Assembly: GCA_965248285.1 (NCBI GenBank)
Contig: CBDFJJ010000005.1
Span: 121,447 to 185,446 of the forward strand
DNA from: Gemmatimonadales bacterium
GTDB lineage: Bacteria; Gemmatimonadota; Gemmatimonadetes; Gemmatimonadales; GWC2-71-9
Length of the DNA stretch: 64,000 nt
Reading direction: 5' to 3'
A model generated the notes under the pieces. That model ran no database searches and was not told the DNA's origin. It saw only the letters and a program-made list of their open reading frames with translations. This document shows, one piece after another, positions 1 to 64,000 of this stretch (its first letter is position 1; every line of letters begins with the position of its first letter). Made by a program: the position numbers and the translations under genes.

Positions 1-173
1 ACGTGCAGCCGTTTGGCCGAAAAGCGCTTCGTGAACCCTGCGAGGACCAGTCCCGGGCTCGAGACCTGAGGCACGCGAATCGGCCGGTCGAGACCGATGT
101 CACCCGTCAGCACCTCGAGCTGGAGAGCTTTGCCTTTCCGGGCGAGGAGGTCGCTTACGGTAAGCGGTGTCAC
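1..173 (-). CDS. hprK: HPr kinase/phosphorylase, N-terminal part (gene continues beyond left edge)
   Basis: Open-ended minus-strand frame, absent from the ORF track. GTG at 173 overlaps the hpf stop (GTGA). Translation VTPLTVSDLLARKGKALQLEVLTGDIGLDRPIRVPQVSSPGLVLAGF fits the HprK N-terminal pattern. Confidence 0.55.
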   Translation of the reverse strand, partial: MTPLTVSDLLARKGKALQLEVLTGDIGLDRPIRVPQVSSPGLVLAGFTKRFSAKRLH

Positions 174-481
174 TTCTCTCCAGCCGCATGACGCCGGCTG
201 GCCGGGCTACTGGGCAGTTTGTCGAGTTGGTTTCGTAGTTTCACCATCGCGCGATCGAGAGCCGTTCGAGAGTCAGCAGCTTCAGCGCTGGCCACATGGA
301 CGTTGTCGCGCGGCATATACAGATGAAGCTCAACGATCCGCCGTTTGTGATCGTTGTCGAACACGATCTCTGCGCGTTGAGGACGCCACGCCAACCTGGC
401 GGCTCGCTCGATCAACTGCACCGCGCGATCGCGGAGCATATCATCAATTTCACAGTGACGGGCAGTTACCGTGATTTCCAC
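170..481 (-). CDS. hpf: ribosome hibernation promoting factor / RaiA family (short form)
   Basis: 103-aa ORF. MEITVTARHCEI...IVELHLYMP...ALDRAMVKLRNQLDK is typical of the sigma-54 modulation protein/HPF family. Confidence 0.8.
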   Translation of the reverse strand: MEITVTARHCEIDDMLRDRAVQLIERAARLAWRPQRAEIVFDNDHKRRIVELHLYMPRDNVHVASAEAADSRTALDRAMVKLRNQLDKLPSSPASRRHAAGEK

Positions 482-499
482 AGCAATCTCCTTTTCTCT

Positions 500-1612
500 T
501 CATGACACACCCGCGGTCTCCATCACGTGCGCCCGCGTTTGTTGGGCTGCGCGCTCCCACGACAATCCAAGCGCGAAGTTTCGCCCCCCCGAACCGAGAC
601 GCTCCCGAAACGCGACGTCAGCCGCGACACGAATCATCGCCGCCGCCAACGCCTGGTGGTCTCCATAGGGCACCAACAAACCTGTTTCCTCGTGAATGAC
701 GGATTCTCGCAATCCCGGGCTGTCAGCCGCAATGGTCGGCGTACCGCACGCGGAGGCCTCGACGTTGGAGATACCCCACCCCTCTTTCACCGAGGGAAAG
801 ACATGCGCCCAGGCCCGCCGCAGCAATTCCCGTTTTTGGCCCTCGCTGACAAATCCCAAAAACCGCACCGCGTCGCCCAAGGCCAGGCGCCCCGCGATCC
901 CCTGAAGGCGGCGGCGATCGTTTCCCTCGCCGGCGACCTGGAGAACGGCCTCGGGAAAGCGCAGTCGCACCCCTTGAAGGGCCCTGAGGGCCAAGTCTAT
1001 TCCCTTATAACGCTTGAGACGACCCACGTACAGGAAGGTAGGAACTTCCGCCCGCCCCACCGCCGCGTGCGGAACAAACCACTCCGCATCGACCCCCGGC
1101 AACACCACGCGAATGGCCGCCGGATCGACACCCCGTTGGGCCAACTCGTCGCGCGTGCTTTCGCTAATGGCGTGAAAAGCCGACCGTCGGTACACCCACG
1201 GAATGGCCCGCTCTGCGAACCAGACGAGCATCGCCACCGGAAGAGACGCTTCCTGAAACGCCGTTCTTCCGAAGAGATGGGGCACGATGGTATACATCGG
1301 CAAGCTCGTGAGCATCGGGAGATACAACGGGAGCTTGTTCACATCTTCGACGACGATATCGTACGGCGTCCGGTCGAGGGCATCCCGCACCGCCCGCCGG
1401 CCGAGAGCGGCAAAGGTGTGCCTTCCGCCTATGCGCCGGACTTCGATCCCGTCGATCACCGTCCGCGGTTTGGCTCCATCCCAACCGGAACACACCAACG
1501 TGACCTGATCTCCCGCCTGCACCAAACGCTTGAAAATCTCAAAAAAATGGATCTCCGCTCCACCCGCCAGCGGATTCTCCACATCCAGCCAGTTCACCGC
1601 AAGGATCCTCAC
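500..1612 (-). CDS. glycosyltransferase, GT4-like
   Basis: 370-aa ORF with N-terminal MRILAVNW...GGAE and a C-terminal FPSVKEGWGISNVEASACGTPTIA region typical of GT-B family 4 enzymes. Confidence 0.75.
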   Translation of the reverse strand: MRILAVNWLDVENPLAGGAEIHFFEIFKRLVQAGDQVTLVCSGWDGAKPRTVIDGIEVRRIGGRHTFAALGRRAVRDALDRTPYDIVVEDVNKLPLYLPMLTSLPMYTIVPHLFGRTAFQEASLPVAMLVWFAERAIPWVYRRSAFHAISESTRDELAQRGVDPAAIRVVLPGVDAEWFVPHAAVGRAEVPTFLYVGRLKRYKGIDLALRALQGVRLRFPEAVLQVAGEGNDRRRLQGIAGRLALGDAVRFLGFVSEGQKRELLRRAWAHVFPSVKEGWGISNVEASACGTPTIAADSPGLRESVIHEETGLLVPYGDHQALAAAMIRVAADVAFRERLGSGGRNFALGLSWERAAQQTRAHVMETAGVS

Positions 1613-2025
1613 AGCCGGCCGTGGTGCCGTGCAAGAGCATCCAACACTCCGTTGACGAACCCGGGTGCCTTCTCACCGGCGAACCACTGGGCCAAACGGA
1701 CTCCCTCGTCGATCACGACCTTTGCTGGAACGTCCGTCTCCAGAAGCTCATGGAGACCCAGACGGAGGATGTTGCGCTCAATCACGCCGATCCGCGAAAG
1801 GCGCCACTTCTCGACGGCCGCTGCGATATCATCGTCGAGGTTCCCCACCCGACCCGCAACACTCTGCACCAATCGCACCACGACGTCGCCGTCCGGTACG
1901 TGCCTCTCGTGGAATTGCAAACCGTCCACGACCGTCTCGACCGATGGCCTATGTTGCAGTTCCCACGCGTACAGTAGTTGGAGCGCTCGCGCGCGGACCT
2001 TGGTCTCACGTCGCAGCACGACCAT
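1609..2025 (-). CDS. nusB: transcription antitermination factor NusB
   Basis: 138 aa with RARALQLLYAWE, RLSRIGVIERNILRLGLHELL and FVNGVLDAL. Sits downstream of ribH, as in many bacteria. Confidence 0.85.
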   Translation of the reverse strand: MVVLRRETKVRARALQLLYAWELQHRPSVETVVDGLQFHERHVPDGDVVVRLVQSVAGRVGNLDDDIAAAVEKWRLSRIGVIERNILRLGLHELLETDVPAKVVIDEGVRLAQWFAGEKAPGFVNGVLDALARHHGRL

Positions 2026-2485
2026 CGACCCGGTCTAACGTGTCCGCCGTCTCGAGCGCCGCGACAGCCGCTTCCGTTCCTTTGTTCCCCGCCTCACCGC
2101 CGGCACGCGCCAGGGCCTGCGCGAGTGTTTCACATGTCAGCAGGCCAAAACCCACGGGGATTCCGGTTTCCTGCGCTGCTGTCCCAAGTCCACGTGCGGC
2201 TTCGGCACAGATGTAGTCGAAGTGCGGTGTCTCACCACGGATGACGGCCCCCAACGCCACCGCTGCGCGATAGGCTTTGGTGTCGAGCGCACGCCTCACC
2301 AAAAGGGGGAGTTCCCACGCCCCGGGAACCCAAACGACATCGACGCTGTCTTCGGAATACCCGCCGTCCGCCAACGCGGTCATGGCGCCTTCCAACAACC
2401 GGCGGGTCACTGCTTCGTTGAATCGGCTTACGACAACGAGCACCCGCCCGGGCGGGGAGCGGTCGAGAGATGAATCGGTTGCCAT
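2006..2485 (-). CDS. ribH: 6,7-dimethyl-8-ribityllumazine synthase
   Basis: Start moved to ATG 2485 (MATDSS...), 1 nt after the ribBA stop. VVVSRFNEAVTRRLLEGA...VWVPGAWELP is the lumazine synthase signature. Confidence 0.85.
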   Translation of the reverse strand: MATDSSLDRSPPGRVLVVVSRFNEAVTRRLLEGAMTALADGGYSEDSVDVVWVPGAWELPLLVRRALDTKAYRAAVALGAVIRGETPHFDYICAEAARGLGTAAQETGIPVGFGLLTCETLAQALARAGGEAGNKGTEAAVAALETADTLDRVDGRAAT

Positions 2486-2486
2486 C

Positions 2487-3692
2487 TCAGTGAGACAAAA
2501 AGTGCCCGAGCTTATCTCGCTTGGCGTTGAGATAGCCGCGGTTTTCGTCGGTCGGCAGCGGCTCAATCGGAACTCGCTCGACGATGCGCAATCCGTATGC
2601 CTCCAAACCCACCAGCTTCTTCGGGTTGTTGGTCAACACGCGGATGGAACTGAGCCCTTGATCCATGAGGATCTGTGCCCCGATACCGTAGTTGCGAAGA
2701 TCCGGGGCAAAACCCAATCGCTTGTTGGCTTCGACCGTGTCGTGTCCGCCGTCTTGCAGCTCGTACGCCTTGAGTTTGTTGAGCAATCCGATGCCGCGAC
2801 CCTCCTGGTCGAGATACACGATCACGCCGGCTCCGTGTTGGACGATCGCGCACATCGCACTCTGCAGCTGCCAACCGCAGTCACAGCGCGACGAACCAAA
2901 CACATCGCCGGTGAGGCACTTGGAGTGCATTCGCACCAGCACGTCCTCTCTGTTGGACACGTCGCCGTACACGAGTGCGATGTGTTCAGCGTCGTCAACA
3001 TCGTTCGAATACCCGACCACTCGAAACTCACCAAACTGTGTCGGCAACCTGGCGCTCGCGACGCGGTGGATCAAACGTTCGTGCTGCAAGCGGTACGCGA
3101 CGAGTTGGGCAACCGTGACAAAAGTGAGACCGTGCTCCGCCGAAAACTCCTCGAGTTGGGGACGGCGCATCATCTTGCCGTCGTCGTCGAGGATCTCACA
3201 GATCACCCCCGCGGGGTAGAGCCCCGCCAAGCGAGCGAGATCGACACTCGCCTCCGTTTGACCGACTCGCTGGAGAACACCGCCCGGACGGGCGCGCAAC
3301 GGAAAGACGTGCCCGGGACGTCGCAGATCTTCGGGAGCGGTTACCGGATCAATGGCAATCTGGATGGTCTTCCAACGATCCCACGCGGAAATGCCGGTCG
3401 TGACACCAAACCGCTTGGCACCGTCGATGCTCACCGTAAACGCCGTTTCGTTGGATTCGGTGTTTTCGTCCGCCATCTGGGGAAGTCCCAAGGCACTGCA
3501 CCGTGCCGGTGTCAACGTGAGGCAGATGAGGCCACGGCCGTACTTCGACATGAAGTTGATCCCGTCGTCGGTCATCCTCTCGGCGCCGCCTACGAGATCC
3601 CCCTCGTTCTCTCTATCTTCGTCGTCGGCCACAATAATCAGTCGGCCCTGACGAATATCGTCTATTGCCTGTTCAATGGTTCCAAACGCCAT
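2487..3692 (-). CDS. ribBA: bifunctional 3,4-dihydroxy-2-butanone-4-phosphate synthase / GTP cyclohydrolase II
   Basis: 401 aa. N-domain has DDEDRENEGDL. C-domain has SRCDCGWQL and EGRGIGLLNKLKAYELQ. Confidence 0.9.
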   Translation of the reverse strand: MAFGTIEQAIDDIRQGRLIIVADDEDRENEGDLVGGAERMTDDGINFMSKYGRGLICLTLTPARCSALGLPQMADENTESNETAFTVSIDGAKRFGVTTGISAWDRWKTIQIAIDPVTAPEDLRRPGHVFPLRARPGGVLQRVGQTEASVDLARLAGLYPAGVICEILDDDGKMMRRPQLEEFSAEHGLTFVTVAQLVAYRLQHERLIHRVASARLPTQFGEFRVVGYSNDVDDAEHIALVYGDVSNREDVLVRMHSKCLTGDVFGSSRCDCGWQLQSAMCAIVQHGAGVIVYLDQEGRGIGLLNKLKAYELQDGGHDTVEANKRLGFAPDLRNYGIGAQILMDQGLSSIRVLTNNPKKLVGLEAYGLRIVERVPIEPLPTDENRGYLNAKRDKLGHFLSH

Positions 3693-3702
3693 AACACCTC
3701 AC

Positions 3703-3758
3703 TCAATATCCAATATCCAACACTCAATATTCAATATTCAATATTGGATATTGGACTA
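3703..3758. repeat. heptanucleotide array 1 (YCAATAT x6 then TGGATAT-type x2), AT-rich
   Basis: Eight consecutive 7-mers: tcaatat ccaatat ccaacac tcaatat tcaatat tcaatat tggatat tggacta. An 11-bp inverted repeat pairs ccaatatccaa (3710-3720) with ttggatattgg (3745-3755). The array fills the ribE-ribBA intergenic gap and overlaps the ribE stop. Confidence 0.9.
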
Positions 3759-4355
3759 AGCATCTGTCGCCCGGGTATCGAGGAGCTGCTTCACGAACTT
3801 CCCGAGCATGTCTCCCTCCACGTGTATCCGATCGCCCGCCCCGAGAGATCCCAACGTCGTATGTTCGTACGTGAACGGAATCACCGAGACCTGCACGACG
3901 CCGGGATCGGGAATGGCATTCACCGTCATGCTCACCCCATCGAGTGCGATCGAACCGTGAAGTACGGTGATCGCTGCGATCGCGGCCGGTAGCTTCACGT
4001 CGATCAAGACGGCATCGTTGCGTGGGGTGACGCTGAGGATCTCGGCCACGCCATCGACGTGCCCTTGCACGAAGTGACCACCCAACCGCTCCCCGACCGC
4101 CAACGCCCGCTCGAGGTTCACCCGCGCACCAGCCTCCAACGCGTCGAGCGTCGTCCGGTCCCTAGTCGTAACGACAGCCTCGACGGAAAAGTTGCCGGGG
4201 CCCAGCTCCATGACCGTCAGGCAGGCACCGTTCAACGCGATGCTCTCGCCCAACGCAAGATCATCAAAGGAGGCCTCGATCGTCAGTTTCAGACGGTCGC
4301 CGTCGGTGCCAACGGCCACCACCGTCCCCTGTTCCTTTACGATCCCTGTAAACAT
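3756..4355 (-). CDS. ribE: riboflavin synthase (alpha chain)
   Basis: Start at ATG 4355 (MFTGIVKEQGTVV...). Two lumazine-binding repeats (GESIALNGACLTV / GSIALDGVSMTV). The upstream part of the 248-aa track ORF overlaps ribD and is judged non-coding. Confidence 0.85.
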   Translation of the reverse strand: MFTGIVKEQGTVVAVGTDGDRLKLTIEASFDDLALGESIALNGACLTVMELGPGNFSVEAVVTTRDRTTLDALEAGARVNLERALAVGERLGGHFVQGHVDGVAEILSVTPRNDAVLIDVKLPAAIAAITVLHGSIALDGVSMTVNAIPDPGVVQVSVIPFTYEHTTLGSLGAGDRIHVEGDMLGKFVKQLLDTRATDA

Positions 4356-5419
4356 AACTCTCGATCCACCACCAACAGCGTGTCTGGGCCCAAGGCTCGG
4401 TGCTCGACCACCGCCCAGGCCCGGGCGTCTTGTAAGGGGACGGCGCCGAGGGCGCCAAAGGCCGGAATGCCCTTCCCCAGCCAAATGGGAGCCTTGATCC
4501 AATAGAGCCGGTCGACCAGCCCCGCATCCATCAACGACCCAATCAGCGCTCCCCCACCTTCGATCAGGATCGATCGGATTCCTCGTTCTCCAAGGGCCAC
4601 CAGAGATCCGGCGAGGCCATCAGCCCCCAAAACCGTAACTTGAGTATGGGCAAGGGCTTGACTGAGTTCAACCTCCCGCGACGGCCTGGCAATGACAATA
4701 GTCGGAGCCGTTGCCGTGTCCAGGGCACGAAGATCCACCGAGATCTCGCCCTCGGTGGTGAATACTACCCTGGTCGGAACCACGCGCGGCTTCGTGGCGC
4801 CGCGGACGGTCAGCAACGGATCGTCCGCCACCACCGTTCCGCGGCCCACCCCGATGGCATCGAATCCGGCTCGCAGCCAGTGGACGTAGTCGCGGGCCTC
4901 GGGGCTCGAAATCCATTGCGAGCGGCCGGTTTCGTCGGCCAGAAACCCGTCGAGGGAGGTGGCCACCTTGACCGCCAGAAATGGGCGCCCTGGTCGGGAC
5001 GCGTCAAAGAGGAATGGGGCGTTGAGCGCCGCCCCCTCCTCGGCACCCACCCCGAGCACAACGTCGACGCCGGCACCGCGCAAGAAATCGAAGCCCCCTC
5101 CGGCGACGCTGGTGGGATCCGCAACGGCGGCAACCACCCGTGCCACGCCGGCAGCGGCCAGGGCTTCACAGCAAGGAGGAGTCTTCCCGTGGTGGGCGCA
5201 CGGCTCAAGGGTCACGACACACGTCGCGCCGACCGCGTCGTCACAGTCGTCGAGTGCGTTGGTTTCGGCGTGCGGCCCACCATACTCCGCGTGGAACCCC
5301 TCGCCAATGACATTGCCGTCACGAAGCAACACAGCGCCCACGAGTGGATTGGGCGCGACACGGCCCCACCCGCGCAAGGCGAGTTGGACGGCACGGCGCA
5401 TGGCCTCGAGCTCGGTCAC
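4337..5419 (-). CDS. ribD: bifunctional riboflavin biosynthesis deaminase/reductase
   Basis: Deaminase zinc motif HAE...TLEPCAHHGKTPPC, then a reductase domain (LLTVRG...SILIEGGGAL). Start is GTG 5419 or ATG 5401. The longer track ORF runs through heptad array 2 and is rejected. Confidence 0.85.
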   Translation of the reverse strand: MTELEAMRRAVQLALRGWGRVAPNPLVGAVLLRDGNVIGEGFHAEYGGPHAETNALDDCDDAVGATCVVTLEPCAHHGKTPPCCEALAAAGVARVVAAVADPTSVAGGGFDFLRGAGVDVVLGVGAEEGAALNAPFLFDASRPGRPFLAVKVATSLDGFLADETGRSQWISSPEARDYVHWLRAGFDAIGVGRGTVVADDPLLTVRGATKPRVVPTRVVFTTEGEISVDLRALDTATAPTIVIARPSREVELSQALAHTQVTVLGADGLAGSLVALGERGIRSILIEGGGALIGSLMDAGLVDRLYWIKAPIWLGKGIPAFGALGAVPLQDARAWAVVEHRALGPDTLLVVDRELCLQGS

Positions 5420-5436
5420 GACCCTGTCGCTTTGCT

Positions 5437-5520
5437 GAATATCCAATATCCAATATTGAATATCCAATATCGATGAATGAATTTTGGATATTGGATATTG
5501 GATATTGGATATTGGATATT
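5437..5520. repeat. heptanucleotide array 2: 12 in-phase heptads forming a long dyad
   Basis: gaatatc caatatc caatatt gaatatc caatatc | gatgaat gaatttt | ggatatt x5. The left arm (5437-5471) is nearly the reverse complement of the right arm (5486-5520). Lies between the purM stop and the ribD start. Confidence 0.95.
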
Positions 5521-5543
5521 CACCACACCCTCTTGCCGACTCT

Positions 5544-6563
5544 CTATTGAAGCCGCACTCCTTGGCCCTCGACGACCGCACCAATGACCCACGTCGGAAC
5601 GTCGGCCATGCGTGCCGCCGTTTGCACCTCATCCACGGCGTCGGAAGGCACGACCGCGACCAGACCGATCCCCATGTTGAATACGTCAAACATCTCGTTC
5701 CGCTCTACGTTACCTCTCTCTTGCAGGAAGGTGAACAGCGGCGGAACCTGCCAGGTCGACATGTCGATAGCCGCACCGCACCCGTCAGGCAGGGAACGAG
5801 AAAGATTTCCGGGCAATCCTCCCCCGGTGATATGCGCCAGCGCATGCACGCGCGGCAGAACGGAGGAGACTGCAGCGTAGTAGCTCCGATGAACGGTCAG
5901 CAGGGCGTCGCCCACCGACGTTCCCAATTCCGGGATTTCGCTGCCGACGTCGAGACTCAATTGGTCGAAGACGATGCGACGCGCCAACGAATACCCGTTG
6001 GTGTGCAAGCCGGTCGACGCGTACCCCACCAAGCTATCGCCTTGCCGCACCCGGTCGCCGTGCAGCGCATCCCCTTCGGACACGACGCCAATAATGGTGC
6101 CCGCCAAATCGTAATGGCCGGTCTGGTACAGGTCCGGCATTTCGGCGACCTCACCACCCGCCAGCGTGATATCGTGATTCCGGCATCCTCGCGCGACCCC
6201 CTCGACGATCGCGGCAACTCTGTCCGGATCGACCGAGGCTACCGCAACGTAGTCGAGGAATGCGAGGGGTCGCGCGGCATGAACGAGGATATCGTTGACA
6301 CAGTGATTGACGAGATCCTCTCCAATGGTGTCGTGCCGCTCCGCGCGGGCCGCCACCAACACTTTTGTGCCCACGCTGTCGGTGCTTGTCACGAGGATGG
6401 GGTCGCGGACGTCTTGCGGGACGCGGATCATCCCGCCGAAGCCACCCACGATGCCTCGGGACAACTCCGTGCGGGTTGAGGCGACCAGCTCGGCAATCTT
6501 GGCCGTGGCCCGCCGACCGGCATCGAGATCGACGCCGGCCTCGCGATATCTGTCAGCAGGCAT
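5544..6563 (-). CDS. purM: phosphoribosylformylglycinamidine cyclo-ligase (AIR synthetase)
   Basis: Start at ATG 6563 (MPADRYREAGVDLDAG). GGFGGM and TDSVGTK motifs. The track's TTG extension lies inside heptad array 3. Confidence 0.9.
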   Translation of the reverse strand: MPADRYREAGVDLDAGRRATAKIAELVASTRTELSRGIVGGFGGMIRVPQDVRDPILVTSTDSVGTKVLVAARAERHDTIGEDLVNHCVNDILVHAARPLAFLDYVAVASVDPDRVAAIVEGVARGCRNHDITLAGGEVAEMPDLYQTGHYDLAGTIIGVVSEGDALHGDRVRQGDSLVGYASTGLHTNGYSLARRIVFDQLSLDVGSEIPELGTSVGDALLTVHRSYYAAVSSVLPRVHALAHITGGGLPGNLSRSLPDGCGAAIDMSTWQVPPLFTFLQERGNVERNEMFDVFNMGIGLVAVVPSDAVDEVQTAARMADVPTWVIGAVVEGQGVRLQ

Positions 6564-6573
6564 AACGAAAAAC

Positions 6574-6637
6574 GAATATCCAATATCCAATATTGAATAT
6601 TGAATATTGAATTGCTGAATATTGAATAATGAACATC
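6574..6637. repeat. heptanucleotide array 3 (GAATATC/CAATATT type, 9 units, decaying)
   Basis: gaatatc caatatc caatatt gaatatt gaatatt gaattgc tgaatat tgaataa tgaacat(c). Directly upstream of purM. The last unit is the IS256-like target-site duplication. Confidence 0.9.
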
Positions 6638-8049
6638 GAGTTATTTTCGAAAGTTGTGGATTGGAGGAATGAGAAAGGCGGCGTATCCTTTCGTGTAGTC
6701 AGTTGAAACGTACACGAGATCCGGTTGTGACGACCGGAGAAAGGACACGCCACCGATGTTGAGGATAATAGAGAATGCGTCTGAGAGCAAAGGGAACGGA
6801 CTGTTCGCAGACCTGGACGAGCTTGCCAGAGAGGGAGCTCGGCGGATGCTGGTGAGTGCGTTGGACGCGGAAGTGACCGAGTATGTCGAGCGATATCGGA
6901 TTGAGCGAGACGGAGAGGGCCGCGCCCTGGTGGTGCGCAATGGCAAAGCCCGTCCCCGCAAGGTGACGCTGGGTGCTGGTACGGTCACGGTGACCGCGCC
7001 ACGGGTGCATGACCGTCGTATGCGGGCGCAGTTCACGAGCAAGATTTTGCCTCCCTATATGCGGCGGTCGCCGAAGGTGGCGGAGGTCTTGCCGGTGTTG
7101 TATCTGCGCGGTCTGTCGACGGGAGATTTTCGCGAGGCGTTGCCGATCTTGTTGGGTGAGGACGCATCAGGCTTGTCCCCGACGACGATCACGCGATTGA
7201 CGGCGGCGTGGGAGGGGGAATACCAGGCGTTTCGCCAGCGTGATCTGCGTGATCGGGAGTATGTGTACGTCTGGGTCGACGGGATCCACTTCAACATTCG
7301 CCTCGAGGCCGACCGGCTGTGTACGCTGGTGATGCTGGGCGCCCGGGCGGATGGGACGAAAGAGCTGATCGCGGTGGAGGACGGCTATCGGGAGAGCACG
7401 GAGAGCTGGTTGGCGGTGTTGCGCGATCTGAAGCGTCGGGGGATGCGGGCCCCGGTGCTGGCGATTGGGGATGGCGCGTTGGGGTTCTGGGCAGCGGTGC
7501 GGGAGGTGTGGCCGGCGACGCGGCAGCAGCGCGACTGGGTGCACCGGATGGCCAACGTGTTGGACAAGCTTCCGAAACGTTTGCAGCCGGCGGCGAAGCG
7601 GGTGTTGCGCGAGATGATGTATGCGGAGTCGCGTGCGGAGGCCGAGGCGCTGGTCGAGCGTTTCGCCACCGCGTATGCGGCCAAGTATCCCAAGGCGGTC
7701 GCCTCGCTCACGCGGGACCAGGAGCACCTGTACAGCCATTTTGATTTTCCGGCCGAGCATTGGAAACATATCCGTTCGACGAACGTGATCGAGTCTGCCT
7801 TCGCGACGGTCCGGTTACGACAGCGCGTGACCAAGGGAGCGGGCTCGCGGAGCAAAGGGCTGACGATGGCGTTCAAGCTGTTGGAGATGGCGCAGCAACG
7901 TTGGCGGAAACTCAACGCTCCAGAACTTCTCCCCCTGGTGTTGGCAGGAGAACAATTCAAAGATGGTATGCAGGAAACTGACAAAGAGAACACGGATCGG
8001 AAGGTCGCCGCTTGATCACTCACCGATCCACAACATTTGACAATACCTC
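6638..8049 (+). mobile_element. IS256-family insertion sequence (copy type A)
   Basis: Imperfect terminal inverted repeats: gagttattttcgaaagttgtggattgg versus the reverse complement of ccgatccacaacatttgacaatacctc. Flanked by an 8-bp direct repeat TGAACATC (6630-6637 and 8050-8057). Single transposase ORF. Confidence 0.85.
6756..8015 (+). CDS. IS256-family (mutator-type) transposase
   Basis: 419 aa with the typical layout: ...YVWVDGIHFNIRL...LAIGDGALGFW...HFDFPAEHWKHIRSTNVIES. Confidence 0.9.
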   Translation: MLRIIENASESKGNGLFADLDELAREGARRMLVSALDAEVTEYVERYRIERDGEGRALVVRNGKARPRKVTLGAGTVTVTAPRVHDRRMRAQFTSKILPPYMRRSPKVAEVLPVLYLRGLSTGDFREALPILLGEDASGLSPTTITRLTAAWEGEYQAFRQRDLRDREYVYVWVDGIHFNIRLEADRLCTLVMLGARADGTKELIAVEDGYRESTESWLAVLRDLKRRGMRAPVLAIGDGALGFWAAVREVWPATRQQRDWVHRMANVLDKLPKRLQPAAKRVLREMMYAESRAEAEALVERFATAYAAKYPKAVASLTRDQEHLYSHFDFPAEHWKHIRSTNVIESAFATVRLRQRVTKGAGSRSKGLTMAFKLLEMAQQRWRKLNAPELLPLVLAGEQFKDGMQETDKENTDRKVAA

Positions 8050-8091
8050 TGAACATCCGCATTAATCTGCTTTTTTCTGTGCTATCCGTGG

Positions 8092-9006
8092 CTAGAAGCC
8101 GTCCGTGTCGAAATGCACGAGATCGGTAAACGATCGTGCGCGCGCTGTGATCTCTGCGACACCGATTTCCTGAAATCGTTGCACGGAGAATCGCTCGACG
8201 GCAAACGATCCGGTAGTCGCACCGAACACCATGGCTCGGCGGAGATTCGCCCGCGAGAGGTCTCCCGAACGCGCCAGGTGCCCCATGAAGCCTCCCGCGA
8301 ACGCATCGCCGGCGCCTGTCGGATCGTAAATCTCCTCCAACGGAAATGCCGGTACGTAAAAGATACTCTTATCATCGACGAGGACGGCACCGTACTCGCC
8401 CTGTTTGATGATGACCATTCGCGGCCCGCGTTTCAGAATCCAGCGCGCCGCCCGGTAGATGTTCCAGTCACCCGACAATTGTCGCGCCTCGGCGTCGTTG
8501 ACCATGAGCACGTCGATGCGCTTCAACAACTGCATGAGCGTATCGGGTTGGCCGTCAATCCAGAAGTTCATCGTGTCGCATGCAACCAGATCTGGTTGTC
8601 GAACCTGATCCAGCACGCTCAGTTGGAGTTGCGGATCGATATTGCCGAGGAATACGAGTTTGGCATCGCGGTATGCGTCAGGGAGTTTGGGATCGAAATC
8701 TGAGAATACCCCTAATTGCGTGTCGATGGTCTCACGATTCTGGAGGTCGAAGGAGTACTTACCCTTCCACCGAAAGCTCTGACCGGCCGCCCGCTCGACC
8801 CCAGCGATGTCGATGCCTCGTTCGGCCATCCGCTCGAGTTCTTCGTTCGGGAAGTCATCGCCAATCACACCAACGGCCAGCACGGGATGAAAGAACGCGG
8901 CGGCATAGCCGAAAAAAGTGGCCGAGCCACCCAACGCATCGGCGGTGGACCCGAATGGCGTTTCTACCGAATCGAGTGCGATGCTACCGACGACGACTAA
9001 TCCCAT
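8092..9006 (-). CDS. PfkB-family carbohydrate kinase
   Basis: 304 aa. C-terminal DPTGAGDAFAGGF motif of ribokinase/PfkB kinases. Confidence 0.8.
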   Translation of the reverse strand: MGLVVVGSIALDSVETPFGSTADALGGSATFFGYAAAFFHPVLAVGVIGDDFPNEELERMAERGIDIAGVERAAGQSFRWKGKYSFDLQNRETIDTQLGVFSDFDPKLPDAYRDAKLVFLGNIDPQLQLSVLDQVRQPDLVACDTMNFWIDGQPDTLMQLLKRIDVLMVNDAEARQLSGDWNIYRAARWILKRGPRMVIIKQGEYGAVLVDDKSIFYVPAFPLEEIYDPTGAGDAFAGGFMGHLARSGDLSRANLRRAMVFGATTGSFAVERFSVQRFQEIGVAEITARARSFTDLVHFDTDGF

Positions 9007-9057
9007 GCTATCATCCGTTCCGGGGAATTGGCTGGCTGGCAGACGACTAGAGACGTA

Positions 9058-9351
9058 TCAGGCGTCGGATTCCTTTGGCTTTGACGAACCGGAGTCAGGT
9101 TTCTTGGATTTCTCCCCGCTCTTCGACGAGTCCTGCGCAGCGGAGTCAGGCTTGTCCTTCGGTGACCCCGCCCTTTTGTAGTCGGTCTCGTAGAAGCCAG
9201 ATCCTTTGAACACCACGCCCGCTCCACCCGAGATGATCCGATCGCCCGCCGTTCCGCACTTCGGACATTCGGCTCTGGTCTCGTCGCTCATCTTCTGCAT
9301 TTTTTCGTATTGGTCCCCGCATGCGGGGCATTTATACCCGTATGTGGGCAT
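9058..9351 (-). CDS. FmdB-family zinc-ribbon protein
   Basis: MPTYGYKCPACGDQYEKMQKMSDE...CPKCG is the classic FmdB/CxxC-x-CxxC N-terminus. Low-complexity acidic/serine tail. Confidence 0.8.
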   Translation of the reverse strand: MPTYGYKCPACGDQYEKMQKMSDETRAECPKCGTAGDRIISGGAGVVFKGSGFYETDYKRAGSPKDKPDSAAQDSSKSGEKSKKPDSGSSKPKESDA

Positions 9352-9420
9352 GATGCACTCTACCGACTTTGGGAATGTCGTGGAAACAACCGGGCATCTT
9401 AGCGGCCACCCGTGGCCTGG

Positions 9421-9492
9421 TCAAGCAGGGTAGTCTGGTCAAGCAGGGTGGTCTGGTCAAGCAGGGTGGTCTGGTTAAGCAGGACGGTATAC
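9421..9492. repeat. 18-bp tandem repeat (3 full units plus a diverged unit containing the mutase stop)
   Basis: tcaagcagggtRgtctgg at 9421-9438, 9439-9456 and 9457-9474. The unit at 9475-9492 (ttaagcaggacggtatac) is the 3' end of the mutase gene. Confidence 0.9.
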
Positions 9493-11043
9493 CCCCCAAG
9501 GCTTGCGTAGGGTGTCGCTGATCTCTCCCACGGTCGCTCGCGCACGCACGGCGTCCAGGATCAACGGCATCAACCGCGCGTCACCACCGGCGCCATCGGT
9601 CAGGGCTTCGACGGCCGCGGCATAAGCTGCTTTATCTCGGCCGGCGCGGGTGCTCCGCACCCGCTCCCTCTGCTGACCCGCCAACGCGTCATAATCCGGA
9701 GACGGCATGCTGCTCGGTGGTTCATACACCTCGAATTGATTCACACCCACGACCACCTTGTCTTTCGCCTCCAGCGCGCGCTGGTCGTCGTACGCCGCCT
9801 GGCTGATGGCACGCTGGAAGAAACCCGACTCGATGGCACGCGCCGCCCCACCGCGTTTCTCAACCTCCGTCAACAACTCACGCGCCTCCAGCTCGATCGT
9901 GTTTGTCAGATACTCGACGTAATGCGACCCGCCCAAGGGATCCGCGGTCTGTGCTACACCGGACTCGTGCGCGAGGACTTGCTGCGTGCGAAGTGCCAAT
10001 CGCGCCGCATTCTCAGACGGAAGTGCGAGTGCTTCGTCGTATCCGTTTGTGTGGAGGGACTGTGTTCCCCCCAACACGGCCGCCAGCGCTTGAACGGTCA
10101 CTCGGACGACGTTGTTGAGGGGCTGGTGCGCCGTGAGCGTCGAACCACCAGTCTGCGTGTGAAACCGCAAGCGGCAGCTCTTGTCACACCCTCCGTAACG
10201 GTCGCTGACGATCGTCGCCCACAGCCTCCGCGCAGCGCGGAACTTCGCCACCTCTTCGAAGAGGTCGTTGTGCGCGGCAAAGAAAAACGACATGCGCGGT
10301 GCGATGTCGTCGATGAGCAGGCCGCGCGCCACAGCACGATCCAGATACTCGATGGCGTTTGCCAAGGTAAACGCCACTTCTTGAATCGCCGTCGATCCGG
10401 CCTCGCGCATATGGTAACCGCTCACCGAGATCGGGTTGAATGCCATCCGTTCTTCCGCCACAAAAGCCAAGATGTCCGTGGCCAGCCGCAGCGAGGGTTC
10501 GAGCGGGTAGATATATGTCCCACGCGCGACGTATTCCTTGAGTACGTCATTCTGAAGGGTGCCGCGGAGCTTGTCTTGCGACGTTCCCTGCTCTTCACCC
10601 ACGACGACATACATGGCCAAAAGGATCGCGGCCGTGGCGTTGATCGTCATTGAGGTTGATACGGCATCGAGGGGAATGCCATCGAACACGGCAGCGAAGT
10701 CATCGACACTGTCGATCGCGACGCCGGCGCGGCCCACTTCTCCCTCCGCCCTCGGAGAGTCCGAGTCCAATCCCATTTGGGTCGGCAGATCGAAGGCGAC
10801 CGACAGCCCCGTCTGACCAGCGTCGAGCAATTGCCGAAAGCGTTCGTTGGTCTCTTTGGCCGTACCGAACCCTGCGTACTGTCGCATGGTCCAAAGACGA
10901 CTACGATACATACCGCCATGAATACCACGCGTAAACGGAAACTCGCCCGGTACCTCACGCTCGGCATCTCCGATATCTACCCGCTGGGGTCCGTACGATT
11001 CTTCGATTGGGATTCCGGCGGGCGATCGTCGCTCGTCGGTCAT
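9475..11043 (-). CDS. methylmalonyl-CoA mutase family, catalytic (large, TIM-barrel) subunit without B12-binding domain
   Basis: 522 aa. [28 protein letters not shown] and [13 protein letters not shown] are hallmark acyl-CoA mutase motifs. Confidence 0.85.
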
Positions 11044-12056
11044 TGGACCGCGGCTTCGACTTCCTGAAGCGTTCGCTCGACGAAAGCGACATCATCGCGG
11101 CTCCCGATCACGAGCGGTGTCCGTTGATGCAGTTCGGTGGGCACGATGTCCAAAATCGGGCCCTCGCCGTCGGACGCCGCTCCTCCGGCCTGCTCGGCCA
11201 CGAACGCGAGCGGACACGCCTCGTACAGCAAACGGAGTTTGCCCGCGGGTGACTTGGTGTCGGCCGGATACATGAATATCCCGCCGGCCAGCAGATTGCG
11301 GTGGAAGTCGGCCACGAGTGACCCGATGTAGCGGGCATTCTTTCCGTTGCCGTCGCCATCAACCCCTTTGAAACATCCTACCGCCTTTTGGTATCCGGGA
11401 GACCAACAAGTGTAGTTGCTTTCGTTGATGCTATAATATCTACCCGTTGGTGGGGTCTCCACATCGTGGTTGACGAGACGGAACTCACCGATAATCGGAT
11501 CGAGCGTGAAACAATGCACGCCGTTCCCCGCCGAATACACCATCACGGTGCTCGACCCGTAGATCACATAACCCGCGGCAACCTGGTTCCGCCCTTTTTG
11601 CAAACAGTCGACGACGTCTGCACATCCGTCGGCCGACACCCGGCGTTGGATAGAAAAGATCGTGCCGATGGAAACGTTCACGTCGATGTTCGACGACCCG
11701 TCGAGCGGATCGAACAACACGATGTACTTTCCGGAAGCCGCGCTGGCATCCGCCGGAATCGGGTCCTCCTCCTCCTCCGACGCCATGAGTGATACCCGCC
11801 CGGTATGCCGCAGCGCCTCTTTCATCACGTCATTGGCGAGCACATCGAGTTTTTGCTGCTCCTCACCTTGCACATTCACCTTGCCTGCGGTGCCCAAGAC
11901 GTCCACCAATCCGGCGCTACGCATGTGTCCCGAGATAATCTTCGCAGCTAACGTGACGTCGTAGAGAAGGTGCGAGAGTTCCCCGGTTGCCTGCGGGTGC
12001 AGACGTTCCTGCTCCGTGATGAACCGTTCGATGGTAACCAACTCAGAAAAGCGCAA
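11040..12056 (-). CDS. fbp: fructose-1,6-bisphosphatase class I
   Basis: 338 aa with [34 protein letters not shown] and GGIFMYP motifs. Confidence 0.9.
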
Positions 12057-14260
12057 CGGACCCTCTCCACAAATTGAGGTGATTTGCCCTGGTCGATCTC
12101 AAAGTAGCTCCCGTCCGTCCGGATCGTCACCGTCCCACCCTCATCCGTCCGAAACACCGCCACGTCACGATCGGCGAGCCGCCGAATAACGGCCGGCGCC
12201 GGGTGACCGAAGCGATTGTTGCGCCCAACACTAATCACCGCCACCCTCGGCCGGATGACGTCCAGAAACGGCGCCGACGTGCTTCCCGCTGAGCCGTGGT
12301 GCCCCACCTTCAAGAGCTCGACCGGGCCCAACCGAGGGTGGATCTCGGACTCGGCCGGCAATCCGGCATCGCCGGCGAATATGGCGTCGAATTCCTTGAA
12401 GCGCAGGTGAAGGATCAACGAATTCTCATTCGGCGAGGATACGCGGCCGATCCACCGGGCGGATGGGTGCAAAACCGCGACCACCACCGAATCGATCTCG
12501 AGTGTGTCTCCGGCCCGCGCCGCCCGCCACTCCCCAGCAAAGGCGTCCACGACGCCGAGATATTCCCTGTACAGAGCGGTTCCCAATGGCTGGGCCGGCT
12601 CCAACACCAGGGCGGGCCTGGTGTGCTCGATGACCGTCACCAGACCCCCCAAATGGTCGGCGTCGCCATGCGACACGAAGGCCACGTCGAGTCGTTGAAC
12701 GCCTCGCCGCCGGAAAAAGGGCATCACCACCCGACGGCCGGCATCGGCATCACCGAATCGTGGCCCTGCGTCGATGAGCATCCAACGTCCCCGAGGAGTA
12801 CGCACAGCAATCGCGTCTCCCTGCCCAACCGCCAGAACGTGTATCGACAGCTTGCCGTCATCCGATCGGCCCCTACCCCCAAGACGCGGCATCGCTACCA
12901 AACCCCAGACCACCACCGCCAGGGCGCCGGCGGCTCGATACCTGACCACCACCCACCGGGGCGCCCGCCATGTCGTCCAAACCGCCGCCCCGAGAACCCC
13001 CAACCACGGCAGGGCGAAGGACCAACCCGGTTCTCCGCTCAGATGCCCCCAGGGGATCTTGGTGGCTACCACCGCGATACGTTCGATCGCCGAGAGGACC
13101 AAACCCGCGCTCGCCGCCAATGTGGATCCGAAAGCGATACTCGCAAAGATGGCGGGTACCGCGACGCCTGCGAGGGGAACGGCGAGCAAATTCGACAGCA
13201 TCCCGATCGGCGCCACGCTGCCAAACGCCAGCGCCGTGATCGGGGCCGTCGCGAGCGTTGCACCACATGAAACCGCGGACAACCTCGTCAGACCGACGTG
13301 GCGGGATCGTGACAACCCGACTGCCCACACCGTCCCCCCGACAGCGGCGATCGATAACCATGCGCCGACCGAACTCACTGCACTGGGATCGAGCGTCCAT
13401 ACCACCAGCGCGGCCACGGCCAAGACGGCCGACGGCGGCGGTCTTCGCTGGCGCGACCGCCCCACCGCATAGATCGCCACGAACGCCGCCGCCCGCGTCG
13501 CCGGCGCGGGAAACCCGAGCAGCGCCACGTACGCCCAAGTGACGATCGCGCTGACGGGCCAGCTAACCCGCGATCCGAGCACGGCGCGGGCGACCAGGCG
13601 AGTCCAAGCGGCGACCATGCCGACGTGCAAGCCCGAGATCGCGAGGAGGTGAGCCAGCCCGGCGCCCGTAAAGAGGGCACGAAGCTCGGGATCCAGATCC
13701 TCTCGCCGGCCGAGAACAATCGCATCGACGAGTCCGGCCCGGGCGCCGTAGAGTCGGTGGATGCGGTGAGCGATGCGTTCGCGAACTCGAAAACGCAGCG
13801 GAATGCGATGGCCGGACAGTTGGCGCAGATGCCGCACACGCATCCAGCCCGGGGAGTGGACGGTGCCCACCACCACCACCGTCTCTCCGCTGATCGGCAG
13901 CCTTTCGGTGGTGAAGCGAAGACGCACCCGACCCCGGCAGCCCTCCGGCGCATGGACGACGCTGGCGGTGGCGGTTCCGCCACCACCCGGTGCGTCGTGT
14001 ACGCGGACGTACGCCGCGTGTGCTCCCTTTGCCCATTGTTGGGCACACCCTTCAGCAGCGCGGCGTCGGGCGACCGAACCCACTGTGACACCGACGAGAA
14101 GAGCACAGAGCAAACGGTGCCGCCACGCCAAGGTCTTTCGGCCGACGATAAGGAGCACCGCGGTGACACACAGGGAGGGAACGGGCGGAACCAGGACTAT
14201 GAGGGCGACCGCCATGCCTGCGGTGTACGCGACGGCGAACCGAGCGACCGGCGTCCCCAC
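11948..14260 (-). CDS. comEC: DNA internalization competence protein ComEC/Rec2
   Basis: 770 aa. Polytopic competence domain (AGLAHLLAISGLHVG) plus a C-terminal metallo-beta-lactamase domain (VGQGDA...SHGDADHLGG...VGHHGS). The 3' tail overlaps the fbp start by about 109 nt. Confidence 0.8.
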   Translation of the reverse strand: MGTPVARFAVAYTAGMAVALIVLVPPVPSLCVTAVLLIVGRKTLAWRHRLLCALLVGVTVGSVARRRAAEGCAQQWAKGAHAAYVRVHDAPGGGGTATASVVHAPEGCRGRVRLRFTTERLPISGETVVVVGTVHSPGWMRVRHLRQLSGHRIPLRFRVRERIAHRIHRLYGARAGLVDAIVLGRREDLDPELRALFTGAGLAHLLAISGLHVGMVAAWTRLVARAVLGSRVSWPVSAIVTWAYVALLGFPAPATRAAAFVAIYAVGRSRQRRPPPSAVLAVAALVVWTLDPSAVSSVGAWLSIAAVGGTVWAVGLSRSRHVGLTRLSAVSCGATLATAPITALAFGSVAPIGMLSNLLAVPLAGVAVPAIFASIAFGSTLAASAGLVLSAIERIAVVATKIPWGHLSGEPGWSFALPWLGVLGAAVWTTWRAPRWVVVRYRAAGALAVVVWGLVAMPRLGGRGRSDDGKLSIHVLAVGQGDAIAVRTPRGRWMLIDAGPRFGDADAGRRVVMPFFRRRGVQRLDVAFVSHGDADHLGGLVTVIEHTRPALVLEPAQPLGTALYREYLGVVDAFAGEWRAARAGDTLEIDSVVVAVLHPSARWIGRVSSPNENSLILHLRFKEFDAIFAGDAGLPAESEIHPRLGPVELLKVGHHGSAGSTSAPFLDVIRPRVAVISVGRNNRFGHPAPAVIRRLADRDVAVFRTDEGGTVTIRTDGSYFEIDQGKSPQFVERVRCAFLSWLPSNGSSRSRNVCTRRQPGNSRTFSTTSR

Positions 14261-14348
14261 GATCGTTTACCGCCGCGCCCGAAGAGTGTTCGCGCGACGT
14301 AACCTGGTGGTTGCTGTCTCTAACGGAGTCCTCGGTAGGGCTCGAGTT

Positions 14349-15686
14349 TCAACCCAGGACGGCCAGTTGGCGGCGGGTGGAAGTCGGGGTGCCCGTGAAT
14401 GTCGCACCGGTGGTACCGCTGAGGCGGACATGTTGGTACGACCCGATGAGGGTGGAGGGCCCCTCGATGAGCACCACCTTGTTGGTCCTTGTCCGCGACT
14501 GCAGCAAATCGCCCCGCCGGGCTTGTTTTTCCACCAGGACCTCGTGCGTACCGCCGACGAGCCCGGCGTTCTTTGTCCGCGCCACTTTGCGCACCGTCGC
14601 GATGAGCCGCTCCAACCGTTCGCCTGCCACGTCGCCGGGCACGTGATCCTTGATCTTGACGGCCGGCGTACCGTCTCGAACCGAGTACTTGAACGTGAAC
14701 GCGTCGTCGAACTGCACGCTGCGTACCAGGCTCTCGGTCTCGAGGAAATCTTCCTCTGTCTCTCCAGGAAAACCGACGATGATGTCCGTTGTGATCGCCA
14801 GCTCGGGTATGGCGGCTCGCAAACGTGCAACGCACTCGATGTACGAATCTCGATCGTAGCGTCGCAGCATGCGCTTGAGCACACTCGTCGAGCCGCTCTG
14901 AACCGGGAGATGGACGTGCTCACACACTTCCGGGACGTCGGCCATCGCCGTGATGACCGCCGAGCTGAAATCATTCGGGTGTGGACTCGTGAACCGCACT
15001 CTGCGAATGCCATCCACTCCTCCGACCGCGCGCAGGAGATCTGCAAAGTCGTGCGTTCCGTCGTGATAGCTGTTGACCGTCTGCCCAAGCAGGGTCACCT
15101 CGGTGACGCCGGTGGCGACGAGGGCCTGCACCTCACCAACGACATCCCCCAGCATACGGCTTCGTTCGGGACCGCGCGTCATCGGAACAATGCAGAACGT
15201 GCACCGATAATTGCATCCTCGTTGTACCGTCACGAAGGCACTGGCTCGATCGCCCCCGCCCCCGCCCCCGCCCCGTGCCGGCGGAACGTCTTCATAGTGT
15301 TCCCATGACTTGAAGTCGACGTCCACCGACCGCTCTCCGCCCGCCGCCCGGCGGATCAACTCCGGCAACGCACGGTATCCGTCCGGGCCGACCACGAGGT
15401 CGACGTGCGGGATCCGCTTCAAGAGATCGGGCCCCAACCGCTGCGCCATGCACCCAACCACCCCCAGCACGTCTCCTGCCCTCTTATGGCGCTTCAAATC
15501 CCCCACCCGACCGTAGATCCGTTGCTCGGCGTTGTCACGAACCGCACACGTGTTCACCAGAATCACGTCGGCATCCTCGGGGGTTTCCATAACCGAGAAT
15601 CCGTTACGGCCCAGCAGTCCGAAGATCAGCTCCGTGTCGGCCACGTTCATTTGGCAGCCGTAGGTCTCCACGTAGATCCGTTTCAT
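14349..15686 (-). CDS. miaB: tRNA-i6A37 methylthiotransferase MiaB
   Basis: MKRIYVETYGCQMNVADTE N-terminus, radical-SAM CNYRCTFC motif and a TRAM-like C-terminus. Confidence 0.9.
   Translation of the reverse strand: MKRIYVETYGCQMNVADTELIFGLLGRNGFSVMETPEDADVILVNTCAVRDNAEQRIYGRVGDLKRHKRAGDVLGVVGCMAQRLGPDLLKRIPHVDLVVGPDGYRALPELIRRAAGGERSVDVDFKSWEHYEDVPPARGGGGGGGDRASAFVTVQRGCNYRCTFCIVPMTRGPERSRMLGDVVGEVQALVATGVTEVTLLGQTVNSYHDGTHDFADLLRAVGGVDGIRRVRFTSPHPNDFSSAVITAMADVPEVCEHVHLPVQSGSTSVLKRMLRRYDRDSYIECVARLRAAIPELAITTDIIVGFPGETEEDFLETESLVRSVQFDDAFTFKYSVRDGTPAVKIKDHVPGDVAGERLERLIATVRKVARTKNAGLVGGTHEVLVEKQARRGDLLQSRTRTNKVVLIEGPSTLIGSYQHVRLSGTTGATFTGTPTSTRRQLAVLG
15253..15274 (-). repeat. (GGGGC)n pentanucleotide tract inside miaB (G-quadruplex-type motif on the coding strand)
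   Basis: The plus strand reads C5 G C5 G C5 G C4. This encodes the GGGGGG insertion in the linker ...PPARGGGGGGDRASAFVTVQRGCNYRC. Confidence 0.9.
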
Positions 15687-15693
15687 GTATCGA

Positions 15694-16938
15694 TCACGCC
15701 ACCTCTGCCAGCAGTGTTCCGTCCACCTCGTGGCGCAGGCGCGCGTGGAAACGCGCCGTGTACGGCCGGTCGGCCGACAAATAGACGTCGAGGTAGTCCT
15801 CCGTCAGTCCTTGGATGCTTCCCTGGTGCCTGCGCAGCACCACGATGTCGGCGCTGCCGCCATCCCTACGCGCGCGATAGTCAGCTCCTTTTTGCGTGGC
15901 GATTGCCCGCAACTCCGCCGAGCGGTGCGATGCGACCTGAGGGTCCACAGGCCGGCCGATCCGACGCGCCGGTGCACCCGGGCGCTCCGAGTAGGGAAAA
16001 ACATGCAAATATGTGAACGGCAGCGCTTCGATCAGCGAACGCGTGGCCCTGTAATCTTGTACGGTTTCCCCTGGAAACCCGACGATGACATCCGCACCAA
16101 GCCCCAGGGCCGGCACCTGGTCGGCAAGGGCCTCACATCGCTCCCTATAGGTCCGCGCGGTGTACCAGTGCCGACCCATGCGCTTCAGGATCGGATCACT
16201 GCCGGACTGCAGCGGAGCATGCAAATGCGGCGCCAGACGATCTGGCGCGTCGCTCATGAGGTTCGCGATGCGGTCGTCGACCTCGGTCGCCTCCACCGAA
16301 GACAGCCGAAAACGGGTACCCGACACTTCGTCGATCAATCGTTCGACCAACACTCCGAGATCCAACGCCTCGTTGAGGTCTTTCCCGTAGCTTCCGATGT
16401 GCACTCCCGTGAGGACGATCTCCTCGTGTGCTTCACTCAGCCCTTGGGCTTCCTGAACGATATCCCGAATCGGCCGGGAACGATTTGCACCTCGGGCGAG
16501 CGTAGTCGCACAAAACGTACAGTGTTCGTCGCAGCCATCTTGGATCTTCAACCACGCTCGCGTACCTCGGGGGAAGGAACGCAGAATCGGATCGATGCGA
16601 TCGGGGTCCAGACCAACCACGGGGAGCACGTCGCTCGGGTCCGCACCCGCCACTACGGAAACCACACCAGGAAGCGACGCCAGCGCGCCGTCGTCCACCG
16701 CGGCAGCGCATCCCATGACGACCGTGTGTAGTTCCGGCCGGCCGCGGTGCAGCCGTCGTACGAAGCTCCGCATCTTGGCCTCGCCGGTATGCGTGACCGT
16801 ACAGGAATTGACGATGGCAAAGTCCGCTGAATCGGGATCGGCCACGGCCGTTGCCCCCGCCGACTCGAGCGCTTGTCGCACCGCTTCGGAATCGTACTGG
16901 TTGGCCTTGCAACCAAAGGTGTGGAGATAAAAACGCAT
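15694..16938 (-). CDS. mtaB: MtaB-like radical-SAM methylthiotransferase
   Basis: Start moved to ATG 16938 (MRFYLHTFGCKANQYDSE). CDEHCTFC radical-SAM motif. Adjacent to miaB. Confidence 0.8.
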   Translation of the reverse strand: MRFYLHTFGCKANQYDSEAVRQALESAGATAVADPDSADFAIVNSCTVTHTGEAKMRSFVRRLHRGRPELHTVVMGCAAAVDDGALASLPGVVSVVAGADPSDVLPVVGLDPDRIDPILRSFPRGTRAWLKIQDGCDEHCTFCATTLARGANRSRPIRDIVQEAQGLSEAHEEIVLTGVHIGSYGKDLNEALDLGVLVERLIDEVSGTRFRLSSVEATEVDDRIANLMSDAPDRLAPHLHAPLQSGSDPILKRMGRHWYTARTYRERCEALADQVPALGLGADVIVGFPGETVQDYRATRSLIEALPFTYLHVFPYSERPGAPARRIGRPVDPQVASHRSAELRAIATQKGADYRARRDGGSADIVVLRRHQGSIQGLTEDYLDVYLSADRPYTARFHARLRHEVDGTLLAEVA

Positions 16939-16955
16939 GTTTGTCGGCTCGCCTA

Positions 16956-18098
16956 TTAGCGAATGGGCGTCACGGTAATGCCGACGGTGATGTACCACCC
17001 GCGCTCACTGGCCCCGGCACCGTCTCGCCGAAACCGCTGCAAGGCGACATCGATGACGGCGCGATTGGAGGCAAATGGCGCCCCGGTGCCAATGGAGTAG
17101 TTCCATTCGGTGGGTTGATCGGTCGTCGGGCTGAACGGCAACTGGGCGTAACGGATTCCCAGCCGCAACGGAAATTTCGCTCCCTGTCCCCCCGAGCTGA
17201 TCTCCAGCCCCGACCCCACTTCCCAGGTGTCGAACGCGCTGGTTCCGCCAGCCGATACGCCGCCTCGGGTGCGACTCCACGACCGCCACCTGGCGGTGGT
17301 CATCCAAACCACCTGGGACGTTAGCCCGAGAGACGCACCGAACGCCAACGAGGCCGGCATCGTCACACTCGGAGCAGCAGCCTCTTCCAAAAGAAGACTC
17401 AACGAAGAATTCCATCTCGCGGCCACGGAGAAACCCAGCCGCGTATTTGGCAGCCAAAGGAGCCCCCCGGACAGCGACCTTCCCGAGAAGCGCAGCACAT
17501 CGGTCTCACGGAAGGGCTGGAACTCATCATTTTCAAAGGCTCGAGCCGCCGTGACGCGACTGGATCCGGCCAGAAAGTGAAACGCCCCGCCAACCGCCAA
17601 CGTGGGTGACGCACGCCACCCGATGGCAGCCCGCACATCGACGACGCCACCCTCGGCAGTTACGTGATCATTCACGGGAATATCGATCTGACCCACCGCA
17701 ACGGTATCCGACGTCAGGAGGTCGAACGACCGCTCGGCGAACGTCGAAAAACTCACTTGCCACGAAAACGGAGACCGGGCGATGCCACCGCCCAAGAAAA
17801 TCAAGGGAAACCGGGTCTCCTGCAAACCCGTGGCGCCGGCCCCGGACGTCGTGTAGCTACGGAACGTCGTCCCGGATACGGCGCCGACGGTTACTTGGCC
17901 GAACGCGGCCGCCAACGCAGGGTTGAGAACCGATGCCCGATCGAATAGATCAGCTCCACCACCCATCGCCAGCGACCGCACGCCCGCGGCACGTCCGGGA
18001 AAGCCCAGACCCCGGATACCGAACACCGAGTTCTGTGCTTCGAGCGACGCCGGACCCACCGCTACCAGCAGACTCAAGAAGATGAGACGCTGCTTCAT
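16956..18098 (-). CDS. putative outer-membrane beta-barrel protein
   Basis: Signal peptide MKQRLIFLSLLVAVGPASLEAQ. Alternating beta-strand-like sequence, with an aromatic residue near the C-terminus. Confidence 0.55.
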   Translation of the reverse strand: MKQRLIFLSLLVAVGPASLEAQNSVFGIRGLGFPGRAAGVRSLAMGGGADLFDRASVLNPALAAAFGQVTVGAVSGTTFRSYTTSGAGATGLQETRFPLIFLGGGIARSPFSWQVSFSTFAERSFDLLTSDTVAVGQIDIPVNDHVTAEGGVVDVRAAIGWRASPTLAVGGAFHFLAGSSRVTAARAFENDEFQPFRETDVLRFSGRSLSGGLLWLPNTRLGFSVAARWNSSLSLLLEEAAAPSVTMPASLAFGASLGLTSQVVWMTTARWRSWSRTRGGVSAGGTSAFDTWEVGSGLEISSGGQGAKFPLRLGIRYAQLPFSPTTDQPTEWNYSIGTGAPFASNRAVIDVALQRFRRDGAGASERGWYITVGITVTPIR

Positions 18099-19294
18099 CG
18101 TCCAAACCTAAAGGGCGGCACATACGTAACCCGAATCGCAGGCTCCATGCCAGCCATCCGGGTCGACGCGAGACGAAGCTGCGCCGGCGAAACGCCCTCG
18201 AGCTCGAGATGCACAACCAGCGATCGAACCTGGTCGGGGAAGGCCTGCCAAAACACCAACAGACCAGAGATGTCGATCGATACGGTATCGGTCGAACCGA
18301 CGCCAACCGGCGTCCGCATGAGCAGTGAATCAGGGGTCGAGACGATTGGCGATTTCGCGCCGAAATCAGCACCTAACCCTTCCGCGACTACCAAGAGCGT
18401 GTCCCCCGGTGCGCCGAGTACCGGTTCCGCCGGAACGAACAGCAGGGTGGCGCGGACGATCTGGGACGAATCCACGATGACCGCCGGAAGATTGACTCGC
18501 AGGAACGTTCTCGCCGCGGGAGTACCGCCGACCAAAAGGGCGCCCGCCGACGGCCCCGGAAGATCAGTATCGACGAATGCGTCGAAGTCCGATTGACGTG
18601 GGTCCGCACGCTCGAGCGAATCTACGCCCGATTCCACTAGTACGTGGCGCGTAAGCTGAGCGCCAAAAGACGTCTCACGAGTTCTGAAATTCGCGAAGGC
18701 CGGTGTTGCGCCGCGAATGGAGAGTCCCAACACAACCTGGTTGTTGTTTGCTTTCAAATCTGGAAACGCGTCGCCGGGAAGGATTGTGGACACCGTGTCT
18801 TCGGTAACCGCGTCGGGGATCGCCAGCGTGCCGATGATCGTACTGTCCTCGAAAAACGGGGCCAGCTCCGTAAAGTCTCCGAGGAGGTCCGCCGATGGAT
18901 CGATACGATGCACCGTTACTTGCAGCCCGGTCACGTCGGGACTGCGCCTCAGCAGAACGAGATCGAGCTGGAAAGAATCTAGTCGCACGACCTCTCCGAA
19001 ACCGGTCGAGTCGACTGGGATGGTGTCGCTGAAGCGTACAAAGCTGATGATCCCACGACTCTGGACACCTGCTCCGCCGCCCGCGATCTGCATCGCGCGT
19101 GCCGCATCCGCTTCTACATATCCCGTGAAAGACGTGTCGCCTTCCAACACCCCGGTGAGCACCGTGTCGATGATTTCGATCTCGGCGTCAGGACAGAAGT
19201 CCGGGCAGGAGCCGGGCGTGGTGAGGCTTGGCTCACACGCTACAGCCCCCATCGCGATCCCGCCGATCAAAGCAAATCGGTGGCGTATTTCCAT
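18095..19294 (-). CDS. hypothetical lipoprotein
   Basis: 399-aa ORF coupled to the downstream OMP gene. Lipobox-like GAVAC near the N-terminus. No recognisable catalytic motif. Confidence 0.5.
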   Translation of the reverse strand: MEIRHRFALIGGIAMGAVACEPSLTTPGSCPDFCPDAEIEIIDTVLTGVLEGDTSFTGYVEADAARAMQIAGGGAGVQSRGIISFVRFSDTIPVDSTGFGEVVRLDSFQLDLVLLRRSPDVTGLQVTVHRIDPSADLLGDFTELAPFFEDSTIIGTLAIPDAVTEDTVSTILPGDAFPDLKANNNQVVLGLSIRGATPAFANFRTRETSFGAQLTRHVLVESGVDSLERADPRQSDFDAFVDTDLPGPSAGALLVGGTPAARTFLRVNLPAVIVDSSQIVRATLLFVPAEPVLGAPGDTLLVVAEGLGADFGAKSPIVSTPDSLLMRTPVGVGSTDTVSIDISGLLVFWQAFPDQVRSLVVHLELEGVSPAQLRLASTRMAGMEPAIRVTYVPPFRFGR

Positions 19295-19317
19295 CTAGTG
19301 CATCCGTGTCCGTTTCA

Positions 19318-19707
19318 TTACGGAGCCAGATCTTCAGCTCCGAACGGGTCGGGCATCAAATCGCCCATCATCCAGCGGCGCGACCCCGATGGCCCCACGG
19401 CCTCGATCACCAAGTCGGCGGCCATCTCCGACAACACCTGGCGACACGCGCCGCACGGGGCCGACGGAGGCGTCGCCTCCGATACCACCACCAGCCGGTC
19501 GAACTTCCTCGCGCCGGCGGCGATCGCGGCGCCCAGCGCCACGCGTTCCGCACAGTTCGTCACCCCAAAGGAGGCGTTCTCCACGTTGGCACCGACAAAG
19601 ATACGCCCCTCCGTGTCCTGCAACGCCGCCCCAACCCTGAATCCGCTGTATGGGGCGTAGGCGTTCGCCTGAGCCTCGGTGGCGGCCTGGACCAGCCGAT
19701 CCTTCAT
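19318..19707 (-). CDS. cdd: cytidine deaminase
   Basis: 129 aa with the CAERVA and PCGACRQ zinc-binding motifs. Confidence 0.9.
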   Translation of the reverse strand: MKDRLVQAATEAQANAYAPYSGFRVGAALQDTEGRIFVGANVENASFGVTNCAERVALGAAIAAGARKFDRLVVVSEATPPSAPCGACRQVLSEMAADLVIEAVGPSGSRRWMMGDLMPDPFGAEDLAP

Positions 19708-19722
19708 CCATTGCTCCGCGGT

Positions 19723-20895
19723 TCAACCATAGATCTCGGGGAGAAAAGATAGCCCAATCTCCGCTTCCAACCCGAAATAGTCCGCCACAGTCGCCCCCAC
19801 ATCGACAAACGCCCTCGACCCGAGGGCGGCAGGGCGGACTCGTGGACCGGTAACCAGGATCGGGACCGCCTCGCGGGAGTGGTCGGTGGACGATCCTGTT
19901 GGGTCGTTCCCGTGGTCCGCAGTGAGAATCATCAGATCCTCATCCCGAAGCAACCCAACCAGGTCGGGCAACCGCCGATCCAACTCCGCCAACCCCCCAT
20001 AAAACCCCGGTATGTCGTTCCTGTGCCCCCAGGTCTGGTCGAACTCGATGACGTTGGCGAGCAAGAACCCCGACTCCATGGTGTGGAGGGCGTTACCAAT
20101 GAATGTATAGGCATCCTCGTTCACGGCGGTGTGCCGGCTGGCGATGCCGCGCCCGGCAAACAGGTCGTCGACCTTTCCTACCCCGATCCGCTGCACGCCC
20201 GCGCCCGCCAGGCGATCCAACAGCGTGGGAGCGGTGGGCTCGAGCGAGAAATCCCTGCGATGCTCGGACATTCGGTGGAAGGAACCCGGGTCACCCACAA
20301 AAGGCCGGGCGATGACCCGGGCCACGCCGTGGTCGCCCCTCAGGATCTCTCTGGCTGCCTGTGCCCCGGCGTACAGCTCGTCGAGTGGAATCAGCTCCTC
20401 GTGGGCCGCGATCTGGAAAACGCTGTCGGCCGATGTATAGAGAATCCACGCACCGGTCTCGAGATGCTCGACGCCGTATTCTTCGATCACGGCGGTGCCC
20501 GACGCTGGCCTGTTGGCCAGCACGCCCCGGCCGGTGACCTGCGCAAACCGATCGACGATTTCCGTAGGAAAGCCGTTGGGGTACACGGGAAAGGGCCGAT
20601 CCAGGATCACACCGCACAACTCCCAATGCCCGGTGATCGAGTCTTTGCCGAGGGACTCCGGCACGGCTATGCCGTGGGCGGCTTTGGGGTTCGAGCAGCT
20701 CATCCCGTCGAGCTGCCGGCAACATCCGAGTCCCAACGCGTCGAGGTATGGCAAGTCCAAACCACCCACCGCGCGCGCCACGTTGCCAAGCGTGTTGCTT
20801 GCCGCGTCGCCGTATTCCTCAGCGTCGGGCGCCGCACCGATCCCAACACCATCGAGGACGATGAGCGCCACCCGTCCCGATTGGGAATGATTCAC
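19723..20895 (-). CDS. deoB: phosphopentomutase
   Basis: RVALIVLDGVGIG N-terminus and TADHGNDPT motif. Start proposed at GTG 20895, overlapping the alr stop (GTGA), rather than the track's ATG 20967. Confidence 0.8.
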   Translation of the reverse strand: MNHSQSGRVALIVLDGVGIGAAPDAEEYGDAASNTLGNVARAVGGLDLPYLDALGLGCCRQLDGMSCSNPKAAHGIAVPESLGKDSITGHWELCGVILDRPFPVYPNGFPTEIVDRFAQVTGRGVLANRPASGTAVIEEYGVEHLETGAWILYTSADSVFQIAAHEELIPLDELYAGAQAAREILRGDHGVARVIARPFVGDPGSFHRMSEHRRDFSLEPTAPTLLDRLAGAGVQRIGVGKVDDLFAGRGIASRHTAVNEDAYTFIGNALHTMESGFLLANVIEFDQTWGHRNDIPGFYGGLAELDRRLPDLVGLLRDEDLMILTADHGNDPTGSSTDHSREAVPILVTGPRVRPAALGSRAFVDVGATVADYFGLEAEIGLSFLPEIYG

Positions 20896-22034
20896 GTTGG
20901 AGAGTAATGACGTGGCAGCCGCGATCCGAGACCAACTAGGATTTCGTACGAAATCGTTCCCGCCCACCCCGCAAACTCGTCGAGCGTGATCTCACCTGCG
21001 CCGTCGGTACCAATCACCGTAACCACGTCTCCCACCGTGATGTCGTCCCCGACGCTGGGTCCCAGATGCACCATCGTCATGTCCATCGTGATGCGCCCCA
21101 CGACAGGAAACCGTCGCCCTCGAACCAGCAGGGCGGCTCGGCCTTGCGCGGCACGGGGGAGGCCGTCGGCGTAACCAATGCCGATCGTCGCCACGGTGCT
21201 CTCTTCGTCAGCCGCCCATTCGCCACCGTAGCTCACGGTCTCGCCGGCCCGTACTCGTCGAAGACTCACCACCCGCGCTCGAAGCGAAACCACCGGAGAG
21301 GGTGTCGGCAGCGCGTTGCCGATCTCCCCACCGAACAAGAAGATACCGGGCCGAACGAGATCGAATTTATCCTTCACCCGCCAGACGCCCGCACTGTTGC
21401 ACACATGCACCAGCTGCGGCTGTTCGGTAAATGCACTCAACGCATCCCGGAAGCGATCCAGCTGTAACAAGACTGTTGCGCCACTTTCATCGGCCGAGTG
21501 AAAATGGGTGAAGACCCCCTCCGGCGTGGACGCGACGACTGCCGCCAGCGTGGTGGTGTCATCCCATCGCACTCCGGCACGGGACATTCCCGTATCGATC
21601 TCGCAATGATACGGACGGCCTGGTGGCCATTGCCCAATGACACTGGGGTCGTCGAGAACCGGTCGGAGGTTGTGCTCGAGCATGGTGCCGAGCTGCACGG
21701 CGCTTGCGGGCGTAAACACGACCACCGGTCGCTCGACGCCGATCTCGCGCAGCTCGCGACCCTCATCCATCGTCGCCACGCCAAAGCCCCACGGATCGAG
21801 CGACTCGAGCGCACGCACGACCGCCTGGACGCCGAGTCCGTAGCCATTCGCCTTGACCATGGGAAGGAGGGCAGCGTTATGCGCCGTACGGCGCACGGCC
21901 TGGGCGTTTGCGACGAGGTTACCACGGTGACAACTCTTCGTTCCCTCGACGGCGTCGTCGACCCGGTGATCCCGAGCCCCACCGGCGGCGGGCTCTACGC
22001 CGAACGCTACATCCCGGTTGCCATGCGAGAGCAA
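20892..22034 (-). CDS. alr: alanine racemase (start uncertain)
   Basis: PMVKANGYGLG PLP-lysine motif and a conserved C-terminal domain. The track ORF (481 aa) is too long. Candidate starts are TTG 22034 and GTG 21899. Confidence 0.75.
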   Translation of the reverse strand: MLSHGNRDVAFGVEPAAGGARDHRVDDAVEGTKSCHRGNLVANAQAVRRTAHNAALLPMVKANGYGLGVQAVVRALESLDPWGFGVATMDEGRELREIGVERPVVVFTPASAVQLGTMLEHNLRPVLDDPSVIGQWPPGRPYHCEIDTGMSRAGVRWDDTTTLAAVVASTPEGVFTHFHSADESGATVLLQLDRFRDALSAFTEQPQLVHVCNSAGVWRVKDKFDLVRPGIFLFGGEIGNALPTPSPVVSLRARVVSLRRVRAGETVSYGGEWAADEESTVATIGIGYADGLPRAAQGRAALLVRGRRFPVVGRITMDMTMVHLGPSVGDDITVGDVVTVIGTDGAGEITLDEFAGWAGTISYEILVGLGSRLPRHYSPT

Positions 22035-24266
22035 TTCGCGCAACAGCGAGACATACTGTTCATCCCCCTGCCCGAGGGGCCGGAGCGACCGATCCTGCCG
22101 ACCTCCGGTCGCTCTTACTATTCGCACCGAGAACCGAGGTTCGCCGTAGCCGGTGACAACGAAACGATGTACGCCGGTAATCTCGGGCGCTTGTGGAAGA
22201 TCGACCTGCCCGGTGGCAGCCGCACCCCCCTTCCCTTCCGCGCCCGAGTGACGCTCGCGATCCGCGACCCCATCCCACCACCGAGGTGGAATCCGATCGA
22301 GCCCGGAACTGCGGCCCCGGTGAAAACGATCCAGCAACCCCGACTCTCCCCGGACGGGTCCCGTCTGGTGTTCCGCGCGGTGGGACGCCTCTGGCAGCAG
22401 CCACTCCCGAATGGAAAAGCGTCCCTTGTAGTCGACGATCCGAGGGGCGTATTTGACCCGGCGTTCTCACCAGACGGGCGCAAACTCGCCTACATCATCG
22501 GCAACCCGCGTCGGGAGCGGTACCCGGGGACGGCGGCGGGGAGGCACGAGATCCGGATCTTCGACTGGCAGACCGGGCAGACACGCACCTTGGTACCGCC
22601 GGATGAGTGTGGGTATGAAGATCTGACCTGGAGTCTCGACGGCAAGTTGATAGCGACGGGTTGCGATCGCCAGACGATCGCTATCGATCCGACCGAGGGG
22701 ACCGTCGGCCCGTTGGCGGATGCGCGCGCGGCGGAGGCCTACCCCCAGCTCGCAGCGGATGGTCAGACCCTCTACTTCGAGGGCGACGTCCCGAACACCC
22801 GGAACAGCCGGATCTACCGCTTGCGTCTCAGCGAGCCGAGCGAGCCGGAGCCGCTGCTGACGGTGGGGCGCGGGGAGATCTTTCGGATATCGCCTGATGC
22901 AGCGTGGGTGGCGCTGCCGGCTCACAACCGGCTAGGCATCAGGCTTGCGCCGCTTGGTGTGGGACGGGTCGACGAGGCAGATGTTCGGCTGTTCAGCACG
23001 GAAGGCGGCAGTGACTTCAGCTTCACCCCAGATGGATCTGCCTTGCTGTACGTTGCCGGCAACAGGTTGTGGCGCCAGCCGCTCGGGGGCGGGGAACGGG
23101 AAGAGATCCCCGTCCGACTCGAAGCGCGGGCTCCGACGCCCCCGCCGGTGCTGCTCCGGAATGCCCGGGTGTTGGACTTTGCCGCCGGCGGCTTTGGCTC
23201 GGAGACCTCGCTGTTGATCGACGGCGGGCGCATCCAGTGGATCGGCTCGGCACGGGGCCAACAGCTTCCGCCGGAGACAGTGACGCTGGATGCTCGAGGC
23301 CGGTTTGCCATTCCCGGACTTTTCGACATACACGGACACTTCGGGGGGTGCGGATGGGCCGAGTATGTTGCGGTCGGCGTCACGTCGGTGCGCAACATGG
23401 GGGGATGGCTCCCGGTTGCGAACGCACAGGCCGATCGAGGCGATTTCAGCAACGACCCCGTGACCCGCTGCTTTTACACGGGTGAGTTGTTCGAAGGTCT
23501 ACAGGGACGAAAGAGCGACGCGTTTATTCATCTGTACGACGAAGACGACGCCCGCGCCCATGTCCGTTTGTGGAAGGAGCTAGGCGCCCAATTCATCAAA
23601 CTCTATTGGGTGCTCCCGTGGCCGCTCCACCGAGCAGCCGCGGACGAGGCACGCCGTCTCGGACTCCCGGTGACCGCCCACGGCATCATTCTGGACGAAG
23701 CGGTCAAGGGAGTAACGCTGGGCTATACCGCGTTGACGCACTGGAGTCCCGTCTACGACGATGTGCTCCAGTTGTTCGCCGCGGCTGGGACGCGCTGGGA
23801 CCCCACCCTGGGAGTCGCCTCCGGCGGCGGCGAGTTGTTACGACGCGATGAGCCCGAACGGGCCGGGGGAGTCCAACCGGGCCCGTTCAGCGGTCTGGGA
23901 GACGACGCACTGCGAGGACGATGGGTGGCCGTTCTGCGGAGTATCCGTACGGCCTATCGCCGCGGCATCACGCTCCTGCCGGGGACCGACTACGGACCCA
24001 ATGCACCAGCTCTTCACTGGGAGTTGGAGTTCTTTGCCGAGGCGGGTATCCCACCGCTCGACGTGCTGCGGTTCGCCACTCAAGCCTCAGCGGCGACCGT
24101 GGGTGCGGGCGACGACCTCGGCACCCTGGAGGTCGGCAAGCTCGCCGACATAGTGTTGCTCGACGCGAATCCGCTAGAACGCATCCGCAACACACGATCT
24201 GTCTGGCGGGTGATCAAAGGCGGATGGGTGTTCGATCCAGAGGAGTTGCGGCCGCCCGGGAATTGA
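22023..24266 (+). CDS. amidohydrolase with N-terminal TolB/PD40-like beta-propeller repeats (start uncertain)
   Basis: Repeated LSPDGSRLVF / FSPDGRKLAY / FTPDGSALLY propeller motifs, then IPGLFDIHGHF...LPGTDYG...VGKLADIVLLDANPL amidohydrolase motifs. The first roughly 175 codons of the track ORF are antisense to alr and rejected. Confidence 0.7.
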   Translation: MREQFAQQRDILFIPLPEGPERPILPTSGRSYYSHREPRFAVAGDNETMYAGNLGRLWKIDLPGGSRTPLPFRARVTLAIRDPIPPPRWNPIEPGTAAPVKTIQQPRLSPDGSRLVFRAVGRLWQQPLPNGKASLVVDDPRGVFDPAFSPDGRKLAYIIGNPRRERYPGTAAGRHEIRIFDWQTGQTRTLVPPDECGYEDLTWSLDGKLIATGCDRQTIAIDPTEGTVGPLADARAAEAYPQLAADGQTLYFEGDVPNTRNSRIYRLRLSEPSEPEPLLTVGRGEIFRISPDAAWVALPAHNRLGIRLAPLGVGRVDEADVRLFSTEGGSDFSFTPDGSALLYVAGNRLWRQPLGGGEREEIPVRLEARAPTPPPVLLRNARVLDFAAGGFGSETSLLIDGGRIQWIGSARGQQLPPETVTLDARGRFAIPGLFDIHGHFGGCGWAEYVAVGVTSVRNMGGWLPVANAQADRGDFSNDPVTRCFYTGELFEGLQGRKSDAFIHLYDEDDARAHVRLWKELGAQFIKLYWVLPWPLHRAAADEARRLGLPVTAHGIILDEAVKGVTLGYTALTHWSPVYDDVLQLFAAAGTRWDPTLGVASGGGELLRRDEPERAGGVQPGPFSGLGDDALRGRWVAVLRSIRTAYRRGITLLPGTDYGPNAPALHWELEFFAEAGIPPLDVLRFATQASAATVGAGDDLGTLEVGKLADIVLLDANPLERIRNTRSVWRVIKGGWVFDPEELRPPGN

Positions 24267-24278
24267 AGACGAGGGATT

Positions 24279-24377
24279 CAGATTTCAGATTGCAGATTGC
24301 AGATTGCAGATCTCAGATTGCCCTTCCACCCCCCAGTGCACCGTAGTGCATCGCCCAATCTGCCATCTGAAATCTAG
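24279..24377. repeat. heptad dyad: (CAGATTG)x6 left arm, 35-nt loop, start of (CAATCTG)n right arm
   Basis: cagattt cagattg x3 cagatct cagattg (24279-24320), a loop, then caatctg ccatctg aaatcta (24356-24376). The array is cut by IS5-like copy 1 at CTAG. Confidence 0.9.
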
Positions 24378-25690
24378 CAGGTTGCGGAAAAATTGATGGT
24401 GAGCCGCGTTTGTCCGGGTAACACGACGGTGTACCAGCGTGCGGTCCCCTATTACCGCCCCCGCGGTGCGGTCGGCGTGACGAATGCGGCCCACACTGCC
24501 CCATCAGGGGCTGCCTCCGGCCAGGGTCAGGGTGCGTATCCGCATCAGATTGTAGACCGCGGCCGTGAACGTAAACACCCACCCGACCCGCGGGGTCCCG
24601 CGATGTCGGAGTTTGCGTAACAACCCAATCGTCTTGCCCCACCCGTAGATCTCTTCCACTTTTTTGCGCTGCCGTTGACTGATCGCATAGCTGGGATGGC
24701 GCGTCGTCCGGCCATCCACCGCGCTCCGCAACCGCGTGCGGTGCACGTTCGGCGTGACGTGGGGCGTCCAGCCCAACGCCCGCAGCGTGTCGACAAACCC
24801 GCACCGATCATAACCCTTGTCCGCCCCCAACGTCCGACGCCGGGCCGTCGGCGGTAAGCTCCCCACCATCGCCAGCGCACTCGCACACTCCGCCTCGTAG
24901 CCGGGCTGCGTCACGTCGGTCGCCACCACGAGCCCGTGCCGATTATCCATCAACACACTCGCCAAGTACGCCAATTGCGCGCCTTGCCCCCCACTCTTCC
25001 GCGTCAACCGCGCCTCCGGGTCCGTCCGCGACGCATGCGTCGCATTCGTCCGTTTCTCCTGGCGAAACGTCACGCTCGGATTCCCCGGATCATCGTCCGT
25101 TGGCGGGCGGGTGCCGGCCTTCGGCTGAAAACTCTTCTGACTCGCCCACGCGTCCAGCAAGGTCCCGTCGACGGTGAAATGCTCATTCGACAACAACGCC
25201 CGCCGCTCCGCCTCCTGTAACACTTCGGCCAGAAACGCATCCGCGATGCCCCCCTCGACCAGCCGCGTCCGATTCTTCGTAAAGACCGTCGGCACCCACA
25301 CCGCGTCGTCCAGATTCAACCCCACAAACCATCGGTACAGGATGTTGTAATCGAGCTGCTCCATCAGCTGCCGCTCGCTCCGGATCGTATACACCACCTG
25401 CAGCAATAACGCGCGTAACAAATGTTCCGGGGGAATCGACGGCCGGCCCCGCCGCGCGTACAGCCGGTCCAACTGCGGCGAGAGCCGGGCTAACACCGGG
25501 TCCACCAGCGCCCGCAGGGCGCGCAACGGATGGTCGGAGGGCACCCGATCCTCCGCACTGATATAGCTGAACAGCGCCGACTGATTCGTCTTGTTCCCGC
25601 GCATCGTGGCACTCCCATCGAGGTCCCTCTACGATAAGAACTTCCGGCTCGCGATGCTATCGTCCATTACCCGACTTTTTCCGCAACCTG
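24378..25690 (-). mobile_element. IS5-family insertion sequence, copy 1 (1313 bp)
   Basis: 15-bp perfect terminal inverted repeats CAGGTTGCGGAAAAA. CTAG on both flanks (24374-24377 and 25691-25694). Confidence 0.9.
24504..25604 (-). CDS. IS5-family DDE transposase
   Basis: 366 aa. N-terminal FSYISAEDRVPSDHPLR...GRPSIPPEHLLRALLLQVVYTIRSERQLMEQLDYNILYRWFVGL is typical of IS5-group transposases. Confidence 0.9.
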   Translation of the reverse strand: MRGNKTNQSALFSYISAEDRVPSDHPLRALRALVDPVLARLSPQLDRLYARRGRPSIPPEHLLRALLLQVVYTIRSERQLMEQLDYNILYRWFVGLNLDDAVWVPTVFTKNRTRLVEGGIADAFLAEVLQEAERRALLSNEHFTVDGTLLDAWASQKSFQPKAGTRPPTDDDPGNPSVTFRQEKRTNATHASRTDPEARLTRKSGGQGAQLAYLASVLMDNRHGLVVATDVTQPGYEAECASALAMVGSLPPTARRRTLGADKGYDRCGFVDTLRALGWTPHVTPNVHRTRLRSAVDGRTTRHPSYAISQRQRKKVEEIYGWGKTIGLLRKLRHRGTPRVGWVFTFTAAVYNLMRIRTLTLAGGSP

Positions 25691-25712
25691 CTAGAATCTG
25701 AAATCTGAAATT
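25691..25712. repeat. distal part of the CAATCTG heptad arm (after the IS)
   Basis: ctag aatctga aatctga aatt continues the heptad phase interrupted at 24377. Confidence 0.8.
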
Positions 25713-25732
25713 ATTCGTTCTCATCTTGTTGT

Positions 25733-26476
25733 TTGGGTCTTTCCCGTGTCAATTCAGATATGACCAGGGTCGGCGTGATGGCCGCGACTGCGTGCGTGGC
25801 ACTGTTAACTTCGAGTTTACCAGTCGCGAGTGCGCAATCCCCTGATCGGCGAGAGGAACGCGACCGCATGGTGCAAAACATCGTGCGGTATGGCGTGCGC
25901 GATTCCGCCACCCTCGACGCGATGGCGCGCGTTCCCCGACACGAGTTCGTTCCCCCGGAACACCGCGCGCAGGCCTACGAAGACCACCCGCTCCCCATCG
26001 GACTCGGCCAGACCATCTCGCAACCGTACATCGTGGCCTACATGACCGAGATGCTCGAGCTGCGGCCGGGCATCAAGGTGCTCGAGGTCGGCACCGGATC
26101 CGGCTACCAGGCCGCCGTGCTCGACGCGGTCGGGTGTGAGGTCTTCACCGTCGAGATCTACGAAGCGCTTGCGCGGAGCGCCCGCGACCGGTTGCAGCGG
26201 CTTGGGTTTACCCGCGTGACTACCCGCCATGCGGACGGACACTTCGGCTGGAGCGAGGAGGCACCGTTCGACGCCATCATCGTGACCGCAGCCGCGGGGT
26301 TCATTCCGCCGGCGCTGGTGGAGCAACTCCGGCCCGGCGGGCGGATGATGATCCCGGTGGGCAACCCGTTAGGCGTGCAGAACCTGATCCTGGTCACGAA
26401 AAACGAAGAGGGAGACGTCCGGACCCGGGCGGTCCTGCCGGTGCGTTTCGTCCCCATGGTGTCCGGCATCAGGTGA
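25733..26476 (+). CDS. pcm: protein-L-isoaspartate O-methyltransferase with N-terminal signal-like segment
   Basis: VPRHEFVP, GQTISQPYIVA and LEVGTGSGYQAAVL motifs. An alternative start at 25760 gives MTRVGVMAATACVALL... Confidence 0.85.
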   Translation: MGLSRVNSDMTRVGVMAATACVALLTSSLPVASAQSPDRREERDRMVQNIVRYGVRDSATLDAMARVPRHEFVPPEHRAQAYEDHPLPIGLGQTISQPYIVAYMTEMLELRPGIKVLEVGTGSGYQAAVLDAVGCEVFTVEIYEALARSARDRLQRLGFTRVTTRHADGHFGWSEEAPFDAIIVTAAAGFIPPALVEQLRPGGRMMIPVGNPLGVQNLILVTKNEEGDVRTRAVLPVRFVPMVSGIR

Positions 26477-28890
26477 TGGGGCGGCCCTCGCGCACCGTCC
26501 CTGTCGTCCTCATTTCCGCGGCCACTCTCTCGTTCGAGGTTCTCCTCGTCCGCGCGTTCTCCATCCAGTACTTCAACCACTTTGCCTTCATGGCGATCGG
26601 GGTCGCCATGCTGGGAACCGGGATGAGCGGTGTGGTGATGGCCCTTGTGAAGACGAAGTCGCCCCCCGTGCTGGACCGATGGTTCATTTCGGCCACCGCG
26701 TTGTTGGGATTCGTGCTGATGGGGAGCCTGGTCGCCGTGGACGCCGTCCGACTCGAGCCGACCCAGTTGCTGTGGGATCGGGCCCAATGGCTGCGGCTTC
26801 CGATTGTGTACACGCTGCTCGCGCTTCCCTTCGGACTCGGGGCCACGGTCGTCCTCCTCGCCCTGGTGCGGGAACCCAACCGGTCGGGCCGCATTTACGG
26901 AGCGAGCTTTCTGGGCGCTGCATTGGGAGGGGTGCTCGCTTTCGGTGTCTCGGTCATCGCGATGCCGGAACGTACGCTCGCTCTGCCGCCCCTCTTGGCG
27001 GTGGTTGCGGCCGGGTTCGCAGTTGCGACACCACGTGCCTCGCGCGCTCAGCGTTTCGTAACGGTTTTGACGGCCGTAACGGTGATGGCGGGTTGGGTAT
27101 GGCCACCGTGGCACCTCGACGTCTCGCCGCACAAGGCCTTGCCGCAGATCGAGGCGATGCCGGGCGCGGAGCGCATCCTCGACCGCCCTCACCCAGCCGG
27201 ATGGGTGAGCGCGGTGCGGTCGCCGTCGTTTCGGTACGCTCCGGGTTTGTCGCTCGGGTATCGCGGTGACATACCCAACCCGACCGCGCTGTTTGTGGAT
27301 GGAGAGTTGGCAGGTGTCGTACTCGACTCCTCGGACGTTCCGGAGCTGTACGACTGGCTTCCCTCTGCCGCGGCGTATGCAGTTGGTCGTGCGCCAAACG
27401 TGCTGGTGTTAGGTGCGGGTGGCGGGTCCGAGGTCCGGAGCGCGGTGCATCACGGTGCGGAACGGATCACGGCGGTGGAAGGTCGACCCGGCGTCATCAG
27501 TCTTCTCCGCGCGTTGCAGGATCCGAGCCTCCAGTCCAACGGGCCGTCGGTGACGTGGACCGGCAGTGACGCGCGGAGCTACGTCGCCCGGACGGGGGAG
27601 CGTTTCGATCTGATTACGGTGCAACTGTCGGGGAGCCCGGGTGGACAGGCGGGCGGTCTCCTCTCACTCAACGAGGATTTCCGCCACACGGTCGATGCGT
27701 ATCGGGAATACCTCGACCTTCTCGCGCCGGGTGGAGTGCTGACGGTCAGCAGTTGGTTGACTCTCCCGCCGAGGCGAAGTGTTCGGACGGTGATGACGGG
27801 CGGCGCGGCACTGCGCGACCGGGGCGGGGGCGGGGGCGGGGGCGGGGGCGGCGTCCCCGAACGGAGCGTGTTGATCGTAAGGAGTTGGGCCACGGTGACG
27901 CTGGTGTTGAAGCCCGACGGCCTGACGGAGCGAGACGTGGCCGCCGTTCGAGATTGGGCGGAGCGGCGGCAGTTCGATGTCGACTGGTACCCCGGGATAA
28001 CGACACCGGCATCGGAGTTTCACTTTCTCGATGATGCCGTGTTATACAGCGCGGCTCGGGCCGTGGCGGACGGCGAAGCGGCGGCTCGAGCGTTCGCCGA
28101 TGCATATCCCTTCGACGTTACTCCTGTCACGGATGCGAGACCGTTTCCCGATCACTTTCTCCGGCCCGCCCGTCTCTGGACCGTGCTTCAGGCCGGCCCC
28201 GGCGGAGTCCTCCCCATCGCTGAGCTCGGCCTGGTGGCCGTGATCGCGACGTTGGCCCAGGGTATGATGCTTGGCGCGATCCTATTACTCGTCCCGGCGT
28301 GGGTGGCGTCGGCACGCCGGGGACGCGGTCTCTCCCTGCCGCTCACCCTGTACTTCGTGGCGATCGGACTCGGGTACATGCTGGTGGAAATCGCCGCCAT
28401 TCAACAGTTGACCCTGCTGCTCGGTCAGCCGGTCTACGCGGTTACGGCCGTCCTGGTCACGGTACTCGTCTGCTCGGGCGCGGGCAGTATCTGGTCGGAC
28501 CGGTTCGAGACGAGGCGGCTTCGGTGGGTGACGTTCGCCGTGGCCGCGACATGCGTGGTGTACAGCGCGATGCTGCTGCCGTTGGTGCACGTCACGCAAT
28601 CGCTCGGATTGGCGATCCGGGCGGCCCTCGCCCTCGCCGCGATCGCGCCGGCTGCCGTGCTCATGGGGATGCCGTTTCCCGTTGGCCTGCGGCGGCTGGC
28701 TGGTGATCATCCGGTCGACCGCGCGTGGGCCTGGGCCGCCAATGGGTTCGCCTCGGTCGTGGCCACGCCGCTGGCGATGCTGGTGGCGTTAGAGTTGGGT
28801 TCGAGAGCGCTGCTCCTGCTCGGCGCCGCCGCCTACGGCGTTGCTTCGCTGAAATTCGGGCCACGGATTGCACGGAAGAAAACAGAATAA
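26473..28890 (+). CDS. polytopic membrane protein fused to a spermidine-synthase-like methyltransferase-fold domain
   Basis: 805 aa with N- and C-terminal multi-TM regions. The central VLVLGAGGGSEVRSAV...ITAVEGRP...FDLITVQL resembles the aminopropyltransferase fold. Confidence 0.65.
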   Translation: MMGRPSRTVPVVLISAATLSFEVLLVRAFSIQYFNHFAFMAIGVAMLGTGMSGVVMALVKTKSPPVLDRWFISATALLGFVLMGSLVAVDAVRLEPTQLLWDRAQWLRLPIVYTLLALPFGLGATVVLLALVREPNRSGRIYGASFLGAALGGVLAFGVSVIAMPERTLALPPLLAVVAAGFAVATPRASRAQRFVTVLTAVTVMAGWVWPPWHLDVSPHKALPQIEAMPGAERILDRPHPAGWVSAVRSPSFRYAPGLSLGYRGDIPNPTALFVDGELAGVVLDSSDVPELYDWLPSAAAYAVGRAPNVLVLGAGGGSEVRSAVHHGAERITAVEGRPGVISLLRALQDPSLQSNGPSVTWTGSDARSYVARTGERFDLITVQLSGSPGGQAGGLLSLNEDFRHTVDAYREYLDLLAPGGVLTVSSWLTLPPRRSVRTVMTGGAALRDRGGGGGGGGGGVPERSVLIVRSWATVTLVLKPDGLTERDVAAVRDWAERRQFDVDWYPGITTPASEFHFLDDAVLYSAARAVADGEAAARAFADAYPFDVTPVTDARPFPDHFLRPARLWTVLQAGPGGVLPIAELGLVAVIATLAQGMMLGAILLLVPAWVASARRGRGLSLPLTLYFVAIGLGYMLVEIAAIQQLTLLLGQPVYAVTAVLVTVLVCSGAGSIWSDRFETRRLRWVTFAVAATCVVYSAMLLPLVHVTQSLGLAIRAALALAAIAPAAVLMGMPFPVGLRRLAGDHPVDRAWAWAANGFASVVATPLAMLVALELGSRALLLLGAAAYGVASLKFGPRIARKKTE
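27821..27851 (+). repeat. (GGGGC)n pentanucleotide tract inside the coding sequence (G-quadruplex-type motif)
   Basis: G4 C G5 C G5 C G5 C G5 C GG on the coding strand. Encodes RDRGGGGGGGGGVPER. Confidence 0.9.
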
Positions 28891-28968
28891 CGCGGTCTGA
28901 CTCGGCGGGGAGCAACGCTCACCGGCTTTCCTTCTTCCCGCACTAACAGTCAGACGACTCACCCGATT

Positions 28969-30126
28969 TCAGAAGTAGATCCGCCCCCTAAGAAAACCTC
29001 CGTTCCGTTGGGAACCGAACTCCGTCCCGCTGCTCCCGACGTACACTGCCCCGTTGAAGATCAAATCGACGTTTTGTGCCAGCGCATAGGTGACGGCCGG
29101 TATGAGGACGGCGCTCTGATCGTTCGGGTTGCCGATGGCGGAGGCGCCCAGGCTCCAGAGTTGGCCGAACGGGCGACTCACGAATCCGTACATTAGGAGC
29201 TTCCCCAACGAAGGGCGACCACCGAAGAGCCTGCCCAGCCACTGGTCGGTGGAGTAGGGGGCATTCGACTCACCGCGGCCGTTGTAGAAGGTCTCGAGAA
29301 GCATCAGCGTGCCATCGGCCAAACTGTAGTTGGCTCCAAACGTCGCCTCGACCCATCTCTCCCCCGAATGGTCCGACCATGCGGCCTCTGCCCACACGCC
29401 GAGCCCAAACAGTTCGCCGGTGATGTCGCCGCCAACCGTCCTACGGCGCGACAGTGGAGCGTTTGGTTGCCCGATGCCTGCTATGGCCGAAGGTTCGTAA
29501 AGCTCGGCGACGAGTGCGGACACATCGAAGCCGACAACATGGTGTCGAGCCCGAAAAACTTTTGCGCTCGTTTGGAATCCTCCCTGGAAAACCAGTGCGG
29601 CCGTGATATCACTGAGAGCTCCAACGGCGACTTTGGTCGCAATCGCCTCGACCCCCTCGCGATCGTAACTGGGCTGTAGAGCGTCCTTTGGCCGGAACAG
29701 CTCGGTGGGATTGAAGACGAACCCCGCTCCCCACGTGAGGTACTGTTTCCCGGCAACGATTTCAAACGGACCGGGTTGCACCGCAATGAAGACGTGATTC
29801 AGGAAGTTTTGGTCTTCGATCGTAATGGCGAAGGTGTCGGCGATCTGACTCAGCTCCTGGGGTAACACGTCTCGAAGCATGACGCGGGTGTCACCCCGAA
29901 AGAGCTGGTAGATGATCGAGGCCGATGCCCGGGCCCCCCGCCCCCCGCGAGCGTCGATGTCGACCCGGAGTCGGTCGTAGTCGAGGGTGGTCCAATCGCC
30001 GTTCGAGTAACTGGTGCTGAACTGGTGTTCAAAGTAGCCGGTGAAGCGGGCGTCCTGTCCTCGCGCCGTTGTCGTTCCACCTACCAGGAAAACCACGACG
30101 GCGCTGCCAAGCCGCCATCGAATCAA
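28969..30126 (-). CDS. putative outer-membrane beta-barrel protein
   Basis: Signal peptide MIRWRLGSAVVVFLVGGTTTARGQ. C-terminal ...GGFLRGRIYF ends in an aromatic residue. Coupled to the LolA-like gene. Confidence 0.55.
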   Translation of the reverse strand: MIRWRLGSAVVVFLVGGTTTARGQDARFTGYFEHQFSTSYSNGDWTTLDYDRLRVDIDARGGRGARASASIIYQLFRGDTRVMLRDVLPQELSQIADTFAITIEDQNFLNHVFIAVQPGPFEIVAGKQYLTWGAGFVFNPTELFRPKDALQPSYDREGVEAIATKVAVGALSDITAALVFQGGFQTSAKVFRARHHVVGFDVSALVAELYEPSAIAGIGQPNAPLSRRRTVGGDITGELFGLGVWAEAAWSDHSGERWVEATFGANYSLADGTLMLLETFYNGRGESNAPYSTDQWLGRLFGGRPSLGKLLMYGFVSRPFGQLWSLGASAIGNPNDQSAVLIPAVTYALAQNVDLIFNGAVYVGSSGTEFGSQRNGGFLRGRIYF

Positions 30127-30896
30127 GTACCACTCTCCAAATGGCGAAGGGTGAACACACGCTCGGGGACGGTAACGGCAAGCTCGAGTTCCAAGAACTG
30201 CATCTTGGTGCTCGTGTCGCTCTGGAGCGCGTTATTGAGTTCGATGGAGAAGGGGTACCATCGCTCTCCCAACTGGCGTACGTCACCCATAACCGCCGTC
30301 TTCAACAGCTTGCCGCTGCGGGCATAGCGCTCTTCCTTGAGCGGCACCCACCGTTCCATATCGACCCACATCCGTCGACTCTGGTACGCCAGATCATTTC
30401 GCTTCGCGGTGAGGTGCAATACGAGCGTCGGCCGGCCATCGAGGGTTTCTTCGCCTTCCAACGTGGCATCGTAATCGTCCACCATGCTCGGGTTCTCGCT
30501 GGCATCGCCGTATGAGAAATCACTGCCCATCAAACCCTGCCGCAGCATGTGGCCCTGGATGCGCACGCTTTTCCCCACGCGGGGAAGGAAGATCCACATC
30601 GCATCGCCGCGCCGAAGAAAGCGGCTTCCTGCGTCCCTCGCCGGCGAGATGAATTCCAAGAAGGACTGATCGGTGCCCTGCGCCCACGATTCGAACACGA
30701 GCTTGCGCACGTCGCCATCGCGGTACTGGATGGACATCTCGGCCTTCGTCCGCGCCGTGCGGATCGTCATGTTGGCATCGATGCGCTCGAGGATCTCCGC
30801 AGGCGTTATCTGAGCACCAGCAGCGGACGGGACCACGACGGACGCGGCGAGGGCAAGGCCCGACGCCCAATGCAATGCACTTCTCACGTTGTGCAC
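30123..30896 (-). CDS. outer-membrane lipoprotein-sorting (LolA-like) protein
   Basis: 257 aa with a signal peptide. The family is commonly encoded beside FtsX-type ABC permeases. GTG start at 30896. Confidence 0.6.
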   Translation of the reverse strand: MHNVRSALHWASGLALAASVVVPSAAGAQITPAEILERIDANMTIRTARTKAEMSIQYRDGDVRKLVFESWAQGTDQSFLEFISPARDAGSRFLRRGDAMWIFLPRVGKSVRIQGHMLRQGLMGSDFSYGDASENPSMVDDYDATLEGEETLDGRPTLVLHLTAKRNDLAYQSRRMWVDMERWVPLKEERYARSGKLLKTAVMGDVRQLGERWYPFSIELNNALQSDTSTKMQFLELELAVTVPERVFTLRHLESGT

Positions 30897-30913
30897 TCCC
30901 TCTCTTTCGTTAT

Positions 30914-30948
30914 CGTCTCACGTCTCACGTCTCACGTCTTACGTCTCA
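30914..30948. repeat. heptad array (CGTCTCA)x5
   Basis: cgtctca cgtctca cgtctca cgtctta cgtctca. Lies immediately upstream of the LolA-like gene and 9 nt from the IS481-like end. Confidence 0.9.
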
Positions 30949-30957
30949 CGGGACAAG

Positions 30958-32315
30958 TGTCAGAGGATGCAGGTCACTTGGGACGTGCTTCTTTGACAGG
31001 TAGTGCGTACGCACGTGACATATTGAGAATTGGCGATCATTCCTGAAAGCCATGACGAGGAAACCGATAGCGAACGGTCTGCAACAGGGGCTGCGACCCT
31101 GGTTCGCGCCGCCGCAGCGCGTAGAAGCGGATGCGGTTGGCGTCGAAATCGACCTCGGCGCGCACGAGACGATGGGACCAGCGCGGATCGACCCGCCAGG
31201 TATGCCCCAGCAGCTCGGCCGTTCCCTGCTCGCTGATGCGCCGCAGGAACACCAAGCGGCCGCGCGGGCGGGTCTGCAAGTCCAACGCCCACTCTTCGGG
31301 AAACGTCCGTCGTGGCGGGGCGGCCTCCAGGCGCGGTGCCGCACGGCGGCGGACTGCTGCCACGTAGCGATCCGAACGCTCCTGCAGGGCCGCGCGGGTG
31401 GGATGATGGAAACGGGCCCACACCTTGGCCTGCCACCGACCGTTGTAGCTTTCTACCGCCGCCTGGAAGCCGGTCTCGCGTGGCGGCGCGAACACGGGGA
31501 CGATCCCCAAACTCAAACACAGGCGCGTGACACGGCCGACGGTGTCAGGGAACTGATGCGCGCCCTGGAACCGGGTGTCGTTGTCGAACTGTGCATAGGC
31601 TGGCAGCCCGAACTGCCGCCAGTGCGTTACCAGGGCCTCGACGATAGTGGTGGCGCGGACGGGTGGACCGGGCCACGACGCGACCAATCCGCCGTGCAGC
31701 GAGATGCCGTTGAGCACTTCGACCTCGGTGCCACCCTTGATCACCAACCCTTCGACGATGTCAAAGCTGTCCAGCTCCGCACAGCCCGCGGCCACCTCAG
31801 GCAGATACCAGCCTCGGGGCGGTGGGGGGCGACGGATCCGCCGGCGACCGTCCAGCGCCCCGTGCCGGGCCAGGATGCGGCCGATCGTCCGCACCGCGGG
31901 GACGCTGCGATAGTGACGGTCGCGCATCTCGCGGTAGATGGCAGCGGCCCCGTACTCCCCCAGGTCGCTCGTGTCACGCAGCTCTCGCCACAGCGTCAGC
32001 ACGACATCTTCTACGGCCGCTTCCGTGCGATGAATCGTGTGCGCGAGGTGAGACCGGTCAGACCAATCGACTCGATCCAGCCGCTGGCCGCCGACGCGCT
32101 GCACCCACCGTTGCACGGTCTGGAGGCTCACGTGAAACCGGCGCGCCACCGCACGCAGCGAGGCACCCCGCCGAACCGCGGCAACCATCTTTCGACGTCG
32201 CTCCTCGGTCCGGCCTTTTTACGCACCTTGACCCCCGAACTAGTGTTTCGTTCAAATACTATAAACCACACTCCTGACCTGGATCCTGTGACACTCCGAC
32301 CTGCATCCTGTGACA
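30958..32315 (-). mobile_element. IS481-family-like insertion sequence
   Basis: Left end is TGTCAGAGGATGCAGGTC (30958-). The reverse complement of 32298-32315 is TGTCACAGGATGCAGGTC, with 1 mismatch. Single rve-type transposase ORF. Right boundary is ambiguous because the terminal 18-mer occurs three times. No target duplication recognised. Confidence 0.7.
31037..32188 (-). CDS. rve/integrase-core DDE transposase (IS481-like)
   Basis: 383 aa with an N-terminal HTH (ASLRAVARRFHVSLQTVQRWV). Candidate DDE residues lie in SFDIVEG, AQFDNDTRF and ESYNGRW. Confidence 0.8.
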   Translation of the reverse strand: MVAAVRRGASLRAVARRFHVSLQTVQRWVQRVGGQRLDRVDWSDRSHLAHTIHRTEAAVEDVVLTLWRELRDTSDLGEYGAAAIYREMRDRHYRSVPAVRTIGRILARHGALDGRRRIRRPPPPRGWYLPEVAAGCAELDSFDIVEGLVIKGGTEVEVLNGISLHGGLVASWPGPPVRATTIVEALVTHWRQFGLPAYAQFDNDTRFQGAHQFPDTVGRVTRLCLSLGIVPVFAPPRETGFQAAVESYNGRWQAKVWARFHHPTRAALQERSDRYVAAVRRRAAPRLEAAPPRRTFPEEWALDLQTRPRGRLVFLRRISEQGTAELLGHTWRVDPRWSHRLVRAEVDFDANRIRFYALRRREPGSQPLLQTVRYRFPRHGFQE

Positions 32316-32340
32316 CCTAGGTGACCTGGATCCTGTGGCA
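32276..32340. repeat. three direct copies of the IS481-like terminal 18-mer
   Basis: gacctggatcctgtgaca (32276-32293), gacctgcatcctgtgaca (32298-32315) and gacctggatcctgtggca (32323-32340). Spacing is 22 and 25 bp. Confidence 0.85.
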
Positions 32341-32345
32341 CTTAT

Positions 32346-32366
32346 CCTCTCACGTCTCACACTCAC
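32346..32366. repeat. remnant heptads (CCTCTCA CGTCTCA CACTCAC)
   Basis: Same heptamer family and orientation as 30914-30948, on the other side of the IS. Overlaps the permease stop codon. Confidence 0.6.
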
Positions 32367-33616
32367 GCTCGCAGCGCTTCCGCAGGCTTCATCTTAACGG
32401 CCCGCCGCGCTGGGTAAAGCGTCGCCAATCCACCCGTAAAGGCGCCGAGGGCCACGCAGACTACCGTGTGAATCGCCTTCCAGTCCGGATAGATGATGTT
32501 CGTCATCGGGAAGTCGATGTTGGCGCTCATCGCCTCCGTGAAGTCGAAACCCCGGAACTCGAAGAACGCCGCCGTGCCGGTGCCCAAGAGTCCACCGACG
32601 ACGGCGCCCGCCAGGCCAATGACCAGGCCCTCCGCCACGATCGAAAGCACGATGTCGCCGCTTCGCATTCCCATCGCCGCCTGGACACCGAACTCTTGGG
32701 TGCGCTCCATGACCGTCATAAGCATCGTGTTGATGATGATGAGGCCCGCCATCCCCAGCAGGAGTAAGAGGACCAACCCAAATACGGACTGTACGGTCTG
32801 GAGCGTTCGCACCAACGGCGCTTGGTCTCTCCACGACAACACCTCGAGGCCGCTGGGCACGACGGCCTTTAGCGCCGCTCGCAGCTCGTCCGCCAACAAA
32901 TCGGCCTGATCTGCATCTTCAGCAAAGACGACGATCTCCGTCGTTGCATCCTGCAGGTCCGCCAAGTTTTGTGCCTGGTCTAGGGGCACAAACATGATCG
33001 AGTTGTCGATGGCACCGATGCCAGACACGGCTAGGGCGGAAATCTCGAGGCGCAAACCGCCCAGGGATCGGTAGGCGGTCTGACCGAGCACGGTGACGGT
33101 GTCGCCGATACCGACGTCGAGCCGTTCCGCCAGACCCTTGCCGACCATCACGTCAGCATGCCCGGGGCGAGGGAGCGTTCCGTAGGCCTTCATGGCCGCC
33201 GGATCGTAATAGTCGGCTTCGCCATCCAGGTCCAGGCCAAGGAGCAGCGCCGGTCGATTCGAGGCGGTGCCGTCGACGAGCACCGACGTGCGTATTCGAG
33301 GAAGGGCCGCGGCCACCATCGGTTGCGCTCGGATGACGGGGAGCAGCTCCGACAGGTTCGAGAGGTGCAGGTGCATGGGCATGAATTGCTCGCGCTCGGT
33401 GTACCCCTCTTTCCGGATTCGCACGTGGCCCGACTCGGTCTTGGCGTAGTTGCCGAGCGCGTTGTCCATTATGCCACCCACCCAGGCCAACGCCATGATG
33501 CCGGCCGCGACGGCGACCGTCACCGCGGAGGCGGTGAGCAAGGTGCGGCGAATGTGGCGCTGCGCATTGCGCCAGGCCATGCGGAAGAGGGGGATCTTTC
33601 GCTGCCGTTCAAACAT
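32363..33616 (-). CDS. ABC transporter permease, FtsX/MacB/LolC-like
   Basis: 417 aa. N-terminal TM, large periplasmic domain and a C-terminal FtsX 3-TM bundle ending ...YPARRAVKMKPAEALRA. Confidence 0.8.
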   Translation of the reverse strand: MFERQRKIPLFRMAWRNAQRHIRRTLLTASAVTVAVAAGIMALAWVGGIMDNALGNYAKTESGHVRIRKEGYTEREQFMPMHLHLSNLSELLPVIRAQPMVAAALPRIRTSVLVDGTASNRPALLLGLDLDGEADYYDPAAMKAYGTLPRPGHADVMVGKGLAERLDVGIGDTVTVLGQTAYRSLGGLRLEISALAVSGIGAIDNSIMFVPLDQAQNLADLQDATTEIVVFAEDADQADLLADELRAALKAVVPSGLEVLSWRDQAPLVRTLQTVQSVFGLVLLLLLGMAGLIIINTMLMTVMERTQEFGVQAAMGMRSGDIVLSIVAEGLVIGLAGAVVGGLLGTGTAAFFEFRGFDFTEAMSANIDFPMTNIIYPDWKAIHTVVCVALGAFTGGLATLYPARRAVKMKPAEALRA

Positions 33617-34919
33617 GACGCAGGGCCTCGACGGGGGCGCTGCGCGCGGCGCGCGCCGCCGGATACCACGATGCCATTGCCGCCAGAACCCCGCTCAGGA
33701 CCCAGCCAAGTGGGATACCAACGGGTGCCAAGGCCGGGTAGATGCGATCCTTCACCGGGTACCCCAAGTCGATGTCGCCGTAGACGGCAGCGATGTCGAT
33801 GCCGCCCGACAGCGCGGCGACGATGGCGAGGGCCAGGACGGTGCCGATGGCCCCCCCGATCAGGCCGGTGAGGGCCCCCTCGGTCAGGAAAAGGGTCAAG
33901 ATGCCACGGCTCCGCATCCCCATCGCCATGAGCATGCCGATCTCGCGAGTGCGCTCATAGGCCGACATCAAGACCGTGTTGGTGATACCGACGACAGCTA
34001 GGATACCGAAGATCATCAGCATGACGGTGCGGCCTCCGCGTTTCGCCTTTACGAACGCCATGAAACCGTCCTCGACCTCACGCCACCCTTTGACTTCTAG
34101 CTGGCTCCCCCCTTCGAGGGCTCCACGGAGCCGGCGGAGCGTCGACGCTTCGCGAGCACGGCCGGCGAACCGGACGGCAATCTCCGTGGCGGCGCCGTCC
34201 ATGTCGAGCATGTATTGGGCAATTGGTAGGGGCACCATGAAGCTGTTGCGGTCGATCAGTGGATTGCCGGTACCCAGCAGCCCCTCGATGGGGAGGTCCA
34301 TCGCCTCGTAGGCGCCGGTCCGGGTCTTGGTCAGGACCGTGAGCCAATCGCCGACGCCCACGCCAAAGATCTGCGCGAGCCCGTTGCCCAGAAGGATGCC
34401 CTCGTCACCCGATAGGAACGCGCCATCGGTCACGGCCTGCGGGAGTCGAAAGACGTCCGAATCGCTCCCGACGATCTGGATGCCGACACCGAAGCACGGA
34501 ACCTGATCGACACCGTTGGACAGATGTGCCTGGAACGTCAGCCGGGGCGTGGCTGCTTCGATGCCCCTAATCGCCTCTACTCGCGCCAGCAGCGCGTCTA
34601 GGTCTTTCAGTTCATAGTCAAGCGGTAGCTCATCACGATTGGCGAAATAGTCCTGCGCGTAGACTTTGGCGTGTCCTGTCTGATAGCTGATCAAGTTGTC
34701 GTAGGACTGTTGCTCGACGCCCATGAGCAATGCGGACATGAGTTGCACCAACAACACGGCAACGGCTACCGTCGTGGCCGTGATCCATGTGCGCCGCCGG
34801 TTGCGGAAGAGATTACGCCAGGCCAGCCGGAGCGTACCCATCGCCGGCAGCGATCCGGGAATCGTCTCACGCGCCATGACCACCTCCGTTGCGGCGCTCG
34901 TCGGATTCAATTGCCCCAT
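33609..34919 (-). CDS. ABC transporter permease, FtsX/MacB/LolC-like (start uncertain)
   Basis: Paralog of the downstream permease, ending ...YPAARAARSAPVEALRHV. Possible starts at 34919, 34877 and 34841. Confidence 0.8.
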   Translation of the reverse strand: MGQLNPTSAATEVVMARETIPGSLPAMGTLRLAWRNLFRNRRRTWITATTVAVAVLLVQLMSALLMGVEQQSYDNLISYQTGHAKVYAQDYFANRDELPLDYELKDLDALLARVEAIRGIEAATPRLTFQAHLSNGVDQVPCFGVGIQIVGSDSDVFRLPQAVTDGAFLSGDEGILLGNGLAQIFGVGVGDWLTVLTKTRTGAYEAMDLPIEGLLGTGNPLIDRNSFMVPLPIAQYMLDMDGAATEIAVRFAGRAREASTLRRLRGALEGGSQLEVKGWREVEDGFMAFVKAKRGGRTVMLMIFGILAVVGITNTVLMSAYERTREIGMLMAMGMRSRGILTLFLTEGALTGLIGGAIGTVLALAIVAALSGGIDIAAVYGDIDLGYPVKDRIYPALAPVGIPLGWVLSGVLAAMASWYPAARAARSAPVEALRHV

Positions 34920-35577
34920 CGCGTAACCGTACGATACGGGTTGCGTGGCCCATGACGAGTGGATCGTGTGTGGAGAAGACGAAGGTCGTGCCCAAGTTTT
35001 CGTTCATCGATTGCATCAAGGCCATCACCTCTTCGGCCGTGGTGCTATCCAGGTTGGCGGTTGGTTCGTCGGCAAGGACGAGGGTGGGATCCTTGATCAG
35101 AGCCCGCGCCACCGCGACGCGTTGTTGCTGACCACCGCTCAACTCGGCGGGCCGGCGGTCCGCGATGTCGTTCAGCCCCACCTGCTCGAGGATTTTCTCG
35201 ACCCGGTCACGCCGTTCGTCCTTGTCGGTGACCCCCTGCAGCTGGAGTGGGAACTCCACGTTTTCGCGCAGCGTCAACACCGGGATGAGGTTGAACGTCT
35301 GAAAGACGAACCCGACGTGCGTGTTCCGAAAGTCGGCCAGCGTCTTGGAGTCCAATCCCTCGATCGACTCATCGCCGATCTCGACGGTGCCCGATGTCGG
35401 AGTGTCCAACGCCCCGAGCAGGTTGAGCACCGTCGTCTTGCCCGACCCCGAGGGGCCGGCAAGAGACAGAAATGCACCTTTTTCGATCTCCAGGCTGATG
35501 CCCCTGACGGCTTGCACCGTCACCGGGCCGACCTCGTAGGTCTTGTGAACGTCGATTAAGCGGGCAGAAGGGGTCAT
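34867..35577 (-). CDS. ABC transporter ATP-binding protein (LolD/MacB-type)
   Basis: Walker A GPSGSGKTT, signature LSGGQQQRVAVARAL and Walker B LVLADEPT. Confidence 0.9.
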   Translation of the reverse strand: MTPSARLIDVHKTYEVGPVTVQAVRGISLEIEKGAFLSLAGPSGSGKTTVLNLLGALDTPTSGTVEIGDESIEGLDSKTLADFRNTHVGFVFQTFNLIPVLTLRENVEFPLQLQGVTDKDERRDRVEKILEQVGLNDIADRRPAELSGGQQQRVAVARALIKDPTLVLADEPTANLDSTTAEEVMALMQSMNENLGTTFVFSTHDPLVMGHATRIVRLRDGAIESDERRNGGGHGA

Positions 35578-35808
35578 GCGTCAGCTCCTCGGGATGCGGT
35601 CACCCGTCCTCGGCGGCCTTGCCGGCTAGCGGTGAAACTACCGCCCACACAGGCGGCGTGAAAGAGCCCGGTCGCCAGCAGAGGTAGCGAGTACTGGATA
35701 TAGTGTTTTCTAGTGTAAAAGGTCCGGTCACGCCCTCTCTTCGCCCACACACAAACAGCCTGTGTATCGCCCCAGGGTTCTTGGACAGTGATTTGAAGGT
35801 AATCATTT

Positions 35809-36702
35809 CTACGCAGCCGCGTCCAGGCCGACGAAGTCGCGTCGCACTTGAGCCGGGCTGCGATAGTCGTACTTCTCCAGCATCCACTGCTCGTTGTACG
35901 TCCGCTTGAACTCGAGCAAGGCCAGGCGGAGCTCCTCGATCGTCTCGAAGCTCCGTACCCACAAGACGTTTTCCTTCAGCGTGCGGATGAAGCGCTCAGC
36001 GACACCGTTGCCTTCGGGCTCCCGCACGAAGCTCGGAGAGCTTTCGATGCCGAAGAACGCGACCTCCTGTTGGAAATCGTCGGCCAAATAGTTCGACCCG
36101 TGGTCGTGACGCAGCCGCAGCCCGCGGGCCACGCCTTCGCCGATGCCCCCGAAGCGTTCCCGGATGCCCTGGCGAATCGGCTCCAGGGCCTCGAAGCGGT
36201 TCCCGCGCTTGGCGGCATGGAGCCCGATGCACTCGGTCGCGCAGTGATCGACGGCCACGAAGACGAAGGCTGCCCCCTCGGCGACGGTCACGGTGGCCGT
36301 CATGTCCGTGCCCCACATCACGTCGGGCGCCTCGGTGGTGATGGTCCCGTCGTGCGCCTTTGGCCCGTGCGCGTGGCCCGCGCGCTGCGGGGCCTGGAGG
36401 CCGGACTCCCGCATCAACCGCCGCACCCGTTCCTGCGAGGTCCGAATCCCGTCGACCCGCAGCTTCGCCCAGGCCTTCCGGTACCCCTCGCCATGAAACG
36501 GCGAGGCTTCGAGCACCCGGCGAATGTGGGCCACCAGGACGTCGTCCGGGGCAGCGCCGATCGGCCCGCGGCGACGACACGGCGCAGGGGACCGTGTCGC
36601 CTGCCGCCGCGCATACACACTGGAGCGGGCGCGGTGCCACACGCGGCAGACCCGCTGCACGCCATACGCCCGACGGGTGGAGATCGACTGGGCGCCACTC
36701 AT
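35809..36702 (-). CDS. IS3-family transposase OrfB (rve integrase core)
   Basis: 297 aa. WGTDMT...VDHCATECIG...HDHGSNY...ESSPSFVREPEGNGVAERF is the DDE/rve pattern. Confidence 0.85.
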   Translation of the reverse strand: MSGAQSISTRRAYGVQRVCRVWHRARSSVYARRQATRSPAPCRRRGPIGAAPDDVLVAHIRRVLEASPFHGEGYRKAWAKLRVDGIRTSQERVRRLMRESGLQAPQRAGHAHGPKAHDGTITTEAPDVMWGTDMTATVTVAEGAAFVFVAVDHCATECIGLHAAKRGNRFEALEPIRQGIRERFGGIGEGVARGLRLRHDHGSNYLADDFQQEVAFFGIESSPSFVREPEGNGVAERFIRTLKENVLWVRSFETIEELRLALLEFKRTYNEQWMLEKYDYRSPAQVRRDFVGLDAAA

Positions 36703-37091
36703 CGCGTCGACCTCCGCCGGGCCAAAGGGCCGCCGGCCTCCAGCTGATCCACCTTCGCGTACAGTAACTCGGTCTCCATCAGCAGCTCGCCGATCTTGGC
36801 CTGCAGCCGACGATGGTCTTCGTCCCGAGCATCCGGTGCGCGGCTCTTTAGGCCCGCCTGCCCCGCAGCCAGAAACTGAGCCCGCCAGTGCGACGCCCGC
36901 GCCGCCGTGATCCCCACCGCCCGCGACACCGACTCGAGATCCTCCCCGCGCAACAGACGCAGCACCACCTCACGCTTCCGCCCGGCCGAGAACCGACCCC
37001 CACGGCCGCGCCCGGCGGCCGCGCCGGTCGCCACCGATTCCTCAACGTGCTTCCTCATCTCGACACTCCTCCTGCGAGAACTCTCTCGCAA
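36699..37091 (-). CDS. IS3-family transposase OrfA (HTH)
   Basis: 130 aa with an HTH plus leucine-zipper-like C-terminus (RRLQAKIGELLMETELLYAKVDQLE). Its stop overlaps the orfB ATG (ATGA). Confidence 0.8.
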   Translation of the reverse strand: MRESSRRRSVEMRKHVEESVATGAAAGRGRGGRFSAGRKREVVLRLLRGEDLESVSRAVGITAARASHWRAQFLAAGQAGLKSRAPDARDEDHRRLQAKIGELLMETELLYAKVDQLEAGGPLARRRSTR

Positions 37092-37348
37092 TCAAGTGTC
37101 CAAGAAAACCCTAGGGCGCAGGACCTGCCAGCCTGGCCGATTCCGATCCCCTGGCCCGAAGATTTGGTGTCGTTAGTGGAAGAGGGCTGGGCGTCTACAT
37201 CCCTAGCCTTGCCCGAGCTATGCTCGCATGATATGCGTATGCAGTTGCGACTAAACGGGGCGCGTGAGATGGAAACTGGACCGGTCAATCCATTTACTAG
37301 TTAGGCCGTCTCCTACAGGGTCTCTCCCCGACGACACAGGAGCCAAGG

Positions 37349-37852
37349 ATGCACTCGATACGAGAAGACATGGAGGAGTTCCGGGGGCTACTCGAGAAGG
37401 GATCGATCCAGAAGGCCTACGGAGCACTGCTCTCGTACATGATGGGACTGCGAACACACTTCAAGAACAACCTTGCCGGTTCCACCGTGTCCGGTCTCTA
37501 TCAGGGATACATGGACATGACGTACTTCGCGTTCTTCCCGTCGTCACTCAAGCATCACAACCTCAAGATCGCGATTGTTTTCAACTACGACGCGTTTCGA
37601 TTCGAAGCCTGGCTTGTCGGACGCAACCGGGAGGTTCAGCGGCAGTACTGGGAGCTGTTCAAAGACAGCCCATGGCCCGAGTACCGTGTTGCCACGCCGG
37701 CGAAGGGTGTCGACTCGATCCTTGAATGCGACCTGGCCTCGGATTTCGACCTAGACGACCCAGACGCCTTGACCGCAGTCATCGAAACAACCGCCGTGGC
37801 GTTCATCGACGACATCAAGGGATTCCTCTCTGGGCACCAGCCTCTTGAGTAG
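37349..37852 (+). CDS. hypothetical protein
   Basis: 167-aa ORF in a lower-GC stretch between IS3 type A and the tRNA-Leu fragment. No motif recognised. Confidence 0.45.
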   Translation: MHSIREDMEEFRGLLEKGSIQKAYGALLSYMMGLRTHFKNNLAGSTVSGLYQGYMDMTYFAFFPSSLKHHNLKIAIVFNYDAFRFEAWLVGRNREVQRQYWELFKDSPWPEYRVATPAKGVDSILECDLASDFDLDDPDALTAVIETTAVAFIDDIKGFLSGHQPLE

Positions 37853-38314
37853 GCTGAGCCGCGTGACTGACCGATGCCTCGACACGGGCCGGCAGCCCAG
37901 AGAGCGGCCTAACAACCGGTTGCAGCGGACGGCGCTGAGCACCACCTAGGAGAAACCGGAAAGACTAGCACGAAACAGAAAACTCTCACATTTTTGAGTC
38001 ATGCTAAGATGGACGATCCACCAAGGGCATGACAAACACGGGTGAATGCGACCGCCACCCAAGACTTTCTGTCCTTCGATGTCGCGACGGAAACGCAGAA
38101 AGCCGTCGGCCTTCATGTGATTGCCGACTGGCTCCATCTTTCGACGGACCGCGTTCTCGTGCCAGAACTTGGTTTTGTCGTCAAGGCCCTGTGATGATAG
38201 ACACGTGGGTTTTTTGCGTCCCCGTATTGTCCCCGAGGTTGTCCCCGCCCGACGAAGATCGGTGCGTTGATCTTGTTGACGTGAGGGCACCTAACGCGAT
38301 GTGCAACAACCAGA

Positions 38315-38366
38315 TGCCCAGGGCGGGATTCGAACCCGCACGGGGTTTCCCCCAAGGGATTTTAAG
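38315..38366 (-). tRNA. 3' fragment of tRNA-Leu(UAA): anticodon loop to discriminator; not a complete gene (att-type remnant)
   Basis: Reverse complement is CTTAAAATCCCTTGGGGGAAACCCCGTGCGGGTTCGAATCCCGCCCTGGGCA. It contains an anticodon loop with TAA, a long variable arm, the T-arm GCGGG/TTCGAAT/CCCGC and the acceptor 3' strand. The sequence 5' of it cannot form the anticodon stem, D-arm or a GCCCAGG acceptor strand. Confidence 0.8.
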
Positions 38367-38491
38367 GTCTCCTCAGTCCGACGGCCATAGCCGACGGTTC
38401 CGCAGAACCCCCGTAAATACCGCGGTTTCCAATCCCCTGCCCTTTCCTTTTATAAGGGCCTTTTGGGCGTTTCGGCTGGTTTCTGCGTTTG

Positions 38492-38514
38492 TGTTACACG
38501 GTTTGTTACACGGT
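38492..38514. repeat. direct repeat tgttacacggt x2 at 12-bp spacing (possible integrase arm-type sites)
   Basis: Copies at 38492-38502 and 38504-38514, 126 bp from the tRNA-Leu fragment. Confidence 0.5.
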
Positions 38515-38561
38515 CGATCAGTCGTCTCTCCACAACCGGATCCGATACCCGGCCATCCTCA

Positions 38562-38621
38562 GAGGGCGGCGTGAGCCGGGCCACGCTCTACGTGGGTGAC
38601 GCGCTCGAGGTGTTGCGGACG
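38562..38621 (+). repeat. 60-bp direct repeat, left copy (5' end of methyltransferase gene)
   Basis: gagggcggcgtgagccgggccacgctctacgtgggtgacgcgctcgaggtgttgcggacg is identical to 62679-62738. Confidence 0.9.
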
Positions 38622-38891
38622 CTACCCGATGAATCGGTGCAAATGTGCTGTACGTCTCCGCCGTACTGGGGCCTGCGAGATTACGGGGTTGATGGCCAGC
38701 TGGGACTTGAACCCACTCCATGGCTGTACGTCGAGGATATGGTCACGGCGTTCGGATCCGGAACGACCGCAGCTGTCGCCACGGGCCTCGGCCGCAACGC
38801 CATCCACATCGATCTCAATCCCGAATATCTCAACCTCGCCATTGATCGGATCGGGCCGTTCCTGTGTGACGTGAAAGAGGTGGCGGCATGA
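38571..38891 (+). pseudogene. internally deleted DNA methyltransferase (paralog of 55450-56439)
   Basis: GTG start. It keeps N-terminal ...TSPPYWGLRDY...EDMVTAF, then jumps in frame to GSGTTAAVATGLGRNAIHIDLNPEYLNLAIDRIGPFLCDVKEVAA. About 225 codons of the full-length paralog are missing. Confidence 0.8.
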
Positions 38892-39227
38892 GGCGCATCA
38901 GCTTCGCTTTGACTGAGACCGCGTTCCTCGATGGCTCGAAGGACGTCACCCGTCGGCTCGGATGGAAGACGTTGGCTCCAGGAGCCGAGCTGCTCGCGGT
39001 CAACAAGTGCATGGGGCTGCGCAAGGGTGAGCGGGCTCGGATCTTCGGTCCGATCCGTGTGGTGGACGTCAGGCGGGAGCGGCTCTGTGTCATCACGCCG
39101 AGCGATGTTGTACGCGAAGGCTTCCCCGATTTCACTCCTGAGCAATTCATCGACCATTTTCGGGGTACACCGCATCGCATCACAGAACGAGGTGGTGACG
39201 CGCATCGAGTTTGCGAGAATAGCGTGA
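38888..39227 (+). pseudogene. ASCH-domain-like protein, probable frameshift near 39157-39165
   Basis: N-terminus ISFALTETAFLDGSKDVTRRLGWKTLAPGAELLAV is ASCH-like. A family-typical C-terminus (...EVVTRIEFARIA stop at 39227) is in the +1 frame after the run ttttcgggg. Confidence 0.45.
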
Positions 39228-39376
39228 GACGCCGCTTCGCTCTCCGCGTGTGGTGGCACTGCCTCTGTCGCGTCTTTCTACTCAACTACGACCACCGCAT
39301 GTGCTATAGTAGAGCGGGCGGCCTGGAACCTCTGGGATACGGGACAGTTGGAATTACCGAGCGGTGCGACCGGGCA

Positions 39377-39748
39377 ATGGAGCGACGGAGGGCCGGTCGC
39401 GTGACCACCGCTCTCTACCAGGACACCCGGAGAGGGCACGCCACGGAAGCCCAACGGGCGGCAATGCGGATGGTTCACGGCAAGACCGTCACGCCGAACC
39501 CCCGCGAGCGCGAGCTCGACCAGGCCATGAAGACCGTAATCTGGTATACCGCCGGCGGCATCAGCGTGAAGGACATGCCAGCGTATCCCGATGTGGAGCG
39601 TTTCGGGGAGGCCGAGTGTCCATCATGCGGACTTGTCCGGCCGGTGCTGTATCTACCGGATCGACGTTTACCCCTGGTTCCGCTGCTGTGGAGCGTTGTC
39701 CGCGGAATGCCATCTGGATTGCGAACCAGGATGCGGTTGAACAGTTGA
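39377..39748 (+). CDS. hypothetical phage-region protein
   Basis: Internal ATG within the long 38888 frame. MERRRAGRVTTALYQDTRRGHATEAQRAAM... with no motif recognised. Confidence 0.3.
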   Translation: MERRRAGRVTTALYQDTRRGHATEAQRAAMRMVHGKTVTPNPRERELDQAMKTVIWYTAGGISVKDMPAYPDVERFGEAECPSCGLVRPVLYLPDRRLPLVPLLWSVVRGMPSGLRTRMRLNS

Positions 39749-39767
39749 TGAGAATTGAGGGGACGCG

Positions 39768-40463
39768 ATGGGCTTCGCACTCGGTGTGTCGTCGAACATC
39801 GACATTGTCGCCGCCACGCTGGACGGCACCGCTCGCCAGTTGCCGTTTGCGATGGCTCGGACCATCAATGCGAGCGCCAAAGATTTTCAGAAGTTCCAGC
39901 GTAACCACATGCAGAACGTGTTCACCGTTCGGCGCAGGAACTTCGTTCTTCGGTCCGTCAAGATCAAACCGTTCGCCAACAAACGGCGTCTCGAGGCAAC
40001 GGTCAGCATTGACCCGCCCGGTGGTCAGCGCCGTGCGGACATCTTGGTCAAATTCGAGGAAGGCGGGACCAAGCGATCGCGCCGGGCGGGCGGTTCGGTG
40101 GCCGTGCCAATCGCCGTGCGGAAGAGTCGACAAAGCATCATCCGCAAGCGAGATCGGCCACGATCGTTTGCATTCCGTAAAGTTGGGCGTTCCCTACGGG
40201 GGAAGCGCCGGACGTTCCTGATCCCTGGTGTTGGCATCTACCAACGGGTCGGCGCCAAGAAAGCGGGCCGCCGTCTTGCTAGTTCGGTGAAGACGCGTCG
40301 AGTGCGGGACTTAAACATCCGACTTCTATATTCGTTGCGCCCATCAGTAGAAATCCCTAAGAGTCTGCGCTTTATCGCGAACGCCAAGAAGGTCGTTCCT
40401 CGCGTGTTCCCGGGTCACTTCAAGACGGAATTCGCGCGCGCCCTGAGAACGGCAAGGAGATAG
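39768..40463 (+). CDS. hypothetical phage protein (basic; possibly virion-associated)
   Basis: 231-aa ORF within the phage-like block. Function not recognisable from sequence. Confidence 0.45.
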   Translation: MGFALGVSSNIDIVAATLDGTARQLPFAMARTINASAKDFQKFQRNHMQNVFTVRRRNFVLRSVKIKPFANKRRLEATVSIDPPGGQRRADILVKFEEGGTKRSRRAGGSVAVPIAVRKSRQSIIRKRDRPRSFAFRKVGRSLRGKRRTFLIPGVGIYQRVGAKKAGRRLASSVKTRRVRDLNIRLLYSLRPSVEIPKSLRFIANAKKVVPRVFPGHFKTEFARALRTARR

Positions 40464-40470
40464 GACGAGT

Positions 40471-40887
40471 ATGACAACAACACAGACGAAACCAGAACCC
40501 AAGACCGGCAGCGTCGGTGCGCTGATCCAGCAAGCCGAGGAAGCGCAGGCACGCGGACGCGAGATCCTCGATGAACTGAACGAGATGAACAGGGTGTACG
40601 TGCAGCTGCTCGAAGCGTTGGAGGTACACGAAGCCACCATCGCCCGTATATGCGCGACGAGGTCAGTACGCTCAACGCATATCACGGAAGAAGCCTGTCG
40701 AGTTGCCGCGCTGAGCGTCAACGCCTTGCTACGGCACCCACATCGGTCACCGGCATGTTGCGATGGGTGGTGTTGTTGCGATGGGTGGTGTTACCGCAGG
40801 TCGTTGCGGATGGACCGTATTGGGTCGGACAGTCACCAACGCACGCGCGGTTTCAAGGAGAGGTTTAGGGGTCGCTGCGGTCCCTGA
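40471..40887 (+). CDS. hypothetical protein; 3' half doubtful
   Basis: Plausible coiled-coil N-terminus (ALIQQAEEAQARGREILDELNEMNRVYVQLLEALE). The 3' part contains an 18-bp tandem duplication, and a competing frame runs 40650-40868. Confidence 0.35.
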   Translation: MTTTQTKPEPKTGSVGALIQQAEEAQARGREILDELNEMNRVYVQLLEALEVHEATIARICATRSVRSTHITEEACRVAALSVNALLRHPHRSPACCDGWCCCDGWCYRRSLRMDRIGSDSHQRTRGFKERFRGRCGP

Positions 40888-40916
40888 CGTACCGTCCCGA
40901 TCTCCATGTACCAGGA

Positions 40917-41243
40917 ATGGACGAGATCCGCGCACGAAAGAAGGTGGCCCATGGATTGTTCCTTGGGAGGATCGTCAAGCCGAAGTGTTGTTCGCGGTGC
41001 GGTGCGGTGCCACCAAGGCATCGACCGCACGGACACCACGAGGATTACGAGTATCCCCTGGGCGTTGCACGGCTTTGTGCCGACTGCCACACAGCGCACC
41101 ATGGGCATACGTGTTGCAAGAGAAAAAAGGTACTTCTGGCGCTTGAAGCCGTGAGGGTAACGCACGAGCACAGACGATCACTATATACGGCATGTGCGCA
41201 AGTCTATGTCGTGTCGTGTGTTCGGGAAGGCTGTTTATGGTAA
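40917..41243 (+). CDS. HNH-type endonuclease (phage terminase-associated type)
   Basis: CSRCG...HGHHEDYEYPLGVARLCADCHTAHH has the HH-DY-PL-LC-CH-H spacing of small phage HNH proteins. Sits directly upstream of terS/terL. Confidence 0.65.
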   Translation: MDEIRARKKVAHGLFLGRIVKPKCCSRCGAVPPRHRPHGHHEDYEYPLGVARLCADCHTAHHGHTCCKRKKVLLALEAVRVTHEHRRSLYTACAQVYVVSCVREGCLW

Positions 41244-41746
41244 CAAAGAGATCGACCCAGGCGACATCGCGCAACGCGCGGGTCACGCAAACAGCGTTGG
41301 CCAAATTATTCCGCGTTGACGTGCGAACGATTCAGCGGTGGACCAAAGCCGGTATGCCGCGAGAGGGCGCCAGCCGGTCCTCCAAGTACGACTTGCCCCA
41401 GTGCATCGCGTGGCGACGGGAGGAAGACCGGAAAGAGGCCGAGGACCTCCGGCACCCCAAGACGTTCGAGGAAGCCCGGGCGCGGAAGATGGCGGCCGAG
41501 GCGGAATTGGCCGAACTCGACGTGATGGAGCGGCGCGGTGAGCTTGGCACGGTCGAGGAGATGGACGAAGTGATCACGACGGGGTTCGGTCGGATGCGGG
41601 CGTACGGCTTGGGTGCACCCTCTCGCCATGCTCGGGACTTTGTTGGACTCAAGACCGTGACGGCTGCGCGCAACGCCGTCCGACACCTGATCACCGAATT
41701 GTTCGACGCGTTCCATCGCATGGGCGAGGAAGACGAGGCTGCGTGA
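41237..41746 (+). CDS. terminase small subunit-like HTH protein
   Basis: VTQTALAKLFRVDVRTIQRWTKAGMP HTH. Acidic coiled region. Its stop overlaps the terL GTG (GTGA). Confidence 0.6.
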   Translation: MVTKRSTQATSRNARVTQTALAKLFRVDVRTIQRWTKAGMPREGASRSSKYDLPQCIAWRREEDRKEAEDLRHPKTFEEARARKMAAEAELAELDVMERRGELGTVEEMDEVITTGFGRMRAYGLGAPSRHARDFVGLKTVTAARNAVRHLITELFDAFHRMGEEDEAA

Positions 41747-43456
41747 GTGTGGCGCTGGAGAACCTCACTGGTCCCGCGGAGGTCAGTGACCGATTTCGCG
41801 AGCACGCCCAGGCGATCTTTGCCCCGCCGGAGGATCTAACCGGGAGCGAGTGGGCCGATAAGTACCGCGTGATCAGCCCCGGCAACCCGGAGCCCGGTCC
41901 CTGGCGCACCGATCGCGCGCCCTACCTGCGCGAGATCATGAACGTCTGTACCGACCAAAGCGTCGGCGACAAACGTGTGGTGTTCATGAAGTCCGCCCGG
42001 GTGGGTGGGACCCAGGCCGGATGTAATGTGATCGGGTTCTATACCCATGAAGTCCCGTCCCAGATGCTCGTGGTCCAGCCTACCAAGGAAGACGCCGAAG
42101 GATTTTCGAAAGAACAGTTGAAGCCCATGATCGACGACACGCCCGTCCTCCGGGAGACCTATTACCCTGAAACGGGCCGGCGAGATTCCCGCAACACCAT
42201 CCTCAAGAAGTCGTTCCCCGGGGGATTCTTGGTCATGGTGGGATCGAACAGCGCCTCGGGTTTTCGACGGCGCGACATTCAACGGGTGTTCTTGGAAGAG
42301 GTCGACGGTTACGGGCGGGTGGCGCGCGGGAGTTCGACCAATGCGGAAGGTGACCCGGTCACCCTGGCCGTCAAACGCACCCAGAACTACGACGACCGGC
42401 TGATCTACGAGAACTCCACCCCGACCATCAAGGGGCAGTCGCGCATCGAGCACGACTTCACCCTCTCCGATCAGCGTCGGTATTTCGTCCCCTGCCCCTT
42501 CTGCGGCCACATGCAGGTGTTGCACTGGCGCAACCTGCGCTGGGTGGACAATGACCCGGCGACGGTGCAGTACACCTGCGGGGAGATTTCCAACGAGGGC
42601 GAACTCGAGGCAGGATGCGGGAAACCGATCGAGGAACACCAGAAGCAATGGATGCTCCGCCGTGGGGAGTGGCGGGCCTCCCATGCGGGCCGGCGGATTA
42701 TCGGCTTTCACCTCTGGGCGGCGTATTCACCCTTTACCACGTGGGAACGCTTGGTCGAGGAGTGGCTCAACGCCCAGGGCAACAACGAACTCCTGCAAGT
42801 GTTCGTCAACACCGTGCTCGGGGAGACATGGGAGGGGCCCGCCGGCGAACAAATCGACCACACGGGACTCCTGGCACGGCGCGAGCGGTATCTCGCCGAC
42901 GTGCCGGCCGGCGTGGGGTTACTGACCGCAGGAACGGACGTGCAGGGCGATCGCCTCGAGGTCAGTGTGTGGGGATGGGGAAAGGGAGAGGAGCAGTGGC
43001 TGATTGACCACCAAGTGCTTTTTGGCGACCCACACCACGACGAGGTGTGGCGGCAGTTGGACGTGGTGCTCGATCGTCCGTGGAAGCACGCCTCCGGAGC
43101 CGACCTCCATCTCCGCGCCATGGGTGTCGACGCGGGGGGGCATCATACCCTTGAGGTCCATCAATACTGTGCGGCTCGCTTTTCCCGGGGGGTGATGGCC
43201 ATGCGAGGGGCCAACGTCCCGGGCGCGGCCGCGCTCCAGACACCGAGCACGAAAAGCAAAGCGAAAGGGAAGCTGTGGACGACGGGCACGGAGGCGCTCA
43301 AGGACCTACTATACGCCCGGCTGAAACTCACGACGTCCGCTCCGGGGTACGTCCATTTCCCGGTGCACATCGAGGACGAGTACTTCCGCCAGCTCACGGC
43401 CGAGAAGGCGGTTACCCGGTATGTGCGGAGCCGGCCGGTGCGGCAGTACCAATTAA
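41743..43456 (+). pseudogene. terL: terminase large subunit, GpA family, 3'-truncated by IS5-like copy 2
   Basis: GpA-type features include YFVPCPFCGHMQVLHWRNLRW and YFRQLTAEKAVTRYVRSRPVRQY. The reading frame runs into the IS inverted repeat at 43457. The last 20 codons of the track ORF are IS-encoded. Confidence 0.8.
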
Positions 43457-44769
43457 CAGGTTGCGGAAAAAGTCGGGTAATGGACGATAGCATCGCGAGC
43501 CGGAAGTTCTTATCGTAGAGGGACCTCGATGGGAGTGCCACGATGCGCGGGAACAAGACGAATCAGTCGGCGCTGTTCAGCTATATCAGTGCGGAGGATC
43601 GGGTGCCCTCCGACCATCCGTTGCGCGCCCTGCGGGCGCTGGTGGACCCGGTGTTAGCCCGGCTCTCGCCGCAGTTGGACCGGCTGTACGCGCGGCGGGG
43701 CCGGCCGTCGATTCCCCCGGAACATTTGTTACGCGCGTTATTGCTGCAGGTGGTGTATACGATCCGGAGCGAGCGGCAGCTGATGGAGCAGCTCGATTAC
43801 AACATCCTGTACCGATGGTTTGTGGGGTTGAATCTGGACGACGCGGTGTGGGTGCCGACGGTCTTTACGAAGAATCGGACGCGGCTGGTCGAGGGGGGCA
43901 TCGCGGATGCGTTTCTGGCCGAAGTGTTACAGGAGGCGGAGCGGCGGGCGTTGTTGTCGAATGAGCATTTCACCGTCGACGGGACCTTGCTGGACGCGTG
44001 GGCGAGTCAGAAGAGTTTTCAGCCGAAGGCCGGCACCCGCCCGCCAACGGACGATGATCCGGGGAATCCGAGCGTGACGTTTCGCCAGGAGAAACGGACG
44101 AATGCGACGCATGCGTCGCGGACGGACCCGGAGGCGCGGTTGACGCGGAAGAGTGGGGGGCAAGGCGCGCAATTGGCGTACTTGGCGAGTGTGTTGATGG
44201 ATAATCGGCACGGGCTCGTGGTGGCGACCGACGTGACGCAGCCCGGCTACGAGGCGGAGTGTGCGAGTGCGCTGGCGATGGTGGGGAGCTTACCGCCGAC
44301 GGCCCGGCGTCGGACGTTGGGGGCGGACAAGGGTTATGATCGGTGCGGGTTTGTCGACACGCTGCGGGCGTTGGGCTGGACGCCCCACGTCACGCCGAAC
44401 GTGCACCGCACGCGGTTGCGGAGCGCGGTGGATGGCCGGACGACGCGCCATCCCAGCTATGCGATCAGTCAACGGCAGCGCAAAAAAGTGGAAGAGATCT
44501 ACGGGTGGGGCAAGACGATTGGGTTGTTACGCAAACTCCGACATCGCGGGACCCCGCGGGTCGGGTGGGTGTTTACGTTTACGGCCGCGGTCTACAATCT
44601 GATGCGGATACGCACCCTGACCCTGGCCGGAGGCAGCCCCTGATGGGGCAGTGTGGGCCGCATTCGTCACGCCGACCGCACCGCGGGGGCGGTAATAGGG
44701 GACCGCACGCTGGTACACCGTCGTGTTACCCGGACAAACGCGGCCCACCATGAATTTTTCCGCAACCTG
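43457..44769 (+). mobile_element. IS5-family insertion sequence, copy 2 (1313 bp)
   Basis: Same inverted repeats as copy 1. The flanks differ: TTAA (43453-43456) versus CTAG (44770-44773). Confidence 0.9.
43543..44643 (+). CDS. IS5-family DDE transposase
   Basis: The 366-aa sequence matches copy 1 as given in the ORF track. Confidence 0.9.
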   Translation: MRGNKTNQSALFSYISAEDRVPSDHPLRALRALVDPVLARLSPQLDRLYARRGRPSIPPEHLLRALLLQVVYTIRSERQLMEQLDYNILYRWFVGLNLDDAVWVPTVFTKNRTRLVEGGIADAFLAEVLQEAERRALLSNEHFTVDGTLLDAWASQKSFQPKAGTRPPTDDDPGNPSVTFRQEKRTNATHASRTDPEARLTRKSGGQGAQLAYLASVLMDNRHGLVVATDVTQPGYEAECASALAMVGSLPPTARRRTLGADKGYDRCGFVDTLRALGWTPHVTPNVHRTRLRSAVDGRTTRHPSYAISQRQRKKVEEIYGWGKTIGLLRKLRHRGTPRVGWVFTFTAAVYNLMRIRTLTLAGGSP

Positions 44770-44799
44770 CTAGGTGGTGCTCTGCAAGGAAGGTGTGTG

Positions 44800-45192
44800 T
44801 CAGCGGGTTTTTCGAACCTTGGCGTTTATTCTTCTCACATTGCGCGCACTTGGAAGATTGACGAGAGCCGACCCAGTAAACGTCTCCTGGTTCCCGACCG
44901 GCACCCGAAGCCCGTACTCGTCGTCTGTGTCGATTACAAAACCATCAGCGTCTTGAAATTCGATCGTCGCATCTAGAACGAGCGTTTTTCTGCCCGTGTT
45001 GCGAATCGTCAGTCGCCATGCGTGTCGCCACCAGAGCTGATTCCGTTCCGTTACGCGCATAGTCACATCAACGATCTCGAAATCGTCTTGGGATACCGAT
45101 ATCCGGTGCCAGTAACGATTTGGGTCCCACTCTGAGGTGCCATGGTCGTCTGTGGACGCGAGTGGTCTAATCTCAATAACCCCCGCAAACAT
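44800..45192 (-). CDS. hypothetical protein (in an orphan fragment between two IS elements)
   Basis: 130-aa ORF in lower-GC sequence. Overlaps the upstream ORF by 130 nt, so it may be one frameshifted gene. Confidence 0.3.
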   Translation of the reverse strand: MFAGVIEIRPLASTDDHGTSEWDPNRYWHRISVSQDDFEIVDVTMRVTERNQLWWRHAWRLTIRNTGRKTLVLDATIEFQDADGFVIDTDDEYGLRVPVGNQETFTGSALVNLPSARNVRRINAKVRKTR

Positions 45193-45534
45193 GACAGTCG
45201 CCGCAAAGCCATAGGGAAACCACGTAAGCCGAATTCTAGGGGTTCATCGTTCTCAATCCAGGCAGTTAGGGTGTTTGCCCCTAGCGATTTGACGGTGAAA
45301 CGGCCCACGTCTGCAGGGCTGGCCAAGATTTCGGCAGCTCCACGGCTCCATATGGTCTCGAATGAATCCTGAGCCGAGGAGGCCGCTCGACCGAGTGTGG
45401 CGAACCGGACAACCAGGGAAGCCTCCTCGAATGGTGTCTCCACTGCGGTGATTGCTAGTTCGACACGATCCCCGTCACAGCGCCATGTCAGCTTTTCCGG
45501 TTGCGGGCCCTGCGTTGCGATGTAGCTTCTGCTC
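45063..45534 (-). pseudogene. hypothetical gene, 5'-truncated by IS3 type B
   Basis: The track ORF (to 45563) takes its ATG and first 10 codons from inside the IS3 left inverted repeat (45535-). Confidence 0.4.
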
Positions 45535-45570
45535 TGTTCCCCAATTCGAGTAGACAGATACATTGTTCAC

Positions 45571-45939
45571 TTGAAGGGGGGCAAGGTGGAAGGATATCGC
45601 AGAGCAGCAAACGGGAAGCGGTTGTTCACGGCTGAATTCAAGCGTGCCCAGGTTGGTCGTGTGCTTCGGGGAGAGAAAACGATCGCCGAGTTGAGTCGCG
45701 AGTTGGAGGTCTCGCCGTCGTTGGTTCGGCGGTGGAAGCATTTGAGCGAGAAGGGGGGAGATGCGGCGGTCTCGGCCAACGGCGAGGTGGTGCCGGCGTA
45801 CCGGTTAAAGGAAGCGGAGCAGCGGATCAAGGAATTGGAGCGCGCCCTGGGTCGCAAGACTATGGAGAACGAGATTCTCCGAGCTGCTCAGGACGAGATA
45901 AAAAAAAGACCGAGTTACTACGGCGTGTCCAAGCCGTGA
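45571..45939 (+). CDS. IS3-family transposase OrfA
   Basis: KRLFTAEFKRAQVGRVLRGEKTIAELSRELEVSPSLVRRWK HTH, then a leucine-zipper region. The start may be GTG 45586. Confidence 0.8.
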   Translation: MKGGKVEGYRRAANGKRLFTAEFKRAQVGRVLRGEKTIAELSRELEVSPSLVRRWKHLSEKGGDAAVSANGEVVPAYRLKEAEQRIKELERALGRKTMENEILRAAQDEIKKRPSYYGVSKP

Positions 45940-46775
45940 GCGATCATCCGGTGGCGGTGATGTGTCGAGTGCTGGGGATTAGCCGGAGCACGGCGTATCG
46001 GCGTCAGGCCGTCAGAGGACCGCGGTACCGGCGAGCGGACGACGAATTGGTATTAGGACAGATCCGGGTGGTACTGCGATCCCGAGCGACGTATGGCCAT
46101 CGTCGGGTCACGGCGCGGGTGAATCGGTGTTTCGGGACGCGATACAATCGCAAGCGCATCCGGCGGGTGATGCAGATACATGGGCTGTGCCTTCCTGTAG
46201 TGGATCGTCGGCGCGGTCGGGCGCACCGGGGTCGGATCATTCGCGATCGGGTCAACGAGCGATGGTGTAGTGACGCCTTGGTCATTGGATGCTGGAACGC
46301 CGAGGTCGTGCATGTGGCATTTGCGCTCGACTGCCACGATCGAGAGGTCGTGGCGCATGTCGCTGCGGCCCGGCCTTTGGTGGCGGAGGATATCCAGGAG
46401 TTGATGCGCCGCTCAGTGCGCCACCGGTTTGGCCCTGATCGTCCGTCTGAGGCCATTCAGTGGCTGAGTGATAATGGCAGTATCTATACGGCGTTGAGTA
46501 CCGAGTAGGAAGCGGAGCGGCTCCATCTCGAGCCGATTACGACACCGGCCTACAGCCCGCAATCGAACGGAATGAGTGAAGCGTTTGTCAATACGCTGAA
46601 GCGGGACTACGTGGACGGAGCGGATTGCTCAAGTGCCGAGACGGTCCTACGGCAAGTGTCGGGATGGATCGATGATTACAACGAACATGCGCCACACTCA
46701 GGGCTCGGGCAGCGATCGCCAAGACAGTATCGGCGGGAACAAACACCGAAAGAGGCACAGATTCCAAATCAATAG
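45900..46775 (+). pseudogene. IS3-family transposase OrfB with in-frame TAG at 46506-46508
   Basis: The -1 frame continues from the A8 run. rve motifs WCSDALV... and ...LSDNGSIYTALSTE, then a stop, then EAERLHLEPITTPAYSPQSNGMSEAFVNTLKRDY in the same frame. Confidence 0.8.
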
Positions 46776-46983
46776 TGTGTCATGAATTGGGGGACAGAGC
46801 AAGCCTTCCGTAGGGCGTTGATGATCTGTCCTGTTGAAAAATTCTTCCGCGCTGCCATCGTGATCTCCTCCTGTCTCGACCCGACCAGATTCTAACACTG
46901 GACTCGGTCTCGTTTCAGGGGGCTAGATCAAGTGCGAGGACGAGAAAAGAGGTTCGCATTAGCAGCCTCCCGGTCTTAGATGA

Positions 46984-47011
46984 GGGGTGGGGTGGGAGTC
47001 GCCCCCACCCC
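46984..47011 (-). terminator. GC-rich hairpin downstream of a small minus-strand ORF
   Basis: ggggtgggg (46984-46992) pairs with ccccacccc (47003-47011) across a 10-nt loop, 11 nt after the TAA at 47022-47024. No clear U-tract. Confidence 0.3.
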
Positions 47012-47021
47012 ACATCCACAC

Positions 47022-47330
47022 TTATTCGCAAATAAAGGGGCACCCCGGATCTTCCGTGACCGAGACCGTCATTTGATCTTCGTCATTCTCCGCGCCACGT
47101 ATGGAGACTTCCGGATTGCCGGCATCGCCCAGAACCACCGTCCCCGACGAGCCTCGTCCATACGCGCTCGCGTCGAACTAAGGACTCCCGATGATTGACC
47201 ACGGTTCCGCACCACCGATGGAACCGATTGTCCCCGATTTGACAAACCGTAACGTCGTAGTTTCCTCAACGTCCCAATCATGCAAATCGTACTGCATGAT
47301 CTGCGGCTCGAATCCGGAGCCCGAAGGCAT
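47022..47330 (-). pseudogene. small hypothetical gene with in-frame TAG (47178-47180)
   Basis: Own translation: MPSGSGFEPQIMQYDLHDWDVEETTTLRFVKSGTIGSIGGAEPWSIIGSP, stop, then FDASAYGRGSSGTVVLGDAGNPEVSIRGAENDEDQMTVSVTEDPGCPFICE. Both halves look protein-like and share one frame. Confidence 0.3.
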
Positions 47331-47517
47331 GAAGGTCGGAAATTCCGTGACAACCTTGGTTTCGGCAACTACGCCTCACACAAACGCAAGCATCGATGCG
47401 GCGCACAGAGAATGGATCGAAATCAAGTCCTCCGAGAGATCAAAGACCGATACCCGTCGAGATGCGGCCATTATTCCGCATGAACTTTCGGCGGCTGGTG
47501 GTATCATTGAGTCGCGG

Positions 47518-48744
47518 TCATCTACTGATCTTCCATAGGACAGGTATCCCACTGCTGCCGACGATCTCCATCCGCACGTTCAATGCTCGTGCCTCGCTTC
47601 TTCGTGACATAGCACTCGTGCCGAGGTCGTGCATGGCCCCGTCCATCCACAAGAACGCATGTTCATCACCAGACTCAGTCTCGCTTGATCCGATTACGTA
47701 CCCTTCGTTATTAATCGCTACAGCATTGCTCGAGTTTCCGCCCAACGTGCCCAAGTCAACTATCTCGCCATCCGACCAGAGAACCGCATGATACGCACCC
47801 GACTCCGTGGTGCTTACCCCGACGGCCTGACCTCTTTCGTTTACATCCAACGCCATACTGAAGCTTCCACCCAGCGTCTGCAAGTCCGTCAGGACTCCGG
47901 CACTCCACAAAAAGGCGTGGCAATCGTGAAGGTCAGGGGCGTCGAAACAGTGTCCATTAGCAGTGACAGTACTGCCGCCCACCACTTGCCTCCGATCATT
48001 CAGTGCCCTGGCCAAACTTTCTCCTCCACCGAATGCTCCGAGATCCTGAATCGTATCTTGTGACCAAATGAAGGCCCGGTGCCGACCATCGGTGGTGGTG
48101 CTTACGCCGACTATCTGGCCTGTCTCGTTGATCGCTAGAGCGCTACCCATGTCCCCACCGAGGGTTCCGAGGGTGCGGCCAGAACCATCTTCCCAGACGA
48201 ACGCACGCTGATGTCCAGCGCTAGTAACGAACGAACCGATGACCTGCCCCCGATTGTTGATGCCTCGGGCATGGCTCGAAACTCCACCAAAGGTTCCGAG
48301 GTCAAAGACACGCTTGGGAGACCAGAGAACAGCATGGTCCTCGCCAGATTTAACTTTGCTAAACCCGACGATATCACCGTGGTCGTTCATGGCGAACGCC
48401 GTACTAACCCTCCCGCCAAGCTCGCCTAGGTCTGTCATCAGTCCACGGCTCCAACGGAAAGCATGTGTCTCGCCAAGATCTGTGCTGCCCTGTCCGGCTA
48501 CGTCCCCGCTATCGTTGATGGCAAATGCCTCCCCAGCTGGCAATCCCAGCGTTCCCAATTCAACCAATTCTACTTTAGGGCTTTGGGAGATCGGCTGCGT
48601 TGCATCCCAACATGAAGCGGTCGAGGCAGCACTCGCGGAAACTAAATACCACGTCCAACTACGCACAGTCGAACGCCAATACGGCTTTGTCACAGCGTTG
48701 CGACGTCCACCAAAGTCGACATGCTCGCTACCATTCCGTGGCAC
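47518..48744 (-). CDS. HAF-family extracellular repeat protein
   Basis: About nine tandem ~43-aa repeats of the form G.AxAINdxGqVvG.s....g..HAFlW..G.m.DLGtLGG. Confidence 0.8.
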   Translation of the reverse strand: MPRNGSEHVDFGGRRNAVTKPYWRSTVRSWTWYLVSASAASTASCWDATQPISQSPKVELVELGTLGLPAGEAFAINDSGDVAGQGSTDLGETHAFRWSRGLMTDLGELGGRVSTAFAMNDHGDIVGFSKVKSGEDHAVLWSPKRVFDLGTFGGVSSHARGINNRGQVIGSFVTSAGHQRAFVWEDGSGRTLGTLGGDMGSALAINETGQIVGVSTTTDGRHRAFIWSQDTIQDLGAFGGGESLARALNDRRQVVGGSTVTANGHCFDAPDLHDCHAFLWSAGVLTDLQTLGGSFSMALDVNERGQAVGVSTTESGAYHAVLWSDGEIVDLGTLGGNSSNAVAINNEGYVIGSSETESGDEHAFLWMDGAMHDLGTSAMSRRSEARALNVRMEIVGSSGIPVLWKISR

Positions 48745-49456
48745 GTGTGACCCCTACGAAGAATATATTCGCGTCGAGTCCCGGATTATGCTCCACGGTT
48801 CCAGCATTTGACAAGTGATGCACCTTGTATCCGCCAAGGATGGCCCAGCGCCCGTCCAGGGTCAGCTCGACGTCGATGAAGATCTCTCCCGTGATGTTGA
48901 ATTTTCGGGTGTTGCGAAAGGGGACAGCTTGATCGAATGTCAAGAACCCCACGGAAAACCCCGTGCCTACCCTGAATCTGTCTGTTTGCCAGGGATGAAA
49001 GCGCAACCCAATGGGCGAGACACCGAACCCATACGCCCGTAGAGTGTCGCCGTGTCCCACCGTGAAGCCGGATCCGCCTGGTATGCTTTGAATGTCAGCA
49101 TCGAGATTATTTGTAACCAAGGCCACAGGAATCAGATCGATGGTGTATGCTAGGGCAACTCGCCGGGTGTGGACCAAAGTACGTCTGAACGTGAAAGCAA
49201 GTAACAGCATCTTTCGTCCGCTTACCAGTCCCACAGGTCCCCTGGAGCTTAGTGACAACCCGCTCCACACGCCAATCGACATTCGCGACCATGGCACCGC
49301 TGCGGCCGGTTCCGCAATGGTGTCGGCGACAAGTCTCCGTTCAGTATGTTGTCCACTAGTGCTCCCCGGCAGCGCACTCGAAAGCACAAAGGCACCGGCC
49401 AAAGGTCCCACTGGCCAGCGGTTTACAATCTTTAGGAGACATTGTAATTTCCGCAT
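48728..49456 (-). CDS. acyloxyacyl hydrolase / lipid A deacylase (PagL-like) outer-membrane protein
   Basis: Signal peptide, beta-barrel-like sequence and a C-terminal HHLSNAGTVEHNPGLD motif typical of the PagL-like family. Confidence 0.6.
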   Translation of the reverse strand: MRKLQCLLKIVNRWPVGPLAGAFVLSSALPGSTSGQHTERRLVADTIAEPAAAVPWSRMSIGVWSGLSLSSRGPVGLVSGRKMLLLAFTFRRTLVHTRRVALAYTIDLIPVALVTNNLDADIQSIPGGSGFTVGHGDTLRAYGFGVSPIGLRFHPWQTDRFRVGTGFSVGFLTFDQAVPFRNTRKFNITGEIFIDVELTLDGRWAILGGYKVHHLSNAGTVEHNPGLDANIFFVGVTRATEW

Positions 49457-49603
49457 TCGAGAAATTTTCGTGACCTCCCTGGTAGGATAATAGTTGAGAT
49501 CCCCGCAAGCCGCAGGCTGCGGGGATCCCTAACACCGGGCATTTACATCGGATCACCCGATCCACCTGCCCTTCAATTGTGGTCACGTCACCTTTCTGTC
49601 TTT

Positions 49604-50365
49604 TCAACAAAATAGCGGACAGGGCAAGACGTCGACGGAATGCGATTTCGTCTTCCAATCACCTTCTGCATCGGTAACGGTGACCTCGTACCAATATAGA
49701 CCTTCGCCCCCCACCCAGTTGGTGATCGAACTCCCAGTCCCCGCAATCGGCGACCCGTTTCGCTTCCATGAGTAGGTCAGCGGCGACTGATATTGTGACA
49801 CACTCGTGTTAATGGTGACGTACCCGTACGGATAAACGAACGTCGGGCCCGACATCGACACGTTCGGCGGATGTTCGTATTGCATGTCCATGTGAGCTTT
49901 CAGTAGACCTGCGCTCACGGTTTCCGATTCTATGAGGAGCGTATCAGCGCCTGTCATGGCCTCTGCACTACCCGCGGGATACGAACGCCCCGGCTGGTTT
50001 GAAGCGGTATCAGGGTGAAAGTCCTGTACCCAGATATTCTCAATCAACGAAGCGACGGTGTTCCCTTCTTGGTTCTTCACGAAGTTCCTCGTAACTTTTA
50101 TGCTGGTGGCAGGAAGGAACTGGGAGACCGACCCTTTGAGTTGGAGCGAGTACGTCCTGTTCTGCCCGTGGCTCGTCAGCTGCTGTGGGCAGACTGGAAG
50201 ATTTACCACGGTCATGATATTGGCACCCCAATTGTGGTCGTCCACAGCCTTGCATGGTTTGGGGTTATCGTCACCACCAGGACCGGGCCCGAATATACAT
50301 CCTGCCAGGAACATGCTGGCACCGAGTAAGCACGACGCCGTCATTATCTTTCGTTCGTGGTTCAT
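49604..50365 (-). CDS. lipoprotein with C-terminal Ig-like domain
   Basis: Start moved to ATG 50365, preceded by GGGGAGGTAAAA. Lipobox MFLAGC. C-terminal YSWKRNGSPIAGTGSSI...YEVTVTD resembles Ig-like repeats. Confidence 0.65.
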   Translation of the reverse strand: MNHERKIMTASCLLGASMFLAGCIFGPGPGGDDNPKPCKAVDDHNWGANIMTVVNLPVCPQQLTSHGQNRTYSLQLKGSVSQFLPATSIKVTRNFVKNQEGNTVASLIENIWVQDFHPDTASNQPGRSYPAGSAEAMTGADTLLIESETVSAGLLKAHMDMQYEHPPNVSMSGPTFVYPYGYVTINTSVSQYQSPLTYSWKRNGSPIAGTGSSITNWVGGEGLYWYEVTVTDAEGDWKTKSHSVDVLPCPLFC

Positions 50366-50366
50366 T

Positions 50367-50918
50367 TTACCTCCCCTTTCCCGCAAGTGGAATCTCTTCC
50401 ACAGGTGTAATGTGTTCAAGCTCCAGCGCGCTACCCTGACGAACGAGTGCGTGGGATTGTCCGTAAAGCAGCTGGCGCGGGATTGGAGCATCGGAGGCAA
50501 TGTTTCTTACATAATCAAAGGTAATCTGCTGACGTCCATTGACTGCTGCGACGCCGACGTATGGTTTTCTCGGGCGCGCTAGCCCGTTGTAGGAACCGCC
50601 AACGTAGACGACTTCAACAGCATCGATCCTGCCAAGCTCGACGCGTCGCACCTGCGCAGGCGTCTCAAGTTCCAAACGCCACGCCGTCCTCAGCACTCCA
50701 CCGTGTCCGATGCGGAGCTCTGGCAGCTTGCTGATGCGAGCCCGTGTTATTCCTGCCGCGACGTGAACAGCGTCCTCGGGGGGAACGATGATGTTCTCAA
50801 GGCGACCAGCGGGAATTCCGTATGCAAGGGCTACATCCGGCGGCTGCCCAACACCTCTCGCGGCACCGAGGTGTTGTATGACCCCGACCATCTGACGCAG
50901 TGTCCGCTGTGCGGTCAC
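50367..50918 (-). CDS. hypothetical protein
   Basis: 183-aa ORF ending 1 nt before the lipoprotein ATG (operon). No motif recognised. Confidence 0.45.
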   Translation of the reverse strand: MTAQRTLRQMVGVIQHLGAARGVGQPPDVALAYGIPAGRLENIIVPPEDAVHVAAGITRARISKLPELRIGHGGVLRTAWRLELETPAQVRRVELGRIDAVEVVYVGGSYNGLARPRKPYVGVAAVNGRQQITFDYVRNIASDAPIPRQLLYGQSHALVRQGSALELEHITPVEEIPLAGKGR

Positions 50919-51219
50919 GAACGGGAGCCGGCCGCGTGATCGCCCAGCCTGATCTCTTCACGCTCTTGGCGCGGACCACGGACCCCGAGACCGCAAAGGT
51001 GGCCCGGCGGGCTGTACGAGCTGCGGCCGGAAGGCCGGCCGCGGCGCTGACACGCACCGGTTGGTGGTTACGACGACGTGCCGGAAGCACTCAAGGACGA
51101 CGAGGATGACGGACTCCCATGGTAAAACGGGGGGCGCGGTTGGTCAAGGAGGCCACGAACAAACGACTGGCTCCATTGAACGCGAGAGGCCGCGTCCCCC
51201 ACATAAGGAGAAATAAAAG

Positions 51220-51939
51220 ATGACCCTACACTTAAAAAGTGGGGCACACGACCACCGCGACGAAGGTATGTGTGCGATGGAGGCGGCGGCGTTTCTTGCA
51301 GGGGAACCCCACAGCGACCACCCAGAATGTGTCTCGCCCGTTATCGGTGCATTTGTACGTCAATGGAATGATTGTCTGAACTCCCAGGACCGCAATCGGT
51401 TGTTGCGACCCGTGTTGTATAGGGTGCTGCACACGCGAACAAACGCGGCCGACGAAGAAACGAGGGCATGGTTGGCCACTGACTGGCTTGTCCGCGTACA
51501 AGCGCCCGCATGGCTAGAACTCGCCGGGCTGACCAAACAGGCACGGCGGCTACGTTCCCTCCCGGCGTTAACCTCAAGTGAAATAGCGGTTGCGGTACAG
51601 TCAGTCTTAGATGGTTGCCGCCGTGACGCGGCTGCGGCGAGGGCTGCGGCGAGGGCTGCGGCGTGGGATGCGGCGTGGGATGCGGCGTGGGGTGCGGCGA
51701 GGGCTGCGGCGTGGGGTGCGGCGAGGGCGGCGGCGAGGGCGGCGGCGAGGGCGGCGGTGAGGGATGCGGCGAGGGGTGCGGCGGGGGATGCGGCGTGGGC
51801 TGCGCTACACCCAACGGTCTCCCACCTACAACACAGCGCGTTGTGCTTGCTTGACCGAATGATAGACGTGGGCACAGTGCGCGGCGTCTCGGCGGAGGAA
51901 GCCCAACGCGGCGAACTGGTTGGCGTGCAACACAAGTGA
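51220..51939 (+). CDS. hypothetical protein with Cys/His-containing N-domain and AA[RW]x tetrapeptide repeat region
   Basis: Good RBS (AAGGAGAAATAAAAG ATG). N-domain GMCAMEAAAFLAGEPHSDHPECVSPV, followed by 14 tetrapeptide repeats. Confidence 0.65.
   Translation: MTLHLKSGAHDHRDEGMCAMEAAAFLAGEPHSDHPECVSPVIGAFVRQWNDCLNSQDRNRLLRPVLYRVLHTRTNAADEETRAWLATDWLVRVQAPAWLELAGLTKQARRLRSLPALTSSEIAVAVQSVLDGCRRDAAAARAAARAAAWDAAWDAAWGAARAAAWGAARAAARAAARAAVRDAARGAAGDAAWAALHPTVSHLQHSALCLLDRMIDVGTVRGVSAEEAQRGELVGVQHK
51634..51801 (+). repeat. 12-nt tandem repeat x14 (gcggcgNgggNN), in frame
   Basis: Units read directly from 51634. They encode AARA AARA AAWD AAWD AAWG AARA AAWG AARA AARA AARA AVRD AARG AAGD AAWA. 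Confidence 0.95.
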
Positions 51940-52017
51940 CGGGAGGCGGTGGTAAGCGGGGTATGACTCCAGTGACGAAACACGGTCACCTCTCTGCGAG
52001 GACGTGAGGTTTGTCAC

Positions 52018-53416
52018 GGTCAAGTCCCGAGTTGTGTGTAAAAGTATTTGAGCAAGCTCCTCGGCACGTTCATCACGCTGCTTGATGCACCTCCTGGTTC
52101 TCGAGTAACGACACGTCGACATACCGCCGCTCACCCCAGATTGTAGTCACCTTCAACGCCACCGCAGTGATCAATCGCAATGCGCTCGCCCGATCGGGAA
52201 ACGCACCGACCGCCTTGGTGCGCCGTTTGATTTCGCCGTGCAACCGCTCGAGCCCGTTCGTCGTGCGAAGCTTCTTCCAGTGCGACGGCGGAAACGCATA
52301 GAACGTGGTCGCCCCCGCAAACCCGCTCGTCAGACAGGCCATGGCTTCGGGGAGTTGCTTGCTCCACCGGGTCTGCAGCCGAGCTAGCTGCTTCCGCGCA
52401 TCGCCCAGACTCGAAGCCCGAAACACGCTGGCCACCTCGCGGGCGAGGCGTTTCCGCAGCCGCTGCGGGGCTTTCGTCAACACGTTCCGTTGCAGGTGCA
52501 CCGTACAGCGTTGCCGCTTGGCCTCCGGAAGCCACCGTCGCACGGCGGCCGCCAGGCCCGCGTGCTGATCCGCAATCACTAACTGCACCCCCGTGAGGCC
52601 GCGGTCGGTCAGCTGCTGCAACAACTCGGACCAACTCGCCTCCGACTCCTCTGCCGCCACCGACACGCCGAGCAGCTGCCGGTGACCATCCGGTCCCACG
52701 GCATACGCCACCAGCGCCGAGACGTTTTCGACCTTTCGCGCCCACCGCGCGTCCACAAACGTGGCGTCCAGGTACAGATAGGGATGCTCGCCATCGATCG
52801 GTGCCCGCTGCAGCGCCTCCACCTCGGCATCCAGCCGCTTGGCCACCCGGCTGACGGTCGAGCGCGACACCCGCTCTCCGAGCAACGCCTCCGTGAGCTC
52901 GCCCGCCTTTCGGTGCGACACACCGTTCACGTACGCACTGGCCAAGAGGTCGTCGATCTCCGCCGTCCGACGCTGGTAGCGGCCCAGCACCTCGCCCGTG
53001 GATCCACTCTCCCGTGAGCGCGGCACCGTCACGTCGATCTGGCCGAGGCTCGTCAACAAGCGGCGGGTGTACGCGCCATTGCGGCGATCGCGACGGCCCG
53101 CGACGCGCGCGTACCACTCCGCTCCCACCAACGCTTCCAACTCCGCTTCCAAGAACAGCTCCAGACTCGCCCGGATCGCACCGCGGAACATCGCTCGCAA
53201 ATCCTGACGCACGGCCTCTTGCGCCACCGGTACCATTTCGCCAACGTCCTGCATAGAGGAAGCTCCTTTTCTTGATCACTGCGTTCACAGCGATCGGATT
53301 CTCGGGTTGTTACTTCTCCCGAGGAGCTTCCTCTTTTTCTTCCACCCCGTCCAGAGGTCCGTGTCTCTCACCTCTGAATCAGACTTCAGCTTCTACACAA
53401 ATTTAGGGACACTACC
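52018..53416 (-). mobile_element. IS256-family insertion sequence (type B)
   Basis: Inverted repeats: ggtcaagtcccgagttgtgtgtaaaag versus the reverse complement of cttctacacaaatttagggacactacc. 8-bp direct repeat TTTGTCAC at 52010-52017 and 53417-53424. Confidence 0.85.
52073..53254 (-). CDS. IS256-family transposase (distinct from 6756-8015)
   Basis: 393 aa. ...YLYLDATFVDAR...LVIADQHAGL...FYAFPPSHWKKLRTTNGLERLHGEIKRRT. Confidence 0.9.
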   Translation of the reverse strand: MQDVGEMVPVAQEAVRQDLRAMFRGAIRASLELFLEAELEALVGAEWYARVAGRRDRRNGAYTRRLLTSLGQIDVTVPRSRESGSTGEVLGRYQRRTAEIDDLLASAYVNGVSHRKAGELTEALLGERVSRSTVSRVAKRLDAEVEALQRAPIDGEHPYLYLDATFVDARWARKVENVSALVAYAVGPDGHRQLLGVSVAAEESEASWSELLQQLTDRGLTGVQLVIADQHAGLAAAVRRWLPEAKRQRCTVHLQRNVLTKAPQRLRKRLAREVASVFRASSLGDARKQLARLQTRWSKQLPEAMACLTSGFAGATTFYAFPPSHWKKLRTTNGLERLHGEIKRRTKAVGAFPDRASALRLITAVALKVTTIWGERRYVDVSLLENQEVHQAA

Positions 53417-53456
53417 TTTGTCACCGCCCCCGTCATTCCCTTCTACGGAGAGAGAC

Positions 53457-53570
53457 ATGGACTTGAATGCAATTCAACAACTAGTTGACCAACGGGTAGA
53501 AGAAACGGTATCCGGCAACATGAGGCTGGGGCGCACATCGTCACCGCGCTTCGCGCGCACGGACCAATGA
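53457..53570 (+). CDS. small hypothetical protein (37 aa)
   Basis: ATG preceded by ACGGAGAGAGAC. Its stop overlaps the next ATG (ATGA). First gene of the coupled operon. Confidence 0.35.
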   Translation: MDLNAIQQLVDQRVEETVSGNMRLGRTSSPRFARTDQ

Positions 53571-53722
53571 ACTACTGGCAGATCGACTACGTCTTGGGCT
53601 GGGATCACCCCACCTCTGCGCGTCGGCTCTCGAAAATGCTCGATCGGGGCACGGTGCGCCTGACTGGCGATACATACCGAACAGGCAAAGGCTATCAAGC
53701 AGCGGTCTATGAGGCGACGTGA
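53567..53722 (+). CDS. small wHTH-like protein (51 aa)
   Basis: Own translation: MNYWQIDYVLGWDHPTSARRLSKMLDRGTVRLTGDTYRTGKGYQAAVYEAT. Coupled on both sides (ATGA, GTGA). Below the ORF-track size cut-off. Confidence 0.45.
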   Translation: MNYWQIDYVLGWDHPTSARRLSKMLDRGTVRLTGDTYRTGKGYQAAVYEAT

Positions 53723-54531
53723 CTTGGATACGAGTAGATGACGACGTGATCGACCACCCCAAAACCTATCGCCTGGCGCGCCTCCTCGGCGCCGATCGGA
53801 CGACCGCCTTCGGCCTTCTGGTGGCCGTGTGGGGGTATGCCGCGCGGCATCATGTGGACGGCGACCTCACCGAAATAGAGCTCGCCGCGCTCCATCGACG
53901 GATCGATTGGTTACCCGAAGTGTCCGCAGGACGTCCGCAGGACGTCCGATATGACATTCGGACAGTACTTGTGGACGCGGGTTGGGCCGATAAAGACCTA
54001 CAAAGTGGTCAAAATGTACGGATCGTCCTCCATGATTGGGATGAACATCAAGGAAAGCTTGCAGACAGGCGGGCTAAAGACCGTGAACGCAAACGGTTAG
54101 ACCGGGAGCGTGAAAAGAAAACCGTCCGCAGGACGTCCGCACCTACGGTACGTAACGGAACGTTACGTACTACTACCACCACCGCGCGCGAGGATCTCGT
54201 TTCACAATTAACCCCCGAAGGTCGCGAGGTGTTCGCCAGCATCCTTCGAGCCAATCAATCCCCGGAAGCGGTTGTCGGTGAATGCCGGATGATCCTCGCC
54301 GGCGAGCGCAACATTAAACCGCACCCCACACCGGCGGGGTTGAGCCTCGCCCTCACGGACCTCCGCACCAACGGCGTGCGACCGACGGCGCGTTCCCTCC
54401 GGACCTACACGGCCGACGCGATGCGCCAACTCACCGACGGGATCAGCACCCAACGCGGTGGCGGGGAGAGCACCCTCGAAGCGTTTGACAAAGCGATCGC
54501 GGACGCCAAAGAACGGGAAGCTGCCAGATGA
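53719..54531 (+). CDS. phage replication-organizer-like protein
   Basis: N-terminus WIRVDDDVIDHPKTYRLARLLG...AFGLLVAVWGYAARH resembles the DUF1376/replisome-organizer class. Basic linker. Confidence 0.45.
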   Translation: MTWIRVDDDVIDHPKTYRLARLLGADRTTAFGLLVAVWGYAARHHVDGDLTEIELAALHRRIDWLPEVSAGRPQDVRYDIRTVLVDAGWADKDLQSGQNVRIVLHDWDEHQGKLADRRAKDRERKRLDREREKKTVRRTSAPTVRNGTLRTTTTTAREDLVSQLTPEGREVFASILRANQSPEAVVGECRMILAGERNIKPHPTPAGLSLALTDLRTNGVRPTARSLRTYTADAMRQLTDGISTQRGGGESTLEAFDKAIADAKEREAAR

Positions 54532-55025
54532 TGACCGAGTTTGACGTGTTGAGCGGGCTCCGCGAGCTCGCGATGGTATTCAGGCCGCCGAACGACAAGT
54601 CCGACCTCATGCGGTTGGCGGGGGTGTACCGCAAAGCCCTCGATGATATGGACGAGATCGAGTTCCAGGGCGCGATCGCGGTCTACATCAAGACCGGCCG
54701 CTATTGGCCGCGGCCAACGCAACTGCTTGAGGCGGCGGATCAACACCGCCGCGACAACCCTCGGTCGACCTCGAGTCTCCCATTGCGTGAGCGATATCAA
54801 CGCTGGCAGAGTCGCGGTGATTGGGCGAGCGAACCCTGTCCAGTGTGCAACGCGACCGTTGAGGGCGCGGAGGACATGAATGGCAAGCGGCCCCAAATCT
54901 TTCACGAGCACCAGATCCACTACGATGCCGGCGTCGGGTATGCAGGGCCGCGCACGGGACCCGTCGACAACCGCAAGCAATTGCTCCCGACGGGTTCGGT
55001 GTCCACCACGAAGGCGGTCGCATGA
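54528..55025 (+). CDS. hypothetical phage replication-module protein with C-terminal CxxC
   Basis: 165 aa, coupled to its neighbours. Function not recognisable. Confidence 0.45.
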   Translation: MMTEFDVLSGLRELAMVFRPPNDKSDLMRLAGVYRKALDDMDEIEFQGAIAVYIKTGRYWPRPTQLLEAADQHRRDNPRSTSSLPLRERYQRWQSRGDWASEPCPVCNATVEGAEDMNGKRPQIFHEHQIHYDAGVGYAGPRTGPVDNRKQLLPTGSVSTTKAVA

Positions 55026-55453
55026 GCAACGCTCTCGTGCTGCCCGTTCCCCCGACGTCGAACCACTACTGGAAACCCCGGGCGCTGTACAACCGCAGCA
55101 AGACGACGTGGATCGGTACGATCTACAAGACGACGGAAGCCAAAGATTATTGCCATACCGTGCAGGTTATCGCGCTTCTCACCGGTTTTACGCCGTACGC
55201 GACAGGCGTGCAGGTCGTCTTTCACATGGTGTGGTATCGGGAGAACATGCGCGGGGATTTGATGAACAGGGAGAAGTGCTTGGAAGATGCGCTGCAGGGC
55301 GTGCTGTACGAGAACGATCGACAGATCAAAGCGAAGCACACCGAGTGGATCTTGGATCGTGCGCACCCTCGCGTCGAGGTATGGGTGACACCCTACGACG
55401 AGGCGGCGGCCTCAGTGAGTAAGCAAGCCTTGCGGCTGGTGGGGGCCAAGTGA
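55022..55453 (+). CDS. rusA: RusA-family Holliday junction resolvase
   Basis: VLPVPPTSNHYW...RGDLMNREKCLEDALQGVLYENDRQI matches the RusA D-x-D/N...K...DAL...Y.DD.QI pattern. Confidence 0.75.
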   Translation: MSNALVLPVPPTSNHYWKPRALYNRSKTTWIGTIYKTTEAKDYCHTVQVIALLTGFTPYATGVQVVFHMVWYRENMRGDLMNREKCLEDALQGVLYENDRQIKAKHTEWILDRAHPRVEVWVTPYDEAAASVSKQALRLVGAK

Positions 55454-56439
55454 GCCGGGCCATACTATACGTGGGCAACGCGCTTGAGGTGCTACGGACG
55501 CTACCCGACGAATCCGTGCAGTGTTGTGTCACGTCCCCGCCCTACTGGGGCCTGCGGGATTACGACGTCCCCGGCCAGCTGGGGCTCGAAGACTCCCCGG
55601 AGGAATATCTCGACACGATGGTGGCCGTGTTTGGTGCGGTGCGGCGCGCCCTGGCCGCTGACGGTGTGCTCTGGTTGAACATGGGTGATTCGTATGCAGG
55701 GCCTCGCGGCGGATCCGATGGGAAACATGCGGGCCTTCATCGTTACCGGCACAGTGGGCGAACCCGCGACAAAAGGGGTGTTGATCTCAAACCTAAAGAC
55801 CTCGTGATGATGCCGGCCCGTCTAGCGCTCGCGCTACAGGCCGACGGGTGGTGGGTGCGCTCGGACGTAGTGTGGCACAAACCCACGCCGATGCCGGAGA
55901 GCGTGAGCGATCGCCCGACGCGCGCCCACGAGTATGTGTTCCTCCTCTCCAAGAGCGATCGATATTTCTACGATGCCAACGCGATCAAGGAGCCGGTGAC
56001 GGGCAACGCGCACTCGCGTGGGAATGGTGTGAACCCGAAGGCCAAGACGCCGGCGGGATGGGATACGCGAGACGGAGAAACCCATCGAGAAAAGACGGGT
56101 CGTTACCCGCGGCCGAAACAAAACGAATCGTTCTCTGCCGCGGTGTCCGGGCTTGTCGATACACGGAACGCGCGGTCGGTGTGGACGATTCAGGCGAGGC
56201 CCTTCCCTGTCGCGCACTTCGCCACCTTCCCGCCCGAGCTCGTGGCGCGCTGCATCAAAGCCGGCTCGCGACCCGGCAATACGGTGCTCGATCCGTTCGG
56301 CGGATCAGGAACAACCGCAGCCGTCGCGACGGGCCTCGGCCGCGACGCCATCCACATCGACTTAAATCCGGAATACCTCAACCTTGCCATCGATCGGATC
56401 GGGCCGATGTTCGTGGACGTGAAAGAGGTCGCCGCATGA
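55450..56439 (+). CDS. DNA methyltransferase (N4/N6 beta-class order: SPPY ... FGGSGTT)
   Basis: 329 aa. Motif IV TSPPYWGLRDY is N-terminal and motif I DPFGGSGTTAAVA is C-terminal. GTG start overlaps the rusA stop. Confidence 0.85.
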   Translation: MSRAILYVGNALEVLRTLPDESVQCCVTSPPYWGLRDYDVPGQLGLEDSPEEYLDTMVAVFGAVRRALAADGVLWLNMGDSYAGPRGGSDGKHAGLHRYRHSGRTRDKRGVDLKPKDLVMMPARLALALQADGWWVRSDVVWHKPTPMPESVSDRPTRAHEYVFLLSKSDRYFYDANAIKEPVTGNAHSRGNGVNPKAKTPAGWDTRDGETHREKTGRYPRPKQNESFSAAVSGLVDTRNARSVWTIQARPFPVAHFATFPPELVARCIKAGSRPGNTVLDPFGGSGTTAAVATGLGRDAIHIDLNPEYLNLAIDRIGPMFVDVKEVAA

Positions 56440-57122
56440 CCCGCAATGTCATGCTCTTGATCGTCCTCGGTACGATCAGCGTCCTGATCTTAGCGGGCAT
56501 CTCGAAGCTTCTGGATGCCCGGACGATCGACGAGCTCGAACAAGACGGTGATTCGTTGCGGCTCGAGAACGCAGTACTCAAGCCGCGGCTGGAAAGATTC
56601 CAAGCCGATTCCGCCACGGTCCACACACGGCTCGCTGCTCTGGCCAGTCACAATCGTCGTCTGGAAGCTGACCGGGAGCGGGCGAGCCAACGCACGGACA
56701 CCGTGACCGTGTTGCGCGACGCCGCGCGCGCGGATATCGACATCGACACGTTGACCGCGCCGGTGCGCAGACTCCTACGGTTGGAGCAAGAGGTATCCGC
56801 TTCGCTCCGCGACGAACTCGCCACGACACAGACCGCCTTGGACAGTACGCGAGTGGAGAACGCGCTGATCACGCCGCGGTTGAACGAAGCCGAGGCGTTG
56901 GTCGTCTCCCTCAAGCATCAACGGGACGGAGCCATGACGCTCGTCGCCCGCCACGAGGCGCGGCTCGACTTCAACCTCTGGCGGTTTCTTGGTGACGAGA
57001 TCCCCCAGTTGGGCGCGTGTGCCGGCGCCGGTGGCCTCGCGGCAACGGTGTACGAGGGGAATGTGTTGGTCGGAGCGGGGATCGGGTTGGCAATGTGTTT
57101 GGTGAAAGAAGCGGTGTTTTGA
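56436..57122 (+). CDS. membrane-anchored coiled-coil protein (TM - long coiled coil - hydrophobic C-terminus)
   Basis: MTRNVMLLIVLGTISVLILAGI TM, about 150 aa of heptad-like charged sequence, then C-terminal GACAGAGGLAATVYEGNVLVGAGIGLAMCLV. Confidence 0.55.
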   Translation: MTRNVMLLIVLGTISVLILAGISKLLDARTIDELEQDGDSLRLENAVLKPRLERFQADSATVHTRLAALASHNRRLEADRERASQRTDTVTVLRDAARADIDIDTLTAPVRRLLRLEQEVSASLRDELATTQTALDSTRVENALITPRLNEAEALVVSLKHQRDGAMTLVARHEARLDFNLWRFLGDEIPQLGACAGAGGLAATVYEGNVLVGAGIGLAMCLVKEAVF

Positions 57123-57529
57123 TGCTACATGATTACGGCGACATCCGCGACCGTATTTCGGAGCCTGCGAAGTGGTGGGACGAAAGCGGTGTACCACGAT
57201 ACTCCGACTTTGCCCCCAGGGAGACAGCGAACATCTACGCCGACGAGTGCGCGTTAGTGCAGATCGCTTGCCAGAACTGCGGGACGCGGTTCGATGTGGC
57301 TTTTTCCCGTTCAAAGAGTTTCGCCGTGCTTGAAGGCGACAAGGCCACCCTGGCTGATCGTATCCGCGACGGTTCTCTCCACTATGGCGACCCGCCGAAC
57401 ACGGCATGTTGTCTTGCTGGGCCAACGATGAACTGTGACGATTTGCGTGTCATCGAATACTGGCACCAGGAAAAATTCGAGTCGAAACGTGACGAGACGC
57501 TAGAGATCGCGTTGGAGCCATGCCCATGA
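57122..57529 (+). CDS. hypothetical Cys-containing protein
   Basis: 135 aa with QIACQNCGTRF and TACCLAGPTMNCDD. Coupled on both sides. Confidence 0.5.
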   Translation: MLHDYGDIRDRISEPAKWWDESGVPRYSDFAPRETANIYADECALVQIACQNCGTRFDVAFSRSKSFAVLEGDKATLADRIRDGSLHYGDPPNTACCLAGPTMNCDDLRVIEYWHQEKFESKRDETLEIALEPCP

Positions 57530-57634
57530 CCGATACGCTACGGGAGGCGGCAGAGGAGGCTGCAAGGTTGCTGCGCACGTTCGCACCGCTAGGTGAGGAG
57601 GGAAGCAAAGTCAAACTGGGACTCGCGAACCTAG

Positions 57635-58947
57635 CAGGTTGCGGAAAAATTCATGGTGAGCCGCGTTTGTCCGGGTAACACGACGGTGTACCAGCGTGCG
57701 GTCCCCTATTACCGCCCCCGCGGTGCGGTCGGCGTGACGAATGCGGCCCACACTGCCCCATCAGGGGCTGCCTTCGGCCAGGGTCAGGGTGCGTATCCGC
57801 ATCAGATTGTAGACCGCGGCCGTGAACGTAAACACCCACCCGACCCGCGGGGTCCCGCGATGTCGGAGTTTGCGTAACAACCCAATCGTCTTGCCCCACC
57901 CGTAGATCTCTTCCACTTTTTTGCGCTGCCGTTGACTGATCGCATAGCTGGGATGGCGCGTCGTCCGGCCATCCACCGCGCTCCGCAACCGCGTGCGGTG
58001 CACGTTCGGCGTGACGTGGGGCGTCCAGCCCAACGCCCGCAGCGTGTCGACAAACCCGCACCGATCATAACCCTTGTCCGCCCCCAACGTCCGACGCCGG
58101 GCCGTCGGCGGTAAGCTCCCCACCATCGCCAGCGCACTCGCACACTCCGCCTCGTAGCCGGGCTGCGTCACGTCGGTCGCCACCACGAGCCCGTGCCGAT
58201 TATCCATCAACACACTCGCCAAGTACGCCAATTGCGCGCCTTGCCCCCCACTCTTCCGCGTCAACCGCGCCTCCGGGTCCGTCCGCGACGCATGCGTCGC
58301 ATTCGTCCGTTTCTCCTGGCGAAACGTCACGCTCGGATTCCCCGGATCATCGTCCGTTGGCGGGCGGGTGCCGGCCTTCGGCTGAAAACTCTTCTGACTC
58401 GCCCACGCGTCCAGCAAGGTCCCGTCGACGGTGAAATGCTCATTCGACAACAACGCCCGCCGCTCCGCCTCCTGTAACACTTCGGCCAGAAACGCATCCG
58501 CGATGCCCCCCTCGACCAGCCGCGTCCGATTCTTCGTAAAGACCGTCGGCACCCACACCGCGTCGTCCAGATTCAACCCCACAAACCATCGGTACAGGAT
58601 GTTGTAATCGAGCTGCTCCATCAGCTGCCGCTCGCTCCGGATCGTATACACCACCTGCAGCAATAACGCGCGTAACAAATGTTCCGGGGGAATCGACGGC
58701 CGGCCCCGCCGCGCGTACAGCCGGTCCAACTGCGGCGAGAGCCGGGCTAACACCGGGTCCACCAGCGCCCGCAGGGCGCGCAACGGATGGTCGGAGGGCA
58801 CCCGATCCTCCGCACTGATATAGCTGAACAGCGCCGACTGATTCGTCTTGTTCCCGCGCATCGTGGCACTCCCATCGAGGTCCCTCTACGATAAGAACTT
58901 CCGGCTCGCGATGCTATCGTCCATTACCCGACTTTTTCCGCAACCTG
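57635..58947 (-). mobile_element. IS5-family insertion sequence, copy 3 (1313 bp)
   Basis: Same inverted repeats as the other copies. CTAG on both flanks (57631-57634 and 58948-58951). Confidence 0.9.
57761..58861 (-). CDS. IS5-family DDE transposase
   Basis: 366 aa. Differs from copies 1 and 2 in the track translation only at ...LTLAEGSP versus ...LTLAGGSP. Confidence 0.9.
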   Translation of the reverse strand: MRGNKTNQSALFSYISAEDRVPSDHPLRALRALVDPVLARLSPQLDRLYARRGRPSIPPEHLLRALLLQVVYTIRSERQLMEQLDYNILYRWFVGLNLDDAVWVPTVFTKNRTRLVEGGIADAFLAEVLQEAERRALLSNEHFTVDGTLLDAWASQKSFQPKAGTRPPTDDDPGNPSVTFRQEKRTNATHASRTDPEARLTRKSGGQGAQLAYLASVLMDNRHGLVVATDVTQPGYEAECASALAMVGSLPPTARRRTLGADKGYDRCGFVDTLRALGWTPHVTPNVHRTRLRSAVDGRTTRHPSYAISQRQRKKVEEIYGWGKTIGLLRKLRHRGTPRVGWVFTFTAAVYNLMRIRTLTLAEGSP

Positions 58948-59132
58948 CTAGAAGCCGCCCTTGCCGCTGACGCGCCCGAAGGACCGTACCGTGCTGTGCC
59001 GTCAGACCACGACGGTGACGAGCGATGGATGGTCCGTCACTTAGCTGAGAAGGTGGGATGTATATACGGGACCCAAGGGGAGTGTGAGGATATACGTGAC
59101 GTTCTCAACCGCCACGCGCAGCAGCAGGAGGG

Positions 59133-59462
59133 ATGATGAACGACCGCACATTGTTTGAAATCGTTGAGGGCGCAAAGGACGGAGAGAAACCAACGCACGA
59201 CGAATGTTATTGGGCCATGCTTGCGCTCGATGCGCTCCTGTATTTTGAAACAAACGCGCTTCGAGGCCAGGCGTTCGGTAACACCAAGGTTCCGTTGAAG
59301 ATGGAAGGCGAGGAATCTTTTCGGCGTAACAAGACGGCCTTCCAGACGCCGCCACAACGGTACGTCGGCGACACTAACGACCCGGCAAATCCGGAGTACC
59401 AAGCGATGCGAAGGATGGCGTTCAAGGTTTTCGAGAAGGCCACGGGAGAGAGTTTACGATGA
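59133..59462 (+). CDS. hypothetical phage protein
   Basis: 109-aa ORF, translationally coupled on both sides. Confidence 0.5.
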   Translation: MMNDRTLFEIVEGAKDGEKPTHDECYWAMLALDALLYFETNALRGQAFGNTKVPLKMEGEESFRRNKTAFQTPPQRYVGDTNDPANPEYQAMRRMAFKVFEKATGESLR

Positions 59463-60097
59463 CTGAACGTCCCGACCCTGCGCCCCCAGAGGAGGTGCCA
59501 GCAGTGGCCGAGCTTCGCGCTAGACAGCGGGACAGGCTCATCGACAAGGCGCTTCACGCAGCGTGGGGAGAGATGGTCGACGACCGCAACCCAACGAGCC
59601 TCGACTACGAGTTCGTGGGGCGAATCGTGGACTACGTGCTTGCCGCCCACACCGAGGGGCCAACAGACGCAACCCACCTCATCAGAAATCTAGAGAACCC
59701 TCAGACCAGGGCGAAGCGGCGATGGCGAAACAACTCGACCACTACTACCAACACGCACCACACGGAGGTATGGGAGTATTCGTTTCACGCCAACTTCGGG
59801 CCGCTGGCTGGAAACATCCGAAGTATGATGCCCACGCGGAGGCCCAACCTGACAACGCATCGCAGGGGTCTACGGTCTCGGGTGGTGAACGTCCCGAGCA
59901 GGTTGAGGCCCAACCAAAAGCCAAGCCCGTCGCATGGCGAATACGGTCTTTGGAAAAGGACGCCGCGGGCACATGGTTTTACCAAGACAAGCGCCCTCAT
60001 CTATTCACCTTTGAGGATACGCGGTGCGAGGTTCAGCGTCTCTACACCTCTCCCCCCAAGGTCACGCCCGACGATGAAGCAGCGCACGACGCCCTAG
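59459..60097 (+). CDS. hypothetical phage protein; 3' extension probably due to stop-codon loss at 59723-59725
   Basis: The first ~88 codons look protein-like. The remainder is R/S/T/P-rich and overlaps the next gene by 375 nt. Confidence 0.35.
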   Translation: MTERPDPAPPEEVPAVAELRARQRDRLIDKALHAAWGEMVDDRNPTSLDYEFVGRIVDYVLAAHTEGPTDATHLIRNLENPQTRAKRRWRNNSTTTTNTHHTEVWEYSFHANFGPLAGNIRSMMPTRRPNLTTHRRGLRSRVVNVPSRLRPNQKPSPSHGEYGLWKRTPRAHGFTKTSALIYSPLRIRGARFSVSTPLPPRSRPTMKQRTTP

Positions 60098-60231
60098 AGG
60101 TGTTGTGTCGCGTGTTCGACGACGGTGCCGACGCGGCATTTGAGGAATGGACCGCGTGGTACGACCCGAAAGAATGGTTGGGTCCGTCACGGGCACTCGG
60201 GGCGTTCATCCGCAAGCGGTTAGAGCGATGA
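59722..60231 (+). CDS. hypothetical phage protein
   Basis: MAKQLDHYYQHAPHGGMGVFVSRQLRAAGWKHPKYD... has a protein-like composition. Its stop overlaps the next ATG. Confidence 0.45.
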   Translation: MAKQLDHYYQHAPHGGMGVFVSRQLRAAGWKHPKYDAHAEAQPDNASQGSTVSGGERPEQVEAQPKAKPVAWRIRSLEKDAAGTWFYQDKRPHLFTFEDTRCEVQRLYTSPPKVTPDDEAAHDALEVLCRVFDDGADAAFEEWTAWYDPKEWLGPSRALGAFIRKRLER

Positions 60232-60446
60232 AAACTTTGGGGCATCCGATCGTCCACATTCCGGGCCTGAGCGGTCAATATGTAGAGATTAGCGAACGCT
60301 ACGAGTACGCCGTCGACAAGTGTCACTGCCCAGCGTGTGGCGGACTCGGCACCCCGTGGGGTGGCTGGTTCTCCTGCGAAGAATGCAGCGCGAAGGCGTT
60401 GGTGGAAGACGGTCGCTGTTTTGTACGGTTGGACGAGGCCCATTGA
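60228..60446 (+). CDS. small zinc-ribbon protein
   Basis: 72 aa with CHCPACGG...FSCEEC. ATGA coupling upstream. Confidence 0.45.
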   Translation: MKTLGHPIVHIPGLSGQYVEISERYEYAVDKCHCPACGGLGTPWGGWFSCEECSAKALVEDGRCFVRLDEAH

Positions 60447-60556
60447 CAGAACTCGTGGCCTGGTTAGGCGGTCTCTTGATGGGGTTTGTGTTGAGTCTCC
60501 GGGTCCGGAAGTACCGCGGCCCACCTGTGCGGTGGGTGTATGAGGAGGAAGAATGA
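60443..60556 (+). CDS. small single-TM protein (37 aa)
   Basis: TTG start overlapping the preceding stop (TTGA). LTELVAWLGGLLMGFVLSLRVRKYRG... Confidence 0.3.
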   Translation: MTELVAWLGGLLMGFVLSLRVRKYRGPPVRWVYEEEE

Positions 60557-60750
60557 CCGATTTAATGGGTAGGAAGGAACTGGCTGCATATCTCGGGGTG
60601 AGCGAAGCGACGTTACGACGATGGGAAAAGGAAGCCGACGCGCATTGGCCCGTGCCTCCGCCTAGGCCCTTTCGTCTCGGCCGACGCATTTATTTCAGTC
60701 GCAAGGCCGTCGAAGAGTGGATTGAAAAGTGTCAAAAGACGGGAACATGA
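60553..60750 (+). CDS. excisionase/AlpA-type HTH DNA-binding protein
   Basis: RKELAAYLGVSEATLRRWEK...RIYFSRKAVEEWI is the MerR-like Xis/AlpA pattern. Lies upstream of the integrase. Confidence 0.7.
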   Translation: MTDLMGRKELAAYLGVSEATLRRWEKEADAHWPVPPPRPFRLGRRIYFSRKAVEEWIEKCQKTGT

Positions 60751-61091
60751 TTGACACGGCTGATCTCCCGACGACCTGGCGCGCTAAGGCTGGTCTGCTC
60801 CGAGAACATGGGGCTGACGGTCACGCGAAGGCCATCGAGCACTGTGCCGACGAGCTCGACGCACGGGACGCCGCGCGGGACGCGGAACCTCTCACCCTGG
60901 CTCAAGCGGTCGATTGGAGCGGGTTCAGCGACAAGCAGATCCGCCGGCTGATCCACCAGGGAGACCTCGAGGACGTCGGAAATGGGCAGGTTCGGGTGCG
61001 ACGTGGGGATCTCCCCCGGCACGTCAAAAGCCGCCGCGAGCCCTCACTGGCGTCGCGGCGGGCTCTAGGTCATCATGTCGTTGAATCCTAG
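60747..61091 (+). CDS. second HTH (excisionase-family-like) protein
   Basis: LTLAQAVDWSGFSDKQIRRLIHQGDLEDVGNGQVRVRRGDL. ATGA coupling upstream. Confidence 0.5.
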   Translation: MIDTADLPTTWRAKAGLLREHGADGHAKAIEHCADELDARDAARDAEPLTLAQAVDWSGFSDKQIRRLIHQGDLEDVGNGQVRVRRGDLPRHVKSRREPSLASRRALGHHVVES

Positions 61092-62286
61092 CATGGGGGA
61101 CTCAATGGGCTGGAGCGCCACCTACGGCTATTGGGGTTGTCGCGTGATCGTCCGCGAGCTGGCCGGCGGATGGATGCAGGGCGATATCCGGGTCACGCGC
61201 TACCCACGGAAACGTATCCGGCTCCGGCACCAAGATCGGCAGGCTGCGAAACGGTGGGCCAAGAAGACCCAGGCTGACCTGCAGAAGGGCCTGACGCAGA
61301 TTCTCGAAGCGCAGCCCACCCTCGAGCGGATCTTCGGGCTCTATCTCAAGTACCAGACACCCAAGAAGCGGAACCGCACGAGCCGCCAGCACGACGAGCG
61401 GTGCGCGGATATGTGGCAGACCTATCTCGGGGCACAGAAGACCCCGGACAAGATCACCACCGAGGAATGGGAGGAGTTCGTCGCCAAGCGCCGCTCAGGT
61501 GAGCGGGACGCGACGTGGGCCTACGTCCCCCTTAATAAGGAGAAGCCGAGACGGGGTGTCCGGGACCGTACGATCGAGCGCGACATGGATTGGCTGGTAC
61601 AGGTGCTGAACTGGGCAGTGCGGTTCCGAGAGCAGAACGGGCGGTATCTCCTGACGGACAACCCGCTCCGTGGATTCGACATCCCGTCCGAACTAAACCC
61701 ACGTAGACCCATCGTCACGCGCGACTGGATGACGAAGGTCATCGAGGCGGCCGGTCCGAGTCCACTGCGCGCCATGCTGGTGATTGCGGACGAGCATGGC
61801 CGGCGCTTGAGTGCGATTCGGCAACTGCAAGGCTCCGACATCCAACTCGGCCGCACCGAGACATGGCCACACGGCGCGATTCGGTGGCGTCATCAGTCCG
61901 ACAAGCTTCGCAAGGATTGGCGTGTGCCGATGAGCGAGCGGTTGCGTCGCGAAGTCGATCGCCACCTCGCCGCGTATCCCGTGTTGGGTGATGCCCCGTT
62001 GTTCCCGTCGCCGCGCAATCACCTCAAGTCGGTCTCGAAAGACCGTGCCGGCGCCTGGCTCCTCGCCGCCATCAAACGGGCGAAGGTGCAGAAACCCGAC
62101 GGCACGCTCTGGCACGCGATCCGCCGGCTCTGGATTACCGAACACAAAGAGATGCCGCTCCGCGAACGGATGTATGTGGCCGGCTATCTCGATCGGCAAA
62201 CGATGGAGATGGTGTACGAGCACATCGATCCGTTGTTGCTGCAGGAGACGGTGGAGACGCGCAGAGAGTATCGGGAGGCACAATGA
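61075..62286 (+). CDS. int: tyrosine recombinase / phage integrase
   Basis: Catalytic-domain pattern ...ADEHGRRLSAIRQL (Arg), ...WHAIRRLW (H-x-x-R) and ...YLDRQTMEMVYEH (Tyr region). The start may be ATG 61093. Confidence 0.8.
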   Translation: MSLNPSMGDSMGWSATYGYWGCRVIVRELAGGWMQGDIRVTRYPRKRIRLRHQDRQAAKRWAKKTQADLQKGLTQILEAQPTLERIFGLYLKYQTPKKRNRTSRQHDERCADMWQTYLGAQKTPDKITTEEWEEFVAKRRSGERDATWAYVPLNKEKPRRGVRDRTIERDMDWLVQVLNWAVRFREQNGRYLLTDNPLRGFDIPSELNPRRPIVTRDWMTKVIEAAGPSPLRAMLVIADEHGRRLSAIRQLQGSDIQLGRTETWPHGAIRWRHQSDKLRKDWRVPMSERLRREVDRHLAAYPVLGDAPLFPSPRNHLKSVSKDRAGAWLLAAIKRAKVQKPDGTLWHAIRRLWITEHKEMPLRERMYVAGYLDRQTMEMVYEHIDPLLLQETVETRREYREAQ

Positions 62287-62304
62287 GCGTGGTCGAGTCG
62301 CTAT

Positions 62305-62326
62305 TGGGCACGCGAATGGGCACGCG
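62305..62326. repeat. direct repeat tgggcacgcg x2 at 12-bp spacing (possible integrase arm-type sites)
   Basis: Copies at 62305-62314 and 62317-62326, between the int stop and the tRNA fragment. Confidence 0.5.
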
Positions 62327-62384
62327 TGATGATGACCCGAAAACACCCGAAGGGATAAGCTAGTTTATGACAAGGGGTTACGAG

Positions 62385-62419
62385 TCGGGGCGCCCGGATT
62401 TGAACCGGGGACCTCCTGC
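62385..62419 (-). tRNA. 3'-terminal tRNA fragment (variable region, T-arm, acceptor 3' strand); identity undetermined, different from the tRNA-Leu fragment
   Basis: Reverse complement is GCAGGAGGTC CCCGG TTCAAAT CCGGG CGCCCCG A. No anticodon stem, D-arm or CGGGGCG 5' acceptor strand lies upstream. Confidence 0.65.
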
Positions 62420-62678
62420 TTTAATAAGTCGCTCCAACCCGACAAAACGTCCGAAACGCGGCAGTCTGATGGGGACGTACCATGACGATTTGTCGGGATC
62501 GACCCTCGCGAACGGCAAGTGAACGGCAACTCGTTCCGGTCCCCTTCCCTCTCCTCCTGGAAGCGTTCAACTGCGGCTACAACCGCCTAGGATGGGCCGA
62601 GGATTGGCCCCAAGGCGCGTTACTGCGGTGGGCCTACAAGATGGGCCGGCGCCAGCATCCGCACTTGGTACAGCACCG

Positions 62679-62738
62679 GAGGGCGGCGTGAGCCGGGCCA
62701 CGCTCTACGTGGGTGACGCGCTCGAGGTGTTGCGGACG
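62679..62738 (+). repeat. 60-bp direct repeat, right copy (orphan 5' end of the beta-class methyltransferase gene)
   Basis: Identical to 38562-38621. Homology stops after ...EVLRT, and the frame runs on into an unrelated methyltransferase gene. Confidence 0.9.
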
Positions 62739-62774
62739 GCGCTTCACCAACCATTTCTCCGAGGGAGGACGCCG

Positions 62775-63659
62775 ATGCCACAAGTAACCGATGCGATCAA
62801 GAAGAAGAGCAAATTGACCAAGGAAGAGTGGCGCGATTACACCAAGACGGTGTGGCACATCGCGAACACTACGCACGCCGAGCACCCGGCTGTCTTTCCG
62901 GTCGAGATCCCGCACCGCCTGGTCAAGCTCTTCAGTTGGCACGGCGACACCGTCCTCGATCCGTTCGCCGGTACAGGTACGACCGCACAAGCCGCCGTGC
63001 CTCTCGGCCGCAAGGTGATCTGCGTCGACCAGAGCAAAACGTACACCAACATCATTCGCCGCGAGTGCAGCCACCTGAAGAACGGTCGCCTGACTGCGAC
63101 CGAGCTCCTGGAAGTGGTGCACGGCGACAGCCGCGACCTCTCGTTCGTCGAAGATGATTCCGTCTCACTCATCGTTTCCAGCCCGCCATACTGGAACAAG
63201 GCCAACTACGGCAAGGCTCGTGCGAACATCGGCAATGTCGCGGGCTACCGCCGCTTTCTCGATGAGATACGCCCGGTCTTCGAGGAGTGCTTTCGTGTTC
63301 TGCAGCCGGGTCGCAAGTGCTGCTTGGTCACGGCCAACGTCAATCAGCATACCGACCACGGCCTCTTGACCTTCCCGCTCGCCGCGGACTATGGGGTCAT
63401 GCTGCGCGAGATCGGCTTTATGATGGTCACCGAGGTCATCTGGTCGAAGGATGGCACAGGCGGACGGTGGGGGTCTGCGAATGCACAACGCCCCATCTTC
63501 GGGAGCTACCCGTATCCGCCGAACTTCCTCTTCAAGAACATTCACGAGTACGTCTTGGTCTTCTCCAAGCCGCCGTCGAAGAAATCGAAGGGACCCAACG
63601 TCGTGCCGTACGATGAAATCATGGCCGAGCCGCGCCAGCGGAACGGGCGGGCTCGGTAG
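62775..63659 (+). CDS. DNA methyltransferase with permuted motif order (HPAVFP-DPFAGTGTT first, SSPPYW later)
   Basis: Start placed at ATG 62775, behind GAGGGAGGA. Motif I DPFAGTGTTAQAA lies upstream of motif IV IVSSPPYWN. The track ORF start (62592) includes the orphan 60-bp fragment. Confidence 0.8.
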   Translation: MPQVTDAIKKKSKLTKEEWRDYTKTVWHIANTTHAEHPAVFPVEIPHRLVKLFSWHGDTVLDPFAGTGTTAQAAVPLGRKVICVDQSKTYTNIIRRECSHLKNGRLTATELLEVVHGDSRDLSFVEDDSVSLIVSSPPYWNKANYGKARANIGNVAGYRRFLDEIRPVFEECFRVLQPGRKCCLVTANVNQHTDHGLLTFPLAADYGVMLREIGFMMVTEVIWSKDGTGGRWGSANAQRPIFGSYPYPPNFLFKNIHEYVLVFSKPPSKKSKGPNVVPYDEIMAEPRQRNGRAR

Positions 63660-63675
63660 TAAAGGGAAACGGACG

Positions 63676-64000
63676 ATGGACTGCGAATTTCATCTTCAAG
63701 ACCCGACATCGCCGGACACAGTTTATCTCTTCGAGGCGATCATTGGTGCCTCGCGCGGCGCCGCCACATGCACAGGCATGTTTGCGTTCGCGTCGCGCGC
63801 CGGTGTTGATTCCCTGATCGGCGACCCCGAGACGCAGCACTTTCTTGGCGAGTCGACGATGTCGCTGCTTGTTGGCATCGACGCAGTCACGAACCGCCAC
63901 ACCCTCGAGCGTCTCCAGGAGCTTGAGCAGGAGCATGAGAGCTTGAGCGTCCAGGTCTTCTGGAACCCGACGAACGCTCTCTTTCACCCGAAGGTAGCTC
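63676..64000 (+). CDS. PLD-like (HxK) nuclease-family protein, N-terminal part (runs off window)
   Basis: Own translation of the open frame: MDCEFHLQDPTSPDTVYLFEAIIGASRGAATCTGMFAFASRAGVDSL...VQVFWNPTNALFHPKV. It contains an H-x-K motif. Starts 16 nt after the methyltransferase stop. Absent from the ORF track because it has no stop in the window. Confidence 0.5.
   Translation, partial: MDCEFHLQDPTSPDTVYLFEAIIGASRGAATCTGMFAFASRAGVDSLIGDPETQHFLGESTMSLLVGIDAVTNRHTLERLQELEQEHESLSVQVFWNPTNALFHPKVA

Follow-up and report, generated by a model that had tools for sequence, protein, structure and literature searches.

A prophage methyltransferase beside a truncated BfiI-like nuclease gene: a probable remnant of a mobile restriction-modification operon

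The methyltransferase M2 and the adjoining PLD reading frame

At the right edge of the window, by which we mean the whole 64,000-nt stretch of Gemmatimonadales DNA analysed here, two genes follow one another on the + strand. The first, M2 (62775-63659; ATG at 62775, stop codon at 63657-63659), encodes an intact DNA methyltransferase of 294 aa and is preceded by a ribosome-binding site, GAGGGAGGA, at 62761-62769. Motif I (FAGTG, aa 64-68, within DPFAGTGTT, aa 62-70) comes before motif IV (SPPY, aa 136-139, within SSPPYW, aa 135-140). An earlier note, made from the letters of the window, had described both this order and the strength of the ribosome-binding site, and on both points it holds.

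Methyltransferases of the gamma class carry motif I and then motif IV, while those of the beta class have the order IV - TRD - I (class definitions in PMC7544214). The order in M2 is X-I ... IV-VIII, not that of the beta class. The protein is nevertheless a member of Pfam family PF01555 (N6_N4_Mtase; 124.8 bits, cut-off 26.7), to which it aligns in two swapped stretches, with the M2 N-terminus matching the end of the profile. Its closest solved structure is the beta-class enzyme TTHA0409 (2zie, E 4e-41), and there too the alignment is swapped: M2 residues 117-268 correspond to residues 27-178 of the chain, and residues 5-96 to 183-275. M2 thus has the same catalytic domain as the TTHA0409-like beta-class N6/N4 enzymes of PF01555, with FxGxG and SPPYW, but its halves stand in the opposite order (I then IV). 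The intact beta-class paralogue in the window (55450-56436), which PF01555 matches in a single stretch (1-220), likewise gives a swapped alignment with M2. All three comparisons bear out the earlier claim that the order is reversed relative to the beta class, and M2 is, judging from these alignments, a natural circular permutant of the beta-class PF01555 family with gamma-class motif order. More than 5,500 clusters (90% identity) match M2 at E below 1e-20, and the best 120 of them have its length and motif order at 90-100% coverage. The permuted order is real but abundant and nothing unusual, and a permuted methyltransferase of this kind is ordinary.

As a general rule with exceptions, NPPY goes with m6A and SPPY with m4C. 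From its SPPY, M2 is probably an N4-cytosine methyltransferase; here and below we infer enzymatic activities and base specificities, as well as the expression of M2. A promoter and terminator scan of the region gave nothing exceeding shuffled expectation.

The second gene, which we call R', is the 5' part of a BfiI-like PLD restriction endonuclease gene. Its open reading frame starts at 63676, 16 nt 3' of the M2 stop codon, and runs to 64299 on the + strand, of which the part to 64000, with 108 codons, lies inside the window. It begins MDCEFHLQDP... and contains NALFHPKV, with H104 and K106; these observations of the earlier note are all confirmed. The contig runs 3,584 nt past the window (locus L001, in which positions are window positions minus 60000). 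With this extension, R' narrowly passes the Pfam threshold for PLDc_2 (29.2 bits vs a cut-off of 27). In an alignment of 90 full-length homologues, H104, P105, K106, G122, S123, N125 and E136 never vary, and R' has them all. Because this catalytic signature is invariant across the family, the PLD-superfamily assignment proposed earlier from the visible codons is confirmed.

The reading frame stops 299 nt past the window end, at 207 aa, which is the kind of early ending that the earlier note had said would tell against its candidate system. R' is homologous to the family over residues 1-150 only, and its last 57 residues are unrelated. With the closest full-length homologue (P0002, 354 aa) it shares 83% identity over residues 1-157 and is unrelated thereafter. 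At the DNA level, homology to R ends at codon 150, where CTCGAG is followed by AATAGCG (window-equivalent 64121-64125), with the microhomology CGAG at the joint. DNA past this right junction is 95.6% identical to window positions 39214-39304, and the peptide of the R' tail (ENSVRRRFALRVWWHCLCRVFLL...) is also found within the open reading frame 38888-39748. Since the tail DNA is prophage backbone, residues 151-207 of R' are translated backbone. The C-terminal half of R was not found in the 6.45-Mb assembly by tblastn with six full-length homologues; the assembly is 93% complete, in 13 contigs, and the absence of this half, like that of the gene M1 described below, is to be read as not found in the assembly.

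The R family and its relation to BfiI

Homologues of R number 195 in a word-indexed search and 731 clusters, at E up to 0.001, in an exhaustive one. Several hundred 50%-identity clusters have the PLD domain in common, 20 of them at E below 1e-30. The homologues align to query residues 1 to ~158 only. Among the best 150 listed, 149 are 96-402 aa long and one has 583 aa, the complete ones being mostly 350-390 aa; in the alignment of 90 full-length homologues, conserved positions are found across the C-terminal half as well.

The profile of these 90 homologues matched BfiI (2c1l) at E 1.8e-5, positions 91-168 running nearly collinear with 92-166, and H104, K106, N125 and E136 were aligned to the BfiI catalytic residues. 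A single-sequence search of PDB sequences with a full-length homologue found nothing significant; the family profile alone reached BfiI. We used the same alignment for an AlphaFold2 model of P0002 (mean pLDDT 94.6, pTM 0.91). In Foldseek searches with this model, BfiI (2c1l) ranked first (E 4.6e-13) and R.NgoAVII (4rct) fourth (E 3.7e-10), both over the full length. VIA-align superposed model residues 2-349 on BfiI with a Z of 16.9. The C-domain of the model (198-350) matched the BfiI-C/DNA structure 3zi5 (Z 11.7, 138 residues aligned, rmsd 3.4) and the B3-like N-domain of LlaJI.R1 (VIA-align, Z 11.3). The full-length R family is thus predicted to have the BfiI architecture, a PLD nuclease joined to a B3-like DNA-binding pseudobarrel. 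One caveat here is that the likeness to BfiI is remote (12-13% identity) and comes mainly from the predicted structure of a homologue, not from R' itself.

Compared with the type IIS enzymes BfiI and BmrI (2c1l, 3zi5), the full-length relatives are of similar size (~355-385 aa vs 358), have a PLD N-domain, in which the positions of the catalytic H, K, N and E nearly coincide with those of BfiI, and a B3-like C-domain, and lie beside two methyltransferases, as expected for an asymmetric site. The low identity sets them apart, as does the operon's pair of methyltransferases, one gamma-class with NPPY and one permuted with SPPY, whereas the BfiI system has two m4C methyltransferases. R' itself differs in having nothing of the family past residue 150. 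With R.NgoAVII and R.CglI, which need an ATPase partner (the N or H subunit), the relatives share the two-domain architecture (PLD + B3-like), but the loci examined have no conserved ATPase gene next to the operon, where R is accompanied by two methyltransferases instead.

In the BfiI homodimer, a single active site that needs no metal ion lies where the two N-domains meet, and the strands are cut in succession via a covalent phospho-histidine intermediate (PMC4081073). The same paper calls PLD-type restriction enzymes 'far from rare'. NCBIfam has no model for R, and no restriction-enzyme model of Pfam or PADLOC recognised the two R-family members tested; for R', the Pfam model RE_NgoFVII gave a faint match (E 0.033). 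Named members of the family bear no annotation more specific than phospholipase D family protein or HKD family nuclease. The R family is an uncharacterised, sequence-remote branch of the known PLD-type restriction enzymes. It is sizeable, and at the intact loci that we examined R is accompanied by two methyltransferases. Type IIS enzymes of this metal-independent kind, if they have new specificities, would be of interest for restriction-enzyme and genome-engineering work.

Set against this family, R' retains the start codon, the ribosome-binding site and the PLD signature (HxK...GSxN...E) with the catalytic H104, K106, N125 and E136. The C-terminal B3-like domain is absent: cut at residue 150 of ~355-385, R' is missing the last two modelled helices of its PLD domain (152-160 and 170-186), and neither the linker nor any part of the recognition domain is left. 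As the recognition domain is lost, R' cannot act as a sequence-specific restriction enzyme.

Recurrent inactivation of the R nuclease gene in different lineages is suggested, with contig-edge effects possible. That R genes decay before M genes is a familiar pattern, and short N-terminal parts of R-family proteins with unrelated tails fit it. On long contigs, P0010, P0046, P0058, P0077 and P0097 are also N-terminal R pieces with unrelated tails.

Intact operons elsewhere and the captured fragment

A scan of species-representative genomes identified four loci, in a Planctomycetaceae MAG, two Vicinamibacterales MAGs and an Acidobacteria MAG, in all of which M2 lies directly 5' of R. The M2 of the window is 78-92% identical, over its full length, to the M2 of four loci in other genomes. 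A further gene, M1, completes the operon: the three genes stand in the order M1-M2-R at L002, L003, L005 and L015, and L004, which lies at a contig end, holds part of the set. M1 encodes 720-820 aa with Eco57I / N6_Mtase domains and an NPPY motif, which makes it a putative gamma-class NPPY adenine methyltransferase, and it overlaps the start of M2. In L015, which comes from the window's own phylum, the order M1-M2-R is found at 39%, 64% and 45% identity. A distant R (L016, 32% identical) adjoins two methyltransferases, one D12-class and one beta-class. The loci share M1-M2-R only, with unrelated flanks. No conserved ATPase or helicase partner gene was found among the loci examined, and an SMC-like gene near L003 has no counterpart at the others.

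Of 400 further genomes sampled from the phylum, 2 carry a full-length relative of R, and no match came from the single congeneric genome searched. This rarity among the genomes sampled indicates that the operon is horizontally mobile and sporadically distributed. A type IIS system with an asymmetric site is expected to consist of two methyltransferases and one nuclease, as here. By analogy with BfiI, intact R would work as a homodimer that has one PLD active site, independent of metal ions, and its C-terminal B3-like domain would recognise the asymmetric site, while M1 and M2 would protect the two strands of that site.

At the window's locus, the DNA derived from such an operon is confined to 62738-64124 (the end lying past the window), a 1.39-kb fragment with the make-up M1'-M2-R'. 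To its left lies recipient DNA, the first ~17 codons (MSRATLYVGDALEVLRT) of a prophage beta-class methyltransferase gene (62679-62738, + strand). This flank is 100% identical over 60 nt to window positions 38562-38621, at the start of a paralogous beta-class methyltransferase gene (...SRATLYVGDALEVLRT). DNA homology to the intact operons L004, L002 and L005 begins at 62735-62739, at ...GGCGCTTCACCAACC, ~37 nt before M2, and the stretch 62738-62774 (+ strand) is the 3' end of M1 as found in those three loci. This remnant, the last ~13 codons of M1, carries the M2 ribosome-binding site; beyond these terminal codons, no M1 was found in the genome assembly by tblastn with M1.

The fragment replaces most of the phage beta-class methyltransferase gene and the beginning of the next gene. 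Prophage backbone resumes 3' of ~64124, and the flanks as a whole are paralogous to 38562-40075: the DNA directly past the junction is equivalent to 39214-39304, and that past an IS element to 39312-39429 and 39689-40075. This IS1595-family element (2,119 bp, L001 4258-6376, window-equivalent 64258-66376, with 21-nt terminal inverted repeats) was considered as the cause of the R truncation and rejected: it starts at 64258, 133 nt past the junction at ~64124, and the DNA in between is prophage backbone. Its transposase gene lies at L001 5354-6328 on the minus strand, and a passenger open reading frame of 286 aa (L001 4296-5156, GC 0.49) has a faint DUF4145 match only. An identical copy of the element is found at C10:171532-173650 and an interrupted one on C9.

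The GTG at 62689, start codon of the interrupted phage methyltransferase gene, is in frame with M2, with no stop codon between (62689-62777). An M2 with an N-terminal extension of 29 aa (MSRATLYVGDALEVLRT...) could thus arise from the phage gene's translation signals. Three phage beta-class methyltransferase loci lie on the contig, of which only 55450-56439 is intact; the product of the paralogous prophage gene at 38463-38891 (142 aa) is internally deleted, so that motif IV is joined almost directly to motif I. Scans of the region for tRNAs and Rfam families found nothing, and hence there is no tRNA att site at the locus.

Reads and public contigs bear on both the junctions and the donor. A 1,636-nt contig built from the reads of the probable source sample is identical to L001 2608-4243 throughout; it bridges both junctions and ends at the IS. 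Contigs from two other studies match L001 2737-4124, exactly the captured fragment, with 3-4 differences (99.8%). To the left they continue as GTCGCCGTCGACCAAAACGACGAAACGCGC, which resembles the M1 ends of L004 and L002, and to the right as CGTGTCGTCCTGGGATCGCTTCCTCACCGA, which resembles a continuing R gene (..SSWDRFL..); one of them reaches ~950 nt further on each side. A near-identical intact form of M1-M2-R therefore exists elsewhere, and its existence indicates that the capture is recent. A metatranscriptome library from another sample holds one contig with M2 and another that crosses into intact R; these are no evidence for transcription of the window's locus.

The genome also carries a second copy of M2. 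C11:519811-518796 is 99.7% identical to window positions 62740-63755; it encodes the same M2 protein and retains just the first 27 codons of R. This copy (L006, C11:514000-524000) sits between an excisionase-like gene and the tyrosine integrase of a second prophage. In a paralogous prophage (C3:2900-3560), the same cargo slot holds a gene for a lipoprotein of ~120 aa, in place of which C11 has the M2 fragment. The left junction is common to both M2 copies, which points to one capture event for both. As M2 is identical and R nearly gone in the C11 copy, R is dispensable in this genome. The C11 and C3 prophages differ in the cargo slot only, a clean example of moron exchange.

Origin of the locus

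Taken as a type II restriction-modification system, the locus is incomplete, with R truncated and M1 lost save for ~13 codons. We consider it likely, with a probability of about 0.85, that it is a decayed restriction-modification remnant, made up of an orphan prophage methyltransferase, putatively active, and a nuclease pseudogene. The source would be a mobile three-gene operon resembling a type IIS system, from which an internal fragment of 1.39 kb was captured. Illegitimate recombination at microhomologies of 1-4 nt would have spliced this fragment into a prophage beta-class methyltransferase gene, reducing M1 to its last ~13 codons, leaving M2 complete with its own ribosome-binding site and cutting R after residue 150.

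The earlier note had seen here a candidate restriction-modification module. As to descent the proposal stands, since the locus goes back to a restriction-modification system with a BfiI-type PLD nuclease; as to function it does not, with R cut at residue 150 and M1 missing. Because the contig extension shows R to be truncated, the locus is a remnant and not a working defence system, and we suggest that its annotation name an orphan methyltransferase and a nuclease pseudogene. Like other orphan and phage-borne methyltransferases, it has an intact M beside a disabled R, carried as prophage cargo in two copies. Unlike orphans left by the decay of a restriction-modification system, it did not decay in situ: an operon fragment was captured into a phage methyltransferase gene. 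The two junctions and the recipient allele can be read off, as can a donor form that is intact and near-identical; the locus is a clean, datable case of a prophage gaining a methyltransferase.

As to what the prophages gained, we tentatively raise the possibility that M2 alone was captured as a self-immunising counter-defence against the intact, 99.8% identical type IIS restriction-modification system that would be circulating in communities of the same kind. M2 would then have been swapped in for the prophage's own methyltransferase or a cargo gene, and what is left of M1 and R would be the scars of captures in which selection acted on M2 only. This proposal is plausible but clearly less likely than not to be correct.

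The remaining explanations depart from the reading of the locus as a decayed remnant. The truncated PLD core might serve as a non-specific nuclease or toxin, like the isolated BfiI N-domain, or as a dominant-negative subunit that poisons incoming intact R. All active-site residues are kept, and titles cited in PMC4081073 present BfiI as the fusion of a PLD nuclease, itself non-specific, with a DNA-binding domain that is specific. However, two helices of the modelled PLD domain (152-160 and 170-186) are lost and 57 unrelated residues added, the C11 copy is without nearly the whole R gene, and other short family members with unrelated tails suggest ordinary decay; we regard a residual activity of this kind as improbable. 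More improbable still is that the two genes form a minimal but functional restriction-modification system, with M2 as the protecting and the 207-aa PLD protein as the restricting enzyme. They lie side by side in the same orientation, both have a ribosome-binding site, and the catalytic HxK...GSxN...E residues are intact, but residues 151-207 come from prophage backbone, the recognition domain of complete homologues is missing, and the C11 copy retains just 27 R codons beside an identical M2.

We give very little credence to the truncation being an assembly artefact. The genome is rich in IS elements, one of them present in more than 200 copies, and an IS lies 133 nt from the junction; yet the junction is in unique sequence rather than at an IS end, and the independently built 1,636-nt contig from the source sample crosses both junctions with no difference. 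The larger helicase-containing defence module that the earlier note had entertained, in which the open reading frame would be the N-terminus of a big PLD-helicase protein (SauUSI, PbeA or PLD-helicase type), can in effect be dismissed, for although the R' PLD core gives weak PADLOC matches to the PbeA, PDC-M27B and PLD_Helicase models and the SauUSI PLD domain gives the closest structural match of any single domain, the extended reading frame stops at 207 aa with no helicase/ATPase domain behind its PLD part, 149 of the best 150 relatives have at most 402 aa, the family's C-terminal domain is B3-like and no helicase gene is conserved beside the operon at the loci examined.

Insertion sequences are abundant throughout this genome. 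A 1,322-bp element (57631-58952), with a DDE transposase of 366 aa, is the one present in more than 200 nearly identical copies, distributed over all 13 contigs, and a 1,399-bp element (52018-53416) has ~20 copies. The genome measures 6.4 Mb, compared to ~3.1 Mb in the single congeneric genome searched. Together these figures suggest that IS elements have multiplied massively in the recent past.
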